DNA from: Escherichia phage RB69
Sequence record: NC_004928.1
DNA: 64,000 nucleotides
Reading direction: 5' to 3' (one strand)
Shown here: positions 1-64,000 of the stretch, piece by piece
Position numbering within the stretch: position 1 is the first letter of the stretch
Layout: each line of letters begins with the position of its first letter
The notes under the pieces: model-generated
Database searches by the model: none
What the model saw: only the letters and a program-made list of their open reading frames with translations
What the model was told of the DNA's origin: nothing
Translations under genes and position numbers: made by a program

Positions 1-119
1 GTAATTCTCCATTTACCTGTAGAAGTGCGGCTCGGTGGCTCAACTTGTTCAATCCAAATATAACCACCTTCAACGCGTTGGTTGGCGGATTCTGCAATAA
101 ATTCTTTATACGTTTTCAT
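1..119 (-). CDS. internal head protein-like, 3' end truncated by window edge
   Basis: ATG at 117-119 on minus strand; N-terminus MKTYKEFIAE matches the T4 IPI/IPII/IPIII capsid-targeting sequence; reading frame runs to the window edge. Confidence 0.6.
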   Translation of the reverse strand, partial: MKTYKEFIAESANQRVEGGYIWIEQVEPPSRTSTGKWRI

Positions 120-182
120 TTTTGTTTCCTTGTTTGTTTTGATAGAGTAATTATACCATATTAATACTTAAGCGTAAACCGT

Positions 183-443
183 TTAAGCTTGACCGCCAGA
201 AATAATTCCGAAGTTGTTAAAATCGTATCCAATATCGTCAACATCTACTTTAGGACTTACTACAACATAAGCAATTTCACTACGTTTTGCATAGGTGTTG
301 ATTTCTTTACCATCGCCACCTAAGAAAGAATACCCATTACGTTTTAATGAGCCAAAATCTTCCGCATCACCAATGAAAGCTTTAACTTTAAATTTAGGGT
401 CTTTGGCATCTGCTTCAATGATAAATTCTTGATACATTTTCAT
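183..443 (-). CDS. internal head protein-like small protein (capsid-targeting sequence variant)
   Basis: 86-aa ORF, N-terminus MKMYQEFIIEA resembles T4 capsid-targeting sequence; sits immediately downstream of denV as ipII/ipIII do in T4. Confidence 0.6.
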   Translation of the reverse strand: MKMYQEFIIEADAKDPKFKVKAFIGDAEDFGSLKRNGYSFLGGDGKEINTYAKRSEIAYVVVSPKVDVDDIGYDFNNFGIISGGQA

Positions 444-449
444 TTTTCC

Positions 450-863
450 TTAGTAAATTGATTTACCATAGTATTTGTACCAAGTCGGACGTTGAGCAAT
501 TTTTTCATCTAAGCGTGCTTGACTTATCGCAATGGACGCTTCGGACGGGACATAATTATTACGAAATTCGGCAGGGATGTCGGAAATATCCTGGACAGTC
601 GTGTCCTTGATTTTGAAACCACGTTTCAAGCATTCAGCGATTAGTTCGATTTGACGTAAACGTAAAAATTCGAGTTTGTCGTAAAAGAATGTTACGTGAC
701 CTGTGCCTAAGATAAATGTTGGAGAGATTTTAAAATCCTTTACACGTTTACCGTTTTGAACATGTTTACGGACTGCACCAAATACGCGTGGTAATTCACG
801 ATACTCAGCCATAAGATGTTGGTCGGTCAGTTCAGAAACAAGTGTTAAATTGATACGAGTCAT
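450..863 (-). CDS. denV: endonuclease V (pyrimidine-dimer DNA glycosylase)
   Basis: Protein [34 protein letters not shown]... is near-identical in my recollection to T4 DenV; start taken at internal ATG (863) not the track start 875. Confidence 0.93.
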
Positions 864-890
864 AATTTCCTCCAAGTAGTTGATGAATGT

Positions 891-920
891 ATAGTATCAA
901 AGTCCTTGGAGGAAGTAAAC
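891..920 (-). promoter_or_regulatory. sigma70-type early promoter (-35 GTTTAC, 18-nt spacer, -10 TACTAT) upstream of denV
   Basis: Minus strand reads GTTTAC(18 nt)TACTAT; T4 early promoter architecture. Confidence 0.6.
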
Positions 921-921
921 A

Positions 922-1203
922 CTATTTTTCTGAAGCGCCTGAAATATATTTTTCAAGACGTTGTTTCATTAGCGAGCCGTTCTTAGCGATTTCTTCCGGT
1001 TTATCGCACATACGCAACAAGGCTTCAAGCTTAACGATATCACTGGTGCGCTCAAATTTGCGAGTATCTATCTTGCTAGCAAGTTCAGAAATACGTGCTA
1101 ATAGACTTTCAGCTTCAACCAAAGCTGCACCTAGCTTCGTGGCAAATGTGTCAGTAGCTTCGTTAAGAGATAGATTCTGATAAAAATTCATGTATGTTTT
1201 CAT
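922..1203 (-). CDS. hypothetical protein with MKTY N-terminus (degenerate capsid-targeting-like)
   Basis: ORF track 922..1218; ATG at 1201-1203 overlaps the e stop codon (ATGA); product begins [11 protein letters not shown]. Confidence 0.5.
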
Positions 1204-1688
1204 ATATACGCTTTCCAAGTTCCTGTTTTAAATGTTGAGATTACGCGTTTCGCGCGATTAGGTGTCTGACGATACCATTTAGATTGGGCTAGATTTACTG
1301 CCGCTTCGTCCCAACGTTTCTGTTGAAGCATACGAAGAGAATTAGTAAAACCGGCGACGCCTGATACACCCATTTGGAAGACCATATTGACCAATGCACA
1401 CCGACGAACTGCATCTAAAGAATCATATACCGGTTTAAGTTTAGCATTACCCAAGATTCCGCGAACGGCTTTATCAACGTCTTCATTAAATAGCTTTTCA
1501 GCCTCATCAAGGGTAATTGTACCGTTGCATTTACGGCCGATCATTCTGTCAAGTTCAGCTTTAGCTACGGCTAAAGACGGGTTCTTTGTTACTAAATGGC
1601 CTATGCCAATCGTCCAAAAGCCTTCAGTGTCTTTGTATAAAGTCAGTCTAAGACCTTCGTCATTACGAAGCATTTCAAATATATTCAT
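1200..1688 (-). CDS. e: lysozyme (endolysin)
   Basis: [32 protein letters not shown]... matches T4 lysozyme over its whole length; GGAGG 5 nt upstream of ATG at 1688. Confidence 0.96.
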
Positions 1689-1722
1689 AATACCTCCCAC
1701 GTTTATAGGAGGTATTTATTAC

Positions 1723-2181
1723 TTATAGGAGGGTAGTGAGCACCTTATATAATGATTTGCCCATTACATATTCCCATTGAGAAGGTTTAATTAAAGCGAA
1801 TGCATCAAATTCAGGAATCTGTCGTCCGTCTGGGAATGTATGATAGGAATTACAAACACTGTTTCTGAATTGCTCGTGCTCTACAGGGATGGTATATAGG
1901 AACAGATGAATATTCTTATTGTCTGAGTAATGATGTTCACCTAGGTCTTTCAGGAAGGCAGGGTCATATTGTGTAAACCCAGTTTCTTCTTCGCATTCAC
2001 GAATAGCGGCTTCAATAGGAGATTCGCCAGGTTCGACACGGCCTTTAGGAATATCCCACCGATGAGCTAATGCACCTTTAGGACGAGAACCAGTTACACG
2101 CCCCATGAATAATTCTTTATCTTCGGTAAGGAAAATAATACCGGCTGATAGTTCTTTCACTTTATTTTTCTTACTCATCAT
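1723..2181 (-). CDS. nudE: NUDIX hydrolase
   Basis: Nudix box GRVEPGESPIEAAIRECEEETGF; position downstream of e as T4 e.1/nudE. Confidence 0.85.
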   Translation of the reverse strand: MMSKKNKVKELSAGIIFLTEDKELFMGRVTGSRPKGALAHRWDIPKGRVEPGESPIEAAIRECEEETGFTQYDPAFLKDLGEHHYSDNKNIHLFLYTIPVEHEQFRNSVCNSYHTFPDGRQIPEFDAFALIKPSQWEYVMGKSLYKVLTTLL

Positions 2182-2422
2182 CTCGGTCCCATGATTTGGC
2201 CATTAATTCGGACATAAATTCTTCAATGCGCGTTTCTTTAGATGGACTTTCACTATTAGAGACCGCAAGTTTGTAATCTGCAATAGGACGGAACAAATCA
2301 AGGTCCATATCAAGGTCGTCTTTGATTTGTTCTTCAGGTACATCTGTATCATACGTATACAGATAACTATCAAGTGATTCTGATTTAACGTAAATTGCTA
2401 TACTCATCTCAAATTCCTGCAT
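2171..2422 (-). CDS. hypothetical acidic protein
   Basis: 83-aa ORF; its start codon lies inside the ECR codons of the upstream gene. Confidence 0.5.
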   Translation of the reverse strand: MQEFEMSIAIYVKSESLDSYLYTYDTDVPEEQIKDDLDMDLDLFRPIADYKLAVSNSESPSKETRIEEFMSELMAKSWDRDDE

Positions 2423-2901
2423 TCGGTAATAAAACGTTCAACTTCATTATTCTTGGCCTTTATCTTGTCTTTACGTTCCTGTAAACTACTTTTAACAAGA
2501 TTAATAATGATGCCTACAGTACCTCCACCAATAATACCACCAATAATACTTACAATAGTAGATGCTAATAAGATAGCGATAATATCTGGTACAGCAAAGG
2601 CACTTACTTTAGTACTAAAAAACCATACCGACGGTACAAATATAATCCATCCTGTTATCCATTGGCACTTATTGAAAAACTTTTCAAGCTCAGCTTGGGT
2701 TGTTCGTATTACTTCATCGATAGGTTGATATCCATTAATGTATCTGTTCACGATAATACCTGCTGGTTTGTCGATTTTAAATGCTTGACAATGGTGTTTC
2801 ACTAAGTAGGATGGACATCCTGTCCAATCTACTGAATAGTATGAAATACCTTCGTCGCCACCGTCCATGTTTGACCAGTGAATTTTCTGTATCATTACCA
2901 A
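2404..2901 (-). CDS. hypothetical membrane protein, C-terminal FIxECR motif
   Basis: 165 aa; hydrophobic segments WIIFVPSVWFF / IIAILLASTIVSIIGGIIGGG; ends ERFITECRNLR. Confidence 0.55.
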   Translation of the reverse strand: MVMIQKIHWSNMDGGDEGISYYSVDWTGCPSYLVKHHCQAFKIDKPAGIIVNRYINGYQPIDEVIRTTQAELEKFFNKCQWITGWIIFVPSVWFFSTKVSAFAVPDIIAILLASTIVSIIGGIIGGGTVGIIINLVKSSLQERKDKIKAKNNEVERFITECRNLR

Positions 2902-3581
2902 CCTTCCATAGGGAATTCCAGATAAACTTGAGCGTTGACACGAATTTCATTGGTAATCTTTTTAACTCGGTCCGTATTACGAGATACACGTCCGAACCAA
3001 CGCCATCCATTACTAATTGCACGAGAACCAGTGTGCCATGTTTGCCAATCAAACTGAAGAAGAGTACGGTCTGGAGCTTCCCATTTCTCTAGTTCGCCTT
3101 TTTCGATTTTTTCGAGGACTTCTTTGTGCCACTGGCGATAGATAAGTTCGCCATCAGGAATCTGACTGAACTCTGCAGTTCCTGTTGCAAAATGAGTAGG
3201 ACACACATCAGCGTTAACAAGACCAAGAATATGTTCAGACAAATAGCGAGGATTGTCATAGTCAGGTGGTCCTGCAGTAATAAAGTGTTGACCAACCGGA
3301 ATATCTGGGCGTGGTACATCGTCATGGTGATAACCTGGGATAGCAGGATACCAACCAGGCATCAGCATGTGGACTCGTGAATCAAATACTACATCCGAGT
3401 CTTTCCAATCGTCAGGGAGATTTTGGATAAAGCTACGAGTAATTGGACCGCCGTTATCAAAAGCAAAATTCAAATCGCAATTAAAGAACATAGGCTCGTT
3501 TTTAATCTGGTCGTTTTTAATCGCATGAGCAAAACCACCTACTGCACGAGCTTGACTATTAAACACTTTAGAACTATTCAT
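2895..3581 (-). CDS. hypothetical protein
   Basis: 228-aa ORF in the minus-strand early block; no motif recognised. Confidence 0.55.
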   Translation of the reverse strand: MNSSKVFNSQARAVGGFAHAIKNDQIKNEPMFFNCDLNFAFDNGGPITRSFIQNLPDDWKDSDVVFDSRVHMLMPGWYPAIPGYHHDDVPRPDIPVGQHFITAGPPDYDNPRYLSEHILGLVNADVCPTHFATGTAEFSQIPDGELIYRQWHKEVLEKIEKGELEKWEAPDRTLLQFDWQTWHTGSRAISNGWRWFGRVSRNTDRVKKITNEIRVNAQVYLEFPMEGW

Positions 3582-3582
3582 A

Positions 3583-3888
3583 TTATTTTCCTCGACATTC
3601 TTTAATGAAATTTTCTAGATTGGTAGATTCAATAGCTTTTTTACGAGCTTCTGCGTGTTCTTCTTCAGACAATTTACGTTTATAATTGACCCAGACATTA
3701 TGGTCGAAACTAGTCGTGGCATATAATAACAATGCTCCAACGAATAGCAAAAACGGCGATAAGAATACAAAACCAGGAACACCATCCATATCGTAAGCCT
3801 TTTGTAATACTGCAACAGAAAGGGCTGCGTAAAAAAGTGATGCAAATATTGTTAAAAGACCAATTCGGTTGGTTTCGCCTAATTTCAT
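3583..3888 (-). CDS. hypothetical membrane protein, C-terminal FIxECR motif
   Basis: 101 aa, two predicted TM helices, ends ENFIKECRGK; early promoter just upstream. Confidence 0.6.
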   Translation of the reverse strand: MKLGETNRIGLLTIFASLFYAALSVAVLQKAYDMDGVPGFVFLSPFLLFVGALLLYATTSFDHNVWVNYKRKLSEEEHAEARKKAIESTNLENFIKECRGK

Positions 3889-3915
3889 AATATTCTCCTC
3901 ATGTTTAATAGGACT

Positions 3916-3945
3916 ACTATAATATAGTCCTATAATTGTGTAAAC
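3916..3945 (-). promoter_or_regulatory. sigma70-type early promoter inside inverted repeat (GTTTAC ... TATAGT)
   Basis: Minus strand GTTTACACAATTATAGGACTATATTATAGT; flanked by ataggact / agtcctat inverted repeat. Confidence 0.6.
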
Positions 3946-3957
3946 AGTTTTGCGAAA

Positions 3958-4914
3958 TTATTTGAAAGGTTTTACCATATGGAAATTTTGTTTGAAACGT
4001 TTGACGTAATCGTCATGTCCTAAACTTTGGTACATACTTACTACTTTGCTGTAGTTTTCCCAGGCATACTCACGGAACCAACCAGAGGTGATGCTTGTAC
4101 AGACTTTTTCCAATGCCATCATAAAACTGGCTTCAGGGTTAATTTTAAAGTCATTAGGAATTTGAGAACGTTCTAATGCTAGTACACATGATTCTTCGTA
4201 TACACCAGCCAATTTGACCATTTCTGGTAATGATTCGAACTTCTCGCGTGAGGTCATGACTTCAGAGCCGTCTTTCATATAAAATGTATACGCTGGACGG
4301 TCTGTTAGTGCAATGGCTTCATGAATAGTATCATGGTCATATGTATAGATGTCATCTTTAAAGAACGCACTTTTAGAAGTGTCAAGAACCGGGTGAGCAT
4401 AGTTCAAGGTTTCTTTCTGGCGTTTCAGCATAATTTCAGTAAGTTCATCGTTCAGTGTAACACCTTTACCACGAAGATACTGAATATGGTTCATAGTCTT
4501 TAAAAAGAATGGATTATTTTTCTTGAAACGATGAGACATCTTAATTGCAAGACATATCTCAGGAGTTGCCCAGTAAAACCCGTTCAAACGGTCTTTAGTC
4601 AAATTTTTCTTGGCGTATTTTAAAAGGTCATAAGAAGACGTGAAATCTTCAGGAGTGAGTTCACCGATTAATTCACGGACATTAGTGATTGCCGGAACAA
4701 TATATGCTTCAAAATGAGTTTCGCGTCCATTATGGAAGCATTTGAAAACTTGGACATCAGGGTTATCTTGGTGAACATATACACCCATCATTTGATTTTT
4801 GAATGCATTCCAAGAACATTGGTCCGCAATAAAGTCCCAATCGCTATTTTTGATAGCGCTAGAATCAATAAGACCGTGATAGTGAAGTGCACGAGAACCA
4901 ATAACCAACATCAT
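3958..4914 (-). CDS. hypothetical protein, possible nucleotidyltransferase fold
   Basis: 318 aa; N-terminal LVIGSRALHYHGLIDSSAIKNSDWDFIA resembles the hG[GS]...[DE]h[DE]h signature of pol-beta-type NTases (spacing longer than canonical). Confidence 0.6.
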   Translation of the reverse strand: MMLVIGSRALHYHGLIDSSAIKNSDWDFIADQCSWNAFKNQMMGVYVHQDNPDVQVFKCFHNGRETHFEAYIVPAITNVRELIGELTPEDFTSSYDLLKYAKKNLTKDRLNGFYWATPEICLAIKMSHRFKKNNPFFLKTMNHIQYLRGKGVTLNDELTEIMLKRQKETLNYAHPVLDTSKSAFFKDDIYTYDHDTIHEAIALTDRPAYTFYMKDGSEVMTSREKFESLPEMVKLAGVYEESCVLALERSQIPNDFKINPEASFMMALEKVCTSITSGWFREYAWENYSKVVSMYQSLGHDDYVKRFKQNFHMVKPFK

Positions 4915-4942
4915 AATATTTTCCTCTGATTAATTCATTAAC

Positions 4943-5194
4943 TTAAATTTCACGACATGCGATATCATATTCATCCCAGAGGTCATCGTGTGAAGCCTCT
5001 ACCAATGGAACGATTGTGCCGTTTATGTCTTCATTATAAGGGCAAATTGTACAGTGCGCATCTTCGAATCGGATGCCTTTGTGTTCAGATTTTTTATAAC
5101 GCATATCGAATATCTTTGCAAACTTTTCACGAGTAATGGTTTTAGCAACCACTTTGGTTCCGATACTTTCGTAATAAATCATTGTGGACTCCAT
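4943..5194 (-). CDS. hypothetical protein
   Basis: 83-aa ORF downstream of early promoter at 5211-5240. Confidence 0.5.
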   Translation of the reverse strand: MESTMIYYESIGTKVVAKTITREKFAKIFDMRYKKSEHKGIRFEDAHCTICPYNEDINGTIVPLVEASHDDLWDEYDIACREI

Positions 5195-5210
5195 TTAATT
5201 TGATAGGACT

Positions 5211-5240
5211 ACTATAACATAGCCCTATCTTGTTGTAAAC
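5211..5240 (-). promoter_or_regulatory. sigma70-type early promoter inside inverted repeat
   Basis: Minus strand GTTTAC(18)TATAGT within the tgataggactactataacatagccctatc element. Confidence 0.6.
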
Positions 5241-5244
5241 TGTT

Positions 5245-5442
5245 TTAGCAAGAATAACTAGATGATACCCAGCCTTGAACAGTAATACTATTATTTGATA
5301 ACGAGATTGCGTCCTGGAGATTCAGACCTGCGTTATCTTCAATCCATAATGTAACTTCTTCGCGTTCTTCTGTTGCAATTTGGAACAGGTTTTCCAGAGC
5401 AGCTACTGCCGTACGTACAGCACAATCTAATTCGCGAGACAT
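5245..5442 (-). CDS. small hypothetical protein, GWVxSSxxC C-terminal family
   Basis: 65 aa ending QGWVSSSYSC. Confidence 0.5.
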   Translation of the reverse strand: MSRELDCAVRTAVAALENLFQIATEEREEVTLWIEDNAGLNLQDAISLSNNSITVQGWVSSSYSC

Positions 5443-5451
5443 ATTGTTTCC

Positions 5452-5724
5452 TTAGCAAGTGTGAGAAGATGCGACCCAACCACCAGTTTCGAGGCTCAGG
5501 TTGTAGTCGTATTGGTAAACGTCAGCCCATTCAGCATAGCCGTTTTTTGTACAACGTTCAAGATCGGCTTTAAGATGTCCGGGTGAATGATAGGTTCCAC
5601 CCATACCATAAGCTGGGTACAAGTCGAATGTTGTGTTTTGTTTATCAGCAATTTCTTTGGCAGCCTCAATAGCTGCATAGATTTTTGCTACAGCTTCAGT
5701 CAGTTCGGTTTGTTCTTTAGACAT
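5452..5724 (-). CDS. small hypothetical protein, GWVxSSxxC C-terminal family
   Basis: 90 aa ending GGWVASSHTC; stop followed by GGAAACAAT and next ATG. Confidence 0.55.
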   Translation of the reverse strand: MSKEQTELTEAVAKIYAAIEAAKEIADKQNTTFDLYPAYGMGGTYHSPGHLKADLERCTKNGYAEWADVYQYDYNLSLETGGWVASSHTC

Positions 5725-5733
5725 AATGATTCC

Positions 5734-5835
5734 TTAGCACAACGCAGGAGACGAAACCCAAGCACCTTCAGTAATAACGTAACCATTACCTTCACGCTTA
5801 ACATCGCCACCATTATTTTCAATTTCATTTTTCAT
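5734..5835 (-). CDS. very small hypothetical protein (33 aa), GWVxSSxxC family
   Basis: Not in ORF track (below 60 aa); hand translation MKNEIENNGGDVKREGNGYVITEGAWVSSPALC; shares C-terminal motif and stop-RBS junction with neighbours. Confidence 0.35.
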   Translation of the reverse strand: MKNEIENNGGDVKREGNGYVITEGAWVSSPALC

Positions 5836-6040
5836 ACCACTGGGATACGATTTCACCCTTAGGATAATAAGTACGACCGCTACCATAATCACCTACAGAA
5901 AATGATACGGCATATTGGTCTGCGATCTTTGTTGCTTCTTCTTCGATACGTTCAGCTTGATTCAGAAGTTTATAAATTGCATCTGAAGCGGATTTGGCAT
6001 CATTAAATTCTGGTACTTTAATTTCGATAATCTTACTCAT
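5825..6040 (-). CDS. hypothetical protein
   Basis: 71-aa ORF; AAGGA RBS upstream of ATG. Confidence 0.5.
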   Translation of the reverse strand: MSKIIEIKVPEFNDAKSASDAIYKLLNQAERIEEEATKIADQYAVSFSVGDYGSGRTYYPKGEIVSQWYEK

Positions 6041-6396
6041 TTTCTACATTCCTTAATAAAGTTTTCTATTGTTTCATTTTCACGTTTAGCTAGGAGTTCA
6101 TTATAACTAATCATTTGAGAAGCGTAAACCTTTTTATTTTTCTTGTTATGGTTTATAAAATCGTAGTAAAAATAGACTACAGTACAAAATGATGCGATGG
6201 ATGCAAAGGCTTGGGTATACCGTAAGTCCTGCCATTGGTCTGTGAATCCGCCAGTGTTTCCTATAAATCCTAACACAACGCCGTCAATAAGAAATCCAAC
6301 TAATCCAAAGGCAAATCCCATGCCAATACTCATAATAAAAATTAGAATGTTCTCACCAAGAGAAGGCCATACGGTTAAGAGTTGAGGCTTTTGCAT
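6037..6396 (-). CDS. hypothetical membrane protein, C-terminal FIxECR motif
   Basis: 119 aa; hydrophobic N-terminal half; ends ENFIKECRK. Confidence 0.55.
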   Translation of the reverse strand: MQKPQLLTVWPSLGENILIFIMSIGMGFAFGLVGFLIDGVVLGFIGNTGGFTDQWQDLRYTQAFASIASFCTVVYFYYDFINHNKKNKKVYASQMISYNELLAKRENETIENFIKECRK

Positions 6397-6770
6397 CTTA
6401 TTTCCTTAACGAATTCCATAGCTTCTTCATATTCATACTTTTTAACAGCTTCATCATACTGAGCTTGGGCTTTTGCGCACTGAACTTTCCACTCACGAAC
6501 TCGAGCTCTGTGATGACGGCCTTGGTGCCAATATCCTACCCAATTAATAGGCATTAATAAAAACGGTACAATAAGTGGTGCGACGAACATTAATGAAAAT
6601 GCTGCATCAGACGATATAACTTCACTAGAATCTAAAACAGCTCCTATAATCATAAAGATTAAAAATGCTAAAGCTAAAATAGGGCCAAATAGTACTTCAT
6701 TAGGAATTAATTTACGTTTGTATTCGTATGCCCAGGGCTTACTTGGCATGTATAGGGTTGGCTTTGACAT
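6375..6770 (-). CDS. hypothetical membrane protein (EFVKEIRC C-terminal motif)
   Basis: Track ORF 6375..6800; start moved to internal ATG at 6770 (start uncertain); two hydrophobic segments. Confidence 0.5.
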   Translation of the reverse strand: MSKPTLYMPSKPWAYEYKRKLIPNEVLFGPILALAFLIFMIIGAVLDSSEVISSDAAFSLMFVAPLIVPFLLMPINWVGYWHQGRHHRARVREWKVQCAKAQAQYDEAVKKYEYEEAMEFVKEIRCKSLNS

Positions 6771-7341
6771 ATTCTCTACATTCCATAATAAATTGCTCAA
6801 GGATTAAATTGTTAGTGAAATTAGGACTAACAACCATAGTTTCATAAAGCGCATCAATAGCACTTAAAGCATCAACTCTTTTAAGCAAAGGCTTGCCTTC
6901 ATACATAGTTTCAGAATCGATGATTAACGTAAAGTAATATTTTTTATTATCGACTAGAACTTCTGTATCGATATAAAACATATTAGACCTCAGAAGCTTA
7001 TCTCTAAAACCATAATAATCTTCAGAGCGTTCGCTGATATATTCCCATTCAGTGTTTAAACAACAAACAGACCATGTAGGAGCAACGAAATCAGTGAATC
7101 TAATATCATGGTCTGCAACTAGTTTAGCAATAGCTCCGATATCATGAATCATAATACCTGGGGCTAATAAAGATTTTCTGCTATGGCTAGCCGTTTTCTC
7201 GGTGGTCTCATAAGAAGACGACCAGTACCATTTACGTCCGGTTGCAACATATCGTAATGAATCAACTAAAGACGTAGGTGGATTTACCTTATCTCGGAAC
7301 TCTTCAAACATTGAGTCAATATCATTATTTTGGTTTCGCAT
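6739..7341 (-). CDS. hypothetical protein with FIMECR motif near C-terminus
   Basis: Track ORF 6739..7362; ATG at 7341 follows a terminator hairpin and AAGGAG RBS. Confidence 0.55.
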   Translation of the reverse strand: MRNQNNDIDSMFEEFRDKVNPPTSLVDSLRYVATGRKWYWSSSYETTEKTASHSRKSLLAPGIMIHDIGAIAKLVADHDIRFTDFVAPTWSVCCLNTEWEYISERSEDYYGFRDKLLRSNMFYIDTEVLVDNKKYYFTLIIDSETMYEGKPLLKRVDALSAIDALYETMVVSPNFTNNLILEQFIMECREYVKANPIHAK

Positions 7342-7356
7342 GTTAACTCCTTTATT

Positions 7357-7384
7357 ATCCAAAAGGAGGACCGGAGTCCTCCGT
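7357..7384 (-). terminator. hairpin plus T-tract terminator
   Basis: Minus strand GGAGGACTCCGGTCCTCC followed by TTTTGG, directly after the 7391..7984 gene. Confidence 0.6.
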
Positions 7385-7390
7385 ATTATT

Positions 7391-7984
7391 TTATTTCAAA
7401 GAGTTAATATATTCTTGTACATCAGCAGAAGTGGTTTCGACACCAGCTGGAGTGCCATTGAACGTTTCAACACGAGTCAGAGTGTCTTCGATATCAACCT
7501 TAGTCAGTGCAGCGATTTCAATTACATCATCGGCCGTAGAGATACCAAGGGCATTGGCTGCTCGAGTTTCACGAATGTATTCGAGTTTGATTGCCAGATT
7601 CTGACGAGCATCATCAAGTTCAACCACCTTACGAGCAATTTCAATTCGCATAGCGGCATACCCGTCAGCTTTTGTATTAAGTTGTTCGGCAGTTCGACGA
7701 TACAGAAGACCAAGCTTAGCATGCATGGTAACATCTTGTCCTTCAGCCAAGAGCTTACGAATTTCACGTTCCTTAGAAGCGGCTTGCTTGTTCTTTTCAT
7801 TAACAAGTTCGCGAATACGTTTTTCTTCATTAATAGATTTAACAGAAGCCGTTTTTAGTTCTTTGATTTGGGTAATCAACTTATCTGCAGCTGCGTTATA
7901 CTGTTCTTCGACAGTCAGATTTTTAGCCATAGCAGTACCCAGTTTAGTGCGGATGAATTCAACAAGTTTCTTCAGTGTGTTCAT
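7391..7984 (-). CDS. coiled-coil protein, possibly PspA/IM30-like
   Basis: About 197 aa, predominantly helical with charged heptad-like pattern; start at ATG 7984 (track start 7999 is a TTG); family assignment is an unverified impression. Confidence 0.55.
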
Positions 7985-8025
7985 ATTATTACCTTTCAAT
8001 TGGTGGTTTATTATCCAACGAGAGC

Positions 8026-8054
8026 ATTATACTCTGCTCTCAAGAGTTTGTAAA
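8026..8054 (-). promoter_or_regulatory. sigma70 promoter (TTTACA, 17-nt spacer, TATAAT) with inverted repeat around -10
   Basis: Minus strand TTTACAAACTCTTGAGAGCAGAGTATAAT; GAGAGCA / TGCTCTC inverted repeat flanks the -10. Confidence 0.65.
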
Positions 8055-8282
8055 TTATTTTTTAATCAAATTGACATAAAACTTGGCGTCTTCGGGGTGC
8101 ATGCCTTCGCAGTATTCTTCAACCATGAACTTCTTAACAGCTTCATAAGGACCACTCAGATTAAGCTCAGTTGTCCAGAACTTGGAATCTTGGACTGAAT
8201 CGATACGAACTTCAGGGTGTCGGTTGCGAATAACTTCTTCGGTGTATTCATAATCAACGACATCAATACTAACTTTAGCCAT
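8055..8282 (-). CDS. hypothetical protein
   Basis: 75-aa ORF downstream of early promoter 8311-8340. Confidence 0.5.
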   Translation of the reverse strand: MAKVSIDVVDYEYTEEVIRNRHPEVRIDSVQDSKFWTTELNLSGPYEAVKKFMVEEYCEGMHPEDAKFYVNLIKK

Positions 8283-8310
8283 TTTGTATTCCTCGTGTTT
8301 TGATAGGACT

Positions 8311-8340
8311 ACTATAACATAAACTTACTTAGATGTAAAT
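8311..8340 (-). promoter_or_regulatory. sigma70-type early promoter inside inverted repeat
   Basis: Minus strand ATTTAC(18)TATAGT within ttgataggactactataacat element. Confidence 0.55.
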
Positions 8341-16687: not shown

Positions 16688-17263
16688 TTGTTATTTACAT
16701 TCTTCGACCCAATAGGATATAGTGCTAAAACCATTAATAAGAATGCACCTACTATTCCTATGACAGACATATTTCGTAACTATAAAGAGTACTTTAAACG
16801 TGTTGCGACCAACTATAGATTACAAACTTATTATATTAAAGGTTCTCCGCGTCCTGAAGAACTAGCAAACATAATTTATGGCAACCCTCAATTATACTGG
16901 GTCCTTTTGATGTGTAATGATAACTATGATCCGTATTATGGTTGGATCACATCTCAGGAAGCAGCGTATCAAGCTTCTATTCAGAAATATGCAAATGCCG
17001 GCGGAGACCAAATTCTTTATCATATTAACGAAAAACGCGAGAAATTTTATAACTTAGTTTCATATCCAGATGAGCCATTAGTATGGTATGATAAAGGCGA
17101 CAAAGCTCGTAAGTATCCGCAATATAAAGGACCTTTAGCTGCAGTAGATACTTATGAAGCGGCTGTACTAGATAACGAAAAACTTCGTAAAATAAAAATT
17201 GTTGCAAAGGAAGATATAAACTCGTTTATCACTGATTTGATTCGTGAGATGGAGATTGCATAA
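16688..17263 (+). CDS. 53: baseplate wedge protein gp53
   Basis: MLFTFFDPIGYSAKTINKNAPTIPMTDIFRNY... matches T4 gp53; apparent TTG start after GGAGA. Confidence 0.88.
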   Translation: MLFTFFDPIGYSAKTINKNAPTIPMTDIFRNYKEYFKRVATNYRLQTYYIKGSPRPEELANIIYGNPQLYWVLLMCNDNYDPYYGWITSQEAAYQASIQKYANAGGDQILYHINEKREKFYNLVSYPDEPLVWYDKGDKARKYPQYKGPLAAVDTYEAAVLDNEKLRKIKIVAKEDINSFITDLIREMEIA

Positions 17264-18996
17264 TGGAAATGATTAGTAGTAGCCTTAATTGGTTCGTTGG
17301 TGTTGTTGAAGACAGAATGGACCCATTGAAACAAGGGCGTGTTCGAGTACGAGTCGTAGGCCTGCATCCAGCACAGAGAGCACAAGGTGATGTACAAGGT
17401 ATTCCTACAGAAAAACTTCCATGGATGACTGTTATTCAACCTATTACATCTGCATCAATGTCGGGTATTGGTGGTTCTGTTACAGGCCCTGTTGAAGGAA
17501 CTCGAGTATATGGTCATTTCTTAGACAAATGGAAAACAAACGGTATTGTACTCGGTACATATGGTGGAATTGTACGCGAAAAGCCTAATAGACTCGAAGG
17601 TTTTTCCGACCCGACAGGTCAGTATCCGCGACGTTTAGGTAATGATACGAACGTATTAAACCAAGGTGGTGAAGCTGGCTATTATTCGAACTCTAACGTA
17701 ATTCAAGATAACAACTTAGATTATGGTATAAACCCAGATGATACAGATTTAGCAAATATTCCTGAAGATGATGACCCTAATTTTACAATAACAGAAATGT
17801 TACGTCGTGACGAAGGTCTTCGCGATAAAGTATATTGGGACCATCTAGGGTATCCTACAGTAGGTATTGGACACCTTATCGTAATGGAAAAGACCCGAGA
17901 CATGTCTCGAATTAATAAATTGTTATCCGATCAAGTAGGGCGTGAAGTAACAGGAAATCCCGGGACTATTACATTAGAAGAAGCAACAGCTCTATTTGAG
18001 AAGGACCTTGCTAAGATGCAGAAAGACATTCGTTCTAATTCTAAAGTAGGTCCTGTTTATGCTAAAATGAACAGGTCTCGCCAAATGGCATTAGAAAACA
18101 TGTGCTTCCAAATGGGCGTTGGCGGTGTAGCAAAATTCAATACTATGCTTAAAGCAATGGCCACAGGCGATTGGAAAACTGCATACAAATCTGGACGCGA
18201 TTCGTTATGGTTCCAACAGACTAAAGGGCGTGCTTCACGTGTAACAACAATTATTTTAACTGGTAACATGGAATCATATGGCGTTCCTGTTAAAACACCA
18301 CCTTCACCAGGAGTCGGTGCCGATTTAGTTACTAGAAATACCGATCCAGAAGACCCGGCTGGTCCTCCTGTTCCATTAGATTCACGTATCCTTTTTAAAG
18401 AACCGGAATCAAGTTATCGTGGTGAATACCCATATGTTCATGCTATGGAAACAGAAAGCGGTCATATCCAAGAGTTTGACGACACTCCAGGTAACGAACG
18501 TTATCGCTTAGTTCATCCAACAGGGTCATATGAGGAAGTTTCTCCGTCTGGTCGTCGCACTCGTAAAACTGTAGAAGACCTTTTTGACATCACTAATGGC
18601 GATGGGAATTTCCTGGTTTCTGGTGATAAACTTGTTAACGTTGGTGCTAACGAAATATATTATAACATGGCGGACCGCCTCCATCAAATAGATGGCAGCG
18701 ACACAATCTTTATTCGTGGCAACCAAGTTAAAACTGTTGAAGGTGATGGAACTCTTTACGTTAAGGGCAATATCAAAATAGTCGTTGACGGGAATGCAGA
18801 TATTCTTGTTAAAGGTGATGCTAAGTCTCAAGTTGAAGGGAATCATGACTATACTGTCAATGGTAATGTTAAATGGACTGTCAATGGTAATGTTGATATG
18901 ACTGTTGCTGGCAATTGGTCGGAGACAATGACTACAATGAGCTCAATAGCTTCAGGACAATATACTGTTGACGGATCTCGTATTGATATTGGGTAA
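17263..18996 (+). CDS. 5: baseplate hub / cell-puncturing protein gp5 with lysozyme domain
   Basis: 577 aa; N-terminus MEMISSSLNWFVGVVEDRMDPLKQGRVRVRV; internal lysozyme domain similar to e; C-terminal VxGxxxxx beta-helix repeats. Confidence 0.95.
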   Translation: MEMISSSLNWFVGVVEDRMDPLKQGRVRVRVVGLHPAQRAQGDVQGIPTEKLPWMTVIQPITSASMSGIGGSVTGPVEGTRVYGHFLDKWKTNGIVLGTYGGIVREKPNRLEGFSDPTGQYPRRLGNDTNVLNQGGEAGYYSNSNVIQDNNLDYGINPDDTDLANIPEDDDPNFTITEMLRRDEGLRDKVYWDHLGYPTVGIGHLIVMEKTRDMSRINKLLSDQVGREVTGNPGTITLEEATALFEKDLAKMQKDIRSNSKVGPVYAKMNRSRQMALENMCFQMGVGGVAKFNTMLKAMATGDWKTAYKSGRDSLWFQQTKGRASRVTTIILTGNMESYGVPVKTPPSPGVGADLVTRNTDPEDPAGPPVPLDSRILFKEPESSYRGEYPYVHAMETESGHIQEFDDTPGNERYRLVHPTGSYEEVSPSGRRTRKTVEDLFDITNGDGNFLVSGDKLVNVGANEIYYNMADRLHQIDGSDTIFIRGNQVKTVEGDGTLYVKGNIKIVVDGNADILVKGDAKSQVEGNHDYTVNGNVKWTVNGNVDMTVAGNWSETMTTMSSIASGQYTVDGSRIDIG

Positions 18997-18999
18997 TAT

Positions 19000-19515
19000 A
19001 TGGCACAAATACTTCCTTTAAATACCGACTTAGGAGAAGACATGGAAGGGGCGTCTATTGACGTCCTTTTTACTCCACAGTTAGAAACTACCGAAACTTT
19101 GGTGTCAATAAATATAATAGATTATGAACCAACACAAGGCATTACAGTTGACGGTAATCACTTATATGGAACATATGAAAGCGTATTTAGCTTTTCTTCA
19201 GATGCATTGAAATATCGATTAAACGATGATTTTAAAACTGCATCTTCATGGGAAGATTTACCGCAAGACCAAAGCACTCAACTATATTTGTGGAGAGCTC
19301 CTCAGAACCTCCGTAAAGTATTTAGTTATACGGTTGAAATGATTTATAACTACCAAGAAGAAGGTTCATCAGGCGGCTCAAGAAGTGACTCTAGTACAGA
19401 ACCTCCGCCGGCTCCGGTACAAAAAACTCTTACTAAGGTTTATACAAAAACTATAGTAGGAAATTGGAGCAAATGGGCTCAACAATTACGAAACTATGTT
19501 TATGCGAGGCCATAA
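19000..19515 (+). CDS. 5.1: gp5.1 conserved protein
   Basis: 171-aa ORF between 5 and 5.4 as in T4. Confidence 0.75.
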
Positions 19516-19517
19516 AA

Positions 19518-19811
19518 ATGTCTGGCTTAAGTTACGACCAGTGCGTTACAACAGGTCATGAAGCATGGCCTCCTACAATAATTAATGCTTCTCAATCTAA
19601 AGTATTCACCGGCGGTATTCCTGTTCTTGTAGCAGGAGACCAAATAACACCTCATACAGAAATTAAAAAACCGTACGAGACTCATGGAGGTGTTACTGAA
19701 CCTCGTACATCTAAAGTATATGTCACAGGTAAAAAGGCCGTTCAAATGGCTGACCCAATTTCATGCGGGGATACTGTTTCTCAGGCCTCGTCAAAAGTCT
19801 TTATAAAATAG
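19518..19811 (+). CDS. 5.4: PAAR-repeat spike tip protein gp5.4
   Basis: [58 protein letters not shown]... matches T4 gp5.4. Confidence 0.9.
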
Positions 19812-19819
19812 GAATTAAA

Positions 19820-21790
19820 ATGGCAAACACTCCTGTAAATTATCAGTTAGTCAGAACGGCGAATGCTATTCCCGAAATTTTTATCGGGGGCACATTTGCC
19901 GAAATTAAAACAAATATAATAGAATGGCTCAATGGACAGAACGAATTTCTTGATTATGATTTTGAAGGTTCGCGTTTAAACGTATTGTGTGACCTTTTAG
20001 CATATAATACTCTTTATATCCAACAGTTCAGTAATAGTGCAGTGTATGAAAGCTTTATGCGTACTGCTAACTTGCGCAGTTCCGTTGTACAAGCGGCTCA
20101 GGATAATGGATATCTGCCTGCATCTAAATCAGCAGCACAAACAGAAATTATGCTCACATGTACGGATGCATTAAATAGAAACTATATCACTATTCCACGT
20201 GGTACTCGTTTCCTGGCGTATGCTAAAGGTACTTCTGTAAATCCATATAACTTTGTTTCCACCGAAGACGTCATTGTAGTTAAAGACAAAAATAATCAAT
20301 ATTTCCCACGTCTTAGGTTAGCTCAGGGACGTATTGTTCGTACTGAATTAACATTTGATAAATTAAAACCTATCATTATTCGTGATAAGAACATCGACCG
20401 TAATTTGGTTAAATTGTATGTTGACGGAGCAGAATGGATTAACTGGACTCGCAAATCGATGGTTCATGCTGGTTCTACTTCGACCATTTATTATATGCGA
20501 GAAACTGTTGACGGGAACACTGAATTTTATTTTGGTGAAGGTGAAATCTCTATTAGCACATCAGAAGGTGCTTTAACATCCAACTACATTGGTGGCCTTA
20601 AACCTGTCCAGGGTTCTAAAATCGTAATTGAATATATTTCTACTAATGGTGCTGAAGCAAATGGTGCAGTAGGATTCTCTTATGCTGATACATTAGCTAA
20701 TATCACAGTTATTGGAATTAATGAAAACCCAAGTAATAACCCTGACTTCGTTGGTGCGGATGGCGGTGGCGACCCTGAAGATATTGAACGTATCCGTGAA
20801 TTAGGTACAATTAAACGTGAAACTCAACAACGATGTGTGACTGCGACAGATTACGACACATTCGTCTCTGAACGATTTGGTTCTATTATTCAAGCGGTTC
20901 AGACATTTACGGATTCATCTAAGCCTGGGTACGCATTTATTGCTGCTAAACCTAAGTCTGGGTTATATTTGACTTCCGTCCAACGAGATGATATTAAAAA
21001 TTATCTTAATGAGTATAACTTAGGGACGATAACTCCTGTTGTTATTTCTCCTGATTATTTGTTTATTAAAATGAATATTCGCGTTACGTATGCATTGAAC
21101 AAATTACAAGAATCTGAACAATGGTTAGAAGGCCAAATTATTAATAAAATCGACCGGTATTATATTGAAGACGTGGAAATTTTTAACTCGTCATTCGCAA
21201 AATCTAAAATGCTAACGTATGTCGATGACGCAGATATTTCTATCATTGGTTCGTCTGCGACTATTCAAATGGTTCGCGAGGTACAGAACTTCTACAAAAC
21301 ACCTGAAACAGGTATTAAATACAATAACCAGATTAAAGATAGAACATTAGAATCTAACGTGTTTTCATTTGATAGTTTACGCGTTGACCCTGAAACGGAA
21401 GCTACTATTAAATATGACGTTCGCATTGTAGGTTCAGATAGAAATGACCGTGGCATTGGACAAGTTATCATTGGTCCGTTTGCAGATGGCGACGTTATAG
21501 AAAATGCTTATATTCAACCATATACTGGTGACGATTTTAATAAACTTCATGTTACGGACGGAAGAAACAAATATTACTCTATAGGTGAAGTAAATTATCC
21601 GGCTGATTCAATTTATTGGAATATAGCTAAAATTGATTTAACTTCTGATAGGTTTGAAGTTCAAACTATTGAACTCTATTCAGACCCAGCTGATGATGTT
21701 ATCTTTACTAAAGACGGGTCATTAATTGTATTTGAAAATGACTTACGTCCGCAATATTTAACCATAGATTTGGAGCCTATTTCACAATGA
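19820..21790 (+). CDS. 6: baseplate wedge protein gp6
   Basis: From ATG 19820: MANTPVNYQLVRTANAIPEIFIGGTFAEIK... matches T4 gp6. Confidence 0.95.
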   Translation: MANTPVNYQLVRTANAIPEIFIGGTFAEIKTNIIEWLNGQNEFLDYDFEGSRLNVLCDLLAYNTLYIQQFSNSAVYESFMRTANLRSSVVQAAQDNGYLPASKSAAQTEIMLTCTDALNRNYITIPRGTRFLAYAKGTSVNPYNFVSTEDVIVVKDKNNQYFPRLRLAQGRIVRTELTFDKLKPIIIRDKNIDRNLVKLYVDGAEWINWTRKSMVHAGSTSTIYYMRETVDGNTEFYFGEGEISISTSEGALTSNYIGGLKPVQGSKIVIEYISTNGAEANGAVGFSYADTLANITVIGINENPSNNPDFVGADGGGDPEDIERIRELGTIKRETQQRCVTATDYDTFVSERFGSIIQAVQTFTDSSKPGYAFIAAKPKSGLYLTSVQRDDIKNYLNEYNLGTITPVVISPDYLFIKMNIRVTYALNKLQESEQWLEGQIINKIDRYYIEDVEIFNSSFAKSKMLTYVDDADISIIGSSATIQMVREVQNFYKTPETGIKYNNQIKDRTLESNVFSFDSLRVDPETEATIKYDVRIVGSDRNDRGIGQVIIGPFADGDVIENAYIQPYTGDDFNKLHVTDGRNKYYSIGEVNYPADSIYWNIAKIDLTSDRFEVQTIELYSDPADDVIFTKDGSLIVFENDLRPQYLTIDLEPISQ

Positions 21791-24700
21791 CAGTAAAAGC
21801 GCCAGCAGTCACGAGTCTCAGATTATCTAAATTGTCCGCAAACCAAGTTCAAATTCGCTGGGATGAGGTTGGCGCTAATTTCTACTATTTTGTGGAAATA
21901 GCTGAGACCAAAACAGCTAATGGGGAAGCAATTCCCCGTAATAGCTATAGATGGACTAATTTAGGATATACCGCTGATAACAATTTCTTTGAGTCTGGTT
22001 TAAATTCATTAACAACATATATGATGCGTGTGGCTACAGCAGCGGAGGGATTTGAGCAGTCTGATTGGAGATACACCGAAGAGTTTGAAACATTTGAAAT
22101 AAACGCTTACACATTCCAACATATGATTGAAATGCAATTAGCTAACGAGTTTATTTCTGAAAAATTTACAAAAAATAATACAAACTACGTTGATTTTAAT
22201 AATGACACGATCATGGCAGCACTGATGAGCGAGTCGTTCCAATTTAGTCCTGCATACACCGATGTGTCATCGATTAGAAATTTTATAATTGGTGAAAATC
22301 AGTATCATGAAATCCAGGGGCATATCCAGGACGTATGTAAAGATATAAATCGAGTATATCTAATGGAATCTGAAGGAATTCTTTACCTTTTTGAAAGATT
22401 CCAACCTATTGTAAAAGTGTCTAATGATAAAGGCCAAACATGGAAAGCGGTTAAATTGCTTAATGACCGTGTAGGATATCCACTTTCACGAACTGTATAT
22501 TACCAATCAGAATATACGACGTATTTGCTCGGCTATGATAAGATTTTTTACGGGCGTAAATCATCCGATATTCGTTGGTCTGCTGATGATGTTCGTTTCA
22601 GTTCACAAGATGTAACATTTGCTAAAATCGGGGACCGATTAAATTTAGGTTTTGATGTAGAGATTTTCGGTACATACGCGTCATTACCAGGAAACGTATC
22701 ACGTATTGCAGAAGCTATTACTTGTAATGATGACTATGTTTATATTGCGGCCAGAGATAAAGTTCGCTTCGTTAAAACCAGTAACGCTCCTATTGATTCA
22801 GATCCATTATCTCCGACCTATTCCGAACGGTTGTTTGAACCTGAGACGTTTACAATAACAGGCAACCCTAAAGCAGTTTGTTATAAAATGGATTCTGTTG
22901 GTGGAAGAATATTCGCTCTTATTATTGGTGAAGTCGAAAACGTTAATGACGACCCAAGAACAAAGCCTATTTTAGATTCCGTTGATAAAGGTGTATACGT
23001 TTTAGACCATGACGCTGGAACATTTAAAAGGATATTTGGTAATACCGAAGAAGAACGCCGTCGTATAGAACCGGCTTTCACCAATATGTCTACTGATGGT
23101 GTTGAGCTTTATATCTCTTCTAGTAATTTTAAATTTTTAGAATCTGATATTGTTGACGACCCAGAAACGCAATCTAAGTATGGACTTTTAGGAGCAGTTA
23201 AGTATGAATATCCTAGAGAATGGCTCGCAGATAAACATTACCATATGATGATTTTCGCATCAAACGAAGAAAGTAATTGGGAAACTTTTTCACCAACTCC
23301 TATGCAGTATTATGCAGAACCTTTCTTTAGTTATTCTAGAAAATCAGGCACACGTTCTTGGATTAATAACTCTGATAGAGCGGTAGTGATTTATTCTGAT
23401 TTGCTTTACACAAAGGTAGTGGAAAGCCACCCTAGCACTTCACCTGATCGTAAAGTTCATGAATACTGGAATGATGGTGATTGTAAGATTGTTATGCCGA
23501 ATATAGAATTCACTGGATTTAAAAAATACGCATCTGGTATGTTGTTTTATAAATCATCAGGTGAAATAATTTCATATTACGATTTTAGTTATCGTGTTAG
23601 AGATAACGTTTCTATAATTTGGAAGCCCACTAACGTATTTTTGACCTCCTCATTACAAAACCAAGAAAAAGAAACTTCTTGGGTTCCTGTTGAAGAGACA
23701 GGTCTAGCTGACCCGGATTTACGCCCATTACTCACTACAATGATGCCAGAGTCTTATCTGTTGGATAATACAAACTTTGAAGCATTTTGTGAAGCGTACA
23801 TTCAATATCTTTCTGATGGATACGGGACTCATTATAATAACTTATTGAATTTGATTAAAAATAAATACCCACGAGAAGAACACGCATGGGAATATCTTTG
23901 GTCTGAAATTTATAAACGGAACATTTATTTGAATGCTGAGAAACGTGATTTAGTTTCTAGGTTCTTTGAGTCCAGAAGTTACGATTTTTATTCTACTAAA
24001 GGAACTGAAGCGTCGTATAAGTTTTTGTTTAAAGTTCTTTATAACGAAGACGTTGAAGTGGAAATTGAGTCATCTGCTGGAACAGAGTACGATATCATAA
24101 TTCAATCCGATTCTATAAGTGAAGATTTGGTTGGACAAACTATATACACTGCTACAGGTAGATGTAATGTTACATATTTAGAAAGAAGCTATTCTAAAGG
24201 TAAATTACAATGGACTGTGACTATTCATAACCTTTTAGGTAGGCTTTTAGTCGGTCAAGAAGTAAAAGCCGAAAGACTAGCAGATTTTGAAGGTGAAATA
24301 GTTCGCGGTATTAAAGGTAAAGAACTTGCCCAAAACACTATCGATTATTTTAATCGTGGTAGAGCTTATTACGTCATGAAAATAAAGTCAAATCTTCCGT
24401 CCTCTCGTTGGAAATCTGACGTACTACGTTTTGTACATCCGGTAGGATTTGGATTTATTGCAATAACCTTATTAACAATGTTTATTAATACAGGATTAAC
24501 GCTTAAACATGTTGAAACTATTATTAATAAATATAAAAATTATAAGTGGGATTCCGGACTGCCTACGGAATATGCAGACCGCGTCGCTCGTTTAGACCCT
24601 CAAGGTAATGTAGAATTCAATCCTGCTACAGGTGAAGTAATTTATGATGCCGGTCCTTATGCTGGTATCGAATACCCTTTACCTGCAAATTATAACGAAG

Positions 24701-24885
24701 AAAATGATAACTCTATTTTCCAAGGACAATTACCGTCCGAACGACGCAAGCCAATGAGCCCATTATTTGATGCATCAGGTACAACGTTCTCTAGATTTAG
24801 AGAGCTTGTTAATGAAAGATTGTTAGATAACGTGGGAAATCCTAGAGACCCGATTAATCCACCACAGGTTAAATTAGATGAATGA
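21787..24885 (+). CDS. 7: baseplate wedge protein gp7
   Basis: 1032 aa, size and position as T4 gp7; ATGA overlap with gene 6. Confidence 0.92.
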   Translation: MTVKAPAVTSLRLSKLSANQVQIRWDEVGANFYYFVEIAETKTANGEAIPRNSYRWTNLGYTADNNFFESGLNSLTTYMMRVATAAEGFEQSDWRYTEEFETFEINAYTFQHMIEMQLANEFISEKFTKNNTNYVDFNNDTIMAALMSESFQFSPAYTDVSSIRNFIIGENQYHEIQGHIQDVCKDINRVYLMESEGILYLFERFQPIVKVSNDKGQTWKAVKLLNDRVGYPLSRTVYYQSEYTTYLLGYDKIFYGRKSSDIRWSADDVRFSSQDVTFAKIGDRLNLGFDVEIFGTYASLPGNVSRIAEAITCNDDYVYIAARDKVRFVKTSNAPIDSDPLSPTYSERLFEPETFTITGNPKAVCYKMDSVGGRIFALIIGEVENVNDDPRTKPILDSVDKGVYVLDHDAGTFKRIFGNTEEERRRIEPAFTNMSTDGVELYISSSNFKFLESDIVDDPETQSKYGLLGAVKYEYPREWLADKHYHMMIFASNEESNWETFSPTPMQYYAEPFFSYSRKSGTRSWINNSDRAVVIYSDLLYTKVVESHPSTSPDRKVHEYWNDGDCKIVMPNIEFTGFKKYASGMLFYKSSGEIISYYDFSYRVRDNVSIIWKPTNVFLTSSLQNQEKETSWVPVEETGLADPDLRPLLTTMMPESYLLDNTNFEAFCEAYIQYLSDGYGTHYNNLLNLIKNKYPREEHAWEYLWSEIYKRNIYLNAEKRDLVSRFFESRSYDFYSTKGTEASYKFLFKVLYNEDVEVEIESSAGTEYDIIIQSDSISEDLVGQTIYTATGRCNVTYLERSYSKGKLQWTVTIHNLLGRLLVGQEVKAERLADFEGEIVRGIKGKELAQNTIDYFNRGRAYYVMKIKSNLPSSRWKSDVLRFVHPVGFGFIAITLLTMFINTGLTLKHVETIINKYKNYKWDSGLPTEYADRVARLDPQGNVEFNPATGEVIYDAGPYAGIEYPLPANYNEENDNSIFQGQLPSERRKPMSPLFDASGTTFSRFRELVNERLLDNVGNPRDPINPPQVKLDE

Positions 24886-25882
24886 TTCAAGTGTTGTCTA
24901 TCGTTCGATAGTTACTTCAAAATTTAGAACTGAAAAAATGTTGAATTTCTACAATTCAATAGGTGATGGTGATAATAAAAACACCATCTTTATAACGTTT
25001 GGTCGGTCTGAACCATGGGCTGCTAATGAAAATGAGGTGGGCTTCGCCCCACCGTATCCAACAGACTCGGTTTTAGGTGTAACAGATATGTGGACTAACA
25101 TGATGGGTTTAGTTAAAGTTATCCCATCTATGTTAGACTCGGTTATTCCTAGACGTGACTGGGGAGATATTCGTTATCCGGACCCTTATACATTCAAAAT
25201 AAATGATATAGTCGTATGTAATACAGCCCCATATAATGCCACTGAAGTCGGAGCTGGATGGTTAGTATACCGTTGCGTAGATGTTCCTGATGTTGGGATG
25301 TGTTCTATTGAGTCTCTCGACAACAAAGAAGAATGTCTTAAATTAGGCGGTAAATGGACTCCATCTGTTAGGTCTTTAACCCCTCCTGAAGGCCGTGGAG
25401 ATGCTGAAGGGATTATCGAAGTTGGTGATGGATATATATGGGAGTATCTTTATGAGATTCCACCTGATGTGTCTATAAACCGATGTACTAATGAATATAT
25501 AGTCGTTCCATGGCCGGAAGAAGTTAAAGAAGACCCTGCTCGTTGGGGATATGAAAACAATCTAACCTGGCAACAAGATGATTTTGGCCTTGTGTATAGA
25601 GTTAAAGCAAACATAATTCGTTTTAAAGCCTATTTAGACTCAGTTTATTTCCCTAATGCAGCACTGCCTGGTAATAAAGGATTTAGACAAATTTCTATTA
25701 TCACAAACCCCTTGGAAGCTAAACTCCGTCCTAATGACCCTAATATAAAGGCTGAAAAGGATTATTATGACCCCAGAGATTTACAGCGTCATTCTGGTGA
25801 AATGATTTATATGGAAAACCGTCCACCTATTATTATGGCAATGGACCAAACCGAAGAGATCAATATTTTGTTTATGTTCTAA
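24878..25882 (+). CDS. 8: baseplate wedge protein gp8
   Basis: 334 aa, size and synteny as T4 gp8. Confidence 0.9.
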   Translation: MNDSSVVYRSIVTSKFRTEKMLNFYNSIGDGDNKNTIFITFGRSEPWAANENEVGFAPPYPTDSVLGVTDMWTNMMGLVKVIPSMLDSVIPRRDWGDIRYPDPYTFKINDIVVCNTAPYNATEVGAGWLVYRCVDVPDVGMCSIESLDNKEECLKLGGKWTPSVRSLTPPEGRGDAEGIIEVGDGYIWEYLYEIPPDVSINRCTNEYIVVPWPEEVKEDPARWGYENNLTWQQDDFGLVYRVKANIIRFKAYLDSVYFPNAALPGNKGFRQISIITNPLEAKLRPNDPNIKAEKDYYDPRDLQRHSGEMIYMENRPPIIMAMDQTEEINILFMF

Positions 25883-25886
25883 TTTA

Positions 25887-25908
25887 GGGAGACTTCGGTC
25901 TCCCTTTC
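25887..25908 (+). terminator. UUCG-tetraloop hairpin after gene 8
   Basis: GGGAGACTTCGGTCTCCC followed by TTTCGTG; weak T-tract so may act mainly as RNA-stability hairpin. Confidence 0.45.
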
Positions 25909-25912
25909 GTGT

Positions 25913-25920
25913 ATAAATAG
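25913..25920 (+). promoter_or_regulatory. late promoter TATAAATA
   Basis: Exact TATAAATA 25 nt upstream of gene 9 start. Confidence 0.7.
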
Positions 25921-25944
25921 TATAAACTATTAAGGATTAGCCAC

Positions 25945-26808
25945 ATGTATATTCAAACTCCAAAACAATTGATTGACGTTGGCGAAATTGGTAACGCTTC
26001 TACAGGCGATATCCTTTTTGACGGCGGTGTTAAAATAAACAATGATATAAATGCTATTTACAATGCGTTTGGTGACCAACGAAAAATGGCAACTGCTAAT
26101 GGGACAGGACCAAATGGACAAATAATCCATGCCACTGGATACTACCAAAAAGGAGGCCCTACTGATTATTTCACCCCTGTTCCAGTAGGAAGTAGACACG
26201 ACATAGATGCTTCTACCGGTGGTGTTATTGTTACTGTTGCTAGAGGTGAACTCGGCGATTCCGTGGAATTTATAAATTCAAACGGGTCAATTTCGGTAAA
26301 CAACCCATTAAGTATCCAAGCATTAGATTCTATTAAAGGTGTTGCAGGTAATTTAGTTATAACCACACCTTATACTAAAGTTACTCTTCGTTGTATTTCT
26401 TCTGGTGCAGGTGGTTCAATATGGGATTATTCTACAGAAAGTATGTTTAGTCATACCGAAATTCCTGTAGACGGGACATGGAATATTATTTCAGACTATG
26501 TCAATATTCCTCTATTTTATAAAACTGAATATAATGCTGCTAAACTTTTGGTTACATGCCAATCTGCCAACGGCAGAAAAATTAAATCATGCGAAATAAA
26601 TATTCTAATAGATACAATTAATTCAAGAGTTATTTCAACCGAATACGCAGTGATGCGCGTTGGTAATGATAACGAAGAAGATGAAATTGCGAATATTAGT
26701 TTTTCGATAATTAACAATTTTGCCACTATGACAGTTTCTTCACATATAAATGGTCTTCGAGTGGCAGCTAAAGTTATTTCAACTCAGAAAATTAGGGTCG
26801 CTCAATAA
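25945..26808 (+). CDS. 9: baseplate protein gp9 (long tail fibre socket)
   Basis: MYIQTPKQLIDVGEIGNASTGDILFDGG... matches T4 gp9. Confidence 0.93.
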   Translation: MYIQTPKQLIDVGEIGNASTGDILFDGGVKINNDINAIYNAFGDQRKMATANGTGPNGQIIHATGYYQKGGPTDYFTPVPVGSRHDIDASTGGVIVTVARGELGDSVEFINSNGSISVNNPLSIQALDSIKGVAGNLVITTPYTKVTLRCISSGAGGSIWDYSTESMFSHTEIPVDGTWNIISDYVNIPLFYKTEYNAAKLLVTCQSANGRKIKSCEINILIDTINSRVISTEYAVMRVGNDNEEDEIANISFSIINNFATMTVSSHINGLRVAAKVISTQKIRVAQ

Positions 26809-28622
26809 TGAAACAAAATATTAAAATTGGGAACGTCGTTGATGACGGACAAGGCGATTACCTTCGTCGTGGTGGTGCAAAAATTAATGAAAACTTTGAT
26901 GAGTTGTATTATGAATTAGGCGATGGCGAAGTTCCATATTCCGCTGGTGCCTGGAAAACATACCATTCTTCAGATGGACTTAATTTAGCTGCTGAATGGG
27001 GTAAATCATACGCAATTGATACTTCAACAGGGCGTGTTTCTATAAATTTACCTAAAGGAACAGTGGAAGATTATAATAAAGTAATTAGAGCCCGTGATGT
27101 ATTCGCCACATGGAATATTAACCCTGTAACATTAATTGCTGCCAGTGGTGATACTATTAAAGGTTCTTCTAGCCCAGTAGAAATCAATGTGCAGTTTTCA
27201 GACTTAGAATTAGTTTACTGTTCTCCTGGGCGCTGGGAATACGTTAAAAATAAACAAATAGACAAAATTACTAGTTCTGATATTAGTAGTGTAGCTCGTA
27301 AAGAATTTTTAGTCGAAGTTCAAGGTCAAACTGATTTTCTTGATGTATTTGGGTCTGTTTCTTATAATGTGAATAATATCCGTGTAAAACATCGTGGTAA
27401 CGAATTATACTACGGTGATGCGTTCAGTGACAATAGTGACTTTGGTTCTCCAGGAGCTAATCCTGGAGAAATCGTTGCATTAGATGGTAAAAACATCCGT
27501 TTAAGACAACCATGTAATATTGGCGACACCGTACAAATTGAAACCTTTTTGGATGGGATTACACAATTACGCAGTTCTTATTCTCGCCGCCAAATACGTA
27601 TTTTAGATTCGAAATTAACAACCCGTCCTTCCTTAGAAGGAAGTGTATATGTCGCTGATTTGTCAACTTTGAAATCTATTCCTTTTTCGGCATTTGGAGT
27701 TAATCCTTCAGAACCGGTCAATACTAATTCTTTAGAAGTTCGTTTTAATGGTATTCTTCAAGAATTAGCCGGTACTGTTGGTTTACCTATGTTCAGATGT
27801 GAAGGTGCTGATGCAGAAACTTCTACCGAGTGTTCAGCTTTAGGTGGGACTTGGGTTACATCTAACACCGATTATTCTATTGAATATGATGATAACGATG
27901 CAACTATTGCACGTGCTTTAGTCTTTGACCGTAAGTTTGAAGACCAAGACATTATTGATATTACATGGTTTAATAACGATTTAGGCGCTTTATTAAGTAT
28001 CGATGACATTTTAGATACAACTGATGAAAGGTATGTCGCACAAGGTGCAACCGTAAATGTGACCGGCGATGTGGCTTTGACCGATTTCAATAATATCGGA
28101 TGGCCTAATGTAGAATCTGTTCCGGCATATAGCAGGGAATTCTCATCTATTGCAAATATTTTTAACACTATTTACCCTGTCGGTACTATTTACGAAAATG
28201 CAGTGAACCCTAATAACCCAGCCACGTATTTAGGATTTGGTTCTTGGAAATTATGGGGACAAGGAAAAGTATTAGTTGGATGGAACGACGATATTAGCGA
28301 TCCTAATTTTGCATTAAATAATAACGACCTTGATTCTAGCGGGAATCCTACACATACCGCCGGTGGAACAGTCGGAACAACGTCTAACACACTAACTAAT
28401 TCTGATTTACCTCCTACTCAAACTGACGAGAAAGTTCTTATTTCCGATGAGAACGGTACAATTATTATTGGTGGTTGTCAATACGACCCTGATGCAGAAG
28501 GTCCTATATACACCAAATACCGTGAAGGCCACGCCACAACGAATAGTACACACGTACCGCCTCAAGCCGTAAATAATATTCAACCGTCAATTACCGTATA
28601 CCGTTGGGTAAGGATTGCATAA
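26808..28622 (+). CDS. 10: baseplate wedge protein gp10
   Basis: 604 aa; synteny 9-10-11-12. Confidence 0.92.
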
Positions 28623-29281
28623 TGACCATACTTAATACTAAAGCGGGAGTAATATCCCGCGAAGCAGATTTTTTAGGATTTAGAAAAAATCCTACTCAAA
28701 TTGATATTTTAAACAACCAAGGCGTAGGTTCTGTAACCATTTCTCAATTGGCAAAAGGATTCTACGATGATAACGTAGAATCTGCAATAAACGATGTTCA
28801 TAATATTGCTAGAGCAGATGTAGGAACAGTTACAATTAACACCTCAGGTGTATCTCCTGAAGGAACTTCACAGGTAGATTATTGGTCCTTTAGTGGAAGT
28901 GTAACTGACCCTAGTTTGCCCGATGGAAGCCCTGTTATTGTAAAAGTTTACGGGCTTCCTGTTAATGCTACTGTAGGTATGACAGCCGACGAATTTGTTG
29001 TACAATTACGTACTACTCTCCGGAATGCGATTTCCGACCAATTGGCTATTGCAGAGTATAAAGATGACCCTACTGTTGGGACTAAATTACAAATAACATA
29101 TTTAGATAACCAAAGACACGTACTCCCAACGTATTCCTCTTATGGTATCACGGTTTCTCAAGAAATAGTGTCTCAGGCTAAGTCCGGGTACGGCACTTGG
29201 AATTTACTAGGTGCGCAAACCATTACTCTTGACAGCCATACTTCACCTACAACCTTTTATTATTTTGTGAGAACCGCATGA
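28622..29281 (+). CDS. 11: baseplate wedge protein gp11 (short tail fibre attachment)
   Basis: From ATG 28622 (TAATG overlap with gene 10): [20 protein letters not shown]... matches T4 gp11. Confidence 0.93.
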
Positions 29282-30828
29282 GTAACAATACATATCAACA
29301 CGTTTCGAACGAATCAGTATATGTTGAATTTGACCCTACCGGGTCAAATTTTGATAGTTCAATAACCAATGTCCAGGCAGCCTTAGCCTCAATTAGCGCA
29401 TATGGTGTTAAAGGTGTTCCGGACGCAAGCGAAGCAGAAAAAGGTGTAATTCAATTAGCGACAGAACAAGAAGTTCTTGATGGATTTAATAGTACTAAAG
29501 CCGTTACACCCGCCACATTAAATGCAAGACTTCAGTATCCGAACGCGTCAGAAACACAGTACGGCGTAACTAAATATGCAACACAAGAGGAGGCCATTGC
29601 TGGCACTTTAGACACTGTTTCTATTACTCCGCTTAAATTAAACCAAACTATTGATAACACGTTCTCTACTCGTTATTCAACAGAAACAACTAACGGTGTT
29701 ATTAAAATTGCAACTCAAACCGCTGCACTTGCCGGGTCTGATGACACCACAGCAATGACTCCGCTTAAAACGCAGCAATTAGCAATAAAATTAATTTCTC
29801 AAATAGCTCCTAATAACGACCCGGCTTCAGAATCTATTACCGGTGTTGTGCGTTTAGCTACTGTGGCTCAAACACGTCAAGGAACTCTTCGCGAAGGATA
29901 TGCAATTTCCCCGTATACCTTTATGAATTCTGTTGCAACACAAGAATATAAAGGTGTTATACGTCTAGGAACACAAGCGGAAATTAATAGTAATTTGGGA
30001 GATGTTGCTGTAACAGGTGAAACGCTAAATGGTAGAGGAGCTACAGGTTCTATGCGTGGAGTCGTAAAATTAACGACGCAGGCCGGTGTTGCACCCGAAG
30101 GCGATAGCTCTGGAGCATTAGCATGGAACGCAGATGTAATTAATACACGCGGTGGGCAAACTATTAATGGTTCTTTAAATTTAGATCACCTCACAGCAAA
30201 TGGAATTTGGTCGCGTGGTGGAATGTGGAAAAACGGTGACCAGCCAGTTGCAACAGAGAGATATGCATCTGAACGTGTTCCTGTTGGAACAATTCAAATG
30301 TTCGCAGGTGATAGCGCTCCTCCAGGTTGGGTTTTATGTCATGGTGGGACCATTTCTGGAGACCAATTTCCGGACTATCGAAATGTGGTTGGAACAAGAT
30401 TTGGCGGTGATTGGAATAATCCTGGAATTCCGGATATGCGCGGCCTTTTTGTTAGAGGAGCTGGTACTGGCAGTCATATTTTAAATAATCGTGGCCAAGA
30501 CGGATATGGAAAGGATAGATTAGGTGTAGGATGTGACGGCATGCATGTTGGTGGTGTCCAAGCACAACAAATGTCATATCATAAACATGCCGGTGGATGG
30601 GGCGAATTTCAACGTCATGAGGCACCGTTCGGAGCATCCGTATATCAAGGTTATTTGGGTACTAGAAAATACTCTGATTGGGATAACGCATCATATTTCA
30701 CAAATGACGGCTTCGAATTAGGTGGTCACCGCGACGCAACAGGCACTCTTAACCGTGAAGGACTTATCGGATATGAGACTCGTCCATGGAATATATCTTT
30801 AAATTATATTATTAAAGTCCATTACTAA
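29278..30828 (+). CDS. 12: short tail fibre protein gp12
   Basis: 516 aa; synteny. Confidence 0.92.
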
Positions 30829-30837
30829 GGGTAAAAA

Positions 30838-32280
30838 ATGATCGAATTAAAAAGTCTACCATATGTTGATGGCCCTCCTGACGAGGGTCAAAAACGTTTA
30901 AACTGGATTAAAAATTCAGAAGAAATAACTGGCGCTGATACGTTATACGGTTCTGAAGGAGTAATGAACCGTCCAATAACAGAAGTTCAACGAAATGTAG
31001 AAACAATTAACGATAACGTTAAGACTATCGCAGAATCTTTAGATACCGCTAATGCTGATATTGTCACAATTAAAAGTATCTTGGATGTTTCTGGTGACGT
31101 GGATGCTTTAGCACAAATTGGACATAACACTGATGATATTGAAGTATTAAAACACACTGTAAATTCACACGGTGTTGATATTTTAAACACTGAAGAAAAA
31201 CTAGATGATACTATTGCTAATATCGGAGTAGTTAATCCAGAAACAGATTCGGTGTATCGTACGGTGCGTAACGACCTTCTTTGGATTAAAACCGAATTAG
31301 GGCAATATACTGGACAAGATATTAACGGTGTCCCAACCGAAGGTAATGAAAGCACCGGGATGAAACGACGTATTATTACTAACAGTTCAGTGTTGGTTGA
31401 CCAAGGCGTTCGTTTAACCGAGTTAGAAAATAAATTTGCCGATTCTGATGTTGGGGCTCTGACAACCGAAGTTGAAAACCTCCGTCAAGAAATAGGTCCT
31501 AGACCATCGTTAACAGTACCGGTTTACACTCGTTTATCCGGTATTGATTCATCCATTTCTATCCAAACTAGAGATATTGCGGCATTAAAAGATTTTGTTG
31601 GATATCCTAATTCAACCGCTATTAAAACTCAAGTCGAGGCCAATCGTCTTTCTATATCAACAATAAATTCAGACATTAACTCGCCTGGCGGTATTAAACC
31701 ACGTTTGACAACGTTAGAAACTACTATAGGCTCTCCAGATTTACCAACTACTCTTCAGGGTAAGATCAAATTAAATACCGATTCCATTTCAGGTATTAAC
31801 ACAGTTTTAGGTGTTGATTCTTCTAGTGGTTTACGTTTTAACGTAGCATGGCTTAATCAGGTGGTTGGCGTTGATTCAAATGGTGGACAACCTGAACCGG
31901 CTGGTTCACTTTTATATAGGACTCGTATTCTTGAAACTGGTGTTACTGACCTAGGCAATAACATTCAAAACGTTCAAACCGAATTGGGAACTAATTCGTC
32001 CGGTATTAAAGGACAAGTGACTAGTTTAAATAAACTTATAAGCGGCACTAACCCAAACGGTCAAACCATAGAAGAACGTGGTATATTGCCAACAGTTAAA
32101 AACCATGACACATCAATTATGGCTTTAACTACGCGTGTTACCACTTTAGAAACCGACCTTGCTGCAGCAGAAGCAGAAATTCAGGCCCTTAAAGAGGCTG
32201 GATATATCGAAGATGCTCCTTCAGACGGTAAATTCTATGTTCGTAAAGATGGTGCTTGGGTTGAACTTCCTACAGCTTAA
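30838..32280 (+). CDS. wac: fibritin (whisker antigen control)
   Basis: 480 aa coiled-coil protein ending in foldon-like GYIEDAPSDGKFYVRKDGAWVELPTA. Confidence 0.93.
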   Translation: MIELKSLPYVDGPPDEGQKRLNWIKNSEEITGADTLYGSEGVMNRPITEVQRNVETINDNVKTIAESLDTANADIVTIKSILDVSGDVDALAQIGHNTDDIEVLKHTVNSHGVDILNTEEKLDDTIANIGVVNPETDSVYRTVRNDLLWIKTELGQYTGQDINGVPTEGNESTGMKRRIITNSSVLVDQGVRLTELENKFADSDVGALTTEVENLRQEIGPRPSLTVPVYTRLSGIDSSISIQTRDIAALKDFVGYPNSTAIKTQVEANRLSISTINSDINSPGGIKPRLTTLETTIGSPDLPTTLQGKIKLNTDSISGINTVLGVDSSSGLRFNVAWLNQVVGVDSNGGQPEPAGSLLYRTRILETGVTDLGNNIQNVQTELGTNSSGIKGQVTSLNKLISGTNPNGQTIEERGILPTVKNHDTSIMALTTRVTTLETDLAAAEAEIQALKEAGYIEDAPSDGKFYVRKDGAWVELPTA

Positions 32281-32286
32281 TGAAAA

Positions 32287-32300
32287 GGGCCTTCGGGCCC
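32287..32300 (+). other. tetraloop hairpin after wac (RNA structure)
   Basis: GGGCCTTCGGGCCC directly after wac stop; no T-tract. Confidence 0.4.
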
Positions 32301-32312
32301 TAAAGGATTTAT

Positions 32313-33239
32313 ATGTCAGGTTATAATGCACAAAACCCTAAAGAATTAAAGGATGTAATATTACGTCGTTTAGGCGCTCCTATTGTAAATGTTGAATTAA
32401 CTACAGACCAAATTTATGATTGTATTTCCAGAGCATTAGAACTTTATGGCGAATACCATTTTGACGGGTTGAATAAAGGTTTCCATGTATTTTTTGTTGA
32501 TGACGAAGAAAAATACCGTCACGGCGTATTTGATATGCGTGGTTCTAATGTATTTGCTGTAACAAGAATTATAAGAACAAACGTTGGCTCTATTACTTCA
32601 ATGGACGGTAATGCAACTTATCCTTGGTTCACTGATTTCCTTTTAGGAATGGCCGGTGTTTCTGGTGGTATGGGTAGTAATTGTGGTAAATTCTACGGTC
32701 CGAACGCTTTTGGTGCCGACCTCGGGTATTATTCTCAATTAGTATCTTATATGGGTATGCTTCAAGATATGATTGCTCCTCTTCCGGATTTTTGGTTTAA
32801 CTCTGCAAACGAGCAATTAAAAGTAATGGGTAACTTTAGACAGAAAGATGTCATTATTGTTGAATCATACGTTCGTTCTTATATTGAGACCCATAAGATG
32901 GTAGGAAATACAGTAGGTTATGGGCAGGTCGGTCCTCGTGATTCATGGTCTATTTCTGAGCGGTACGACAACCCGGACCATAATTTGGTCGGACGACGAG
33001 TTGGTGAAGATCCTGCAACTAAACAAGGCGCATATAACAACCGCTGGGTTAAAGATTATGCGTCTGCATTAGCTAAAGAGCTTAATGGACAAATTCTTGC
33101 TAAACATCAAGGTATGATGTTACCAGGCGGTGTCACTGTTGATGGTGTTCGATTAATCGAAGAAGCTCGATTAGAGAAAGAAGCTTTACGAGAAGAGTTA
33201 TATTTACTAGACCCTCCTGCAGGTATTTTGGTAGGTTAA
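32313..33239 (+). CDS. 13: neck protein gp13
   Basis: 308 aa; synteny wac-13-14-15. Confidence 0.9.
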
Positions 33240-33240
33240 T

Positions 33241-34005
33241 ATGGCGACTTATGATAAAAATCTTTTCGCCAAACTAGAAAATCGTGGCGGGTATTCTCAG
33301 ACAAATGAGACCGAAATCCTCAATCCATTTGTCAATTTTAATAACTATGAGAATAGTCAGACATTAGCTGATGTTCTAGTGGCAGAAAGCATACAAATGC
33401 GTGGTATTGAATGTTTTTATGTTCCACGTGAATATGTTGCTGTGGATCTTATCTTTGGTGAGGACCTTAAAAATAAATTTACTAAAGCATGGAAATTTGC
33501 TGCGTATCTGAACTCTTTTGAAGGTTATGAAGGAGCGAAATCGTTCTTCAGCAACTTCGGAATGCAAGTTCAAGATGAAGTTACATTATCTATTAACCCA
33601 GGTCTTTTCAAACACCAGGTCAACAATCAAGAGCCTAAGGAAGGTGATTTAATATACTTCCCAATGGACAACAGTTTGTTTGAGATTAACTGGGTTGAAC
33701 CATACGACCCATTCTATCAAGTAGGTAAAAATGCGATTCGTAAAATTACTGCAGGCAAGTTTATTTACTCTGGCGAAGAAATCAATCCGGTGCTTCAGAA
33801 AAATGAAGGTATCAATATACCTGAATTTAGTGACTTGGAACTTAACCCTGTTAGAAATCTTGACGGTATCCATGACATTAATATCGATGAATATTCTGAA
33901 GTTGAGCAAATCAATTCAGAGGCAAGTGAATACGTTGAACCATATGTAGTAGTTAACAACCGCGGTAGACAAAATTCACCATTTGACGATGGGTTTATGA
34001 ATTAA
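33241..34005 (+). CDS. 14: neck protein gp14
   Basis: 254 aa; synteny. Confidence 0.9.
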
Positions 34006-34057
34006 TAAATAAATAAGATAAAGCAAACACCGGTCGAAAGGCCGGTTAGGAGAAATG

Positions 34058-34879
34058 ATGTTTGGTTATTTTTACAACTCGTCGTTCAGGCGATATATCA
34101 CAATGATGGGCGATTTGTTTTCAAATATCCAAGTTAACCGTCAATTGTCTACAGGCAATAAATTAATTAGAGTTCCTATTACGTATGCATCTAAAGAGCA
34201 CTTTATGATGAAACTTAATAAATGGACCTCTATAAACTCGCAAGAAGATGTGGCTAAAGTCGAAACTATTCTACCACGTATAAATCTCCAAATGGTAGAT
34301 TTCGTTTATAACCCAACGTTTAAAACGAATATATTGAATAACTCTCTTTTGAGTAAATCGACTAAGGATATTGTAGACCAATACAACCCATCACCAATTA
34401 AAATGATTTTTGAACTGAGCATCTTTACTCGTTATGAAGATGATATGTTCCAAATCGTTGAGCAAATTATTCCATATTTTCAGCCGCATTTTAATACGAC
34501 TATGATTGAGCAATATGGACAGGATATTCCATTTGAAAGGGATATTAAAGTCGTATGGATGGCAGCAGCAATGGATGAACAAATAGACGGTGATAATTTA
34601 TCTCGTCGACGTTTAGAGTGGTCATTAACATTTGAAGTAAATGGATGGATGTATCCTCCGGTAGGCGCAGCTGAAGGCCTTATTAAAACGACTTATCTTG
34701 ATTTTCATGCTAATGAACGAGACCTTCAAACAGCCGCCAGTGTTTTTGAATCAGTTGATACAGAAATTAAACCGAGAGACGTTGAAGCACAAGATTGGAA
34801 TGGTGAAGTTGAACAAACCTATACTCATGATATTCCAATCCCGACTCCACCAACCCCTCCTGGTCCTAGAAAACAATAA
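34058..34879 (+). CDS. 15: tail sheath stabiliser / tail terminator gp15
   Basis: MFGYFYNSSFRRYITMMGDLFSNIQVNRQL... matches T4 gp15; second ATG chosen for RBS spacing. Confidence 0.93.
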   Translation: MFGYFYNSSFRRYITMMGDLFSNIQVNRQLSTGNKLIRVPITYASKEHFMMKLNKWTSINSQEDVAKVETILPRINLQMVDFVYNPTFKTNILNNSLLSKSTKDIVDQYNPSPIKMIFELSIFTRYEDDMFQIVEQIIPYFQPHFNTTMIEQYGQDIPFERDIKVVWMAAAMDEQIDGDNLSRRRLEWSLTFEVNGWMYPPVGAAEGLIKTTYLDFHANERDLQTAASVFESVDTEIKPRDVEAQDWNGEVEQTYTHDIPIPTPPTPPGPRKQ

Positions 34880-37205
<2,326 letters not shown>

Positions 37206-37232
37206 AAATAAAGCAAATTAAGAGGAATTAAA

Positions 37233-39215
37233 ATGGCACTTCTCTCTCCGGGCGTTGAGCTCAAAGAAACTACCGTACAGAGTACGGTAGTTAATAACTC
37301 CACTGGTACTGCTGCCCTGGCTGGAAAATTCCAATGGGGACCTGCATTCCAGATTAAACAAATCACCGATGAAGTTGCGTTGGTTGATATGTTTGGTACT
37401 CCTAACACAGACACCGCAGATTATTTCATGTCTGCTATGAACTTCCTTCAATATGGTAATGACCTTCGTGTTGTACGCGCTGTTGATCGTGATACTGCTA
37501 AGAACTCATCTCCTGTGGCAGGAAACATTAATTTTACTATTTCTTCGGCTGGCACCAACTACAGAGTTGGTGATAAAGTTGTAGTTAAATATTCTACAGA
37601 TATTATCGAACCAGACGGTGAAGTTACTTCAGTTGATTCTGACGGTAAAATTTTGAATATCTTTATTCCTTCAGGTAAAATTATCGCTAAAGCTAAAGAA
37701 ATCGGCGAATATCCTGAATTAGGTTCAAACTGGACTGCCGAAATGTCTGGGTCTTCTTCTGGTCTGTCTGCAGTAATTACTATTGATTCCGTTGTAATGG
37801 ATTCTGGTATTCTGTTGACTGAAGTTGAAACTTCAGAAGAAGCTATTACTTCTCTAACTTTCCAAGAATCTATTAAAAAATATGGTGTCCCGGGTGTAGT
37901 TGCTCTTTATCCAGGTGAACTTGGAGACCAGCTCGAAATTGAAATCGTATCTAAAGCAGACTATGACAAAGGTGCTTCAGCCCAGTTAAAAATTTATCCT
38001 GATGGTGGCACTCGTTATTCTACTGCTAAAGCAATCTTTGGGTACGGTCCGCAGACTGATGACCAATATGCAATTATCGTTCGTCGCAACGACTCGGTAG
38101 TCCAGAGCGTAGTTCTTTCTACTAAACGTGGTGAACGAGATATTTATGGTAGCAATATCTTCATTGATGATTTCTTTGCTAAAGGCGCAAGCAATTATAT
38201 TTTCGCTACGGCACAAGGTTGGCCAAAAGGTTTCTCTGGCGTAATCAAACTGAATGGTGGCTTATCATCTAATGAAACGGTTGAAGCCGGTGATTTAATG
38301 GAAGCTTGGGATTTGTTTGCTGACCGTGAATCGGTTAATGCACAGTTGTTTATTGCTGGTTCTTGTGCTGGTGAATCTTTAGAAGTTGCTTCTACAGTTC
38401 AGAAACATGTTGTAGCAATTGGTGATTCTCGTCAAGATTGCTTGGTTCTTTGCTCGCCTCCACGTGCAGCTGTAGTTGGTATTCCTGTTAATCGTGCAGT
38501 TGATAATCTGGTTGATTGGCGTACAGCGTCAGGAACTTACACTGATAATAACTTTAATATAAGTTCTACTTATGCTGCTATTGATGGTAACTATAAATAT
38601 CAATATGACAAATATAACGATGTGAATCGTTGGGTTCCATTAGCTGCTGATATCGCCGGTCTTTGTGCTCGAACAGACAATATTTCTCAGCCTTGGATGT
38701 CTCCAGCCGGTTATAACCGTGGTCAAATTCTTAACGTTATTAAGCTTGCAATTGAAACTCGTCAAGCACAAAGAGATCGTTTGTATCAGGAAGCTATTAA
38801 CCCTGTTACTGGTACCGGTGGTGATGGATATGTTCTGTATGGTGATAAAACTGCCACTTCTGTTCCTTCGCCATTTGACCGTATTAACGTACGTCGTTTG
38901 TTTAACATGGTTAAAACGAACATTGGTTCGGCATCCAAATATCGCCTATTTGAATTGAACAACGCATTTACCCGTTCTTCTTTCCGTACAGAGACTTCTC
39001 AATATCTACAGGGTATTAAAGCTCTTGGTGGTGTATATAACTTTAAAGTTGTTTGTGATACTACCAATAACACCCCAGCAGTTATCGACCGTAATGAATT
39101 TGTAGCTACTTTCTACTTACAACCTGCCCGCTCGATAAATTATATTACGTTGAACTTTGTAGCAACAGCAACTGGCGCTGATTTCGACGAACTGATTGGT
39201 GCTGTAGGTGGCTAA
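37233..39215 (+). CDS. 18: tail sheath protein gp18
   Basis: 660 aa; MALLSPGVELKETTVQS...; size as T4 gp18. Confidence 0.95.
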   Translation: MALLSPGVELKETTVQSTVVNNSTGTAALAGKFQWGPAFQIKQITDEVALVDMFGTPNTDTADYFMSAMNFLQYGNDLRVVRAVDRDTAKNSSPVAGNINFTISSAGTNYRVGDKVVVKYSTDIIEPDGEVTSVDSDGKILNIFIPSGKIIAKAKEIGEYPELGSNWTAEMSGSSSGLSAVITIDSVVMDSGILLTEVETSEEAITSLTFQESIKKYGVPGVVALYPGELGDQLEIEIVSKADYDKGASAQLKIYPDGGTRYSTAKAIFGYGPQTDDQYAIIVRRNDSVVQSVVLSTKRGERDIYGSNIFIDDFFAKGASNYIFATAQGWPKGFSGVIKLNGGLSSNETVEAGDLMEAWDLFADRESVNAQLFIAGSCAGESLEVASTVQKHVVAIGDSRQDCLVLCSPPRAAVVGIPVNRAVDNLVDWRTASGTYTDNNFNISSTYAAIDGNYKYQYDKYNDVNRWVPLAADIAGLCARTDNISQPWMSPAGYNRGQILNVIKLAIETRQAQRDRLYQEAINPVTGTGGDGYVLYGDKTATSVPSPFDRINVRRLFNMVKTNIGSASKYRLFELNNAFTRSSFRTETSQYLQGIKALGGVYNFKVVCDTTNNTPAVIDRNEFVATFYLQPARSINYITLNFVATATGADFDELIGAVGG

Positions 39216-39228
39216 TAAGACGCCTGAT

Positions 39229-39246
39229 GGGCTATTTCGGTAGCCC
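39229..39246 (+). other. hairpin after gene 18
   Basis: GGGCTATTTCGGTAGCCC immediately followed by late promoter. Confidence 0.45.
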
Positions 39247-39247
39247 A

Positions 39248-39255
39248 TATAAATA
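39248..39255 (+). promoter_or_regulatory. late promoter TATAAATA
   Basis: Exact TATAAATA upstream of gene 19. Confidence 0.7.
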
Positions 39256-39327
39256 TACTATATCGTTTAAAAATTAATTCTATGGGCATCCGGTTAATCC
39301 TAAGCCCATATTACTACAGAGGCTAAT

Positions 39328-39819
39328 ATGTTTGTAGATGACGTAACTCGTGCCTTCGAATCTGGTGATTTCGCTCGCCCTAACCTGTTCGAAGTAGAAA
39401 TCTCTTATCTTGGGCAAAACTTTAGCTTCCAGTGTCGTGCTACTGCTCTTCCTGCTGCGATCGTTGAAAAGGTTCCTGTTTCTTATATGAACCGTAAAAT
39501 TAACGTGGCCGGTGACCGTACATTCGATGATTGGACTATTACAGTAATGAACGACGATGCTCATAGTATTCGTCAGAAATTCGTTGATTGGCAAGGTATT
39601 GCAGCAGGACAAGGTAATGAAATTACCGGTGGTAAACCTGCTGAATATAAAAAGTCTGCTATCGTTCGTCAATTTGCTCGTGATGCTAAAACTGTCACTA
39701 AAGAAGTTGAAATTGTTGGCTTGTGGCCTACTAACGTTGGCGAAGTATCTCTTGACTGGGACAGCAATAACGAGATTGAAACGTTCGAAGTAACTCTTGC
39801 TCTTGATTGGTGGGAATAA
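39328..39819 (+). CDS. 19: tail tube protein gp19
   Basis: 163 aa; MFVDDVTRAFESGDFARPNLFEVEISYLG...; synteny 18-19-20. Confidence 0.93.
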   Translation: MFVDDVTRAFESGDFARPNLFEVEISYLGQNFSFQCRATALPAAIVEKVPVSYMNRKINVAGDRTFDDWTITVMNDDAHSIRQKFVDWQGIAAGQGNEITGGKPAEYKKSAIVRQFARDAKTVTKEVEIVGLWPTNVGEVSLDWDSNNEIETFEVTLALDWWE

Positions 39820-39867
39820 TCTGGTTGGGGAGAAATCCCCAGCTTCCCGTGATGACGGAGAAGTCCA

Positions 39868-39875
39868 TATAAATA
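39868..39875 (+). promoter_or_regulatory. late promoter TATAAATA
   Basis: Exact TATAAATA 29 nt upstream of gene 20 start. Confidence 0.7.
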
Positions 39876-39903
39876 TAACTATAATTCCCATTTGGAGAAT
39901 ACA

Positions 39904-41475
39904 ATGAAATTTAATATCTTAAGTTTGTTTGCTCCATGGGCAAAAATGGACGAACGTGATTACAAAGACCAAGAAAAAGAAAATTTAGAATCGATCACCT
40001 CACCAAAATTAGACGACGGCGCTAAAGAATACGAAGTATCTGAAAATGAAGCACAGCAAACATATAATGCTATGTTTCAGAGAATGTTCGGTAGCCAAGA
40101 ACCAGGGCTCAAATCAACGCGTGAATTAATCGATACGTATCGAAATTTGATGACGAACTATGAAGTGGATAATGCAGTCTCTGAAATAGTTTCCGATGCT
40201 ATCGTATATGAAGATGATACAGAAGTCGTTTCTATAAATTTAGACAACACAAAATTTAGTCCAAATATCAAATCAATGATGTTGGATGAATTTAACGAAG
40301 TGTTAAATCATTTATCTTTCCAACGTAAAGGTTCAGATCATTTTAGACGTTGGTATGTGGATTCTCGAATTTTCTTCCATAAAATTATTGACCCTAAACG
40401 CCCTAAAGAAGGTATTAAAGAGCTTCGTCGTTTAGACCCACGTCAAGTTCAATATGTCCGTGAAGTTATTACAACCACTGAAGCCGGTGTTAAAATAGTC
40501 AAGGGTTATAAAGAATATTTCATTTATGACACATCACACGAATCTTATGCTTGTGATGGTCGCATATATGAAGCTGGCACAAAAATAAAAATCCCTAAAG
40601 CCGCGATTGTTTATGCCCATTCTGGTTTAGTTGATTGTTGTGGTAAAAATATCATTGGTTATTTGCATCGGGCTATTAAGCCGGCGAACCAATTAAAACT
40701 TCTTGAAGATGCCGTCGTAATTTATCGTATTACTCGTGCTCCTGATCGTCGTGTATGGTATGTTGATACAGGTAATATGCCTTCAAGAAAAGCAGCAGAA
40801 CATATGCAACATGTTATGAATACGATGAAAAACCGTATTGCATATGATGCTACCACAGGCAAGATTAAAAACCAACAGCATATTATGTCGATGACCGAAG
40901 ATTATTGGTTACAACGACGTGATGGTAAAGCAGTAACAGAAGTTGATACATTACCAGGTGCAGATAATACTGGAAATATGGAAGATGTACGTTGGTTCCG
41001 TAATGCGCTTTATATGGCTTTACGTATTCCTATTACCCGTATTCCAAGTGACCAAGGTGGTATACAGTTTGATGCTGGTACTTCTATTACACGAGATGAA
41101 TTGTCATTTGGTAAATTTATTCGTGAGCTGCAACATAAATTTGAAGAGATATTCCTAGACCCGCTTAAAACTAATTTAATTCTTAAAGGAATTATTACAG
41201 AAGATGAGTGGAACGATGAAATAAATAATATTAAGATAAAATTTCATCGGGATAGTTATTTCTCGGAATTAAAGGATGCTGAGATTCTGGAGCGTCGAAT
41301 TAATATGCTTCAGATGGCCGAACCATTTATTGGTAAATATATTTCTCACAGAACAGCTATGAAAGATATTCTTCAGATGTCTGACGAGGAAATTGAACAA
41401 GAGGCTAAGCAAATTGAAGAAGAGTCGAAAGAGGCTCGTTTCCAAGACCCCGACCAAGAACAAGAGGATTTTTAA
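39904..41475 (+). CDS. 20: portal vertex protein gp20
   Basis: From ATG 39904: [26 protein letters not shown]... matches T4 gp20. Confidence 0.95.
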
Positions 41476-41711
41476 TGGACGATTTAATTCAAGCTATTAA
41501 ATCAAACGACCTCGTTGCTACTCGAAAGTTTTTTGAAAGTGCAATGGCAGAAAAAACGGTTCGTTTGATTGAAGCACGCAAAGCAGAAATCGCTTCTCAA
41601 TTTTTGATTGAAGGCGAAGAACCTGAAGAAGAAAAGAAAGCTAAAGCTTCGGAAGACGACGCTGATGAAGGCGATGACGACGAAGACGAAGATGATGAGG
41701 ACGATGAATAA
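41475..41711 (+). CDS. 67: prohead core protein gp67
   Basis: 78 aa with acidic C-terminal tail; synteny 20-67-68-21. Confidence 0.85.
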
Positions 41712-42136
41712 TGTATCTTATCCCTGAATCTTATGAATTGGTACTCGAAAATGTCGAAGCACTTATTCCTGAAGCACAGGGCCGAATCGATGCATTGTCT
41801 TCTGCTCTCGATATTGACGATATAAATACTATTATCGAGAACATGCTTGAAACTGAAACGGATTTAGCTGTTGCAATGGCTTCCATTATTAATGAAGAAC
41901 AGTTAAATGAGTTTATCGTTAAACATGTTTCTTCTCGTGGTGAAGTCACCCGCACTAAAGACCGTAAAACTCGTGAACGTAACGCGTTCCAAACAACCGG
42001 TCTTTCTAAAGCAAAACGTAGACAAATCGCTCGTAAGGTCGTTAAAGCTAAAAAAGCTAACCCTTCAGGCCAAGTTAAAGGCTTGCGTAAGCGTAAAAAG
42101 GCTCTTAAACGTCGTAAAGCATTAGGATTAAGCTAA
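41711..42136 (+). CDS. 68: prohead core protein gp68
   Basis: 141 aa, basic C-terminus; synteny. Confidence 0.85.
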
Positions 42137-42777
42137 TGAATAAACCCGAGTTACTTATTGAAACTTGGGGTCAACCCGGTGAGATTATTGATGGCGTTCC
42201 AATGTTGGAATCTCATGATGGAAAAGATTCTGGCTTAAAACCAGGGCTTTATATAGAAGGTATTTTTCTTCAGGCAGAGGTTGTTAACCGAAATAAACGT
42301 TTATATCCTAAACGCGTTTTGGAAAAAGCAGTAAGTGACTATATTAAAGAACAAGTCGCAACCAAACAAGCCCTTGGAGAATTAAACCATCCACCTCGCG
42401 CAAATGTTGACCCTATGCAAGCCGCTATCATTATTGAAGATATGTGGTGGAAAGGAAACGATGTATATGGACGCGCTAGAATTATTGAAGGCGACCATGG
42501 TCCCGGCGATAAATTAGCTGCTAATATACGAGCTGGTTGGATTCCAGGTGTTTCCTCTCGTGGTCTTGGTTCTTTAACCGACACCAATAAAGGGTACCGT
42601 ATCGTGAACGAAGGATTTAAATTAACCGTCGGCGTAGATGCCGTATGGGGACCTTCTGCTCCAGATGCTTGGGTTACTCCTAAACAAATATCAGAATCAG
42701 AAAATTCGGTGGAAATCACCAAAAACAGTGCTGACGAAGCATTTAAAGCTCTCGCAGAGAGTTTAAAAGCATTATAA
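42136..42777 (+). CDS. 21: prohead core protease gp21
   Basis: 213 aa; size and position as T4 gp21. Confidence 0.92.
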   Translation: MNKPELLIETWGQPGEIIDGVPMLESHDGKDSGLKPGLYIEGIFLQAEVVNRNKRLYPKRVLEKAVSDYIKEQVATKQALGELNHPPRANVDPMQAAIIIEDMWWKGNDVYGRARIIEGDHGPGDKLAANIRAGWIPGVSSRGLGSLTDTNKGYRIVNEGFKLTVGVDAVWGPSAPDAWVTPKQISESENSVEITKNSADEAFKALAESLKAL

Positions 42778-42779
42778 AT
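42772..42779 (+). promoter_or_regulatory. late promoter TATAAATA
   Basis: Exact TATAAATA overlapping gene 21 stop, upstream of gene 22. Confidence 0.7.
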
Positions 42780-42810
42780 AATAATGTAATCTAAACCACA
42801 GGACACTAAA

Positions 42811-43623
42811 ATGATCAAAAGAACAATTTTGAAAGAAGCTCAGAATATCGAGACTTCAGTTGCTCTTAATAGTGTTTTCGAATCAGTAGAACTGTCTCCG
42901 GACGTTAAAGCTAATTTCAGCACTGTATTCGAAGCCACCGTTAAGCAGGAAGCAGTCAAACTGGCTGAATCTCATATCAAAGCCATCGCCGAAAAAGCCG
43001 AAGAAGAAGTTGAAAAGGCTAAAGAAGATGCTGAAGAGAAAGCTGATAAAAAATTGGCTGAACAAGCTTCTAAATTCCTGGACCATCTTGCAAAAGAATG
43101 GCTCGCAGAAAACCAAATCGCAGTTGATAAAGGCATTAAAGCTGATTTGTTCGAATCCATGCTTGGTGGTCTGAAAGAACTGTTTGTTGAACATAACGTT
43201 GTTGTTCCAGAAGAATCTGTAGATGTTGTAGCAGAAATGGAAGAAGAGCTGGCCGAACATAAAGAAGAAACCGCTCGTTTGTTCGAAGAAGTTACCAAAC
43301 GTGATGCATATATCAATTACGTTCAGCGTGAAACCGCTATTAATGAAAGCGTGAAAGACCTGACTGAATCTCAGAAAGAAAAAGTTATTGGCCTGGTTGA
43401 AGGTATGGATTATTCTGACGCATTTGGTACTAAGTTAACTGCTATTGTAGAAATGGTTAAAGGTTCTACTAAAGAAGAAGCCGCTATTACCGAAAGTATA
43501 AATACAGTTGACAATGACGCTGCCGGTCTTAATTTTGTTGCCGAAGCAGTTGACACTACCACAACTCAGGTAGAACAGAATTCTAATGTAAGTTTATATG
43601 CGAAAGTCGCATCTCGTTTCTAA
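42811..43623 (+). CDS. 22: prohead scaffold protein gp22
   Basis: 270 aa, highly charged helical; synteny. Confidence 0.9.
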   Translation: MIKRTILKEAQNIETSVALNSVFESVELSPDVKANFSTVFEATVKQEAVKLAESHIKAIAEKAEEEVEKAKEDAEEKADKKLAEQASKFLDHLAKEWLAENQIAVDKGIKADLFESMLGGLKELFVEHNVVVPEESVDVVAEMEEELAEHKEETARLFEEVTKRDAYINYVQRETAINESVKDLTESQKEKVIGLVEGMDYSDAFGTKLTAIVEMVKGSTKEEAAITESINTVDNDAAGLNFVAEAVDTTTTQVEQNSNVSLYAKVASRF

Positions 43624-43640
43624 TTTAAAGGTTAACACAA

Positions 43641-45209
43641 ATGACTACTATCAAAACTAAAGCTCAGCTCGTAGACAAATGGAAAGAACTGCTGGAAGGT
43701 GAAGGCCTGCCGGAAATCGCTAATAGCAAGCAGGCTATTATCGCTAAAATCTTCGAAAACCAGGAAAAAGATTTCGAAGTATCCCCTGAATATAAAGACG
43801 AGAAAATCGCTCAGGCATTTGGTTCTTTCTTGACCGAAGCTGAAATTGGTGGTGACCACGGTTATAATGCTCAGAACATCGCAGCAGGTCAAACCTCTGG
43901 TGCAGTAACCCAGATTGGGCCGGCAGTTATGGGTATGGTTCGTCGTGCTATTCCTAATCTGATCGCTTTTGATATTTGTGGTGTTCAGCCTATGAACAGC
44001 CCTACCGGTCAGGTATTTGCTCTCCGTGCAGTATATGGTAAAGACCCTATCGCTGCTGGCGCTAAAGAAGCTTTCCATCCGATGTATGCTCCGGATGCAA
44101 TGTTCTCTGGTCAGGGCGCTGCTAAGAAATTCCCAGCGCTGGCTGCTAGCACACAAACTAAAGTAGGTGATATCTATACTCACTTCTTCCAGGAAACTGG
44201 TACTGTATATCTGCAAGCTTCTGCTCAAGTAACAATTAGTTCAAGTGCTGATGATGCAGCTAAATTAGATGCAGAAATTATCAAACAAATGGAAGCTGGC
44301 GCACTGGTAGAAATCGCTGAAGGTATGGCTACTTCTATCGCTGAACTTCAGGAAGGCTTCAATGGTTCTACCGACAACCCGTGGAACGAAATGGGCTTCC
44401 GTATCGACAAACAAGTTATTGAAGCTAAATCTCGTCAGCTGAAAGCAGCTTACTCCATCGAATTGGCACAAGACCTCCGTGCAGTACACGGTATGGATGC
44501 TGATGCTGAACTGAGCGGTATTCTTGCTACTGAAATTATGCTGGAAATCAACCGTGAAGTTGTTGACTGGATTAACTACTCCGCTCAGGTTGGTAAATCT
44601 GGTATGACTAATATCGTTGGTTCTAAAGCTGGTGTATTTGACTTCCAAGACCCGATTGATATTCGTGGTGCTCGTTGGGCCGGTGAAAGCTTTAAAGCTC
44701 TGTTGTTCCAGATTGATAAAGAAGCAGTTGAAATTGCTCGTCAAACCGGTCGTGGTGAAGGCAACTTTATTATCGCTTCCCGTAACGTAGTTAACGTACT
44801 GGCATCAGTCGATACTGGTATTTCTTACGCTGCACAGGGTCTGGCTTCTGGTTTTAATACCGACACTACTAAGTCTGTATTTGCCGGTGTACTTGGTGGT
44901 AAATACCGCGTATACATCGACCAGTATGCTAAACAGGATTACTTCACTGTTGGTTATAAAGGCGCTAACGAAATGGATGCAGGTATTTACTACGCTCCTT
45001 ACGTTGCACTTACCCCACTGCGTGGTTCCGATCCTAAGAACTTCCAGCCGGTAATGGGCTTTAAAACTCGTTATGGTATCGGTGTTAACCCGTTTGCTGA
45101 AAGTTCCCTGCAGGCTCCAGGTGCTCGCATCCAGTCCGGTATGCCGTCTATCCTGAACAGCCTTGGTAAGAACGCTTACTTCCGCCGTGTATATGTAAAA
45201 GGCATCTAA
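43641..45209 (+). CDS. 23: major capsid protein gp23
   Basis: 522 aa; MTTIKTKAQLVDKWKELLEGEG...; size as T4 gp23. Confidence 0.96.
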   Translation: MTTIKTKAQLVDKWKELLEGEGLPEIANSKQAIIAKIFENQEKDFEVSPEYKDEKIAQAFGSFLTEAEIGGDHGYNAQNIAAGQTSGAVTQIGPAVMGMVRRAIPNLIAFDICGVQPMNSPTGQVFALRAVYGKDPIAAGAKEAFHPMYAPDAMFSGQGAAKKFPALAASTQTKVGDIYTHFFQETGTVYLQASAQVTISSSADDAAKLDAEIIKQMEAGALVEIAEGMATSIAELQEGFNGSTDNPWNEMGFRIDKQVIEAKSRQLKAAYSIELAQDLRAVHGMDADAELSGILATEIMLEINREVVDWINYSAQVGKSGMTNIVGSKAGVFDFQDPIDIRGARWAGESFKALLFQIDKEAVEIARQTGRGEGNFIIASRNVVNVLASVDTGISYAAQGLASGFNTDTTKSVFAGVLGGKYRVYIDQYAKQDYFTVGYKGANEMDAGIYYAPYVALTPLRGSDPKNFQPVMGFKTRYGIGVNPFAESSLQAPGARIQSGMPSILNSLGKNAYFRRVYVKGI

Positions 45210-45233
45210 TCTTAATTGATTAAATCTTATTTT

Positions 45234-45263
45234 GGGAGACTTCGGTCTCCCATTTTTGGTTTT
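45234..45263 (+). terminator. rho-independent terminator after gene 23
   Basis: GGGAGACTTCGGTCTCCC followed by ATTTTTGGTTTT. Confidence 0.8.
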
Positions 45264-45290
45264 ATTTCTGCGCAATTTCGATGTAAGTTT

Positions 45291-45531
45291 TCAAAATATT
45301 TTGCCAATTAGGCATACCTTCTGAACATATGCCGGAGAACCGTCTTTATTTTTGAATGATGCAAGTTTATCAGTGGCCCAATAACCTTTAGTTCGAGCTT
45401 CAGAATCAACTTTCATCCATACTTTGTTGAAGGCATTACCATTAACTTTTGCACCATATTTTTGTACTTTCGGTTACAGATCCAGCTTCCAGAACTTTTA
45501 CAGTATCTCGTAAGAAACGTGCTTTAGTCAT
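45291..45531 (-). pseudogene. small minus-strand gene split by a frameshift between genes 23 and 24
   Basis: ATG at 45529-45531 with GAGGAG RBS; frame A gives 29 aa then stop; frame shifted at an A-run continues 58 aa to stop at 45291. Confidence 0.4.
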
Positions 45532-45561
45532 TTTGTTTACTCCTCTGCAGCTGATAAGTCG

Positions 45562-45591
45562 ATAGTATCACATACCAAATACGTTGTAAAC
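45562..45591 (-). promoter_or_regulatory. sigma70-type early promoter (GTTTAC ... ATACTA), duplicate of the 8.5 kb cassette
   Basis: Minus strand GTTTAC(18)ATACTA; downstream RBS-start sequence CAGAGGAGTAAACAAAATGACT is near-identical to 8491-8515. Confidence 0.5.
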
Positions 45592-45597
45592 AATCTT

Positions 45598-45605
45598 TAT
45601 AAATA
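45598..45605 (+). promoter_or_regulatory. late promoter TATAAATA
   Basis: Exact TATAAATA 28 nt upstream of gene 24 start. Confidence 0.7.
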
Positions 45606-45632
45606 ATCTATATCACATAAGGGAAAAATGCA

Positions 45633-46916
45633 ATGAGTAAAATCCAAAAATTATCGCGTGAATCTACAACGTCTACCAGCAACTCAATTGGTCGCCCAAA
45701 TCTCGTTGCTTTGACTCGCGCTACGACTAAATTAATATATTCTGACATCGTAGCAACACAAAGAACTAATCAACCTGTTGCTGCTTTTTATGGTATCAAA
45801 TATCTTAACCCAGATAACGAATTCACATTTAAAACTGGTGCTACTTATGCTGGCGAAGCTGGATATGTAGACCGAGAAAAAATTACTGAGCTCACAGAAG
45901 AATCAAAAGCCACACTAAATAAAGGCGATTTTTTCAAATATAATAATATCGTCTATAAAGTGTTAGAAGATACACCATTTGCAGATATTCAAGAAAGTGA
46001 TCTAGAATTAGCTCTTCAGATTGCAGTCGTTCATTTAAAGGTACGGTTGTTTTCAGATGCAGCGGTAACAAGCAAATTTGAAAGCTCTGGTAGCGAAATT
46101 TCTGATGCAAGATTCCAGATTAATAAATGGCAAACTTCAGTCAAATCTCGTAAACTTAAAACCGGCCTCACGGTTGAATTAGCGCAAGATTTGGAAGCGA
46201 ATGGATTTGATGCCCCTAACTTCTTAGAAGATTTGCTTGCAACTGAAATGGCTGATGAAATTAATAAAGATATTCTTCAGTCTTTAATTACTGTATCGAA
46301 ACGTTATAAAGTTACTGGAATTACTGACACCGGATTTATTGACTTGAGCTATGCATCCGCTCCAGAAGCAGGTCGTTCGTTATATCGAATGGTGTGTGAA
46401 ATGGTATCACACATTCAAAAAGAGTCAACTTATACTGCGACGTTTTGTGTAGCTTCAGCTCGTGCAGCTGCTATTCTTGCTGCTTCCGGTTGGTTAAAAC
46501 ATAAACCAGAAGATGATAAGTATCTTTCACAAAATGCTTACGGGTTCTTAGCTAATGGTTTACCGCTTTATTGCGATACTAACAGTCCATTAGATTATGT
46601 GATCGTTGGCGTAGTAGAAAATATCGGTGAAAAAGAAATTGTTGGATCAATTTTCTATGCTCCGTATACAGAAGGTCTCGACTTAGATGACCCGGAACAT
46701 GTTGGTGCATTTAAAGTTGTAGTTGATCCAGAAAGCTTGCAACCGTCTATTGGTTTATTGGTTAGATACGCTTTATCAGCAAATCCTTACACAGTAGCAA
46801 AAGACGAAAAAGAAGCGAGAATAATTGATGGCGGGGACATGGATAAAATGGCAGGACGTTCAGACTTGTCTGTTTTACTCGGTGTTAAATTGCCTAAAAT
46901 TATTATAGATGAATAA
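45633..46916 (+). CDS. 24: capsid vertex protein gp24
   Basis: 427 aa; synteny after gene 23. Confidence 0.92.
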   Translation: MSKIQKLSRESTTSTSNSIGRPNLVALTRATTKLIYSDIVATQRTNQPVAAFYGIKYLNPDNEFTFKTGATYAGEAGYVDREKITELTEESKATLNKGDFFKYNNIVYKVLEDTPFADIQESDLELALQIAVVHLKVRLFSDAAVTSKFESSGSEISDARFQINKWQTSVKSRKLKTGLTVELAQDLEANGFDAPNFLEDLLATEMADEINKDILQSLITVSKRYKVTGITDTGFIDLSYASAPEAGRSLYRMVCEMVSHIQKESTYTATFCVASARAAAILAASGWLKHKPEDDKYLSQNAYGFLANGLPLYCDTNSPLDYVIVGVVENIGEKEIVGSIFYAPYTEGLDLDDPEHVGAFKVVVDPESLQPSIGLLVRYALSANPYTVAKDEKEARIIDGGDMDKMAGRSDLSVLLGVKLPKIIIDE

Positions 46917-46950
46917 ACAAAAAAAGGGACCTTACGGTCCCTTTTTTCGT
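46917..46950. terminator. bidirectional terminator between gene 24 and rnlB
   Basis: A-run, GGGACCTTACGGTCCC hairpin, T-run; convergent genes on both sides. Confidence 0.8.
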
Positions 46951-47948
46951 TATGATACTAATTCAATCCATGCAGGACGCAGAACATCTTGCACCATTCG
47001 GACTAATTCTTTCTTAACAAGATTCGGATTATCAGATGTTGTTAATACAATACCTTCACGAGAAGTTTCTTCCAGAATATCTTGAACAGTCAATCCCATC
47101 ACTTTGCCAAAATCTTTTGGCGTTACAGTCCCAATCTTAGAAATAACATTATTAACACGATTTAATGTAACATAACAAGCTAGAACATCAAGCAAGTTTT
47201 TGTCAATTTCGGTTAATGGAACCTGAGTTTTAATAGGCTTATCAGACTTTTTCTTTTCACTGAATTTAGAGTTCTTGCACTTAATCGCTACACGAGTACC
47301 GTTTGGCAGCCATTTAGGGAAACAAGGCTTCAGAACATAACCTTCTGCAGTATTATCACCAATAACATTAGCATCAAATACACAATTATTTGCTTCTACA
47401 AGGTCTTCTGACGCAGTAGCATTATAAGCGGCTAAAACGGAATCAAGGTCATTTGGAATCATGATAAGAGAATCAAATGTTCCACGACCAAGCATTGGTG
47501 CCATTTTAAAACCGAATTCATTACAGAAATCTTGCATTTCGTAATCGGTCAAATACGTATTATCACCACTTTCTGTATTGATAAGGATATCGAACACATA
47601 AAAATCTTTTTCACCGTAGTCAACACCTTTCTGGATTCCACCACCAGCGAATTCACCGAATACTTGATATGATACGGCTCGAGCTGTGTACATGAATTTC
47701 TGAACGGTTTTAATAGCTTTATCATACTTCTTGAGTACGATTTCATAACCATAAAAATCTTCTGCTGGAAGAATAGGGCCTGTGCGCTTGGCGCATGTGA
47801 CGTTGTCACGTTCAATTATTAACGAGAAGTTGGTCCCATGGATTTTCTCACGTGCTACCCAAACACCAGTAGTCAAACCATTAGTGTAGAGTTTTTCAAT
47901 AAACTTAGAGTTGTAGTGGTTTTCAAGACTGCTGTATTTCTTAAACAT
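46950..47948 (-). CDS. rnlB: RNA ligase 2
   Basis: [21 protein letters not shown]...[17 protein letters not shown]... matches T4 Rnl2 including lysine-adenylation motif KIHG. Confidence 0.95.
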
Positions 47949-48067
47949 AAATCACCATTATAAATAATAATATCAAAATAATTAGCAGAGACTCTATCTC
48001 CGACCCGATGTTTAATTTGAATGGATAGAACCTAGATTCATTATACCATCAAAAAATGTAAAGCATA

Positions 48068-48319
48068 TTAGAACTTGATTTCTATCCAATGACCATCACG
48101 TTGGTCGTGATTAATTTTGTACTGAAAGCCGTTATCACGAAGCCATTGACCGACTTGTTCAGTTATAGTTAAATCGTTCTTTGACGGGTAGTACGTGAAT
48201 TGTGTCTGACCTTTGTCAGCGGCTTTCTCTGCCATCGCAGAGAAGTTAGTAATAAAATCACTCAACAAATTAGCTTTAGTGGCCAGAGCCCTTTCTCTTA
48301 ATTCCTGTGCAAAACTCAT
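48068..48319 (-). CDS. hypothetical protein
   Basis: 83-aa ORF between rnlB and hoc. Confidence 0.5.
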   Translation of the reverse strand: MSFAQELRERALATKANLLSDFITNFSAMAEKAADKGQTQFTYYPSKNDLTITEQVGQWLRDNGFQYKINHDQRDGHWIEIKF

Positions 48320-48516
48320 TTCTTCACCTTTTTGTTAATCAAACGTTTACGGTATACAACTTTTTCTTTTGCTTTAAACTTTGACCGAGCTGTCTCGGCT
48401 TTAGTCCATAGTAATCCAACTTCTTTAGGTTGTAAACCGATTTTTTGAGCAATTTCTACGAATGAAAATCCCGCCTCATGTAATGTATAAACTTCAACTT
48501 CAGCTCTCATAATCAA
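48316..48516 (-). CDS. small protein with helix-turn-helix-like segment
   Basis: 66 aa; AGFSFVEIAQKIGLQPKEVGLLW resembles an HTH; basic C-terminal tail. Confidence 0.5.
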   Translation of the reverse strand: MIMRAEVEVYTLHEAGFSFVEIAQKIGLQPKEVGLLWTKAETARSKFKAKEKVVYRKRLINKKVKK

Positions 48517-48574
48517 TCCCGTATTATTTGGTTTGTGCCATTATATACATCAATCTCACGTTGTGTTTTGTATG

Positions 48575-48606
48575 CTTTAAAAACGAAGAAAGGGGCCGAA
48601 GCCCCT
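48575..48606 (-). terminator. rho-independent terminator after hoc
   Basis: Minus strand GGGGCTTCGGCCCC followed by TTTCTTCGTTTTT. Confidence 0.7.
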
Positions 48607-48611
48607 TACGA

Positions 48612-50027
48612 TTATGGATATGTATAGATGATACCAGTTTCCAAAGCAGTTTTATGGATGATGTATCCATTACGTGATTCTTGAACATCAACTTCTGGAT
48701 AGTCTTTCATCATCTTCTGAAGAGTGTAACGATGCAGGTAGTATTTACTATCTGGATCTTCAGTTTTCCAATCTTTACCTTCTTCAGTCATTTTTTGGAT
48801 TTCATCCATAACCCACCAACCGCACCAGATGTAAGCTGAAGTACGATGTGGAAGAGGATGAACATAAGGTAGTTCACCTTCTGGCTCAATTGGAGTCTGT
48901 TCAGTAATAACAACTTCAGCGGTTGAACTAATTGTCTTTGAAGTATAGTTATCTTTAGTTAATACTGCTTCAACTTTAATTGTATGAGTACCAGCTGAGG
49001 AGGTATCAATACTGTAAGTATTAGTAGAATTACTTTCTGCTACATTGTCTTTCTTCCAAGAATACACAATATTAGTATCACCTGGAGCACCAGTAACAGA
49101 TGCTGTTAAAGTTGCAGTTCCGCCAACAGTAGTATTAACTGATGGCGGAGATAAAGAAATGGTGGCACTATTAAATGTAGCATTATTAGTTACTACTGTT
49201 GCTTCTGCTGAAATTTCTTTTGTAACATAATTTGTTGCAGAAACAGATACGGTGCATTTAAGAGTTTTACTTCCGACCTCGGTTGGAGTGAATTTATACG
49301 TAGCAGAAGTTGCATCCAGAATATTACTGTCATCCATTGACCATTGGAATGATGTAGTAGCACCTGAAGGTGCACCAGAGACATTTGCAGTTAAAGTAAT
49401 AGGAACACCAAAGACCGTAGTCGGAGACTCAGGCGTAATTTTTAGTGTTGAAGAATTAGCCTTTTTATTTACAGTCAAAGAAACCGCTGATGATTCTACT
49501 GTTTTATCAACGTAATCAGTTGCAGTCACTGTGACAGAACAAGTTATAGACTTAGTTCCTTCAGATGTTGGTGTATATTCAAAGGTTGATTGCTTTTGAC
49601 CATCAACAGCGACCCCGTCAACTTTCCATGTATAAGCAATAGCAGCACCACTAGGTTGATTGCTTACATTAGCAGTGAATGTTGTTGCTGTTCCAATTTC
49701 TACTGCCGCCGGAGAAGCCGGAGTAACAGCGACGGTAGAATTATTTTCTTTCTTATTAACAGTGATAGTTGTTGACGCTTCAGCTATTTCCGGATCTCCT
49801 GCGGAAAGTGTATTGGTTGCAACCACTTTAATTTTTTTTGTTCCTGCCGGAGAAGCAAGAGTATAATCCATTGTAGCAGCCGTAGACTCCTGTGCTATAT
49901 CATCTACAGTCCAGACGTATGTAATAGTACCATCTGGAGTTTCACCTGCAGGTGTAGCAGTGAATGTTTGTGAACCTCCAATAACCCCTGTAGGAGTTAA
50001 AGGAGATAACGTGACAGTGAATGCCAT
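48612..50027 (-). CDS. hoc: highly immunogenic outer capsid protein Hoc (Ig-like repeats)
   Basis: 471 aa; four tandem Ig-like segments of about 95 aa and a C-terminal domain YIWCGWWVMDEIQKMTEEGKDW typical of Hoc capsid-binding region. Confidence 0.88.
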   Translation of the reverse strand: MAFTVTLSPLTPTGVIGGSQTFTATPAGETPDGTITYVWTVDDIAQESTAATMDYTLASPAGTKKIKVVATNTLSAGDPEIAEASTTITVNKKENNSTVAVTPASPAAVEIGTATTFTANVSNQPSGAAIAYTWKVDGVAVDGQKQSTFEYTPTSEGTKSITCSVTVTATDYVDKTVESSAVSLTVNKKANSSTLKITPESPTTVFGVPITLTANVSGAPSGATTSFQWSMDDSNILDATSATYKFTPTEVGSKTLKCTVSVSATNYVTKEISAEATVVTNNATFNSATISLSPPSVNTTVGGTATLTASVTGAPGDTNIVYSWKKDNVAESNSTNTYSIDTSSAGTHTIKVEAVLTKDNYTSKTISSTAEVVITEQTPIEPEGELPYVHPLPHRTSAYIWCGWWVMDEIQKMTEEGKDWKTEDPDSKYYLHRYTLQKMMKDYPEVDVQESRNGYIIHKTALETGIIYTYP

Positions 50028-50036
50028 AAGTTATCC

Positions 50037-50705
50037 TTATTTTAATGTTACGAAAGAAGAATTACGAGTTTCACGAATTAGAACTGATCCATCGCGATTA
50101 ATATAATAAATTAAGCTAAATAATGTTTGGTGAGCAGAAGCATGCACAAAACTCGTTGGGTGAGATTTCCAATCTGGGGTTTCGGCTATCCATTGATAAA
50201 TCCACCAAGGAACAGTAACATATCCTGGGCCTTTGCCTAATTTAATGAGTGTAGGACTAAAATTTTCAGGCAGAACAAAATTTACTTCTTTATTTACTTC
50301 TGGCTCAGGCTCTTTTTCAGATTCAACAACCTGAGTAATTGCTTCTTCGAATTTATCATGGTCGAATTCTTTTTCTTGTTCGACAACTTCTAATACTTCA
50401 ACTTGTTCTGTTGGAGAATCAAACAACAGAATAGCTTCTTCTTTAACTTCTTCGTTGGTGAAATTAACACCGTCCACATCATCTGCGGCAGTAATTAAAT
50501 CAGTAATAGATAATCCATCAGTTTCAGGTAATGGTTCATCAGCCAGTGCGTTAAGAGCTTCTTCGATATCAATAACAATATTATCGAACGATTTTGTTTT
50601 CTTAACACTAATGCCAAATTGTTCTGCATATTCAAACAGTTTAGCTTTAGCTTCCTTTTTATCAGAAAGAGCACGTAACTCTTCAATATAGTCTTTATCG
50701 ATCAT
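50037..50705 (-). CDS. inh: Inh-like protein (inhibitor of prohead protease), by synteny
   Basis: 222 aa acidic protein between hoc and uvsW as T4 inh. Confidence 0.65.
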   Translation of the reverse strand: MIDKDYIEELRALSDKKEAKAKLFEYAEQFGISVKKTKSFDNIVIDIEEALNALADEPLPETDGLSITDLITAADDVDGVNFTNEEVKEEAILLFDSPTEQVEVLEVVEQEKEFDHDKFEEAITQVVESEKEPEPEVNKEVNFVLPENFSPTLIKLGKGPGYVTVPWWIYQWIAETPDWKSHPTSFVHASAHQTLFSLIYYINRDGSVLIRETRNSSFVTLK

Positions 50706-50718
50706 GGTATTTCCTCAT

Positions 50719-50726
50719 TATAAATA
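50719..50726 (+). promoter_or_regulatory. late promoter TATAAATA
   Basis: Exact TATAAATA 30 nt upstream of uvsW. Confidence 0.65.
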
Positions 50727-50755
50727 TAACTATATTTATTACATGGTAATTTGAC

Positions 50756-52270
50756 ATGACTGACATTAAAGTACATTTTTATGATTTTAGTCACGTGCGC
50801 ATTGAATGCGACGAAAGTACGTTTTACGAACTTCGTGACTTTTTTAGCTTTGAAGCTGACGGGTATAAATTTAACCCAAAATATCGCTATGGGCAATGGG
50901 ATGGTAGAATTCGACTTTTAGATTACAATCGTTTGTTACCATATGGACTTGTAGGACAAATAAAAAAGTTCTGTAACAATATGAGTTATTCTGTATGGAT
51001 TGACCCTAAAATCTTTGAGACCGAAGACCTTACCAGGGAAGATTTTGACGCGTGGCTTTCTAAACAAGAAATTTATTCAGGCAACGCCAAAATCGAACCA
51101 CATTGGTATCAAAAAGATGCCGTATATGAAGGTCTGGTTAATCGTCGTCGAATTTTAAACCTTCCGACATCAGCAGGTAAATCACTAATCCAAGCACTTT
51201 TAGCTCGATATTATCTAGAGAACTATGAAGGTAAAATTCTCATTATCGTCCCTACAACAGCATTGACAACCCAAATGGCTAATGATTTTGTTGATTATCG
51301 CTTGTTTAGTCATTCGATGATTAAGAAAATTGGCGGTGGTGCTGATAAAGCGGACAAATCTAAAAACGACGCTCCAATTATTGTTGGCACATGGCAAACG
51401 GTAGTTAAGCAGCCTAAAGAATGGTTCTCTCAGTTCGGTATGATGATGAACGATGAATGCCACTTAGCAACAGGCAAAAGTATTTCTTCAATCATCTCAG
51501 GATTAAATAATTGCATGTTTAAATTCGGTTTATCTGGCTCATTAAGAGACGGAAAAGCCAATGTAATGCAGTACGTAGGTATGTTCGGCGAAATCTTCCG
51601 TCCTGTTAGCACGTCTAAATTAATGGAAGACGGACAGGTAACTGAGCTTAAGATTAATAGTATTTTCCTTCGTTATCCAGACGAATTCGCCACCAAATTA
51701 AAAGGTAAAACATACCAAGAAGAAGTTAAAATTATTACCGGACTAAAACGTCGTACAAAGTGGATTGCTCAACTTTCGGTAAAATTGGCTAAGAAAGACG
51801 AGAACGCCTTTGTAATGTTTAAACACGTTACACACGGTAAAGAAATATTTGAAGCTATTAAAGAGCTTGGATACGAAAAAGTTTATTACGTATCAGGTGA
51901 AGTTGATACTGAAACACGTAACGCTCTTAAAGTCATGGCAGAAAATGGTAAAGGCATTATTATTGTCGCATCATATGGAGTATTCTCTACCGGTATTTCA
52001 GTCAAGAATCTTCATCATGTTATTTTTGCTCATGGTGTTAAATCAAAAATTATCGTACTTCAAACCGTAGGTCGTGTGCTTCGTAAGCACGGTTCTAAAG
52101 CTGTTGCTACAGTTTGGGATCTCATCGATGACGCAGGTGTAAAACCTAAATCATTAAATACTAAAAAGAAGTATACTCATCTTAATTACTTGTTAAAACA
52201 CGGTATTGATCGTATCCAACGTTACGCTGATGAGAAATTTAACTATGTAATGAAAACAATTAATTTATAA
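50756..52270 (+). CDS. uvsW: UvsW DNA helicase (SF2)
   Basis: MTDIKVHFYDFSHVRIECDESTFYELRDFFSFEADGYKFNP...; Walker A PTSAGKS; matches T4 UvsW. Confidence 0.95.
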   Translation: MTDIKVHFYDFSHVRIECDESTFYELRDFFSFEADGYKFNPKYRYGQWDGRIRLLDYNRLLPYGLVGQIKKFCNNMSYSVWIDPKIFETEDLTREDFDAWLSKQEIYSGNAKIEPHWYQKDAVYEGLVNRRRILNLPTSAGKSLIQALLARYYLENYEGKILIIVPTTALTTQMANDFVDYRLFSHSMIKKIGGGADKADKSKNDAPIIVGTWQTVVKQPKEWFSQFGMMMNDECHLATGKSISSIISGLNNCMFKFGLSGSLRDGKANVMQYVGMFGEIFRPVSTSKLMEDGQVTELKINSIFLRYPDEFATKLKGKTYQEEVKIITGLKRRTKWIAQLSVKLAKKDENAFVMFKHVTHGKEIFEAIKELGYEKVYYVSGEVDTETRNALKVMAENGKGIIIVASYGVFSTGISVKNLHHVIFAHGVKSKIIVLQTVGRVLRKHGSKAVATVWDLIDDAGVKPKSLNTKKKYTHLNYLLKHGIDRIQRYADEKFNYVMKTINL

Positions 52271-52295
52271 GGGCTTCGGCCCTTAGGAGATAAAA

Positions 52296-52526
52296 ATGGT
52301 ACTTGAATTTAAACAATTTTTATACGAAGCATCTATTGACGAATTCATGGGTAAAATTGCTAGTTGTCATACCTTAGAAGGGCTTGAAGAATTGGAAGCT
52401 TATTATAAGAAACGTATAAAAGAAACGGAATTAAAAGATACAGATGATATTTCTGTCAGGGATGCCTTAGCAGGTAAGCGTGCCGAACTTGAAGGCGACG
52501 ATGAGGATGCGGAAGAAGATTTCTAA
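52296..52526 (+). CDS. uvsW.1: UvsW.1
   Basis: 76-aa acidic ORF directly after uvsW. Confidence 0.8.
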   Translation: MVLEFKQFLYEASIDEFMGKIASCHTLEGLEELEAYYKKRIKETELKDTDDISVRDALAGKRAELEGDDEDAEEDF

Positions 52527-52607
52527 TTAAAAAAAGGCCCGACCTTTTTGGAAGGGCCAAAAACCATAGGCAAAAAGGTAACACTATAGTAAAAGTTGGG
52601 TTTCGTT

Positions 52608-52751
52608 CAATTGCTCTTCTGAACTTTCTGAAACCGGCAATTGTTGTACATAATTATAACAAGGACCAGGATGTGCTGGACCTTTGTCTGTTTCAACAAC
52701 CAATGCAGAATCGATTGGAGTTTTACAGACAACACAAATCTTATCTGACAT
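52608..52751 (-). CDS. small Cys-containing protein (47 aa)
   Basis: Not in ORF track; hand translation MSDKICVVCKTPIDSALVVETDKGPAHPGPCYNYVQQL...; GGAG RBS. Confidence 0.35.
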
Positions 52752-52876
52752 GATTGTCTCCTCTGAATTATATATATCTATTTATAACCCCATCTTAAAG
52801 CGCATTTCTTGTACACGCTTTAAACATGCTTCCATTTCTGCTAAAAGTCTAAATACTTCTTTATAATTTGTCATAT

Positions 52877-53104
52877 TTACCCCATATCTCTCATATGCAT
52901 ATCAATGCCCATATCTTTAGAATAAAAATATTCATCAAGATATCCGGCAAATTTTCCTTTAATATAAAGGACATCTTCACCACACGGGTGGTTCGTCAGA
53001 ATACGAATATCCTGACGTCGTAGACGATACTTTTCCATTAAGAATTTAATTTCTGTTTCAAATTCTTCATCATTATTAAAGGCATCTTCAATTGAATAAC
53101 GCAT
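52877..53104 (-). CDS. hypothetical protein (uvsY-upstream small gene)
   Basis: 75-aa ORF immediately downstream of uvsY on the same strand. Confidence 0.55.
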   Translation of the reverse strand: MRYSIEDAFNNDEEFETEIKFLMEKYRLRRQDIRILTNHPCGEDVLYIKGKFAGYLDEYFYSKDMGIDMHMRDMG

Positions 53105-53517
53105 TATTGCCCCGCTTCAAATTCTCGCATATCTTGAATATGTTTAAGTGCAAAACTACGAGACTTAACCGCATCAAGTGCACCACTACAGAACTCAAGT
53201 AAAATTCCCCAGTATTGTAAAGTAGTCTCTATTTTAAGCACATCTTTATCTGCGGCCAGGACAGTTTTCATTTCAGATTTCTCGTATCGGTCCATACTGA
53301 ATTCATCACCATCACCTCGTCCCGAGTAGTAGTCTAATCTTGCTTTTAGAGCAGTTTTCTTCTGAGTCTCTATACGCAACATTTCTTTACGAATAAATGA
53401 GTGCTTACGTAGCCATTTGCTGTATAACTTAACATTATTCGCCGTCTCATATTGCAACTTTGTCGTATCAATAGCTAAGTCTGCGTCTAACTCTTCCTGT
53501 AAATCTTCCAGCTTCAT
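53104..53517 (-). CDS. uvsY: recombination mediator UvsY
   Basis: From ATG 53517: MKLEDLQEELDADLAIDTTKLQYETANNVKLYSKWLRKHS... matches T4 UvsY (137 aa). Confidence 0.93.
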   Translation of the reverse strand: MKLEDLQEELDADLAIDTTKLQYETANNVKLYSKWLRKHSFIRKEMLRIETQKKTALKARLDYYSGRGDGDEFSMDRYEKSEMKTVLAADKDVLKIETTLQYWGILLEFCSGALDAVKSRSFALKHIQDMREFEAGQ

Positions 53518-53572
53518 AATATTCTCTCTTTTAACTAATAATCTCCCGGCTGTATCGGAAGGACCTAAAACC

Positions 53573-53599
53573 ATTATACATAGGTTGCCTTGAAGCATT
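53573..53599 (-). promoter_or_regulatory. candidate MotA-type middle promoter for uvsY
   Basis: Minus strand AATGCTTCA then 12 nt then TATAAT, inside the 3' end of gene 25. Confidence 0.5.
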
Positions 53600-53996
53600 A
53601 CACTCTATTGCTTGACGCTAACTGAAGTTTAATTTGTTCAATATCGTCAGGGTTGTCTACGACCGAAAATCTAATCTCTACTATAACCGTATAGTCGTCA
53701 TATACCGGCGTTACACTTACAGAAAGTTTGTCGATGCGTGGCTCATAGTTACGAACAGCTGCCTGGATATTACGCTCAATCGTATCGGCTGTAAGTGGTG
53801 TCATATTCTCGAAAAGTTCATCAACCAAATCGCATCCAAATTCAGGGTCGAAGGGGCGTGAGCCTTTTCTAGTTGTCACTATGCCAAGAAGACTATTTTT
53901 AATAGAACGAAGTCCTACAGAACGAGCAACGTCCTTGTTCCAATCCATACGCATTTCTGGGTCGATATCTGAATAAAGTTTATTGATATTAGACAT
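53598..53996 (-). CDS. 25: baseplate wedge protein gp25
   Basis: 132 aa; synteny uvsY-25-26-51-27. Confidence 0.9.
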   Translation of the reverse strand: MSNINKLYSDIDPEMRMDWNKDVARSVGLRSIKNSLLGIVTTRKGSRPFDPEFGCDLVDELFENMTPLTADTIERNIQAAVRNYEPRIDKLSVSVTPVYDDYTVIVEIRFSVVDNPDDIEQIKLQLASSNRV

Positions 53997-54622
53997 TATA
54001 GTAACTCAAAGAATTCTTTGAGGCCTCGTATTGTGTGAACGTGTGACGCCCCACATTTGGGACATTTAATAGGGGTTGCCAGATAAATTGATGGCGACAC
54101 CAAAAGATTTTTAATATTGATCATGTCATCTTCTGTTATAAGGCCGTAAAGGTCGTTTATTTCTGCTTCAGTTAAATCTTCAACAGGGATGGACTCTCCA
54201 TTGACAAAAACAGCCTCAATACATGAAGCAATCATTAATGCGATATTTTTATCATCAAATAATTTAGGTTGACGGAACTTAATTTTAATACCGCTGAACG
54301 AATACCAGGGATCGGCCTGTTCATCTAATTGAGTGTGCAATAAATTCATATAGACTTGAAATGAATGCCCACAGGAACAATTCCAGGTGTGTTCTTGATT
54401 CACTTCACCTAATGAATGTGCCCACAGATTTACCAACAATAACTCGGCTTCTTGTTTAGTCAAGTTTTTAGCGTTAGAGCAATTAGTGATAATATTGTTC
54501 ACTGCTGATTCAATAGTACCGGTAGCCCGCGCACCTATGAGTCCTAAATATTCTTTTAAAGTAAAGGCTCTACAATTCACTTCTTTATCGCCTAAACGTA
54601 CGGTAAACGTATATTTGTACAT
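53996..54622 (-). CDS. 26: baseplate hub protein gp26
   Basis: 208 aa; synteny. Confidence 0.85.
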   Translation of the reverse strand: MYKYTFTVRLGDKEVNCRAFTLKEYLGLIGARATGTIESAVNNIITNCSNAKNLTKQEAELLLVNLWAHSLGEVNQEHTWNCSCGHSFQVYMNLLHTQLDEQADPWYSFSGIKIKFRQPKLFDDKNIALMIASCIEAVFVNGESIPVEDLTEAEINDLYGLITEDDMINIKNLLVSPSIYLATPIKCPKCGASHVHTIRGLKEFFELL

Positions 54623-54640
54623 GTTAACTCCTTTATTGTG

Positions 54641-54652
54641 TATTTATAAATA
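54641..54652. promoter_or_regulatory. palindromic divergent late promoter (TATTTATAAATA)
   Basis: TATAAATA on plus at 54645-54652 (gene 51) and on minus at 54641-54648 (gene 26). Confidence 0.7.
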
Positions 54653-54669
54653 ATAGAAAAGGAGTAATT

Positions 54670-55425
54670 ATGGCTAATATAATTCGTTGTAAATTACCGG
54701 ATGGTGTTCATCGTTTTAAGCCGTTCACTGTGGCGGATTATAGAGACTTTTTACTAGTTAGAAATGATATCGAACATCGTTCGCCGCAAGAACAAAAAGA
54801 AATAATTGCCGATCTGATTGATGATGATTATTTTGGCGAGTACCCTAAAACATGGCAACCATTTATATTCCTGCAAGTTTTTGCAGGCTCTATAGGCAAA
54901 ACAAAAGTTCCCGTTATTTTCACTTGCCCTAAATGCTCTAAAGAAAAAACTGCACCATTTGAGATATATCAAAAAGAACTAGTCGAACCTGAACTTGATG
55001 TTGCTGGTATAAAAATACGTTTTTCTTTCCCTGAAAAGTTTTATGACAATAAAGCATTAATGATAAGTGAAAACATAAAAGAAATATATTATAATGATGA
55101 ATGGTACCCATGGAATGATTTGACTGAAGAGAACCAAATCCAAGTAATAGAAGCAATAGACATTGACTCGCTCGAGAAGGTTATTGCTTCTATGAATCCT
55201 ATTAATTTGACCCTTAGATTAGGTTGTTGTGAACGTCATGTTAAAACATATACTGATATCTTAGAGGTTTTTAAATTGTTAGTTAACCCTGATGAGATTT
55301 TTACATTTTATCAGATAAACCATTCACTAGTAAAGAGTCAATACACATTGGATTCTATTATGCAAATGATTCCTGTTGAACGTGGTATTGCTTTAACATT
55401 AGTAGAAAAGGACCATAAAAAATGA
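54670..55425 (+). CDS. 51: baseplate hub assembly protein gp51
   Basis: 251 aa; synteny. Confidence 0.85.
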
Positions 55426-56594
55426 CAGTATTCCAACGTCCAGGATATCCTAACTTAAGCGTTAAATTATATCAAGATTATTCGGCTTGGCAAGAAAATA
55501 GATACGTTGAACTCGCGGCAACAATAACAACTTTAACCATGCGAGATTCGCTATATGGAAGAAATGAAGGGATTCTTCAATTTTATGACACTAAAAACAT
55601 CCACACTAAAATGGATGGTAGACAGATAGTCCAAATCTCTGTTTCAAATTCAAACACACCTCTCCAAGTTAGAACTCGAATTTATGGATGTAGACATTAT
55701 TCTGTGTCTGTAGACTCAAAAGGTGACAATATTATTGCAATTGAGCTTGGAACAATACATTCTATAGAGAACCTTAAATTTGGACGGCCATTCTTCCCAG
55801 ACGCAGGAGAATCTATACGTGAAATGTTAGGTGTCATATACAAAGACCGTACGTTAATTACTCCGCCAATAAACACTATTAATGCTTATGTTCCTGATAT
55901 TCCTTGGACAAGCACATTTGATGATTATTTGGCATATGTCAGAGAATTAGGACTTGCTACAGCGAGTGATAAGTTCGTATTCGTATGGCAAGATATTTTA
56001 GGCGTAAACATGATTGACTACGATACTCTTATTGGCCAGGAAGGCATTAAGATGGTTGTAGGCGAGCCAAATACCGTAGGTCAGTATATTCAAGAGCTTG
56101 AGTATCCATTAGTATGGGATTTTACCTGGATGACTAAAGCTAACCAATTTACAAGAGACCCTATTAAAAACGCCACGGTATTCGCCCATTCATTTTTAGA
56201 TACATCTATTCCGGTTATTGTTACAGGTGATGGTGATAACGCTATTGTTGTGTCAAGATCCGGTGGATATTCCGAAATGACCTATCGTAATGGATTTGAA
56301 GAAGCAAGTCGTCTTCAGACAATGGCTCAATATGACGGATATGCTAAATGCACTACTACAGGTAATTTTAACATAACGCCTGCTACTAAAATTATATTTG
56401 TTGACCAAAAGAACCAATTCAAATCTGAATTTTACGTAGATGAAGTTATTCATGAGTTATCAAATAACAACTCACAAACTCATCTGTACATGTTTACCAA
56501 CTCAATGGTGTTAGAACCTGTTAACCCAGTTAAGGTTAAAAATGAACTTAAATCTGATTCTACCTCTAAAGAAAATAATTCTACCACAGTCTAA
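55422..56594 (+). CDS. 27: baseplate hub protein gp27
   Basis: 390 aa; size as T4 gp27. Confidence 0.9.
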
Positions 56595-57075
56595 TAAAAA
56601 GGTAATGATTCCCAAATTAGGGCTCAAACATTATAATCTTTTAAAGGACGTTAAAGGTCCTGACGAAAACATGAAAATCTTAGCTGATTCTATTTGTAAA
56701 AATATGAGTCCCGCAGATTTTGATTTTGCATGTCTACACATATTGGAATTTAATAACAAACTTAAGTCTGAAGTTGAAAAAGACGGATTCACATATAAAC
56801 TAGATGACGTCTATGTATGCCAACGAACAGAATTCCAATTCCAAGGCAATACTTTTTATTTTAGACCCCCAGGCAAATTTGAACAATTCGCTACAATCAG
56901 TGAAATGCTATCAAATTGCTTAATAAAAGTTAATGACGAAGAGAAAGAAATTTCTTTCCTTGAGATGCCTGCTTTTGTAATCAAATGGGCAGAAGACCTT
57001 TCGACAACTATTGCTATTCCAGGCCCTAATGGCCCTATTAAGGGTATAGCAGAAATTATTGGATTGCTTGAATGA
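56542..57075 (+). CDS. 28: baseplate hub distal protein gp28
   Basis: 177 aa; synteny; start uncertain (53-nt overlap with gene 27). Confidence 0.8.
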
Positions 57076-58844
57076 AACCTGAAGAAATGAAATCCATGCG
57101 TAGAAATAAGGTCATTGCCGATAATAAACCACAAAAAGTAGCTGCAACAGCAGCTACCGATTCATTAGAAGCATTGAATAACATTTCATCAAAACTAGAC
57201 GATGTCCAAGCTGCGTCTGAACTCACATCACAAAGTGTAGAAGATAAAGGCAATGGAATTATTGAATCAATTGGAGACTTAAAGAATTCGACAGATAATA
57301 CTGCTGAAGGCACAGAGCTTATCGCAGAAGTTATTGAAAAACAAACTGAAGTCACTAAAAGTATAAACGAAGTTTCTAGTGCAATAAGCTCTAAGTTAGA
57401 CCGATTAGCTACATTATTAGAGCAAAAATTACAAACATCTACCGCTATTCAAAATACAGGAGGCACCTCTCTTGAAGTAATTGAGAATGCAATACCTGTT
57501 AAAGTGGTTGAGAATGAAACTTCTGATGAGTTGTTTAAAGCATTCCCTACACCTGAAAAGATCGATAATAAGCCAGACGAAGATTTCTTCCCAACGCCGG
57601 TTCAAGAAAGTGCTAATTCTACTTCCGATTCTAAAGGCGGGATTAGCTTTAAATTGAGCGATAAAATTGCAATGCTCACCAAAACAGTTCAAACCGGGTT
57701 TAATAAATCAATATCAATTTCAGACAGAATTGCTGGAATGCTTTTCAAATACACTATAACGGCTGCTATTGAAGCAGCAAAAATGGCCGCACTTATTCTT
57801 GGTATTGTTATCGGTATTGATTTATTGATAGTCCATTTCAAATATTGGACAGACAAGTTCACTTCTGCCTGGGATTTATTTGATGAAAACTTTACTAAAT
57901 TCTCCGATGAAGCTAAAGAGTGGGGTAAATTCTTAAGTGATATATTCACTTCTATTGACTCGATAAAACAATTGTGGGAAGCTGGAGACTGGGGTGGTTT
58001 AACCGTTGCTATTGTCAAAGGTGTAGGAACAGCATTAATGAACTTAGGTGAACTAATTCAATTAGGAATGGCTAAACTCTCCGCATCTATATTGCGTGCT
58101 ATAGGTTTTGGTGATACCGCGGACGAAATAGAAGGACGTGCTTTAGAAGGATTCCAAGAAACTACTGGGAACAAATTAAAGAAAGAAGACCAAGAGAAAG
58201 TCGCCAAATATCAAATGAAGCGTGACGACGGGGAATTAGGAACCGTTTCTAAAGGTCTTGATATGTTACAACGCGGCAAAACATTCGTTACTAACTGGGT
58301 TCGTGGTAATGATAATAAAGAAGAGTTTAGTACAAGCGATGAGCGTGCTGCGGAATCGGCAAAATTAAAAGAGTTACCTGAAGAGGAACGTAAAGAGGCA
58401 TATATAAAAGCTAATGAAACTCGGGCAGCCTTAGTTAGATTTGAGGATTATATCGATAAAATCGATATGACTAATCCGGAAAATGCTAAAAACGTTGAGA
58501 AGTCTTATGCCGATTTAAGTAAACTTATTAAAGACCCTGAACTTAATAAAACTCCTGTTGTTAAAAAGGAATTAGATGCTAGATTTGAAAAGCTAAATAA
58601 TAAAATGGCTGAAGCCAAAAAGGCTCAGACAACAGTTAAGCCTGAATCTTCGTCTAAATCTCCGGAAGCAAAACAAGTTCAGTCAATAGAGAAAGGACGT
58701 GCTTCTGAATCTAAACAACAGCAACCGGTAGCGACGATTAGTAATACAAATAATGTCGTCAAAAAGAATACCGTAGTCCAGAATATGACCCCTGTAACAA
58801 GTACAACGGCTCCTGGAATTTTCCATGCCACCGGTGTTAATTAA
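57072..58844 (+). CDS. 29: baseplate hub / tail length determinator gp29
   Basis: 590 aa; synteny 28-29-48-54. Confidence 0.9.
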   Translation: MKPEEMKSMRRNKVIADNKPQKVAATAATDSLEALNNISSKLDDVQAASELTSQSVEDKGNGIIESIGDLKNSTDNTAEGTELIAEVIEKQTEVTKSINEVSSAISSKLDRLATLLEQKLQTSTAIQNTGGTSLEVIENAIPVKVVENETSDELFKAFPTPEKIDNKPDEDFFPTPVQESANSTSDSKGGISFKLSDKIAMLTKTVQTGFNKSISISDRIAGMLFKYTITAAIEAAKMAALILGIVIGIDLLIVHFKYWTDKFTSAWDLFDENFTKFSDEAKEWGKFLSDIFTSIDSIKQLWEAGDWGGLTVAIVKGVGTALMNLGELIQLGMAKLSASILRAIGFGDTADEIEGRALEGFQETTGNKLKKEDQEKVAKYQMKRDDGELGTVSKGLDMLQRGKTFVTNWVRGNDNKEEFSTSDERAAESAKLKELPEEERKEAYIKANETRAALVRFEDYIDKIDMTNPENAKNVEKSYADLSKLIKDPELNKTPVVKKELDARFEKLNNKMAEAKKAQTTVKPESSSKSPEAKQVQSIEKGRASESKQQQPVATISNTNNVVKKNTVVQNMTPVTSTTAPGIFHATGVN

Positions 58845-58852
58845 GGATTATT

Positions 58853-59962
58853 ATGATTAGTGTAAAAGAAATAGTAGTAGATGCAAAGGATTTAAATAAA
58901 GCAATCCCAGTCTCAGAAAGTGCTGGGCAAAGCACTAAAACCGAAACAACTACTAAAACTTATGTTGCTCAATTTCCTACAGGAAGAGCAGCCGGAAATG
59001 ACTCCACAGGAGACTTCCAGGTAACAGACCTTTATAAGAATGGATTATTATTTACCGCGTACAATATGTCTGCACGCGATTCAGGATCCCTAAGAAATTT
59101 ACGTCCGGCATACGCCGGGACTTCATCTAATGGTATCATATCAGATTTAACTGATAATGTGAAAGATGCAGTGACTAAATTCTCAAATGGATTGCTTCCT
59201 GCCGGAGCTAATAAATCTACTATAAATAAAACTCCTGTTGCTAATATACTTTTGCCACGTTCCAAATCTGACGTTGATACAACTTCACATCGTTTTAATG
59301 ATATCGGTGATAGCCTTATTACTAAAGGTGGAGGTACTGCTACGGGCGTTTTAAGTAACATTGCTTCTACTGCAGTTTTTGGTGCATTAGATTCTATTAC
59401 TCAAGGGCTTATGGCTGATAATAACGAACAGATTTATACGACTTCTCGTAGTATGTATGGCGGTGCTGAGAACCGTACTAAAGTCTTTACATGGGATTTA
59501 ACTCCACGTTCAACTGAAGACCTTATGGCTATTATAAACATTTACCAGTATTTTAACTATTTCTCATATGGTGAGACCGGTAAATCACAATACGCCCAAG
59601 AGATTAAAAGTTATTTAGACGAATGGTACCGTTCAACGTTTATTGAGCCTATGACACCAGACGATGCTGTAAAAAATAAGACATTGTTTGAAAAGATTAC
59701 TGCGTCATTAACAAACGTATTAGTTGTAAGCAACCCTACGATTTGGATGGTTAAAAACTTTGGACACACATCTAAATTTGACGGGTTAACTGATGTATTT
59801 GGCCCATGTCAAATTCAAAGCGTACGTTTTGATAAAACTCCAAATGGACAATTTAATGGTCTTGCTGTTGCTCCTAACTTACCGTCAACATTTACGTTAG
59901 AGATAACAATGCGAGAAATTATTACATTAAACCGTTCTTCACTTTATGCGGGGACTTTCTAA
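58853..59962 (+). CDS. 48: baseplate tail tube cap gp48
   Basis: 369 aa; synteny. Confidence 0.9.
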   Translation: MISVKEIVVDAKDLNKAIPVSESAGQSTKTETTTKTYVAQFPTGRAAGNDSTGDFQVTDLYKNGLLFTAYNMSARDSGSLRNLRPAYAGTSSNGIISDLTDNVKDAVTKFSNGLLPAGANKSTINKTPVANILLPRSKSDVDTTSHRFNDIGDSLITKGGGTATGVLSNIASTAVFGALDSITQGLMADNNEQIYTTSRSMYGGAENRTKVFTWDLTPRSTEDLMAIINIYQYFNYFSYGETGKSQYAQEIKSYLDEWYRSTFIEPMTPDDAVKNKTLFEKITASLTNVLVVSNPTIWMVKNFGHTSKFDGLTDVFGPCQIQSVRFDKTPNGQFNGLAVAPNLPSTFTLEITMREIITLNRSSLYAGTF

Positions 59963-60924
59963 TGTACTCTTTAGAAGAATTTAATAACCAAGCTATAAAT
60001 GCAGATTTCCAACGAAACAATATGTTTAGTTGTGTATTTGCTACTACACCGTCGACCAAATCGTCTTCACTAATTTCGTCAATTGGTAGTTTTGCTTATA
60101 ATAACTTAGGGTTGGATTCAGATTGGCTAGGATTGACTCAAGGTGATATCAATCAGGGCGTAACAACCCTGATTACAGCAGGAACACAGAAATTAATTCG
60201 AAAATCAGGTGTAAGTAAATATCTGATTGGAGCAATGAGCCAACGTACGGTACAAAGCTTGTTAGGTGAGTTCACAGTAGGAGCTTATCTGATAGACTTC
60301 TTCAATATGGCATATAATAATACAGGTTTAATGATTTATTCTGTAAAAATGCCTGAGAACCGATTATCTTATGAAACGGATTTCAACTATAACTCCCCGA
60401 ACATCCGAATTACCGGTCGAGAAATGGACCCGTTAGTAATAAGCTTTAGAATGGATTCCGAAGCATCTAACTTTAGAGCAATGCAGGACTGGGTAAACTC
60501 AGTCCAAGACCCTGTAACAGGTCTTCGCGCTTTACCACAAGACGTCGAAGCAGATATTCAGGTTAATTTACATGCGCGAAATGGTTTACCACATACCGCT
60601 GTCATGTTCACTGGATGTATTCCTGTTAGCGTCTCTTCTCCTGAGTTAACGTATGATGGTGATAACCAAATAACAGTTTTTGACGTAACATTTGCTTATC
60701 GCGTTATGCAATCAGGTGCTGTAAATAGACAGGCTGCTTTAGAATGGCTGGAATCAGGACTTATTAGTAGTGTTTCAGGAATGTTTGGAAATAATCAGAA
60801 TGATTCTGGACTAGGAAGTGCAGTATCAAGACTTTCTAGATTAGGTGGGACTGCTGGTGGTGTGTCTAATATAAACACATTGACAGGTGTGGTGAATTCT
60901 GCGTCAAGAGTTTTAGGACTATAA
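59962..60924 (+). CDS. 54: baseplate tail tube initiator gp54
   Basis: 320 aa; synteny. Confidence 0.9.
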   Translation: MYSLEEFNNQAINADFQRNNMFSCVFATTPSTKSSSLISSIGSFAYNNLGLDSDWLGLTQGDINQGVTTLITAGTQKLIRKSGVSKYLIGAMSQRTVQSLLGEFTVGAYLIDFFNMAYNNTGLMIYSVKMPENRLSYETDFNYNSPNIRITGREMDPLVISFRMDSEASNFRAMQDWVNSVQDPVTGLRALPQDVEADIQVNLHARNGLPHTAVMFTGCIPVSVSSPELTYDGDNQITVFDVTFAYRVMQSGAVNRQAALEWLESGLISSVSGMFGNNQNDSGLGSAVSRLSRLGGTAGGVSNINTLTGVVNSASRVLGL

Positions 60925-60953
60925 GAAAAAGGGAGACAACGTCTCCCTTTAGG
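60924..60953. terminator. bidirectional terminator between gene 54 and the alt-side genes
   Basis: A-run, GGGAGACAACGTCTCCC hairpin, T-run. Confidence 0.7.
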
Positions 60954-60956
60954 GGT

Positions 60957-61250
60957 TTATTTACGGAATGAAAGGAATGCTGGTGCTCGGAATGGAGTAT
61001 CATCTTTAGAGTATTTAACTAATACGACCATTGGTACCTCTGTTTCTAAATGACCTGTCACTACACCTATAAAAATTTGGTCGGTGTGCTCAGGGTCACG
61101 AAAGTTTTTAAGAGGTTCCATAGCAATATGGAATGCACCTGGGAATACTCGATTCAATTCGTCAATCACAGCTTCGTTAAAAACATCATCTGCTGGAATA
61201 ACATTTTCAACTACTAGTTCTTGACCATTAAAGCGAAGCATAGATTTCAT
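60957..61250 (-). CDS. hypothetical protein downstream of alt
   Basis: Track ORF 60957..61322 runs through a promoter; start moved to ATG 61250 with GAGG RBS. Confidence 0.55.
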   Translation of the reverse strand: MKSMLRFNGQELVVENVIPADDVFNEAVIDELNRVFPGAFHIAMEPLKNFRDPEHTDQIFIGVVTGHLETEVPMVVLVKYSKDDTPFRAPAFLSFRK

Positions 61251-61281
61251 AACGGTTTCCTCATGTTGTTGATGGGATGAT

Positions 61282-61309
61282 AGTATAACACATCCATGTG
61301 CTTGTAAAC
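61282..61309 (-). promoter_or_regulatory. sigma70-type early promoter
   Basis: Minus strand GTTTAC(16)TATACT. Confidence 0.5.
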
Positions 61310-63396
61310 TATCCTTGGACAAATTTAAACGGAACTGATTCTAAATCCATTAAAGATGCTAACAATTTCAAACCTTTAGGTGCGCTAGTTTTTTCTACAA
61401 ATGAAGAGAACGATACCGGCTCATCTGATTCGATTTCACCTGTCATAGCAACCACCTCACCTGTTTCCATGAGAACATCACCATCATAAATGACAGCTTC
61501 ATCTAACTGGTCTGAGGACATGACTTCAGCTTGAATAAATTTAAGGTTGGATTCTAAACCTGCACCAGTGTCAGATGACGCATCTGTAATTTTATTTATC
61601 TGCAAGAGAATGCCTCTAGGCAAAATAATTTCTTGCTCATTAGGGTGATTACTCAACTGTCCTGGATAAATCACGTTAACTTTATGAGCACCATCAATAG
61701 CCCATCCAACGTTAACACGGATTTGTTCTGGTGCATGCATAGCTGTTCTTACTTGACTAGGAGAAATAGTAACACCTTCGTCATTATTGTCAATGTTAAG
61801 CTCTTTGCGAACGTTCTTCAGGAGCAAGTCCAAGGGCAACGTTCTCTTTAAACCCACCGAAAATAATAGGAGCTTGTGAAGTGGAAACATAGTTTCTGAA
61901 GTAGAATACCTTATTTTTAACCATTGCTTCGTAAATAGGCATTCTGATAGACTGAGCTCTATATAACGTTTGTCCTTCAGGTAACGGTCTCCATTTAAAA
62001 ACGCCGAATCAAGACCATCAATAGCGCGTTTAACTTCATCTTCATCTGCAACATCGTAAAAATCTGGTTTATAACGACCTAACAACATATTATTGATATC
62101 GGTATACGCAGAAGAGGCATATTCACGAATAGCTCGTTTTTCAGCAACAGAGTATTGTTTAGGGTCCCGATTCATTGTTATATTAAAGGTGCCTCTAGCC
62201 GATTCTCGTGCATAAGTATACATCACATTAGACAAGAACGCTGATTTACGTTGTTTCCAAGTTTTTTCAGATACTTCAGCTAAAACGTCGTCGGCCAGTT
62301 GGAAATTATCACGTCTAAAATCTTCAAACCATTCGTCTTTAATAGAGTCTGCAATCTCATTTGCAGCTTCAACAAAAGCAGCTAATGCTTTAACAGATGT
62401 TGTTTTTTCAGTTTTAATTTTCTTAGCAAACTTTTCTAAAGTTGGCTTAATAACACCACCATAAGAAACTTCATCAGCAAATTTAAAGGATTCATCAATA
62501 CGATTATAAATCTTATTTTCGATATCAGCAACTAAAGTGCCTTTTGCTGTGGACGATGCTTGGGCTAGTACTATTTCATATGCTTCAGGAAGTAATTCGG
62601 CTGTAGCCGGGCCACTAACTTCTTTAGCAGAATTTTCGTATTTCTGGAATAACTCACCTTCTTGGCGGTCCGCTTCTAAAGATTGACTTGCTGCAATAGC
62701 ACGACGAGAAATTTTAGTACGAGCAATAACAGGCTTATCTTTACGTTTTTCTTCTACAGCAGCAATAGAACCAGCGATAGCCGTTTCTTTGGTGACCTTT
62801 TCGCCAGTCTTTTTACTCACATAAACTTCGCCAACATCAGAATCTACTTTCGTGTACAACTCTGTGTTAATGTTAGGGATGCCTTTAATATCTTCAATGT
62901 TGGCATTTTTACGAACCATCATCACATAGGTGTGTTTACCTGTGAATTGATACATTGCCGACAATACTTTAAAACGACCACCGGTTTTAGTAGAAACTAA
63001 ACGAGCAAGAAGAGTTTGAAGCTGCTGTCCACGTCCTTTCAATTTCTTGGTAGGGAATCGGAACAGAACTGCATCCATACGAAGAGCTTTAACCTGTTCA
63101 TATACTGTATTGAAAATGGTGTTGATTGCATCAATAGGAGCAGGACCAAGGCCATTTTTCAATTCAGCGAGATTACCCTTTTCAGATAGACTCATAATAA
63201 CAACATGAGCGTATTTGTCGCCAAGTTTAACTTGTTTTACAGCATCACCTTCGGAAAGGTAAGAGAATAAGCGAACTACGATGTTTGTATCGATATCACC
63301 AATTTTCCAGACTTGTGGAACTTTAGCTTTAGGGTTCAAATTGACGACAGGAAGACTGCCTTCAGATTCAAACACTTCATTTAATTGTTCAGACAT
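61309..63396 (-). CDS. alt: ADP-ribosyltransferase Alt (packaged, injected)
   Basis: 695 aa; N-terminus MSEQLNEVFESEGSLPVVNLNPKAKVPQ resembles T4 Alt; size and position after gene 54. Confidence 0.88.
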   Translation of the reverse strand: MSEQLNEVFESEGSLPVVNLNPKAKVPQVWKIGDIDTNIVVRLFSYLSEGDAVKQVKLGDKYAHVVIMSLSEKGNLAELKNGLGPAPIDAINTIFNTVYEQVKALRMDAVLFRFPTKKLKGRGQQLQTLLARLVSTKTGGRFKVLSAMYQFTGKHTYVMMVRKNANIEDIKGIPNINTELYTKVDSDVGEVYVSKKTGEKVTKETAIAGSIAAVEEKRKDKPVIARTKISRRAIAASQSLEADRQEGELFQKYENSAKEVSGPATAELLPEAYEIVLAQASSTAKGTLVADIENKIYNRIDESFKFADEVSYGGVIKPTLEKFAKKIKTEKTTSVKALAAFVEAANEIADSIKDEWFEDFRRDNFQLADDVLAEVSEKTWKQRKSAFLSNVMYTYARESARGTFNITMNRDPKQYSVAEKRAIREYASSAYTDINNMLLGRYKPDFYDVADEDEVKRAIDGLDSAFLNGDRYLKDKRYIELSLSECLFTKQWLKIRYSTSETMFPLHKLLLFSVGLKRTLPLDLLLKNVRKELNIDNNDEGVTISPSQVRTAMHAPEQIRVNVGWAIDGAHKVNVIYPGQLSNHPNEQEIILPRGILLQINKITDASSDTGAGLESNLKFIQAEVMSSDQLDEAVIYDGDVLMETGEVVAMTGEIESDEPVSFSSFVEKTSAPKGLKLLASLMDLESVPFKFVQG

Positions 63397-63428
63397 AGTG
63401 TTTTCCTTTTAGTAATAATTTATATTTA

Positions 63429-63452
63429 TGCCAAAAAGAGCCCGAAGGCTCT
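63429..63452 (-). terminator. hairpin plus T-tract upstream of alt
   Basis: Minus strand AGAGCCTTCGGGCTCT followed by TTTTTGG. Confidence 0.55.
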
Positions 63453-63640
63453 TAATCCACAATCTGGAGCAAAGTACGATAAACTTCAAAATTAGGGCCT
63501 TTTTCGTACTTATCAAAATTGTCCATAAAAATATGATAGGAATCGTTATTAGGAAAATCTAATACAATTTGGGAACAAGAGGTGGAAACATCACCACCAT
63601 CTTTATTAGCGACAACTACTGTTTCTAAATAAGCTTTCAT
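63452..63640 (-). CDS. hypothetical protein
   Basis: 62-aa ORF between alt and the ligase-like ORF. Confidence 0.5.
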   Translation of the reverse strand: MKAYLETVVVANKDGGDVSTSCSQIVLDFPNNDSYHIFMDNFDKYEKGPNFEVYRTLLQIVD

Positions 63641-64000
63641 TATACACCCGTCTGGTCCCAGGACCCAAATACGTCTTCAAACGAATCCGCTTCTGTTTTA
63701 TCAAAACGGAACCCTTTAATAATTGGAAGGAAAATACCTACAGTACCTTCACGGCCTTTAGAATGAACCCAACCATTACATTCACAATCAGCGATACGTC
63801 CAATCAATTTACCTTCACGAGCTTCGGACATTAATCGTTCACGGTCCAAATCATGACGCTCGTCTAAAGGAATAAGAACCTTTACACCGTCAACTGTTTT
63901 ATGAGTTGTATCTTTAAAACCTGAACCACAATCGGTTGTAATACGACGACAACGTGATACGAGTTCGACACCACCCAATTTGTTAGGGTCTTTAGAGTGT
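63640..64000 (-). CDS. 30: ATP-dependent DNA ligase C-terminal region (partial, 5' end beyond window)
   Basis: C-terminal LPIIKGFRFDKTEADS resembles ligase motif VI (P-R/K-h-x-R-x-D-K); position after alt consistent with T4 gene 30. Confidence 0.55.
   Translation of the reverse strand, partial: HSKDPNKLGGVELVSRCRRITTDCGSGFKDTTHKTVDGVKVLIPLDERHDLDRERLMSEAREGKLIGRIADCECNGWVHSKGREGTVGIFLPIIKGFRFDKTEADSFEDVFGSWDQTGV

Follow-up and report, generated by a model that had tools for sequence, protein, structure and literature searches.

The junction between the essential capsid genes 23 and 24 of Escherichia phage RB69 contains an early-type promoter, a strong ribosome-binding site and two annotated small ORFs, RB69ORF188c and RB69ORF189c, and it raises the question of whether this stretch is a cassette recently inserted into the capsid gene block, as was originally predicted from the sequence, or a long-established occupant of that position. 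We examined it in a 64,000-nt window of the RB69 record NC_004928.1 (hereafter the window), in which gp24 (45633-46916), RB69ORF188c and RB69ORF189c are exact matches to the RB69 records NP_861880, NP_861878 and NP_861879, respectively. The terminator at window positions 45234-45251 is the published RB69 terminator 109234-109251, and RB69 coordinates are therefore window coordinates plus 64000. The phage collection that was searched did not include RB69 itself, and its nearest genomes were those of Mosigvirus, at ~97-98% identity; no independent RB69 record across the 23-24 junction was found in it, the single record of at least 99% identity covering part of gene 23 only.

The reading that we favor, with a probability of about 80%, is that the 23-24 stretch is a long-standing expression slot of the T-even phages whose small early gene is inactivated in RB69 as deposited, and that the sequence block at the start of this gene is a shared early-gene leader. 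The features of the RB69 junction are ordinary for T-even phages and have largely been published or annotated before. The sole addition made here is the recognition of RB69ORF188c and RB69ORF189c as parts of a single conserved gene, and our literature search found no paper that treats them as one.

One conserved gene, split by two indels in RB69

PhAPEC2 and APCEc01 each have a single annotated minus-strand ORF of 270 nt between genes 23 and 24, encoding a protein of 89 aa, and the disrupted RB69 orthologue, at 45262..45531 on the minus strand, has the same full length and position as these two genes (PhAPEC2_170 and APCEc01_119). The intact orthologue matches the profile of PHROG 6003, which is annotated as function unknown, with E = 2.1e-45 over positions 1-89 of 90. 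By tblastn the protein was found in 238 phage records, with 118 at ≥95% identity, one at 80-90%, and 119 at 30-38%, and the located members of this last group are JS98, W143, and MX01. A profile search of 1.8 billion representatives returned only eight proteins, namely small ones of 41-90 aa, RB69ORF188c among them, and one spurious match to a repeat protein. AlphaFold predicts with high confidence that the 89-aa protein consists of three helices and a beta hairpin; Pfam detected no endonuclease domain in it, and the prediction matched neither an endonuclease nor any other specific fold.

A single uninterrupted reading frame, as expected of a member of PHROG 6003, is lacking in the RB69 copy, which has a net +1, a -1, and stop codons between them. 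Its N-terminal fragment is RB69ORF189c, 29 codons at 45442..45531 on the minus strand with the ATG at 45531. A second frame on the same strand is open for 60 codons (45294..45473) and contains the middle fragment RB69ORF188c, 41 aa from the internal Met39 (45291..45416, minus strand); of the two open frames of 29 and 58 codons that had been reported initially, the first was thus correct and the second slightly short. Both fragments form singleton clusters. When aligned to PhAPEC2 and APCEc01, the RB69 gene has the same total length as its intact relatives, its two indels canceling each other. The first is the net gain of 1 nt within a divergent patch of ~9 substitutions at 45464..45482 (minus strand), and each of the 119 records that include the region departs from RB69 in the same way, with 80 nt against 81 nt in RB69 and ~87.7% identity over the patch. 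The second, ~150 nt downstream, is the loss of 1 nt at ~45322 (45321..45323, minus strand), where GTCCAAGAAGG in the relatives is GTTCAGAAGG in RB69, and it restores the ATG frame. The first ~20 and the last 19 codons consequently lie in the ATG frame and the intervening 50 codons are conserved in another frame, so that a reading in the ATG frame runs through multiple internal stops between the two shifts before it returns to EGMPNWQNILKTYIEIAQK and the terminal stop codon.

The original prediction had placed a single break at an A run. A frameshift is indeed present, but the run in question, A5 on the minus strand (T5 on the plus strand, 45459..45463), has the same length in RB69 as in the intact genes, with the break lying in the adjoining patch at 45464-45482, and the second break at ~45322 had been overlooked. 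Phage mogra and the 62-kb metagenome contig ERZ13616402, on the other hand, have A4 in place of the A5 run, and the gene there is divided into parts of 38 + 51 aa. That frameshift is independent of those in RB69, which brings the independent breaks of the gene to at least two.

Promoters, leader and terminator

The only promoter-like site that the promoter scan found in the region is a T4-type early promoter at 45555..45605 on the minus strand, in the orientation of the ORF, with the -10 hexamer TACTAT at 45562-45567, an upstream TG at 45569-45570, and the -35 hexamer TTTACA at 45585-45590 (TTTACA-17-TACTAT, 45590..45562, 9/12 matches). Transcription is predicted to start at ~45555, 24 nt before the ATG at 45531. 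This early promoter was previously predicted by Nolan et al. 2006 (PMC1524935) as Pe:109605 (= 45555-45605), with a score of 29.9, and as a sequence prediction it has the -35 element, the 17-nt spacer, the TG-extended -10 element of the form TAnnnT, the orientation, and the model score of a T4-type early promoter. In comparison with the T4 early promoters described in the same paper, it is alike in its GTTTAC-type -35 element, spacer, TG extension, and A/T-rich upstream region, and differs in having TACTAT instead of TATAAT as the -10 hexamer, which is no material difference.

The late promoter of gene 24, TATAAATA, is found at 45598..45605 on the plus strand, with 27 nt between it and the start codon of gene 24 (ATG at 45633), a suitable distance upstream of a late gene for a T4 late promoter. 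It lies 7 nt beyond the -35 hexamer of the early promoter, and the two promoters stand back to back. The overlap that had been proposed for them from the sequence alone is upheld, in that they abut and their published models, Pe:109605 and the late promoter Pl:109573 (= 45573-45615; Nolan et al. 2006, PMC1524935), share 33 nt.

The 3' boundary of the slot is the intrinsic terminator hairpin of gene 23, GGGAGAC-TTCG-GTCTCCC followed by a T run (45233..45252, plus strand), with folding z-scores of -4.2 on the plus strand and -4.5 on the minus strand; the RB69 terminator 109234-109251 was published as '23-><-RB69ORF188c' (Nolan et al. 2006, PMC1524935). On the minus strand no U run follows the hairpin, and termination of an early transcript there is therefore uncertain. 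Folding gave no significant RNA structure in the leader and coding start, and the search for RNA elements in Rfam gave only far-sub-threshold matches, on the terminator hairpin.

The gene 23 hairpin (GGGAGACTTCGGTCTCCC, 45225-45254) also recurs at 25878-25907, ~19 kb upstream, with 90% identity. It appears to be a reused terminator module, which also ends the gene in the 23-24 slot of distant phages.

The 23-24 slot across T-even phages

Across the T-even phages the slot contains this gene, segD, or nothing. All 119 of the Mosigvirus records found have the same gene, promoter, and terminator at the same place, with 95-100% protein identity except for the one record at 80-90%. Two metagenomic T4-like lineages have homologues of 61-71% identity at the 23-24 junction, where the homologues of JS98 (Dhakavirus) and W143 (Tequatrovirus) and, by coordinates, that of MX01 also lie. 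The order of gene 24 start, TATAAATA, -35, -10, Shine-Dalgarno sequence, gene, and GGGAGACCGAAGTCTCCC hairpin is kept in L003, L005, JS98, and W143, in all of which the homologous gene ends at the same hairpin. In T4, the slot is occupied by the homing endonuclease gene segD behind an equivalent promoter, and the architecture of late promoter, -35, -10, Shine-Dalgarno sequence, and hairpin is found around segD as well. The junction is empty in most Tequatrovirus, wV7 for example keeping only TATAAATA and the hairpin, and W143 combines a Tequatrovirus background with a JS98-type cassette. The late promoter TATAAATA of gene 24 is kept in L003, L005, JS98, T4, and wV7.

In the T4-like lineage L003 (metagenome contig ERZ27245996 k123_278436), two tandem gp24-like genes of the Gp23 family, at 1337-3901, adjoin the slot gene. 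The label '24a' given to the JS98 gene hints at the same gp24-like duplication.

A 47-nt leader block present in two copies

The start of the disrupted gene lies in a 47-nt block (copy B, 45525..45571, minus strand) that the repeat search found again at 8487..8533 on the same strand (copy A), where it precedes a 54-aa early gene (8329..8493) and coincides with the published promoter Pe:72567. Read on the minus strand, the block comprises the TG-extended -10 element TGATACTAT / GTGATACTAT, a leader of ~24 nt, GAGGAG (45540-45545 in copy B), 8 nt, and ATG ACT A. The two copies are identical at 44/47 positions and were the two matches in the window, with none expected in 100 shuffles. The near-identical 50-bp module of the original prediction is thus real, though over the limits first given for it (45529-45578 against 8491-8540) the agreement is ~42/50 by eye, with identity ending at 45571. 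The identity of the copies stops sharply at both ends and their flanks are unrelated; the flanks, including the -35 region, are specific to each locus, and those at the 23-24 site are common to distant lineages.

The PhAPEC2 copy at the junction is identical to RB69 copy A (47/47), and the two APCEc01 copies differ at one position, while RB69 copy B has three private substitutions. Two of these three create CAGCTGCAG at 45550-45558, in which PvuII and PstI sites overlap, probably by coincidence. In the listed Mosigvirus and Dhakavirus records each genome has related leaders at 2-9 places, and a related leader also precedes T4 denV. The 23-24 leader of JS98 matches the block at 35/44 positions, though the proteins are only ~34% identical, and Tequatrovirus records that match the full query have ~77% identity around the start of the 54-aa gene; block-like leaders at both loci therefore predate the split of the genera. 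Within Mosigvirus, we infer that the near-identity of the two copies would be best explained by gene conversion, although strong selection for a common leader would look similar.

At copy A the block bounds a difference in gene content. A segment with the 54-aa gene and a second early promoter (8312..8486, minus strand) is absent from PhAPEC2, in which the block directly precedes a frd.3-like gene, and the junctions of this indel lie in the microhomology between Shine-Dalgarno sequence and ATG (GAGGAG...AAAATG). The 54-aa gene, which has a D1-type promoter of its own, is present in RB69 and APCEc01, and its protein is also found in several Tequatrovirus and a Citrobacter phage.

Alternative explanations

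According to the original prediction, a cassette with a promoter-RBS-start module and a small gene was inserted recently between genes 23 and 24 in this phage. The stretch is accessory, as was stated, when all T4-like phages are considered, the junction being empty or holding segD or a member of this gene family; the JS98-type cassette in the Tequatrovirus background of W143 indicates that transfer of the whole slot happens, and the block is common to a distant locus. Recency is where the prediction fails, because the gene, with its promoter and terminator, is at the same site in every Mosigvirus record found and the gene is there in every lineage with a located homologue, the block has locus-specific flanks, -35 included, that distant lineages have in common at 23-24, and a target duplication, an integrase, and a homing endonuclease are all absent. 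A refutation of the prediction had been framed as two outcomes together, a single open frame on resequencing and conservation of the region in relatives, and the comparison of relatives at the 23-24 junction yielded the latter half. We consider a recent insertion extremely improbable; the slot gene in the RB69 lineage is an inherited resident. The least credible of all readings takes the GenBank annotation at its word and regards RB69ORF188c and RB69ORF189c as distinct small genes, both of them genuine. RB69ORF189c does have a strong ribosome-binding site, but no GAGG-type site is evident upstream of the RB69ORF188c start codon, both are singletons in a collection of ~15 billion proteins, and after correction of their frames the joined pieces can be aligned over the full length of the 89-aa protein conserved in the 238 phage records. 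A functional split, by programmed frameshifting or with the A run as a reversible on/off switch (contingency locus) of an early accessory gene, would fit the independent change from A5 to A4 at the same run in mogra and ERZ13616402, a 2025 preprint reporting that slippage-prone A runs are contingency loci in T2 and T4 (bioRxiv 10.1101/2025.10.21.683753), and the cancellation of the RB69 shifts that brings the last 19 codons back into the ATG frame. It is nevertheless very unlikely, as the run is of 5 nt where the repeats in the preprint are of at least 6, its length is unchanged in RB69 and neither RB69 indel lies in a run longer than 2, many stops interrupt the ATG frame between the shifts, and the leader and coding start have no significant RNA structure. 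Also very unlikely is the proposal that the slot gene is repeatedly silenced by one-base frameshifts since its product is sensed by host defense, the slot, with its conserved promoter and terminator and its homogenized leader, being a dock reserved for the exchange or silencing of early accessory cargo in T-even phages (this gene, segD, or nothing); the cases counted for it are RB69, the mogra-type phages through their A-run change, and a possible third allele from a metagenome.

A more serious alternative, to which we assign somewhat less than an even chance, is that the RB69 frameshifts are errors in the 2003 deposit, in which case the real RB69 would have an intact 89-aa gene and RB69ORF188c and RB69ORF189c would be annotation artifacts. 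The two indels are seen in one Sanger deposit of 2003 only and could be errors: both are unique to RB69 among 119 relatives, the RB69 allele of the patch has no independent copy in IMG/VR, the JGI metagenomes, or the GTDB genomes, the indels cancel to leave the locus exactly as long as the intact gene, and in 2003 there was no homologue to reveal a split. The same window has further RB69-only one-base indels outside homopolymer runs in nonessential genes, among them a -1 at 9624 that splits the PhAPEC2_133 orthologue and a +1/-1 pair in alt. On the other side, two modern Mosigvirus genomes differ by two frameshifting indels in 33 kb, and such changes thus occur without old sequencing, while the independent breaks in mogra and the metagenome contig mean that the gene is dispensable. 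The RB69 locus also has the three leader substitutions and the patch of nine, and since equally dense patches occur elsewhere in the window, including in the essential gene 23, the RB69 substitutions are probably real divergence. The base rate of frameshifts between RB69 and PhAPEC2 is about that between APCEc01 and PhAPEC2, similar rates that do not tell error and mutation apart. On balance, the odds lean slightly toward a genuine pseudogene over a deposit error.

Other interrupted frames in the window

The -1 in the interval 9400-9990 lies at ~9624, outside a homopolymer, where GAAGATCACGG in PhAPEC2 is GAAGACACGG in RB69, and it leaves the orthologue of PhAPEC2_133 (187 aa) divided between two frames, probably as RB69ORF148c and ORF149c. 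This looks like another interrupted gene found only in RB69. In alt (61309-63396, minus strand), the RB69 Alt ADP-ribosyltransferase differs from that of PhAPEC2 by a +1/-1 pair at 61813 and 61983, 170 nt apart, which puts ~57 residues out of frame and replaces the region of the LYR...YVSTS motif, and the ORF is still open over 695 aa. Only two substitutions lie between these indels, and they are exactly those that remove the stops of the shifted frame (TAA to AAA and TAG to AAG). The RB69 Alt sequence is an exact match to the deposited protein and a singleton. Four changes coordinated in this way would be unexpected both from random error and from natural evolution.

Proposed operation of the slot

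In the expression slot that we favor as an explanation, and judging from the sequence and established T4 biology, host RNA polymerase would start early in infection at ~45555 on the minus strand, from a sigma-70, T4-type early promoter that points leftward and would drive a short unstructured leader, a strong GAGGAG site, and the small gene, which would end at the terminator hairpin of gene 23. In the relatives of RB69, the early transcript would be predicted to yield the 89-aa protein. Later, gp55-directed polymerase would use TATAAATA and read gene 24 in the opposite direction, with this A/T-rich late promoter probably occupying the position of the upstream element of the early promoter. In RB69 as deposited, the net +1 near codon 20 and the -1 near codon 70 would inactivate the gene and leave only a 29-aa peptide and perhaps a 41-aa product of re-initiation, and we infer that function has been lost. 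The block itself is a promoter/RBS homology of the type where small genes are acquired, lost, and exchanged in T4-like phages.

For annotation, the consequence is that the RB69 entries for ORFs 188c and 189c should become a single gene marked as disrupted. The RB69 reference, which is still widely used, contains several frameshifts of uncertain authenticity in nonessential genes. The locus illustrates, cleanly and on a small scale, that the T-even phages vary the cargo of a promoter/terminator slot that stays fixed between essential capsid genes, and that short promoter-RBS homologies delimit gene gain and loss; neither point is new in kind, and the practical gain is small.

Comparison with known systems

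The PeSL cassettes of T4-type phages (Arbiol et al. 2010, PMC2839356; Comeau et al. 2014, PMC4122927) are resembled by the 47-nt block in that it belongs to a strong early promoter of sigma-70 type that runs up to the Shine-Dalgarno sequence and start codon of the downstream gene, and in that the breakpoints of gene gain or loss lie inside the block at copy A (RB69 8312-8486 against PhAPEC2). The presence of several related copies per genome may be a further likeness, with 2-9 places per genome in the relatives and, in the 64-kb window, the two near-identical copies and two more at 62-66% identity. At copy B, breakpoints of this type were not seen within Mosigvirus. The block differs from PeSL cassettes in lacking a stem-loop or terminator just upstream at both copies (for the 84 nt upstream, z = +0.92 and -0.24 against shuffles), the sole strong hairpin at the 23-24 locus being downstream of the gene, and in that the shared identity covers the part from the -10 element to the ATG only, with the -35 element and upstream sequence specific to the locus. 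A further difference is the arrangement of the two copies as direct repeats on either side of essential structural genes, at a distance of 37 kb, so that reciprocal exchange would be lethal and only conversion would be viable. The block resembles the 3' half of the PeSL cassettes and is PeSL-like in action rather than a PeSL, a name that we do not apply to it because neither copy has the stem-loop upstream that defines these cassettes.

Seven early promoter repeats of ~52 nt, at 134-185, 3900-3951, 5195-5246, 8295-8346, 12400-12451, 12753-12804, and 13128-13179, are 62-88% identical to the reference copy and coincide with published RB69 early promoters. By eye, each has an inverted repeat (GATAGGACTA...TAGTCCTATC) across the -10 region, and this family may be a better candidate for a true PeSL-like element than the 47-nt block is.

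The contingency loci of T2 and T4, for which the preprint (bioRxiv 10.1101/2025.10.21.683753) analyzed slippage-prone A runs with repeats of at least 6, and the interrupted genes of early Sanger sequences are like the slot gene in that one-base frameshifts split a dispensable gene, at an A run in the case of mogra. They differ from it in that the run is of only 5 nt in the slot gene and the RB69 indels are not in runs. T4 segD, which encodes a free-standing homing endonuclease of GIY-YIG type, is a cargo unrelated to the 89-aa protein, and the latter, having neither the endonuclease domain of the seg/mob type enzymes nor an endonuclease fold, implies no homing mechanism. What the two loci have in common is the setting of the cargo, which in both phages occupies the same slot in the same orientation, between an early promoter that abuts the late promoter of gene 24 and the hairpin of gene 23.

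Follow-up and report, generated by a model that had tools for sequence, protein, structure and literature searches.

Escherichia phage RB69 possesses two small, overlapping genes between hoc and rnlB that are orthologues of T4 24.3 and 24.2. They are early/middle, dispensable accessory genes and not regulators of the late region. Tentatively, and with confidence a little short of even, gp24.3 can be read from its predicted structure as a small early/middle nucleic-acid binder, with DNA the likelier target, that would combine a helix-turn-helix (HTH) with a basic arm. It would be coupled with gp24.2, would be non-essential, and would have a role that depends on the host or on conditions. Any binding of DNA or RNA, any complex of gp24.3 with gp24.2, and any regulatory effect are inferred; a sigma-4-like fold is not by itself a function.

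The window, that is, the whole stretch of 64,000 nucleotides from sequence record NC_004928.1, is a segment of a Mosigvirus genome (T4-like, Straboviridae). Over 671 bases around the pair, it is 99.1% identical to Escherichia phage vB_EcoM_NBG1 (NBG1). The order on the minus strand is inh, hoc, a terminator hairpin, the 24.3 orthologue, the 24.2 orthologue, and rnlB, which is convergent with the capsid vertex gene 24. The features are as follows.

50037-50705, minus strand: inh
48612-50027, minus strand: hoc
48590..48607, minus strand: intrinsic terminator hairpin (AAGGGGCTTCGGCCCCTT and a T-run) after hoc
48540..48545, minus strand: TATAAT, a -10-like hexamer 5' of 24.3 that is conserved in T4; a putative promoter element only
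48508..48520, minus strand: GGGATTGATTATG, the Shine-Dalgarno-like GGGA and ATG start of 24.3
48316..48510, minus strand: 24.3 orthologue, 64 aa and stop (Pfam DUF2774, PHROG 1566)
48370..48504, minus strand: modeled three-helix HTH domain of gp24.3, residues 3-47, sigma region 4/LuxR type
48340..48366, minus strand: EKVVYRKRL, residues 49-57 of gp24.3, the best-conserved stretch of the family, which opens the basic tail and is non-helical in the model
48316..48330, minus strand: AAGGTGAAGAAATGA, the 24.2 Shine-Dalgarno within the end of 24.3 and the ATGA stop/start overlap
48068..48319, minus strand: 24.2 orthologue, 83 aa and stop (PHROG 2416; precomputed Pfam PF26862)
48040..48065, minus strand: TGCTTTA-N13-TGgTATAAT, directly after the 24.2 stop, a consensus match to a MotA-box-type middle promoter with extended -10, for rnlB
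46950..47948, minus strand: rnlB (RNA ligase 2, Rnl2), the conserved downstream neighbor of the pair

The terminator hairpin sets the pair apart from the late hoc transcript. The hoc ORF itself is 471 aa in RB69 and 376 aa (1131 nt) in NBG1, the closest relative, and in T4. From this difference, RB69 appears to have an extra Ig-like repeat in its head decoration protein. Further upstream, the gap between inh and uvsW is only about 50 nt (50705-50756), and NBG1 and T4 hold a homing endonuclease gene (segE-like) there. Thus, the RB69 genome is without this segE-like mobile insertion.

A sequence-only reading of this DNA had listed two ORFs between rnlB and hoc, one of 66 aa at 48316..48516, which would start at a TTG, and one of 83 aa, at 48068..48319. 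Both ORFs, on the minus strand, and their neighbors were confirmed. The length and start of the first are better given as 64 aa from the ATG at 48510, which by its sequence context is the far likelier start; the TTG at 48516 is unlikely to be used. The ATG is favored because it is annotated in NBG1 and T4, because its Shine-Dalgarno is well placed, and because the TTG would adjoin that Shine-Dalgarno. Across relatives, a GGGA/GAGG Shine-Dalgarno is found 6-8 nt 5' of the ATG.

The 64-aa product matches Pfam DUF2774 (PF11242) at 106.8 bits (cut-off 29.2, E 6e-31) over model positions 1-63 of 63, and it also matches PHROG 1566. It was found in 1077 phage records by tblastn, and its identity to the Tequatrovirus copies that carry the annotation gene 24.3 is 65%. 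Along with the full-length Pfam score, it has the (E/P)K(V/I)VYRKR motif after the HTH and the position of the family, after hoc and before 24.2/rnlB on the minus strand. By sequence, it is identified as the orthologue of T4 24.3. The 83-aa product matches PHROG 2416 (E 1.8e-34), is 54% identical to T4 gp24.2 over 82 residues, and was found in 710 phage records by tblastn. For its close homologues, precomputed Pfam PF26862 is recorded. The profile match and the position identify it as the orthologue of T4 24.2. Many sequenced Mosigviruses encode proteins that are 98-100% identical to the two from RB69. The two ORFs are real conserved genes, far beyond chance, since there are 1077 and 710 tblastn records, the DUF2774 score, and T4 orthologues with a protein-level temporal class. 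The genes were already known; T4 24.3 and 24.2 have been catalogued for decades as ‘conserved hypothetical’. No functional study of DUF2774, gp24.2, or gp24.3 family members was found in the literature searched.

The 4-nt overlap that had been reported between the two ORFs is the ATGA at 48316-48319 (...AAG AAA TGA / ATG AGT...). The Shine-Dalgarno of 24.2, AAGGTGA, lies inside the 3' end of 24.3, and overlaps of 24.3 and 24.2 are annotated in relatives too. The internal Shine-Dalgarno and the ATGA overlap imply translational coupling of the two genes.

Promoters were called as consensus matches, together with textbook knowledge of T4 middle promoters. The TATAAT at 48540-48545 is accompanied by no clear -35, MotA box, or upstream element in either RB69 or T4. 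There is no late TATAAATA box on the minus strand from 47900 to 48700, and a generic sigma-70 promoter scan found fewer sites than in shuffles. Some relatives have a T4 early-type promoter 5' of 24.3 (GTTTACA-N17-TAAGAT) and others have a MotA-box middle promoter (TTGCTTT-N12-TAnnnT); no late promoter was found 5' of the 24.3 orthologue in relatives. The MotA-type promoter of rnlB is kept in many relatives. It is absent in T4, where rnlB is found 9 nt after 24.2 and is merged into the 24.3-24.2 operon.

In T4, 24.3, 24.2, and rnlB are all classed as ‘early RNA, middle protein’ (PMC9697503, supplementary files 4 and 6). The sequence-only reading had taken the first product for a protein of the late region. 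The pair does sit among late genes, but by the T4 data and the promoters it is early/middle, and that part of the reading does not hold. In a genome-wide dCas13d knock-down of T4, 24.3, 24.2, and rnlB were all scored ‘Not Fit’ (PMC11879866, supplementary file 15), and there was no detectable cost in the laboratory host (PMC11879866). Since the knock-down costs no fitness, any role of the pair would be conditional.

Relatives of gp24.3 were sought in 1.84 billion cluster representatives with an exhaustive phmmer search, which gave 35 matches, mostly phage proteins of 60-117 aa. A word-indexed homologue search with single queries yielded only two proteins each, and exhaustive HMMER and an alignment query were used. 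Several of the phmmer matches are long proteins of 3-8 tandem repeats that match residues 6-39 of gp24.3, and Pfam names these repeats Sigma70_r4, HTH_23, HTH_38, and HTH_7. Outside phages, the DUF2774 head is closest in sequence to such proteins (P0006, P0018, P0021, and P0027), which are long, come from GC-rich organisms, and have 4-8 tandem sigma-4-like HTH repeats. Some tandem-repeat proteins finish in homing-endonuclease-associated (HNH_repeat) domains.

Among 27 small family members, the nearly invariant residues are I20 and A21 in the HTH core and V52, Y53, R54, K55, and R56 in the tail, the latter each at 90% or more. The best-conserved element of the family is the basic motif, EKVVYRKRL in RB69, and not the HTH surface. 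The VVYRKR motif was not found in any other frame of the window, and the idea of a shared docking motif was dropped.

AlphaFold2 on the 27-member alignment (pLDDT 88) predicts helices at residues 3-12, 17-24, and 28-47 and a non-helical tail. The classical A21/G25/V31 pattern of the HTH is present, with S/T/Q at the first recognition-helix position. The best structural matches to the model are FliA (1rp3, 7.7, 1.2 Å over 48 residues), SigL with RslA (3hug, 7.5), SigR region 4 (5fgm, 7.3), SigE region 4 on -35 DNA (2h27, 7.1), and PhyR (3t0y, 7.0), and domains of LuxR/GerE/NarL type rank after sigma region 4. The helix-turn-helix-like segment seen by the sequence-only reading is borne out at the level of the fold. 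Its lysine-rich tail is also present; residues 41-64 contain 12 K/R against 1 E, with a pI of 11.3.

Sequence comparisons of the head were weaker. The family profile gave weak, consistent HTH matches to PDB sequences (IS21 transposase, VirB, and RpoE; E 0.05-0.08), and individual members weakly match HTH_38, Sigma70_r4_2, HTH_7, and GerE. Searches of PDB chains with either single protein gave chance-level matches only, and nothing meaningful was found in the region with NCBIfam, PADLOC, and Rfam; in PADLOC, 24.3 had no match and 24.2 had one chance-level match (E 0.034). Homology to sigma-70 region 4 was not significant with hhalign against E. coli RpoD 530-613 (P 0.18). The RB69 protein does not match Pfam Sigma70_r4 or Sigma70_r4_2, and 4 of the 27 relatives match Sigma70_r4_2 at E 0.023 or worse. 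Membership of gp24.3 in any characterized HTH family is not significant at the sequence level. In particular, gp24.3 was rejected as a member of the sigma region 4 family, with no sequence-level match, no region 4.1 helix, and no other sigma regions.

The charge of the protein is unevenly placed. The head (residues 1-40) has a pI of 5.1 in RB69, and its net charge in the family ranges from -3 to +2; the range is 0 to +4 for residues 41-49 and +4 to +11 for the tail. The residues of E. coli sigma-70 that contact the -35 element (R584, E585, R586, R588, and Q589) correspond in the hhalign register (P 0.18) to P28, K29, E30, G32, and L33 of gp24.3. Family-wide, these positions are A/P, K/S/Q, E/D, A/G, and variable. 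The small DNA-binding protein proposed from the sequence alone is partly supported: an HTH fold is predicted, and basic residues on the recognition helix are not conserved. With an acidic head and non-basic contact positions, a protein-binding head fits as well as a DNA reader. The description that best suits gp24.3, from the model, is a minimal HTH head of the sigma-4/LuxR type to which an invariant basic arm is attached.

The model of gp24.2 was made from a database-derived alignment of 23 sequences (AlphaFold2, pLDDT 88.8). It has a helix at residues 3-35, a strand at 40-43, a helix at 49-62, and a hairpin at 66-72/76-82. In the Foldseek search, uS8 chains rank first, with probability up to 0.99 but E of only 0.07-0.3 and TM of 0.45-0.54. 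Pfam Ribosomal_S8 is matched by 8 of the 23 family members, with a best E of 0.0015 and none above the cut-off; RB69 gp24.2 itself has no match. The family profile reaches uS8 chains at E 0.025. With hhalign, gp24.2 residues 26-69 align with E. coli S8 residues 10-49 (P 0.0011, probability 20%). When E. coli S8 is ranked together with shuffled versions of its sequence, it comes 8th of 20,016. Because several independent signals agree, each of them sub-threshold, a uS8-N-domain/R3H-like alpha/beta module is a lead for gp24.2 and not a classification. The only invariant or nearly invariant positions in the family are A4, A11, A34, G37, and G76.

The R3H pattern consists of an Arg and a His, separated by three residues, where the helix that follows strand 1 begins. 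In a by-eye alignment to this pattern, the R-x3-H signature is absent in RB69, which has T51 and Q55 there, and the Arg and His are also absent at those positions in T4 and other 24.2 members. Smr domains have conserved nuclease motifs of the LDLHG and HGxG types. Neither was found in the 24.2 family alignment.

Taken as a mechanism, the favored reading would make 24.3 and 24.2 a translationally coupled, pre-replicative (early/middle) accessory pair. The 7.4-kDa gp24.3 would consist of a minimal three-helix HTH, then the invariant, basic, strand-like EKVVYRKRL, and then a Lys-rich tail. As a small module that joins an HTH to a basic arm, it would most likely bind nucleic acid, with DNA as the first candidate. 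Most of the affinity would come from the tail, through contacts with the backbone or the minor groove, and the near-neutral HTH head would give orientation or protein contact. The 9.7-kDa gp24.2 would be an alpha/beta protein with a beta-alpha-beta-beta core like that of small RNA-binding modules (uS8 N-terminal domain, R3H, and Smr). Its synthesis probably keeps pace with that of gp24.3.

Among the sampled loci, to which these counts apply, 31 of 32 from phages have the Rnl2 gene on the strand of the DUF2774 gene and 150-1450 nt downstream of it, and one distant metagenomic locus (L036) has this arrangement too. In most loci, a 24.2-family gene is immediately 5' of rnlB. The 24.2 gene is missing in six loci (L011, L012, L023, L024, L026, and L030), and unrelated small ORFs are in its place in four (L007, L025, L027, and L028). 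Because 24.3 persists, with its tail intact, in several genera that have no 24.2, an obligate 24.3-24.2 heterodimer is unlikely. DUF2774 is present without a nearby Rnl2 in L031, L035, and L037. Rnl2 was found in 1374 records, including those of Acinetobacter and Vibrio phages that have no DUF2774 nearby. These two sets of cases rule out a strict dependence of 24.3 and Rnl2 on each other. In phage RB16 (L041, 1621-4613), where rnlB is separated from the capsid genes, a divergent DUF2774 protein, p232 (Pfam E 7e-5, below the cut-off), is encoded two genes upstream of rnlB and a weak 24.2-like protein, p236, downstream.

Other genes recur in these loci. In RB16, a gene annotated as ‘srd, decoy of host sigma70’ also comes before rnlB, and a DprA-like gene comes after it. 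Downstream of rnlB or DUF2774 in L003, L006, L031, and L041, there is a DprA/Smf-like ‘DNA recombination-mediator’ gene, which the window does not have. Between the 24.3 and 24.2 orthologues of L003, L016-L019, and L032 (Karamvirus and others), there is an extra ORF, conserved and about 109-118 aa long. In L015, the extra ORF is fused in frame to 24.3, giving an ORF of 193 aa.

The linkage of DUF2774 with Rnl2 is suggestive, and the strong synteny among T4-like genomes confounds it. It raises the alternative, which we consider rather unlikely, that the pair works on the RNA side as an accessory to Rnl2. Here gp24.2 and gp24.3, the latter with its basic arm, would bind RNA or the ribosome and would guide Rnl2 to its substrate or share a pathway of RNA repair or translation with it. 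The downstream rnlB in nearly all sampled loci, the contiguous T4 genes with their 9-nt gap and single temporal class, the RB16 rnlB that keeps divergent DUF2774 and weak 24.2-like neighbors off the capsid cluster, and the RNA-binding modules among the top fold matches of gp24.2 all point this way. However, all of the loci are T4-like and the adjacency may be inherited rather than functional. In addition, the RB16 match is below the Pfam cut-off, three DUF2774 loci lack Rnl2, the Rnl2 of Acinetobacter and Vibrio phages has no adjoining DUF2774, and rnlB has its own predicted promoter in the window. Purified T4 Rnl2 is active without partners, which was also counted against this alternative. 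A bolder form of it seems improbable. In that form, gp24.3 and gp24.2 would be the missing in-vivo partners of Rnl2: gp24.2 would mimic the uS8 N-domain and dock on ribosomal or structured RNA, the VVYRKR arm of gp24.3 would clamp nucleic acid, and Rnl2 would be sent to damaged RNA, for example after attack by a host nuclease. If true, this would open up the biological role of T4 Rnl2 for the first time.

The remaining alternatives concern the HTH head. It is very doubtful that gp24.3 is a decoy of sigma region 4, with a head that binds a recognizer of sigma-70 region 4 (Rsd, AsiA, an activator, or the RNA polymerase beta-flap) and tunes the switch from host to phage transcription while the tail tethers it to DNA. 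This would agree with the structural matches, several of which were solved with anti-sigma factors (RslA, FlgM, RsdA, and NepR), and with the acidic to neutral head, whose small residues on the recognition helix are atypical for a DNA reader. T4 remodels sigma-70 region 4 in the early/middle phase through AsiA/MotA, and the expression of the pair coincides with this remodeling. Genomes of the T4 type already annotate ‘sigma decoys’ such as the srd that adjoins rnlB in RB16. Against it, gp24.3 has three helices only and is missing the region 4.1 helix, which helps to form the binding surface for the beta-flap and anti-sigma factors. Its sequence similarity to sigma-70 region 4 is not significant, and the basic tail, not the head, is most conserved. 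There is similarly little likelihood that gp24.3 is a sequence-specific transcriptional or anti-defense regulator, as the sequence-only reading had suggested, with an HTH that reads an operator and switches phage or host genes. The HTH fold and its classical A/G/V signature, with S/T/Q at the first position of the recognition helix, would allow it. A single HTH of 45 residues with no evident dimerization element and no conserved basic recognition-helix residues argues otherwise, as do the knock-down without a fitness effect, the lack of PADLOC similarity, and the early/middle rather than late timing. The reading as a small binder of nucleic acid, DNA first, is the one that we keep, at the tentative level given above.

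What appears to be new relative to the literature searched is the description of DUF2774 as a sigma-region-4-like HTH that has an invariant basic arm, and of 24.2 as having a uS8-N/R3H-like core. The fold-level annotation and the corrected early/middle timing are modest additions. DUF2774 usually accompanies RNA ligase 2, including in RB16 (below the Pfam cut-off), and this is the only aspect that could possibly matter beyond annotation. If the linkage is functional, it offers a cheap and testable route into the physiological role of Rnl2. If it is not, the genes themselves are ordinary, and these are two more small dispensable accessory proteins of the T-even phages.

Compared with T4, there is no essential difference in gp24.3; the position, the start context, and the invariant VVYRKR motif are the same. 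The T4 reference NC_000866 is without 11 residues of helix 3 that are present in the RB69 protein and in other T-even copies. Compared with L008-L010 and L020, its 24.3 (L002, 2416-2586) is missing AMTAKNKFETR, the C-terminal half of helix 3. This gap reflects either an in-frame deletion particular to the strain or an old error in the sequence, and the HTH core and VVYRKR are kept. T4 gp24.2 is likewise encoded directly after 24.3 with an overlapping start. It has a 9-residue N-terminal extension and rnlB directly after it, whereas RB69 has the MotA-type promoter between.

For gp24.2, the likeness to uS8 covers only the equivalent of the N-domain in its 83 aa, without the C-terminal RNA-binding domain. 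The uS8-N, R3H, and Smr domains do not have the 33-residue N-terminal helix of gp24.2. The modeled three-helix HTH of gp24.3 can be superposed on sigma-70 region 4. Unlike that region, gp24.3 is a stand-alone protein of 64 aa without sigma region 2 or 3 and without the region 4.1 helix; the -35-contact positions are not conserved and an invariant basic tail is added. The LuxR/GerE HTH has four helices, the C-terminal one for dimerization, whereas gp24.3 has three helices and an unstructured tail, and Pfam GerE is matched by 2 of the 27 family members at E 0.0029 or worse. The DNA-binding domain of Hin/resolvase (Pfam HTH_7) is, like gp24.3, a small monomeric HTH of three helices in which a basic extension follows the recognition helix. 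It is weakly matched by 4 of the 27 family members (E of at least 0.05), and gp24.3 has no recombinase domain. The tail of gp24.3 might be likened to the minor-groove arms of such HTH-plus-arm binders.

Follow-up and report, generated by a model that had tools for sequence, protein, structure and literature searches.

Four Ig-like domains and a conserved capsid-binding domain in the Hoc protein of Escherichia phage RB69

Introduction

Hoc is dispensable for capsid assembly. It serves as the principal scaffold for display on T4 nanoparticle vaccines, and it helps to determine how phages adhere to gut mucus. The hoc gene found in the 64,000 nucleotides of Escherichia phage RB69 analyzed here (record NC_004928.1; hereafter the window) codes for 471 amino acids, as compared with 376 in T4 (NC_000866). 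The locus raises the question of what the additional residues are, where they came from and what they might change at the capsid surface. A sequence-only reading of the window had described the product as some 95 aa longer than T4 Hoc and composed of four tandem Ig-like segments plus the capsid-binding C-terminus, and had taken this as a domain gain with consequences for adhesion or antigenicity.

The number of Ig domains in Hoc is variable (PMC10385173, PMC11150434, PMC11853027). Among 650 homologs of the anchor domain, the Ig strings comprised a single domain in phage PG7 and as many as ten in the 1174-aa protein of Serratia phage Muldoon (Fokine et al. 2023, PMC10385173), and a variant with two Ig domains has been characterized (PMC11853027). 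Roles proposed for Hoc comprise weak, reversible adhesion to mucin glycans or bacterial surfaces, and pH-dependent dispersion of virions (PMC10385173, PMC11150434, PMC11853027, PMC9271167). Hoc homologs are acidic, and a pI of about 4-5 has been used as a criterion for them (PMC10385173).

Results

Locus and Gene Signals

The open reading frame was confirmed on the minus strand as it had been described (Table 1). Its product was assigned to phrog_1149 (Hoc-like head decoration) in the PHROG search (E = 1.8e-138) and matched the T4 Hoc chain 5vf3_Z when PDB chains were searched by phmmer (E = 3.7e-142). The gene was placed between inh and 24.3, on the same strand as inh, and the order 24-rnlB-24.2-24.3-hoc-inh-uvsW was identical in RB69 and in the T4 annotation (NC_000866); the annotations of phiC120, PhAPEC2, and DalCa were also compared for this placement. 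The 20 kb around hoc displayed around 98% identity to two entries of Mosigvirus, phiC120 and the E. coli O157 typing phage 3/6/13, which places the window among the RB69-like T-even phages.

The N-terminus of RB69 Hoc (MAFTV) paired with that of T4 Hoc (MTFTV) from residue 1, and the motif AAGGA was present 6 nt upstream of the ATG; the start codon is thus considered sound, and the possibility of a misassigned start was discarded, since T4 Hoc begins at the same codon. A GC-rich, terminator-like hairpin begins 4 nt past the stop codon of hoc, and terminators are annotated at the equivalent site 3' of the gene in the PhAPEC2 and DalCa records. Immediately 5' of inh and of hoc, the hoc strand carried no perfect copy of the T4 late-promoter motif TATAAATA; the nearest copy (50719-50726) lies on the opposite strand, facing uvsW.

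Table 1. Features of the hoc region of phage RB69, with positions in the window, strand and the evidence on which each assignment is based.
Feature	Position	Strand	Evidence and remarks
hoc coding sequence, 471 aa plus stop	48612..50027	minus	ORF list; four Ig-like modules plus capsid-binding domain
Ig-like module A', aa 1-93, distal fibre tip	49749..50027	minus	62% identical to T4 domain 1; pLDDT 86-95 by blocks of 10 residues; contains E29 and G33
Ig-like module B', aa 94-189, ends VSLTVNKK	49461..49748	minus	55% identical to T4 domain 2; Pfam PKD at 103-174; S183-L184-T185
Ig-like module X, aa 190-286, without T4 counterpart	49170..49460	minus	Falls in the alignment gap relative to T4; pLDDT 87-95, beta strands
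Ig-like module C', aa 287-383, divergent	48879..49169	minus	46% identical to T4 domain 3; Pfam Ig_3 and I-set at 290-360
Capsid-binding domain, aa 384-471	48615..48878	minus	86/88 residues identical (98%) to T4 Hoc 289-376; phrog_21694, E 1.3e-41
Shine-Dalgarno-like AAGGA	50034..50038	minus	Read from the sequence; 6 nt 5' of the hoc ATG; overlaps the inh stop codon
Intrinsic terminator-like hairpin AAGGGGC-TTCG-GCCCCTT, then T-run	48590..48607	minus	Terminator scan and sequence
Putative exchanged hoc cassette	48607..50206	minus	90-98% nucleotide identity to Tequatrovirus DalCa; 100-nt identity profile

Domain Architecture

The difference in length from T4 Hoc, which had been estimated at about 95 aa, was exactly 95 aa. 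Residues 1-190 of RB69 Hoc aligned to T4 residues 1-190, and residues 289-471 to T4 residues 194-376 (289.9 bits; phmmer, PDB chains). In a global alignment the difference appeared as one continuous gap, with about 98 residues inserted (net +95) between the counterparts of T4 domains 2 and 3. For further comparisons the protein was cut at its conserved linkers, which gave the modules A', B', X, and C' and the C-terminal domain with the limits shown in Table 1.

RB69 Hoc is made of four Ig-like domains and a capsid-binding domain; self-alignment, Pfam, AlphaFold2, Foldseek, and the alignment to T4 agreed in this, as the earlier description had stated. The four N-terminal segments were similar to one another, with shuffle z values from 9.8 to 24.8, and none of them resembled the C-terminal domain. 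Pfam families Ig_3, I-set, and PKD scored above their cut-offs, PKD on three stretches of the protein, and within the insertion the families Big_3_5 (200-271) and ICAM D2 (235-269) gave sub-threshold scores only. Residues 1-378 formed four beta-sandwich domains in an AlphaFold2 model based on 29 homologs, with a pLDDT by blocks of 10 residues of 86-96 through residue 370 and 75 at 371-380. The top PDB matches of Foldseek were solved fragments of four Ig domains (Dscam1 Ig1-4, axonin-1, Sidekick-2 Ig1-4, and ICAM-5 D1-D4), and Hoc of phage RB49 (3shs) was also among the matches. The alternative architecture, three Ig domains plus an unrelated insertion, was not what these analyses returned.

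The Capsid-Binding Domain

The C-terminal domain was nearly the same as in T4 Hoc. Tryptophans W401, W404, and W405, corresponding to W306, W309, and W310 of T4 according to the phmmer alignment, were invariant across the 29-sequence alignment A1. The homologous domain has been described as the module that binds the gp23* hexamer, with a tryptophan-rich interface (PMC10385173). AlphaFold2 returned pLDDT values below 50 for this domain, probably due to the nearly invariant alignment there; its fold was therefore assigned from the identity to T4 Hoc, for which solved structures (5vf3, 8t1x, and 8t9r) cover almost the same sequence. By homology to T4, the anchor would seat Hoc in the middle of the gp23* hexamers, one monomer on each, which would amount to 155 copies on the prolate capsid.

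Distribution of the Allele

Megablast against 50,697 phage records recovered the full 1416 nt of RB69 hoc in 27 of them at 95.3-98.4% identity, and 81-94% of the gene in two more. The carriers belong both to Mosigvirus (phiC120, O157 typing phages, ESh27, and LNA2) and to Tequatrovirus (DalCa, Paracelsus or Bas36, and PYps35T); for phiC120, O157 typing phages 3/6/13, ESh27, DalCa, Paracelsus, and PYps35T the nucleotide identity was 96-98% over the 1416 nt. Comparison with the Hoc proteins of related phages, which had been proposed as a check, thus showed the same allele at full length in 27 records. In a collection of 5.8 billion proteins the closest 90%-identity cluster, P0001, was 98% identical and comprised 54 member sequences. 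Hoc proteins of this allele differed from that of RB69 by point substitutions only, around 2% of the amino acids in P0001 and 55 nucleotides in DalCa. The RB69-type Hoc is therefore already sequenced and annotated, and it falls within the published variation in Ig number. No paper was found in the literature dealing specifically with the A'-B'-X-C' allele; the deposited annotations name it Hoc-like head decoration, PKD domain protein, or capsid whiskers protein Hoc.

Purifying selection appears to act on each of the four Ig modules, X among them. The dN/dS values, which come from a single pairwise comparison of the RB69 and DalCa genes and its 55 nucleotide differences, were 0.13 for A', 0.39 for B', 0.20 for X, 0.06 for C', and 0.06 for the anchor; being below 1 in every module, they suggest that the Ig modules are kept by selection.

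Length Classes and Module Types among T-even Hoc Proteins

The survey of Hoc proteins in T-even phages covered the 120 highest-ranking of 893 hits in the search of 90%-identity protein clusters, together with the Hoc proteins of T4, PhAPEC2, and RB69, each module being typed by comparison with the modules of T4 and RB69. Three length classes were obtained, spaced by around 96 aa: three Ig modules (376 aa, approximately 81 entries), four (468-472 aa, 33 entries), and five (567-570 aa, 9 entries). A four-Ig class of 472 aa, different from the RB69 allele, and the five-Ig class are common among T-even phages. By module type, 78 entries were A-B-C, 29 were A-B-B-C, and 8 were A-B-B-B-C. The combination A'-B'-X-C' corresponded to RB69 Hoc and P0001, and several hybrids appeared once each: A'-B'-C (P0009), A-B-B'-C (P0013), A-B-B'-X-C' (P0002, 567 aa), B-X-C' (P0004, 379 aa), and A'-B-C (P0089). 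One entry of 376 aa, P0059, gave only two segments on cutting. Wherever X occurred in the survey (RB69 Hoc, P0001, P0002, and P0004), C' followed it directly.

In the hybrids, the switch from one module type to another fell precisely on the conserved linker SLTVNKK. P0009 was RB69-like through VSLTVNKK and continued with the T4-type sequence TMNPQVTLTPP, and P0002 was T4-type through the same VSLTVNKK and continued with ENNSAVAVTPASPA, which corresponds to B'. In P0004, where module A is deleted, MAFTVDITP was fused straight to GSPDAG. The position of these switches suggests that modules are shuffled by recombination at the short conserved linkers between them, and the alleles with three, four, and five Ig modules probably arise in this way. 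The linkers SLTVNKK and TITVxxK would be the joints at which Ig modules are duplicated, deleted or swapped.

Proposed Exchange of hoc between Genera

The identity profile between RB69 and the Tequatrovirus DalCa, calculated in steps of 100 nt, was 90% at 50206-50107 and lay between 94 and 98% over the remainder down to 48607, thus covering the last 170 nt or so of inh and the whole of hoc, and it dropped to 46-85% upstream and 59-83% downstream. PhAPEC2 served as the Mosigvirus comparator with a three-Ig Hoc (376 aa, A-B-C): its flanks were 93-97% identical to those of RB69, and hoc nt 339-1140 could not be aligned. The steps in identity to DalCa at both edges of hoc, together with similar flanks and a dissimilar hoc in PhAPEC2, support a movement of the hoc allele between Mosigvirus and Tequatrovirus as a putative cassette.

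Module shuffling, as a pattern, and the movement of hoc from one genus to the other can both be seen in these comparisons. From the locus, the domains and the distribution taken together, we read the gene as hoc of a Mosigvirus (RB69-like) T-even phage, encoding a five-domain Hoc (A'-B'-X-C' plus anchor) that is one of several co-circulating modular alleles; we give this reading a probability of about 90%.

Predicted Properties of the Fibre

The calculated pI was 4.72 for RB69 Hoc and 4.74 for T4 Hoc, and lay between 4.4 and 4.7 for each Ig module of the former. The four acidic modules A'-B'-X-C' would extend away from the capsid in a flexible fibre that exceeds the T4 one by about the length of a module. 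The four-domain Hoc fibre of T4 measures around 180 Å (PMC10385173), and by analogy a fibre with one added module would reach roughly 220-225 Å.

Judging from characterized Hoc proteins, the Ig modules probably bind mucus and cell-surface glycans weakly and reversibly, and would keep virions dispersed. Binding to MUC2 fucose has been attributed to residues E29 and G33 of domain 1 in PNJ-6 Hoc (PMC11150434) and to residues S183-T185 of domain 2 in PNJ-9 Hoc (PMC11853027), and the D246N substitution in T4 Hoc is cited in both papers as altering glycan binding. RB69 Hoc has E29 and G33 as well as S183-L184-T185. Their presence says little on specificity, since the source proteins have two or three Ig modules and the contexts differ, and since S183-L184-T185, part of a conserved linker, also occurs in T4 Hoc; mucin-glycan binding by the RB69 modules is a lead only, drawn by analogy. 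It is plausible, and reasonable to suppose, that a fourth Ig module alters adhesion or antigenicity, as the sequence-only reading had proposed.

A wider interpretation is that hoc may be a shuffling locus with the linkers as its joints and with alleles that cross genera, in which the block X-C' acts as a ligand cassette that retargets the capsid. Taken as a whole we hold it as tentative. X-C' would then steer the capsid towards another glycan or another surface on the host, a distinct specificity of the block being a matter of pure inference.

The fourth module might instead be only a spacer that holds the distal modules farther from the capsid; it would then change the reach of the fibre, its avidity or its electrostatic dispersion and bring no new ligand specificity. 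Length classes that step by whole modules, and the extra modules of the A-B-B-C and A-B-B-B-C alleles, which are near-copies of B, are suggestive of length tuning of this kind; the similar acidity of all modules (pI 4.4-4.7) fits the dispersion role proposed for Hoc (PMC10385173), and the purifying selection on X would be equally expected for a structural spacer. X, however, is a sequence type of its own among Hoc modules, at most 45% identical to anything else, and the divergent C' accompanies it in every case, so that X-C' differs from other alleles not by its length alone but also by its surface. Moreover, binding determinants have been mapped to different modules in different phages (PMC11150434, PMC11853027). 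On balance, a role as spacer only seems rather unlikely.

Origin of the Additional Module

Among the modules of RB69 Hoc, the closest relative of X was the adjoining upstream module B', with 39 of 94 residues identical (41%; z = 24.8), and its identity to the modules of T4 Hoc was 33-39%. One origin considered for X was that an Ig-coding segment had recently been duplicated in tandem in the RB69 lineage, which would have left a novel and possibly unstable array. The position of X beside its closest relative favours such an origin, as does the existence of true tandem arrays, B-B and B-B-B, in Hoc alleles of 472 and 568 aa. Nevertheless, B' and X are the best module pair and share just 41% of their residues at the protein level; no long direct nucleotide repeats were found within hoc, where the only matches were short and imperfect (12-30 nt, 62-100% identity), and on this ground a recent duplication was rejected. 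The recurrence of the allele in 27-29 independent genome records, spread over two genera and several continents, also argues against it, as does the purifying selection acting on X (dN/dS 0.20), and we regard this origin as highly improbable.

Since X is only 41% identical to B' and is linked to the divergent C', the allele is better described as one that carries the two-module block X-C' in the place taken by the single module C in T4 Hoc, and likewise in P0009 (A'-B'-C), than as a fresh expansion. The domain gain that had been proposed thus stands as the presence of one complete extra Ig-like domain relative to T4, and does not stand as a recent growth of the array.

No donor of X was found in an exhaustive phmmer search of 1.84 billion cluster representatives, in which the 2295 matches were all at or below 45% identity outside the allele family itself; the top scores corresponded to giant multi-Ig repeat proteins that sum many weak stretches. 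By tblastn against the phage collection, X was at least 90% identical only in the 29 carrier records, and elsewhere the matches, below 60%, were ordinary B-type modules of Hoc. A word-indexed protein search with X-C' recovered one fragment of 151 aa and also missed known full-length relatives.

Repeat-containing genes are prone to misassembly. We nonetheless give next to no credence to the extra length being an artefact (a wrong start, misassembled repeats or an unrelated non-Ig insertion), because no evidence favouring it was found, T4 Hoc aligns from residue 1 with a Shine-Dalgarno sequence just upstream, the modules are too divergent to mislead an assembler, the same gene length of 1416 nt recurs in 27 other records, and residues 190-286 are modelled as a beta sandwich with a pLDDT of 87-95 by blocks of 10 residues.

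Relevance and Comparison with Named Hoc Proteins

As a discovery the allele matters little: it is routine and already deposited, variation in Ig number is published, and neither the shuffling nor the exchange opens a long-standing question. Its practical relevance is modest. Natural alleles with four and five Ig modules and an unchanged anchor are ready-made longer display scaffolds, and A', B', X, and C' are candidates for differing glycan specificities in therapeutic phages against E. coli O157. The shuffling delimited by linkers, together with the exchange between genera, could support a small comparative study.

T4 Hoc (5vf3, 8t1x, and 8t9r) resembles RB69 Hoc in its locus, N-terminus, 98% identical anchor, pI of about 4.7, and string of Ig modules joined by short linkers. 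It differs in having three Ig modules instead of four and in the sequence of the modules, the first two being only 62 and 55% identical, and X and C' reaching at most 39 and 46% identity, respectively, to any module of T4. The Hoc proteins of 472 and 567-570 aa (in vB_EcoM_G10400, BF15, UGKSEcP1, and UGKSEcP2, among others) share the anchor and have four or five Ig modules in steps of around 96 aa, whereas their extra modules are copies of the T4-type B (80-88% identical to B of T4) and not X-C'; their overall identity to RB69 Hoc was 53-60%. A conserved anchor with a variable number of Ig modules is also the plan of Hoc in RB49 (3shs), PNJ-9 (two Ig), and Muldoon (ten Ig) (PMC10385173, PMC11853027). 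These proteins are distant in sequence and have other numbers of modules; for RB49 Hoc, only the first two modules were aligned to it by phmmer (E = 2.4e-05).

Hoc modules and apparent exchange of the hoc region

Conservation varied strongly along hoc. The capsid-binding domain of the RB69 protein shared 98% of its amino acids with that of T4, whereas identity between its Ig modules and the corresponding modules of T4 reached only 46-62%; judged from these values, the within-gene difference in constraint between the anchor and the Ig modules is extreme. At the nucleotide level, the final 276 nt of the gene were 99-100% identical to those of PhAPEC2, a Mosigvirus, and of several other phages, and megablast gave no match to the Ig regions of these same phages.

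The hoc allele looks like a cassette swapped between genera, because a segment comprising all of hoc and the final ~170 nt of inh was 90-98% identical to the Tequatrovirus DalCa (NC_054908.1), with only 46-85% identity in the flanking regions, and the reverse pattern was obtained with PhAPEC2, of the same genus as RB69, whose flanks were 93-97% identical whereas the Ig-coding part of hoc could not be aligned.

Hybrid Hoc alleles with three, four or five Ig modules were found on comparison of the RB69 protein with four 90%-identity Hoc clusters (P0002, A-B-B'-X-C'; P0004, B-X-C'; P0009, A'-B'-C; P0013, A-B-B'-C). Since the module type changed exactly at the conserved linker SLTVNKK (the exception being P0004, with the change at an ITP/VTP motif), the sequences suggest that the linkers act as recombination joints for the gain, loss and swapping of modules.

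Features in and around hoc (window coordinates)
Feature	Position	Strand	Remarks
gp24.3 homolog	48316-48516		start called by ORF listing, TTG
hoc	48612-50027	-	471 aa
Capsid-binding domain of Hoc	48615-48878		
hoc and end of inh, shared with DalCa	48607-50206		
inh-uvsW spacer	50706-50755		~50 nt
Late-promoter motif TATAAATA	50719-50726	+	within inh-uvsW spacer, faces uvsW
uvsW	50756-52270		504-aa ORF
Acidic ORF after uvsW	52296-52526		76 aa, separate

Neighboring genes

The homing-endonuclease gene segE, present between inh and uvsW in T4 (5058-5675 of the T4 comparison locus, L001), was absent from the short inh-uvsW spacer of RB69. A single uvsW of 1764 nt is annotated in the T4 reference record, with a note on sequence discrepancies; the annotation of phiC120 has the same two-ORF arrangement as RB69. 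The gp24.3 homolog more likely starts at an ATG two codons downstream of the TTG (MRAEV... instead of MIMRAEV...), the position at which the DalCa homolog is annotated to begin (MRTEV...).

Split genes and labels in deposited relatives

In several deposited relatives (OLB35, NRG-P0074 and a20) hoc appeared as two CDS; the OLB35 record (MH992122.1; locus L004, 2001-3131) is marked UNVERIFIED. The rnlB gene was also split in DalCa (locus L005, 3996-5000). Such splits are either errors of sequencing or disruptions tolerated in non-essential genes. Several Hoc clusters (P0022, P0024 and others) carried the source labels 'endonuclease [Shigella sonnei]' or 'PKD domain-containing protein [Escherichia coli]', which indicates T-even phage contigs filed as bacterial assemblies, plus some misannotation.

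Follow-up and report, generated by a model that had tools for sequence, protein, structure and literature searches.

A short open reading frame (ORF) on the minus strand of Escherichia phage RB69, located in the 64,000-nt stretch of NC_004928.1 analyzed here (hereafter, the window), is a real, translated gene that encodes an acidic protein of 55 residues. As judged from its sequence and map position, it is the ortholog of T4 uvsY.-2 and a member of the DUF2685 family. Family alignments and a structural model make it very probable that the product, UvsY.-2, is a zinc finger that carries a conserved tail, probably for docking. As an explanation of the whole, we consider it reasonably probable that this ortholog of UvsY.-2 is an acidic zinc-finger protein that uses its docking tail to act as an adaptor or regulator in the late recombination-replication circle of the phage. 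The gene, the family, and a fitness effect are already on record, to which the present analysis makes small additions: a CCHC ligand set, a motif in the tail, and acidity throughout the family. uvsY.-2 is one of the few T4 genes with no assigned function for which a fitness effect has been measured and complemented, and the CCHC site, the invariant E42, the docking motif, the family-wide acidity, and the linkage to uvsY and uvsW provide handles that go beyond the database entries. Our literature search returned no relevant paper naming DUF2685 and no published mechanism for uvsY.-2.

The ORF begins with the ATG at 52751-52749, and its translation is MSDKICVVCKTPIDSALVVETDKGPAHPGPCYNYVQQLPVSESSEEQLNETQLLL. 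A preliminary description of this DNA had listed it as an untracked, Cys-containing ORF of 47 aa between uvsW.1 and uvsY, preceded by a good ribosome-binding site (RBS). Our reading agrees with that description at the 5' end: the start codon, the opening residues (MSDKICVVCKTPIDSALVVETDKGPAHPGPCYNYVQQL), the translation of the first 38 residues, the RBS (which we read as GAGGAG with a 6-nt spacer before the ATG), and the Cys pattern (in our numbering, C6 and C9 in a CxxC motif and C31 as the third Cys) are all as given there. The 3' end had to be revised. There is no in-frame stop codon at 52608, where the ORF was thought to end, and the frame remains open up to the TAG codon; the end had been placed 8 codons early, and the missed residues, LNETQLLL, are the best-conserved part of the tail. 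The location between uvsW.1 and uvsY holds, although more exactly uvsW.1 lies on one side and a 30-aa ORF followed by uvsY.-1 lies on the other. The ORF had remained untracked because it is short and falls under the ORF-length cutoff, but the T4 annotation already includes this gene under the name uvsY.-2. As 40 ORFs of at least 25 aa occur within 4 kb, the size of an ORF alone is no evidence for a gene, and the evidence is conservation. The features of the locus are listed in Table 1.

Table 1. Features of the uvsY.-2 locus of RB69 (positions in the window) and the antisense coding sequence (CDS) annotated in Mosigvirus AV111.
Feature	Position	Strand	Basis or remark
uvsW helicase, convergent neighbor	50756..52270	+	504-aa ORF; 87% identical to T4 UvsW
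uvsW.1, convergent neighbor	52296..52526	+	Pfam UvsW-1, E 7e-27
Intrinsic terminator after uvsY.-2	52529..52558	-	Hairpin GGCCCUUCC-AAAAA-GGUCGGGCC (52558-52536) followed by U7 (52535-52529)
uvsY.-2 coding sequence	52584..52751	-	55 codons and TAG stop (52586-52584)
Residues 39-55, putative acidic disordered linker and C-terminal motif	52587..52637	-	Column counts, pLDDT 59-71, net charge -4
Residues 1-38, predicted CCHC treble-clef zinc finger	52638..52751	-	Candidate ligands C6, C9, H27, C31
Shine-Dalgarno sequence GAGGAG	52758..52763	-	Read from sequence; identical in T4
T4-type late promoter box TATAAATA	52779..52786	-	Pattern search; 27 nt upstream of ATG
30-aa ORF MTNYKEVFRLLAEMEACLKRVQEMRFKMGL between uvsY.-1 and uvsY.-2	52782-52874	-	phrog_12503, E 8e-9
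uvsY (recombination mediator)	53104..53517	-	Upstream, same direction; tblastn 83% to T4 UvsY over 137 aa
AV111 antisense CDS	L001 1799-2005 = OR352941.1 17072-17278	+	Record annotation

The protein matches the Pfam family DUF2685 (PF10886) over its full length (E 1e-31; 109.4 bits versus a curated cutoff of 25), with residues 3-55 aligned to positions 1-55 of the 55-position profile, and it also matches PHROG 1043 (phrog_1043; E 7.5e-30). T4 UvsY.-2 (NP_049797.1, UniProt Q00778), which likewise consists of 55 aa, is identical to the RB69 protein at 51 of the 55 residues; the substitutions in T4 relative to RB69 are A26V, V35I, Q36K, and Q37E, and they spare the conserved columns. The T4 gene is located at 114496-114663 on the minus strand, the same map position as that of the RB69 ORF, and the neighbors uvsW, uvsW.1, uvsY.-1, uvsY, 25, and 26 are shared by the two phages. 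As in T4, where the gene lies downstream of uvsY and uvsY.-1 and is convergent with uvsW, the RB69 ORF is on the strand of uvsY, downstream of uvsY, and convergent with uvsW.1 and uvsW. The GAGGAG RBS, the late promoter box, and the terminator hairpin are identical in kind and place in both phages. The two loci differ in the gap between uvsY.-1 and uvsY.-2, which is only 26 nt long in T4, whereas the 30-aa ORF is inserted there in RB69. The family traits, C-x2-C-K and G-x-V-H-x-G-x-C followed by a C-terminal E-x-[QE]-L-L, are all present in the RB69 protein, as is every conserved column of the 62-sequence alignment described below.

Conservation in related phages, which the preliminary description had named as a check on the ORF, proved to be extensive. 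With tblastn, matches to uvsY.-2 were obtained in 1249 phage records, whose hosts range from Escherichia to Vibrio, Aeromonas, and Acinetobacter, and a profile search that exhaustively covered 1.84 billion representatives yielded 66 clusters at the 50% level, most of which are stand-alone proteins of 51-67 aa. A natural fusion of 126 aa (P0030, phrog_26998) has an N-terminal portion of 72 aa that matches nothing of known function, and a fold search of BFVD returned only uncharacterised family members. The RB69 and T4 genes differ at 18 of 165 nt, distributed over 16 codons, 12 of which are changed synonymously and 4 non-synonymously, and uvsY.-2 is under purifying selection across the T4-like phages (Straboviridae). 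T4 UvsY.-2 (Q00778) has been quantified by mass spectrometry in infected cells, and the gene was assigned to the class 'middle RNA / late protein' in time-resolved omics (PMC9697503 supplement); this detection takes the role of the ribosome profiling that the preliminary description had named as a second check. Knock-down of T4 uvsY.-2 by CRISPRi-ART, which employs dCas13d, led to its classification as 'Semi-Fit'; with a single guide, the efficiency of plating (EOP) was 5e9 versus 0.5-1e10 for the control and the plaques were smaller, and complementation restored EOP and plaque size for the complemented genes of that paper, uvsY.-2 among them (PMC11879866).

The nearest relative of the RB69 stretch, Mosigvirus AV111 (97.9% over 1.4 kb), is annotated differently at this place: its record carries a plus-strand CDS for a 68-aa 'hypothetical protein' and omits uvsY.-2. 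One plus-strand frame is also open across uvsY.-2 in RB69, and on this ground the minus-strand frame could be taken for a chance ORF and the plus-strand ORF for the true gene. We assign this reading a negligible probability. The plus-strand frame is broken by a stop codon in T4, and the minus-strand uvsY.-2 of AV111 is intact and 100% identical to the RB69 copy, so that the plus-strand CDS of AV111 is an antisense annotation artefact. It is the minus-strand frame that has the Pfam family match and the signature of purifying selection and whose protein has been detected in T4; the conservation and proteomic data already refute the notion that uvsY.-2 is not a gene.

The preliminary description had also proposed a small zinc-binding protein, a proposal that gains computational support from ligand conservation, the AlphaFold2 fold, and weak profile matches. 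In our family alignment, made of 62 diverse members (representatives), only C6, C9, C31, and E42 are invariant, while K10 (61/62), H27 (60/62), and G29 (60/62), as well as G24 and V26, are nearly so. The fourth ligand is predicted to be H27, whose position is occupied by Cys in the other two members, and the resulting ligand spacing is CxxC-x17-[H/C]-x3-C. Cys is found at the H27 position in the divergent homolog of a Slopekvirus-like Klebsiella phage (RCIP0052). Positions that coordinate a metal typically alternate between His and Cys in this way. AlphaFold2, supplied with 59 sequences, gave a model with a pLDDT of 81 overall and 84-91 over residues 1-40, in which the CxxC motif is placed on a hairpin, another beta-hairpin follows, and residues 30-37 form a helix; an earlier model agrees with it. 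H27 immediately precedes this helix and C31 falls within the first helical turn, an arrangement that suggests a treble-clef layout. Residues 1-38 probably fold around one structural zinc, coordinated by C6, C9, H27, and C31, as a treble-clef finger.

When 59 members were scanned against Pfam, sub-threshold matches to DUF2175, zf-Vps39_C, zf-FCS, zf-FLZ, C1, and LIM were obtained, and a profile search of the PDB gave a weak match to the Vps39 C-terminal zinc finger (zf-Vps39_C, 6ze9; E 0.0018). The structural neighbors of the model are all small zinc fingers (eL24, FCS, LIM, C1, HIT, and GATA), none of them significant. A PDB sequence search with the single protein returned noise only, and no solved structure of a relative was found by the PDB sequence and profile searches. 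UvsY.-2 shares with the FCS/TRASH/Vps39-C/eL24-type fingers the CxxC knuckle, the interval of about 17 residues, and the [H/C]-x3-C element at the start of the helix, and the topology of the AlphaFold2 model agrees with theirs. We also compared UvsY.-2 with the YacG type of gyrase inhibitor, which is defined by a C4 finger with FCS-like third and fourth ligands and a tail that is inserted into GyrB, and rejected this assignment. E. coli YacG (PDB 4TMA chain I) differs in having four Cys ligands, in its lack of sequence similarity to UvsY.-2, and in its unrelated tail, and nothing ties UvsY.-2 to gyrase or T4 topoisomerase.

The remaining residues, 39-55, appear to form a flexible acidic linker that ends in a short amphipathic motif. 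The linker contains the element l-x-E-S, in which the Glu is E42, invariant in the 62 members, and the C-terminal motif is L-x-E-[TVI]-[QE]-L-L-[LM], represented in RB69 by L48-x-E50-T-Q-L-L-L. In nearly all members, this motif lies at the C-terminus or at most 2 residues from it. AlphaFold2 predicts the whole segment to be flexible, with the pLDDT values given in Table 1. The family is acidic, with a median pI of 4.5 (range 4.1-6.7), a median net charge of -6, and a tail charge of about -4. Because this acidity extends to the whole family, protein binding is likelier than nucleic-acid binding. The tail motif may well dock into a hydrophobic groove of a partner protein, in which case UvsY.-2 would plausibly be neither an enzyme nor a nucleic-acid binder but a small adaptor or a competitive regulator.

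Tethering by acidic-hydrophobic tails is frequent among the T4 proteins of replication, recombination, and late transcription. In T4, gp33, gp55, gp43, and DNA ligase attach to the gp45 clamp through tails with the motif L-D-F-L-[LFY] (PMC2988020; PMC7892883 Suppl. Table 2), and an amphipathic helix of the gp32 tail binds Dda (PMC11551737). UvsY.-2 resembles the clamp-binding tails in that a short acidic-hydrophobic motif is placed near the C-terminus after a variable linker, but it lacks the core L-D-F. It likewise resembles the C-terminal domain of gp32, which is an acidic tail with Leu-rich elements (...DDTDLDDLLNDL), but no motif can be aligned between the two beyond acidic residues followed by LL. 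The acidic tail of gp32 is also said to contact UvsW. Two further types of tail were considered and rejected. An SSB-tip-like tail was defined by an acidic run, an obligatory terminal hydrophobic residue with a free carboxylate, and a motif fixed at the last residues; 10 of the 62 UvsY.-2 members stop directly after the LL pair, and several more continue past it (LLNG, LLTD, LLID, MLMD, each written with the pair). The host beta-clamp motif QL[SD]LF, like the SSB tip, disagrees with the family logo, in which E replaces Q in 18 of the 62 members and many members have either no residue after LL or an extension there.

The expression signals of uvsY.-2 were analyzed in the same sequence. Its late promoter box is one of 18 such boxes found by the pattern search in the 64,000-nt window, versus 8.7 expected. 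Acinetobacter phage Konradin has the same box at the corresponding position, as does T4, whose copy overlaps the stop codon of uvsY.-1; the RB49, KVP40-like, and Aeromonas relatives lack it. The terminator is located between the convergent uvsW.1 and uvsY.-2, and its hairpin and T-run are also present in T4; the RNA fold has an energy of -19.1 kcal/mol over a 69-nt stretch (z = -2.5), and a simple consensus scan missed the hairpin because of two internal mismatches. With a late box and a terminator of its own, uvsY.-2 can be expressed from a separate late transcript. Transcription that starts at the uvsY promoters very likely reads through into the gene as well, which fits the 'middle RNA' class of T4 uvsY.-2. 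Promoter-like sites picked up by a sigma-70 consensus scan were no commoner than in shuffled sequence, and an Rfam scan of 52200-53200 gave nothing near threshold.

The partner of UvsY.-2 might belong to the late DNA recombination and replication machinery of the phage, that is, the circle of UvsY, UvsW, UvsX, and gp32. We suggest this because uvsY.-2 travels as a block with uvsW and usually uvsY and because, by analogy, T4 proteins of this circle are tethered by acidic-hydrophobic tails. In all 7 genomes whose neighboring genes we located by tblastn, uvsY.-2 and uvsW converge, and in 5 of the 7 uvsY was detected directly upstream; in Konradin, there is no uvsY upstream of uvsY.-2. Phages of Escherichia, Klebsiella, Acinetobacter, Aeromonas, and Vibrio all retain the gene at this location, and in Slopekvirus-like and KVP40-like phages uvsY, uvsY.-2, and uvsW stay together, away from genes 25 and 26. 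In a KVP40-like Vibrio phage (MN794232.1), genes 25 and 26 are not adjacent to the block, and uvsW.1 was not detected. However, T4-like phages share much of their gene order, and clustering in T4 does not always reflect a common function, as seen from the baseplate genes 25 and 26 that adjoin uvsY; adjacency is thus weak evidence. Moreover, the CRISPRi-ART screen that rated uvsY.-2 'Semi-Fit' rated both uvsY and uvsW 'Not Fit' (PMC11879866), a result that fits poorly with a role of uvsY.-2 purely dependent on them. A more specific version of the adaptor model, which we put forward tentatively and regard as rather doubtful, is that the tail of the zinc-finger adaptor occupies a docking site normally offered to gp32-type or gp33-type tails and thereby tunes the late shift to recombination-dependent replication. 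The candidate owners of such a site would be UvsW, UvsY/UvsX, Dda, and gp59 and, less likely, the gp45 clamp. If true, the UvsY.-2 adaptor would add a new small regulator to a replication system that is among the most thoroughly studied.

Other functions can be weighed against the same data. The tail could bind gp45 like those of gp33, gp55, gp43, and DNA ligase, in which case the late-made UvsY.-2 would compete for the clamp or ride on it and modulate late transcription or replication. Its acidic-hydrophobic C-terminal tail on a flexible linker corresponds to the general description of T4 clamp epitopes (PMC2988020), the gene has a late promoter box, and the regular expression [DEQ][FLM]L[LMIF], when required at the C-terminus, singles out gp33 and UvsY.-2 alone from the annotated T4 genes, although this expression was composed post hoc, after both tails had been seen. 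When ORFs were compared by BLOSUM62 with L-D-F-L-[LFY] (PMC7892883 Suppl. Table 2), for which true ligands give 34-38, UvsY.-2 ranked 26th of 566 ORFs with the 7-mer and 103rd of 566 with the 5-mer core. Furthermore, the gp33 tails of five genera retain T-L-D, which UvsY.-2 never has, its tail being T-Q-L-L-L. The poor rank and the missing T-L-D make the clamp reading weak, and we regard it as quite improbable. The mild knock-down phenotype bears on another proposal, in which UvsY.-2 is a virion-assembly helper or a minor structural protein. The late promoter box and the late class of the protein would suit such a role, as would its place beside the baseplate genes 25, 26, and 51, with 25 and 26 adjoining in most genera. 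Nevertheless, two of these baseplate genes, 26 and 51, were rated 'Fit' in the CRISPRi-ART screen (PMC11879866), and in the Slopekvirus-like and KVP40-like phages the gene has stayed with uvsY and uvsW, not with 25 and 26; an assembly role accordingly seems to us a distinctly poor prospect.

Acidity is the property on which the two other proposals turn. UvsY.-2, being small and very acidic, could be directed at the host as a DNA mimic or as a YacG-like inhibitor of a host protein, countering defence, so that its loss would cost fitness only in some hosts; the authors of the CRISPRi-ART study suggest that unknown Semi-Fit genes may include defence inhibitors (PMC11879866). We consider this unlikely because the position of the gene is constant across the phages of the five host genera named above and because uvsY.-2 belongs to the middle/late genes rather than to the early ones. 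Counter-defence genes aimed at particular hosts usually have a patchy distribution and lie in variable regions. By contrast, acidity argues against a finger that binds nucleic acids, for example as a small transcription or translation regulator. Many treble-clef fingers do bind nucleic acids, and eL24 and GATA, which are examples of them, are among the structural neighbors of the model. Yet the finger has a net charge of about -1 and the whole protein one of about -6, the pI stays at 4.1-6.7 throughout the family, and no conserved basic patch is present apart from K10, so that this function is very improbable. We retain the adaptor or regulator with a docking tail as the preferred reading of uvsY.-2.

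Several observations concern the surrounding genes. The mechanically delimited ORF of uvsY (53104-53598, minus strand) has 164 aa because an in-frame upstream ATG lengthens it up to where gene 25 ends; homology to T4 UvsY (137 aa) identifies the ATG at 53517 as the true start. In the T4 reference, uvsW is still a single CDS of 1764 nt with a sequence-discrepancy note (L002 1678-3441 = NC_000866.4 112677-114440), whereas RB69, as well as tblastn against T4, separates UvsW (504 aa) from a second product, UvsW.1 (76 aa, Pfam UvsW-1). A TATAAATA box is found at 50719-50726 on the plus strand, 30 nt ahead of the start of uvsW (50756). Such a box would fit the late expression of T4 UvsW. In the Slopekvirus-like Klebsiella phage (OR532846.1 9139-15489), uvsY, uvsY.-2, uvsW.1, and uvsW directly follow the capsid genes 23 and 24, and the uvsY-uvsW block is inverted relative to T4. 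The 30-aa ORF between uvsY.-1 and uvsY.-2, which is absent from T4, was detected by tblastn in 81 phage records (RB18, RB27, RB68, AR1, and others) and is unannotated in most of those listed; in RB69, its TAA stop codon falls inside the late box of uvsY.-2. Finally, a 67-aa entry named 'DUF2685 domain-containing protein, partial [Enterococcus faecalis]' (P0003) is 91% identical to the RB69 protein and most likely represents coliphage contamination of the assembly, not a bacterial homolog.
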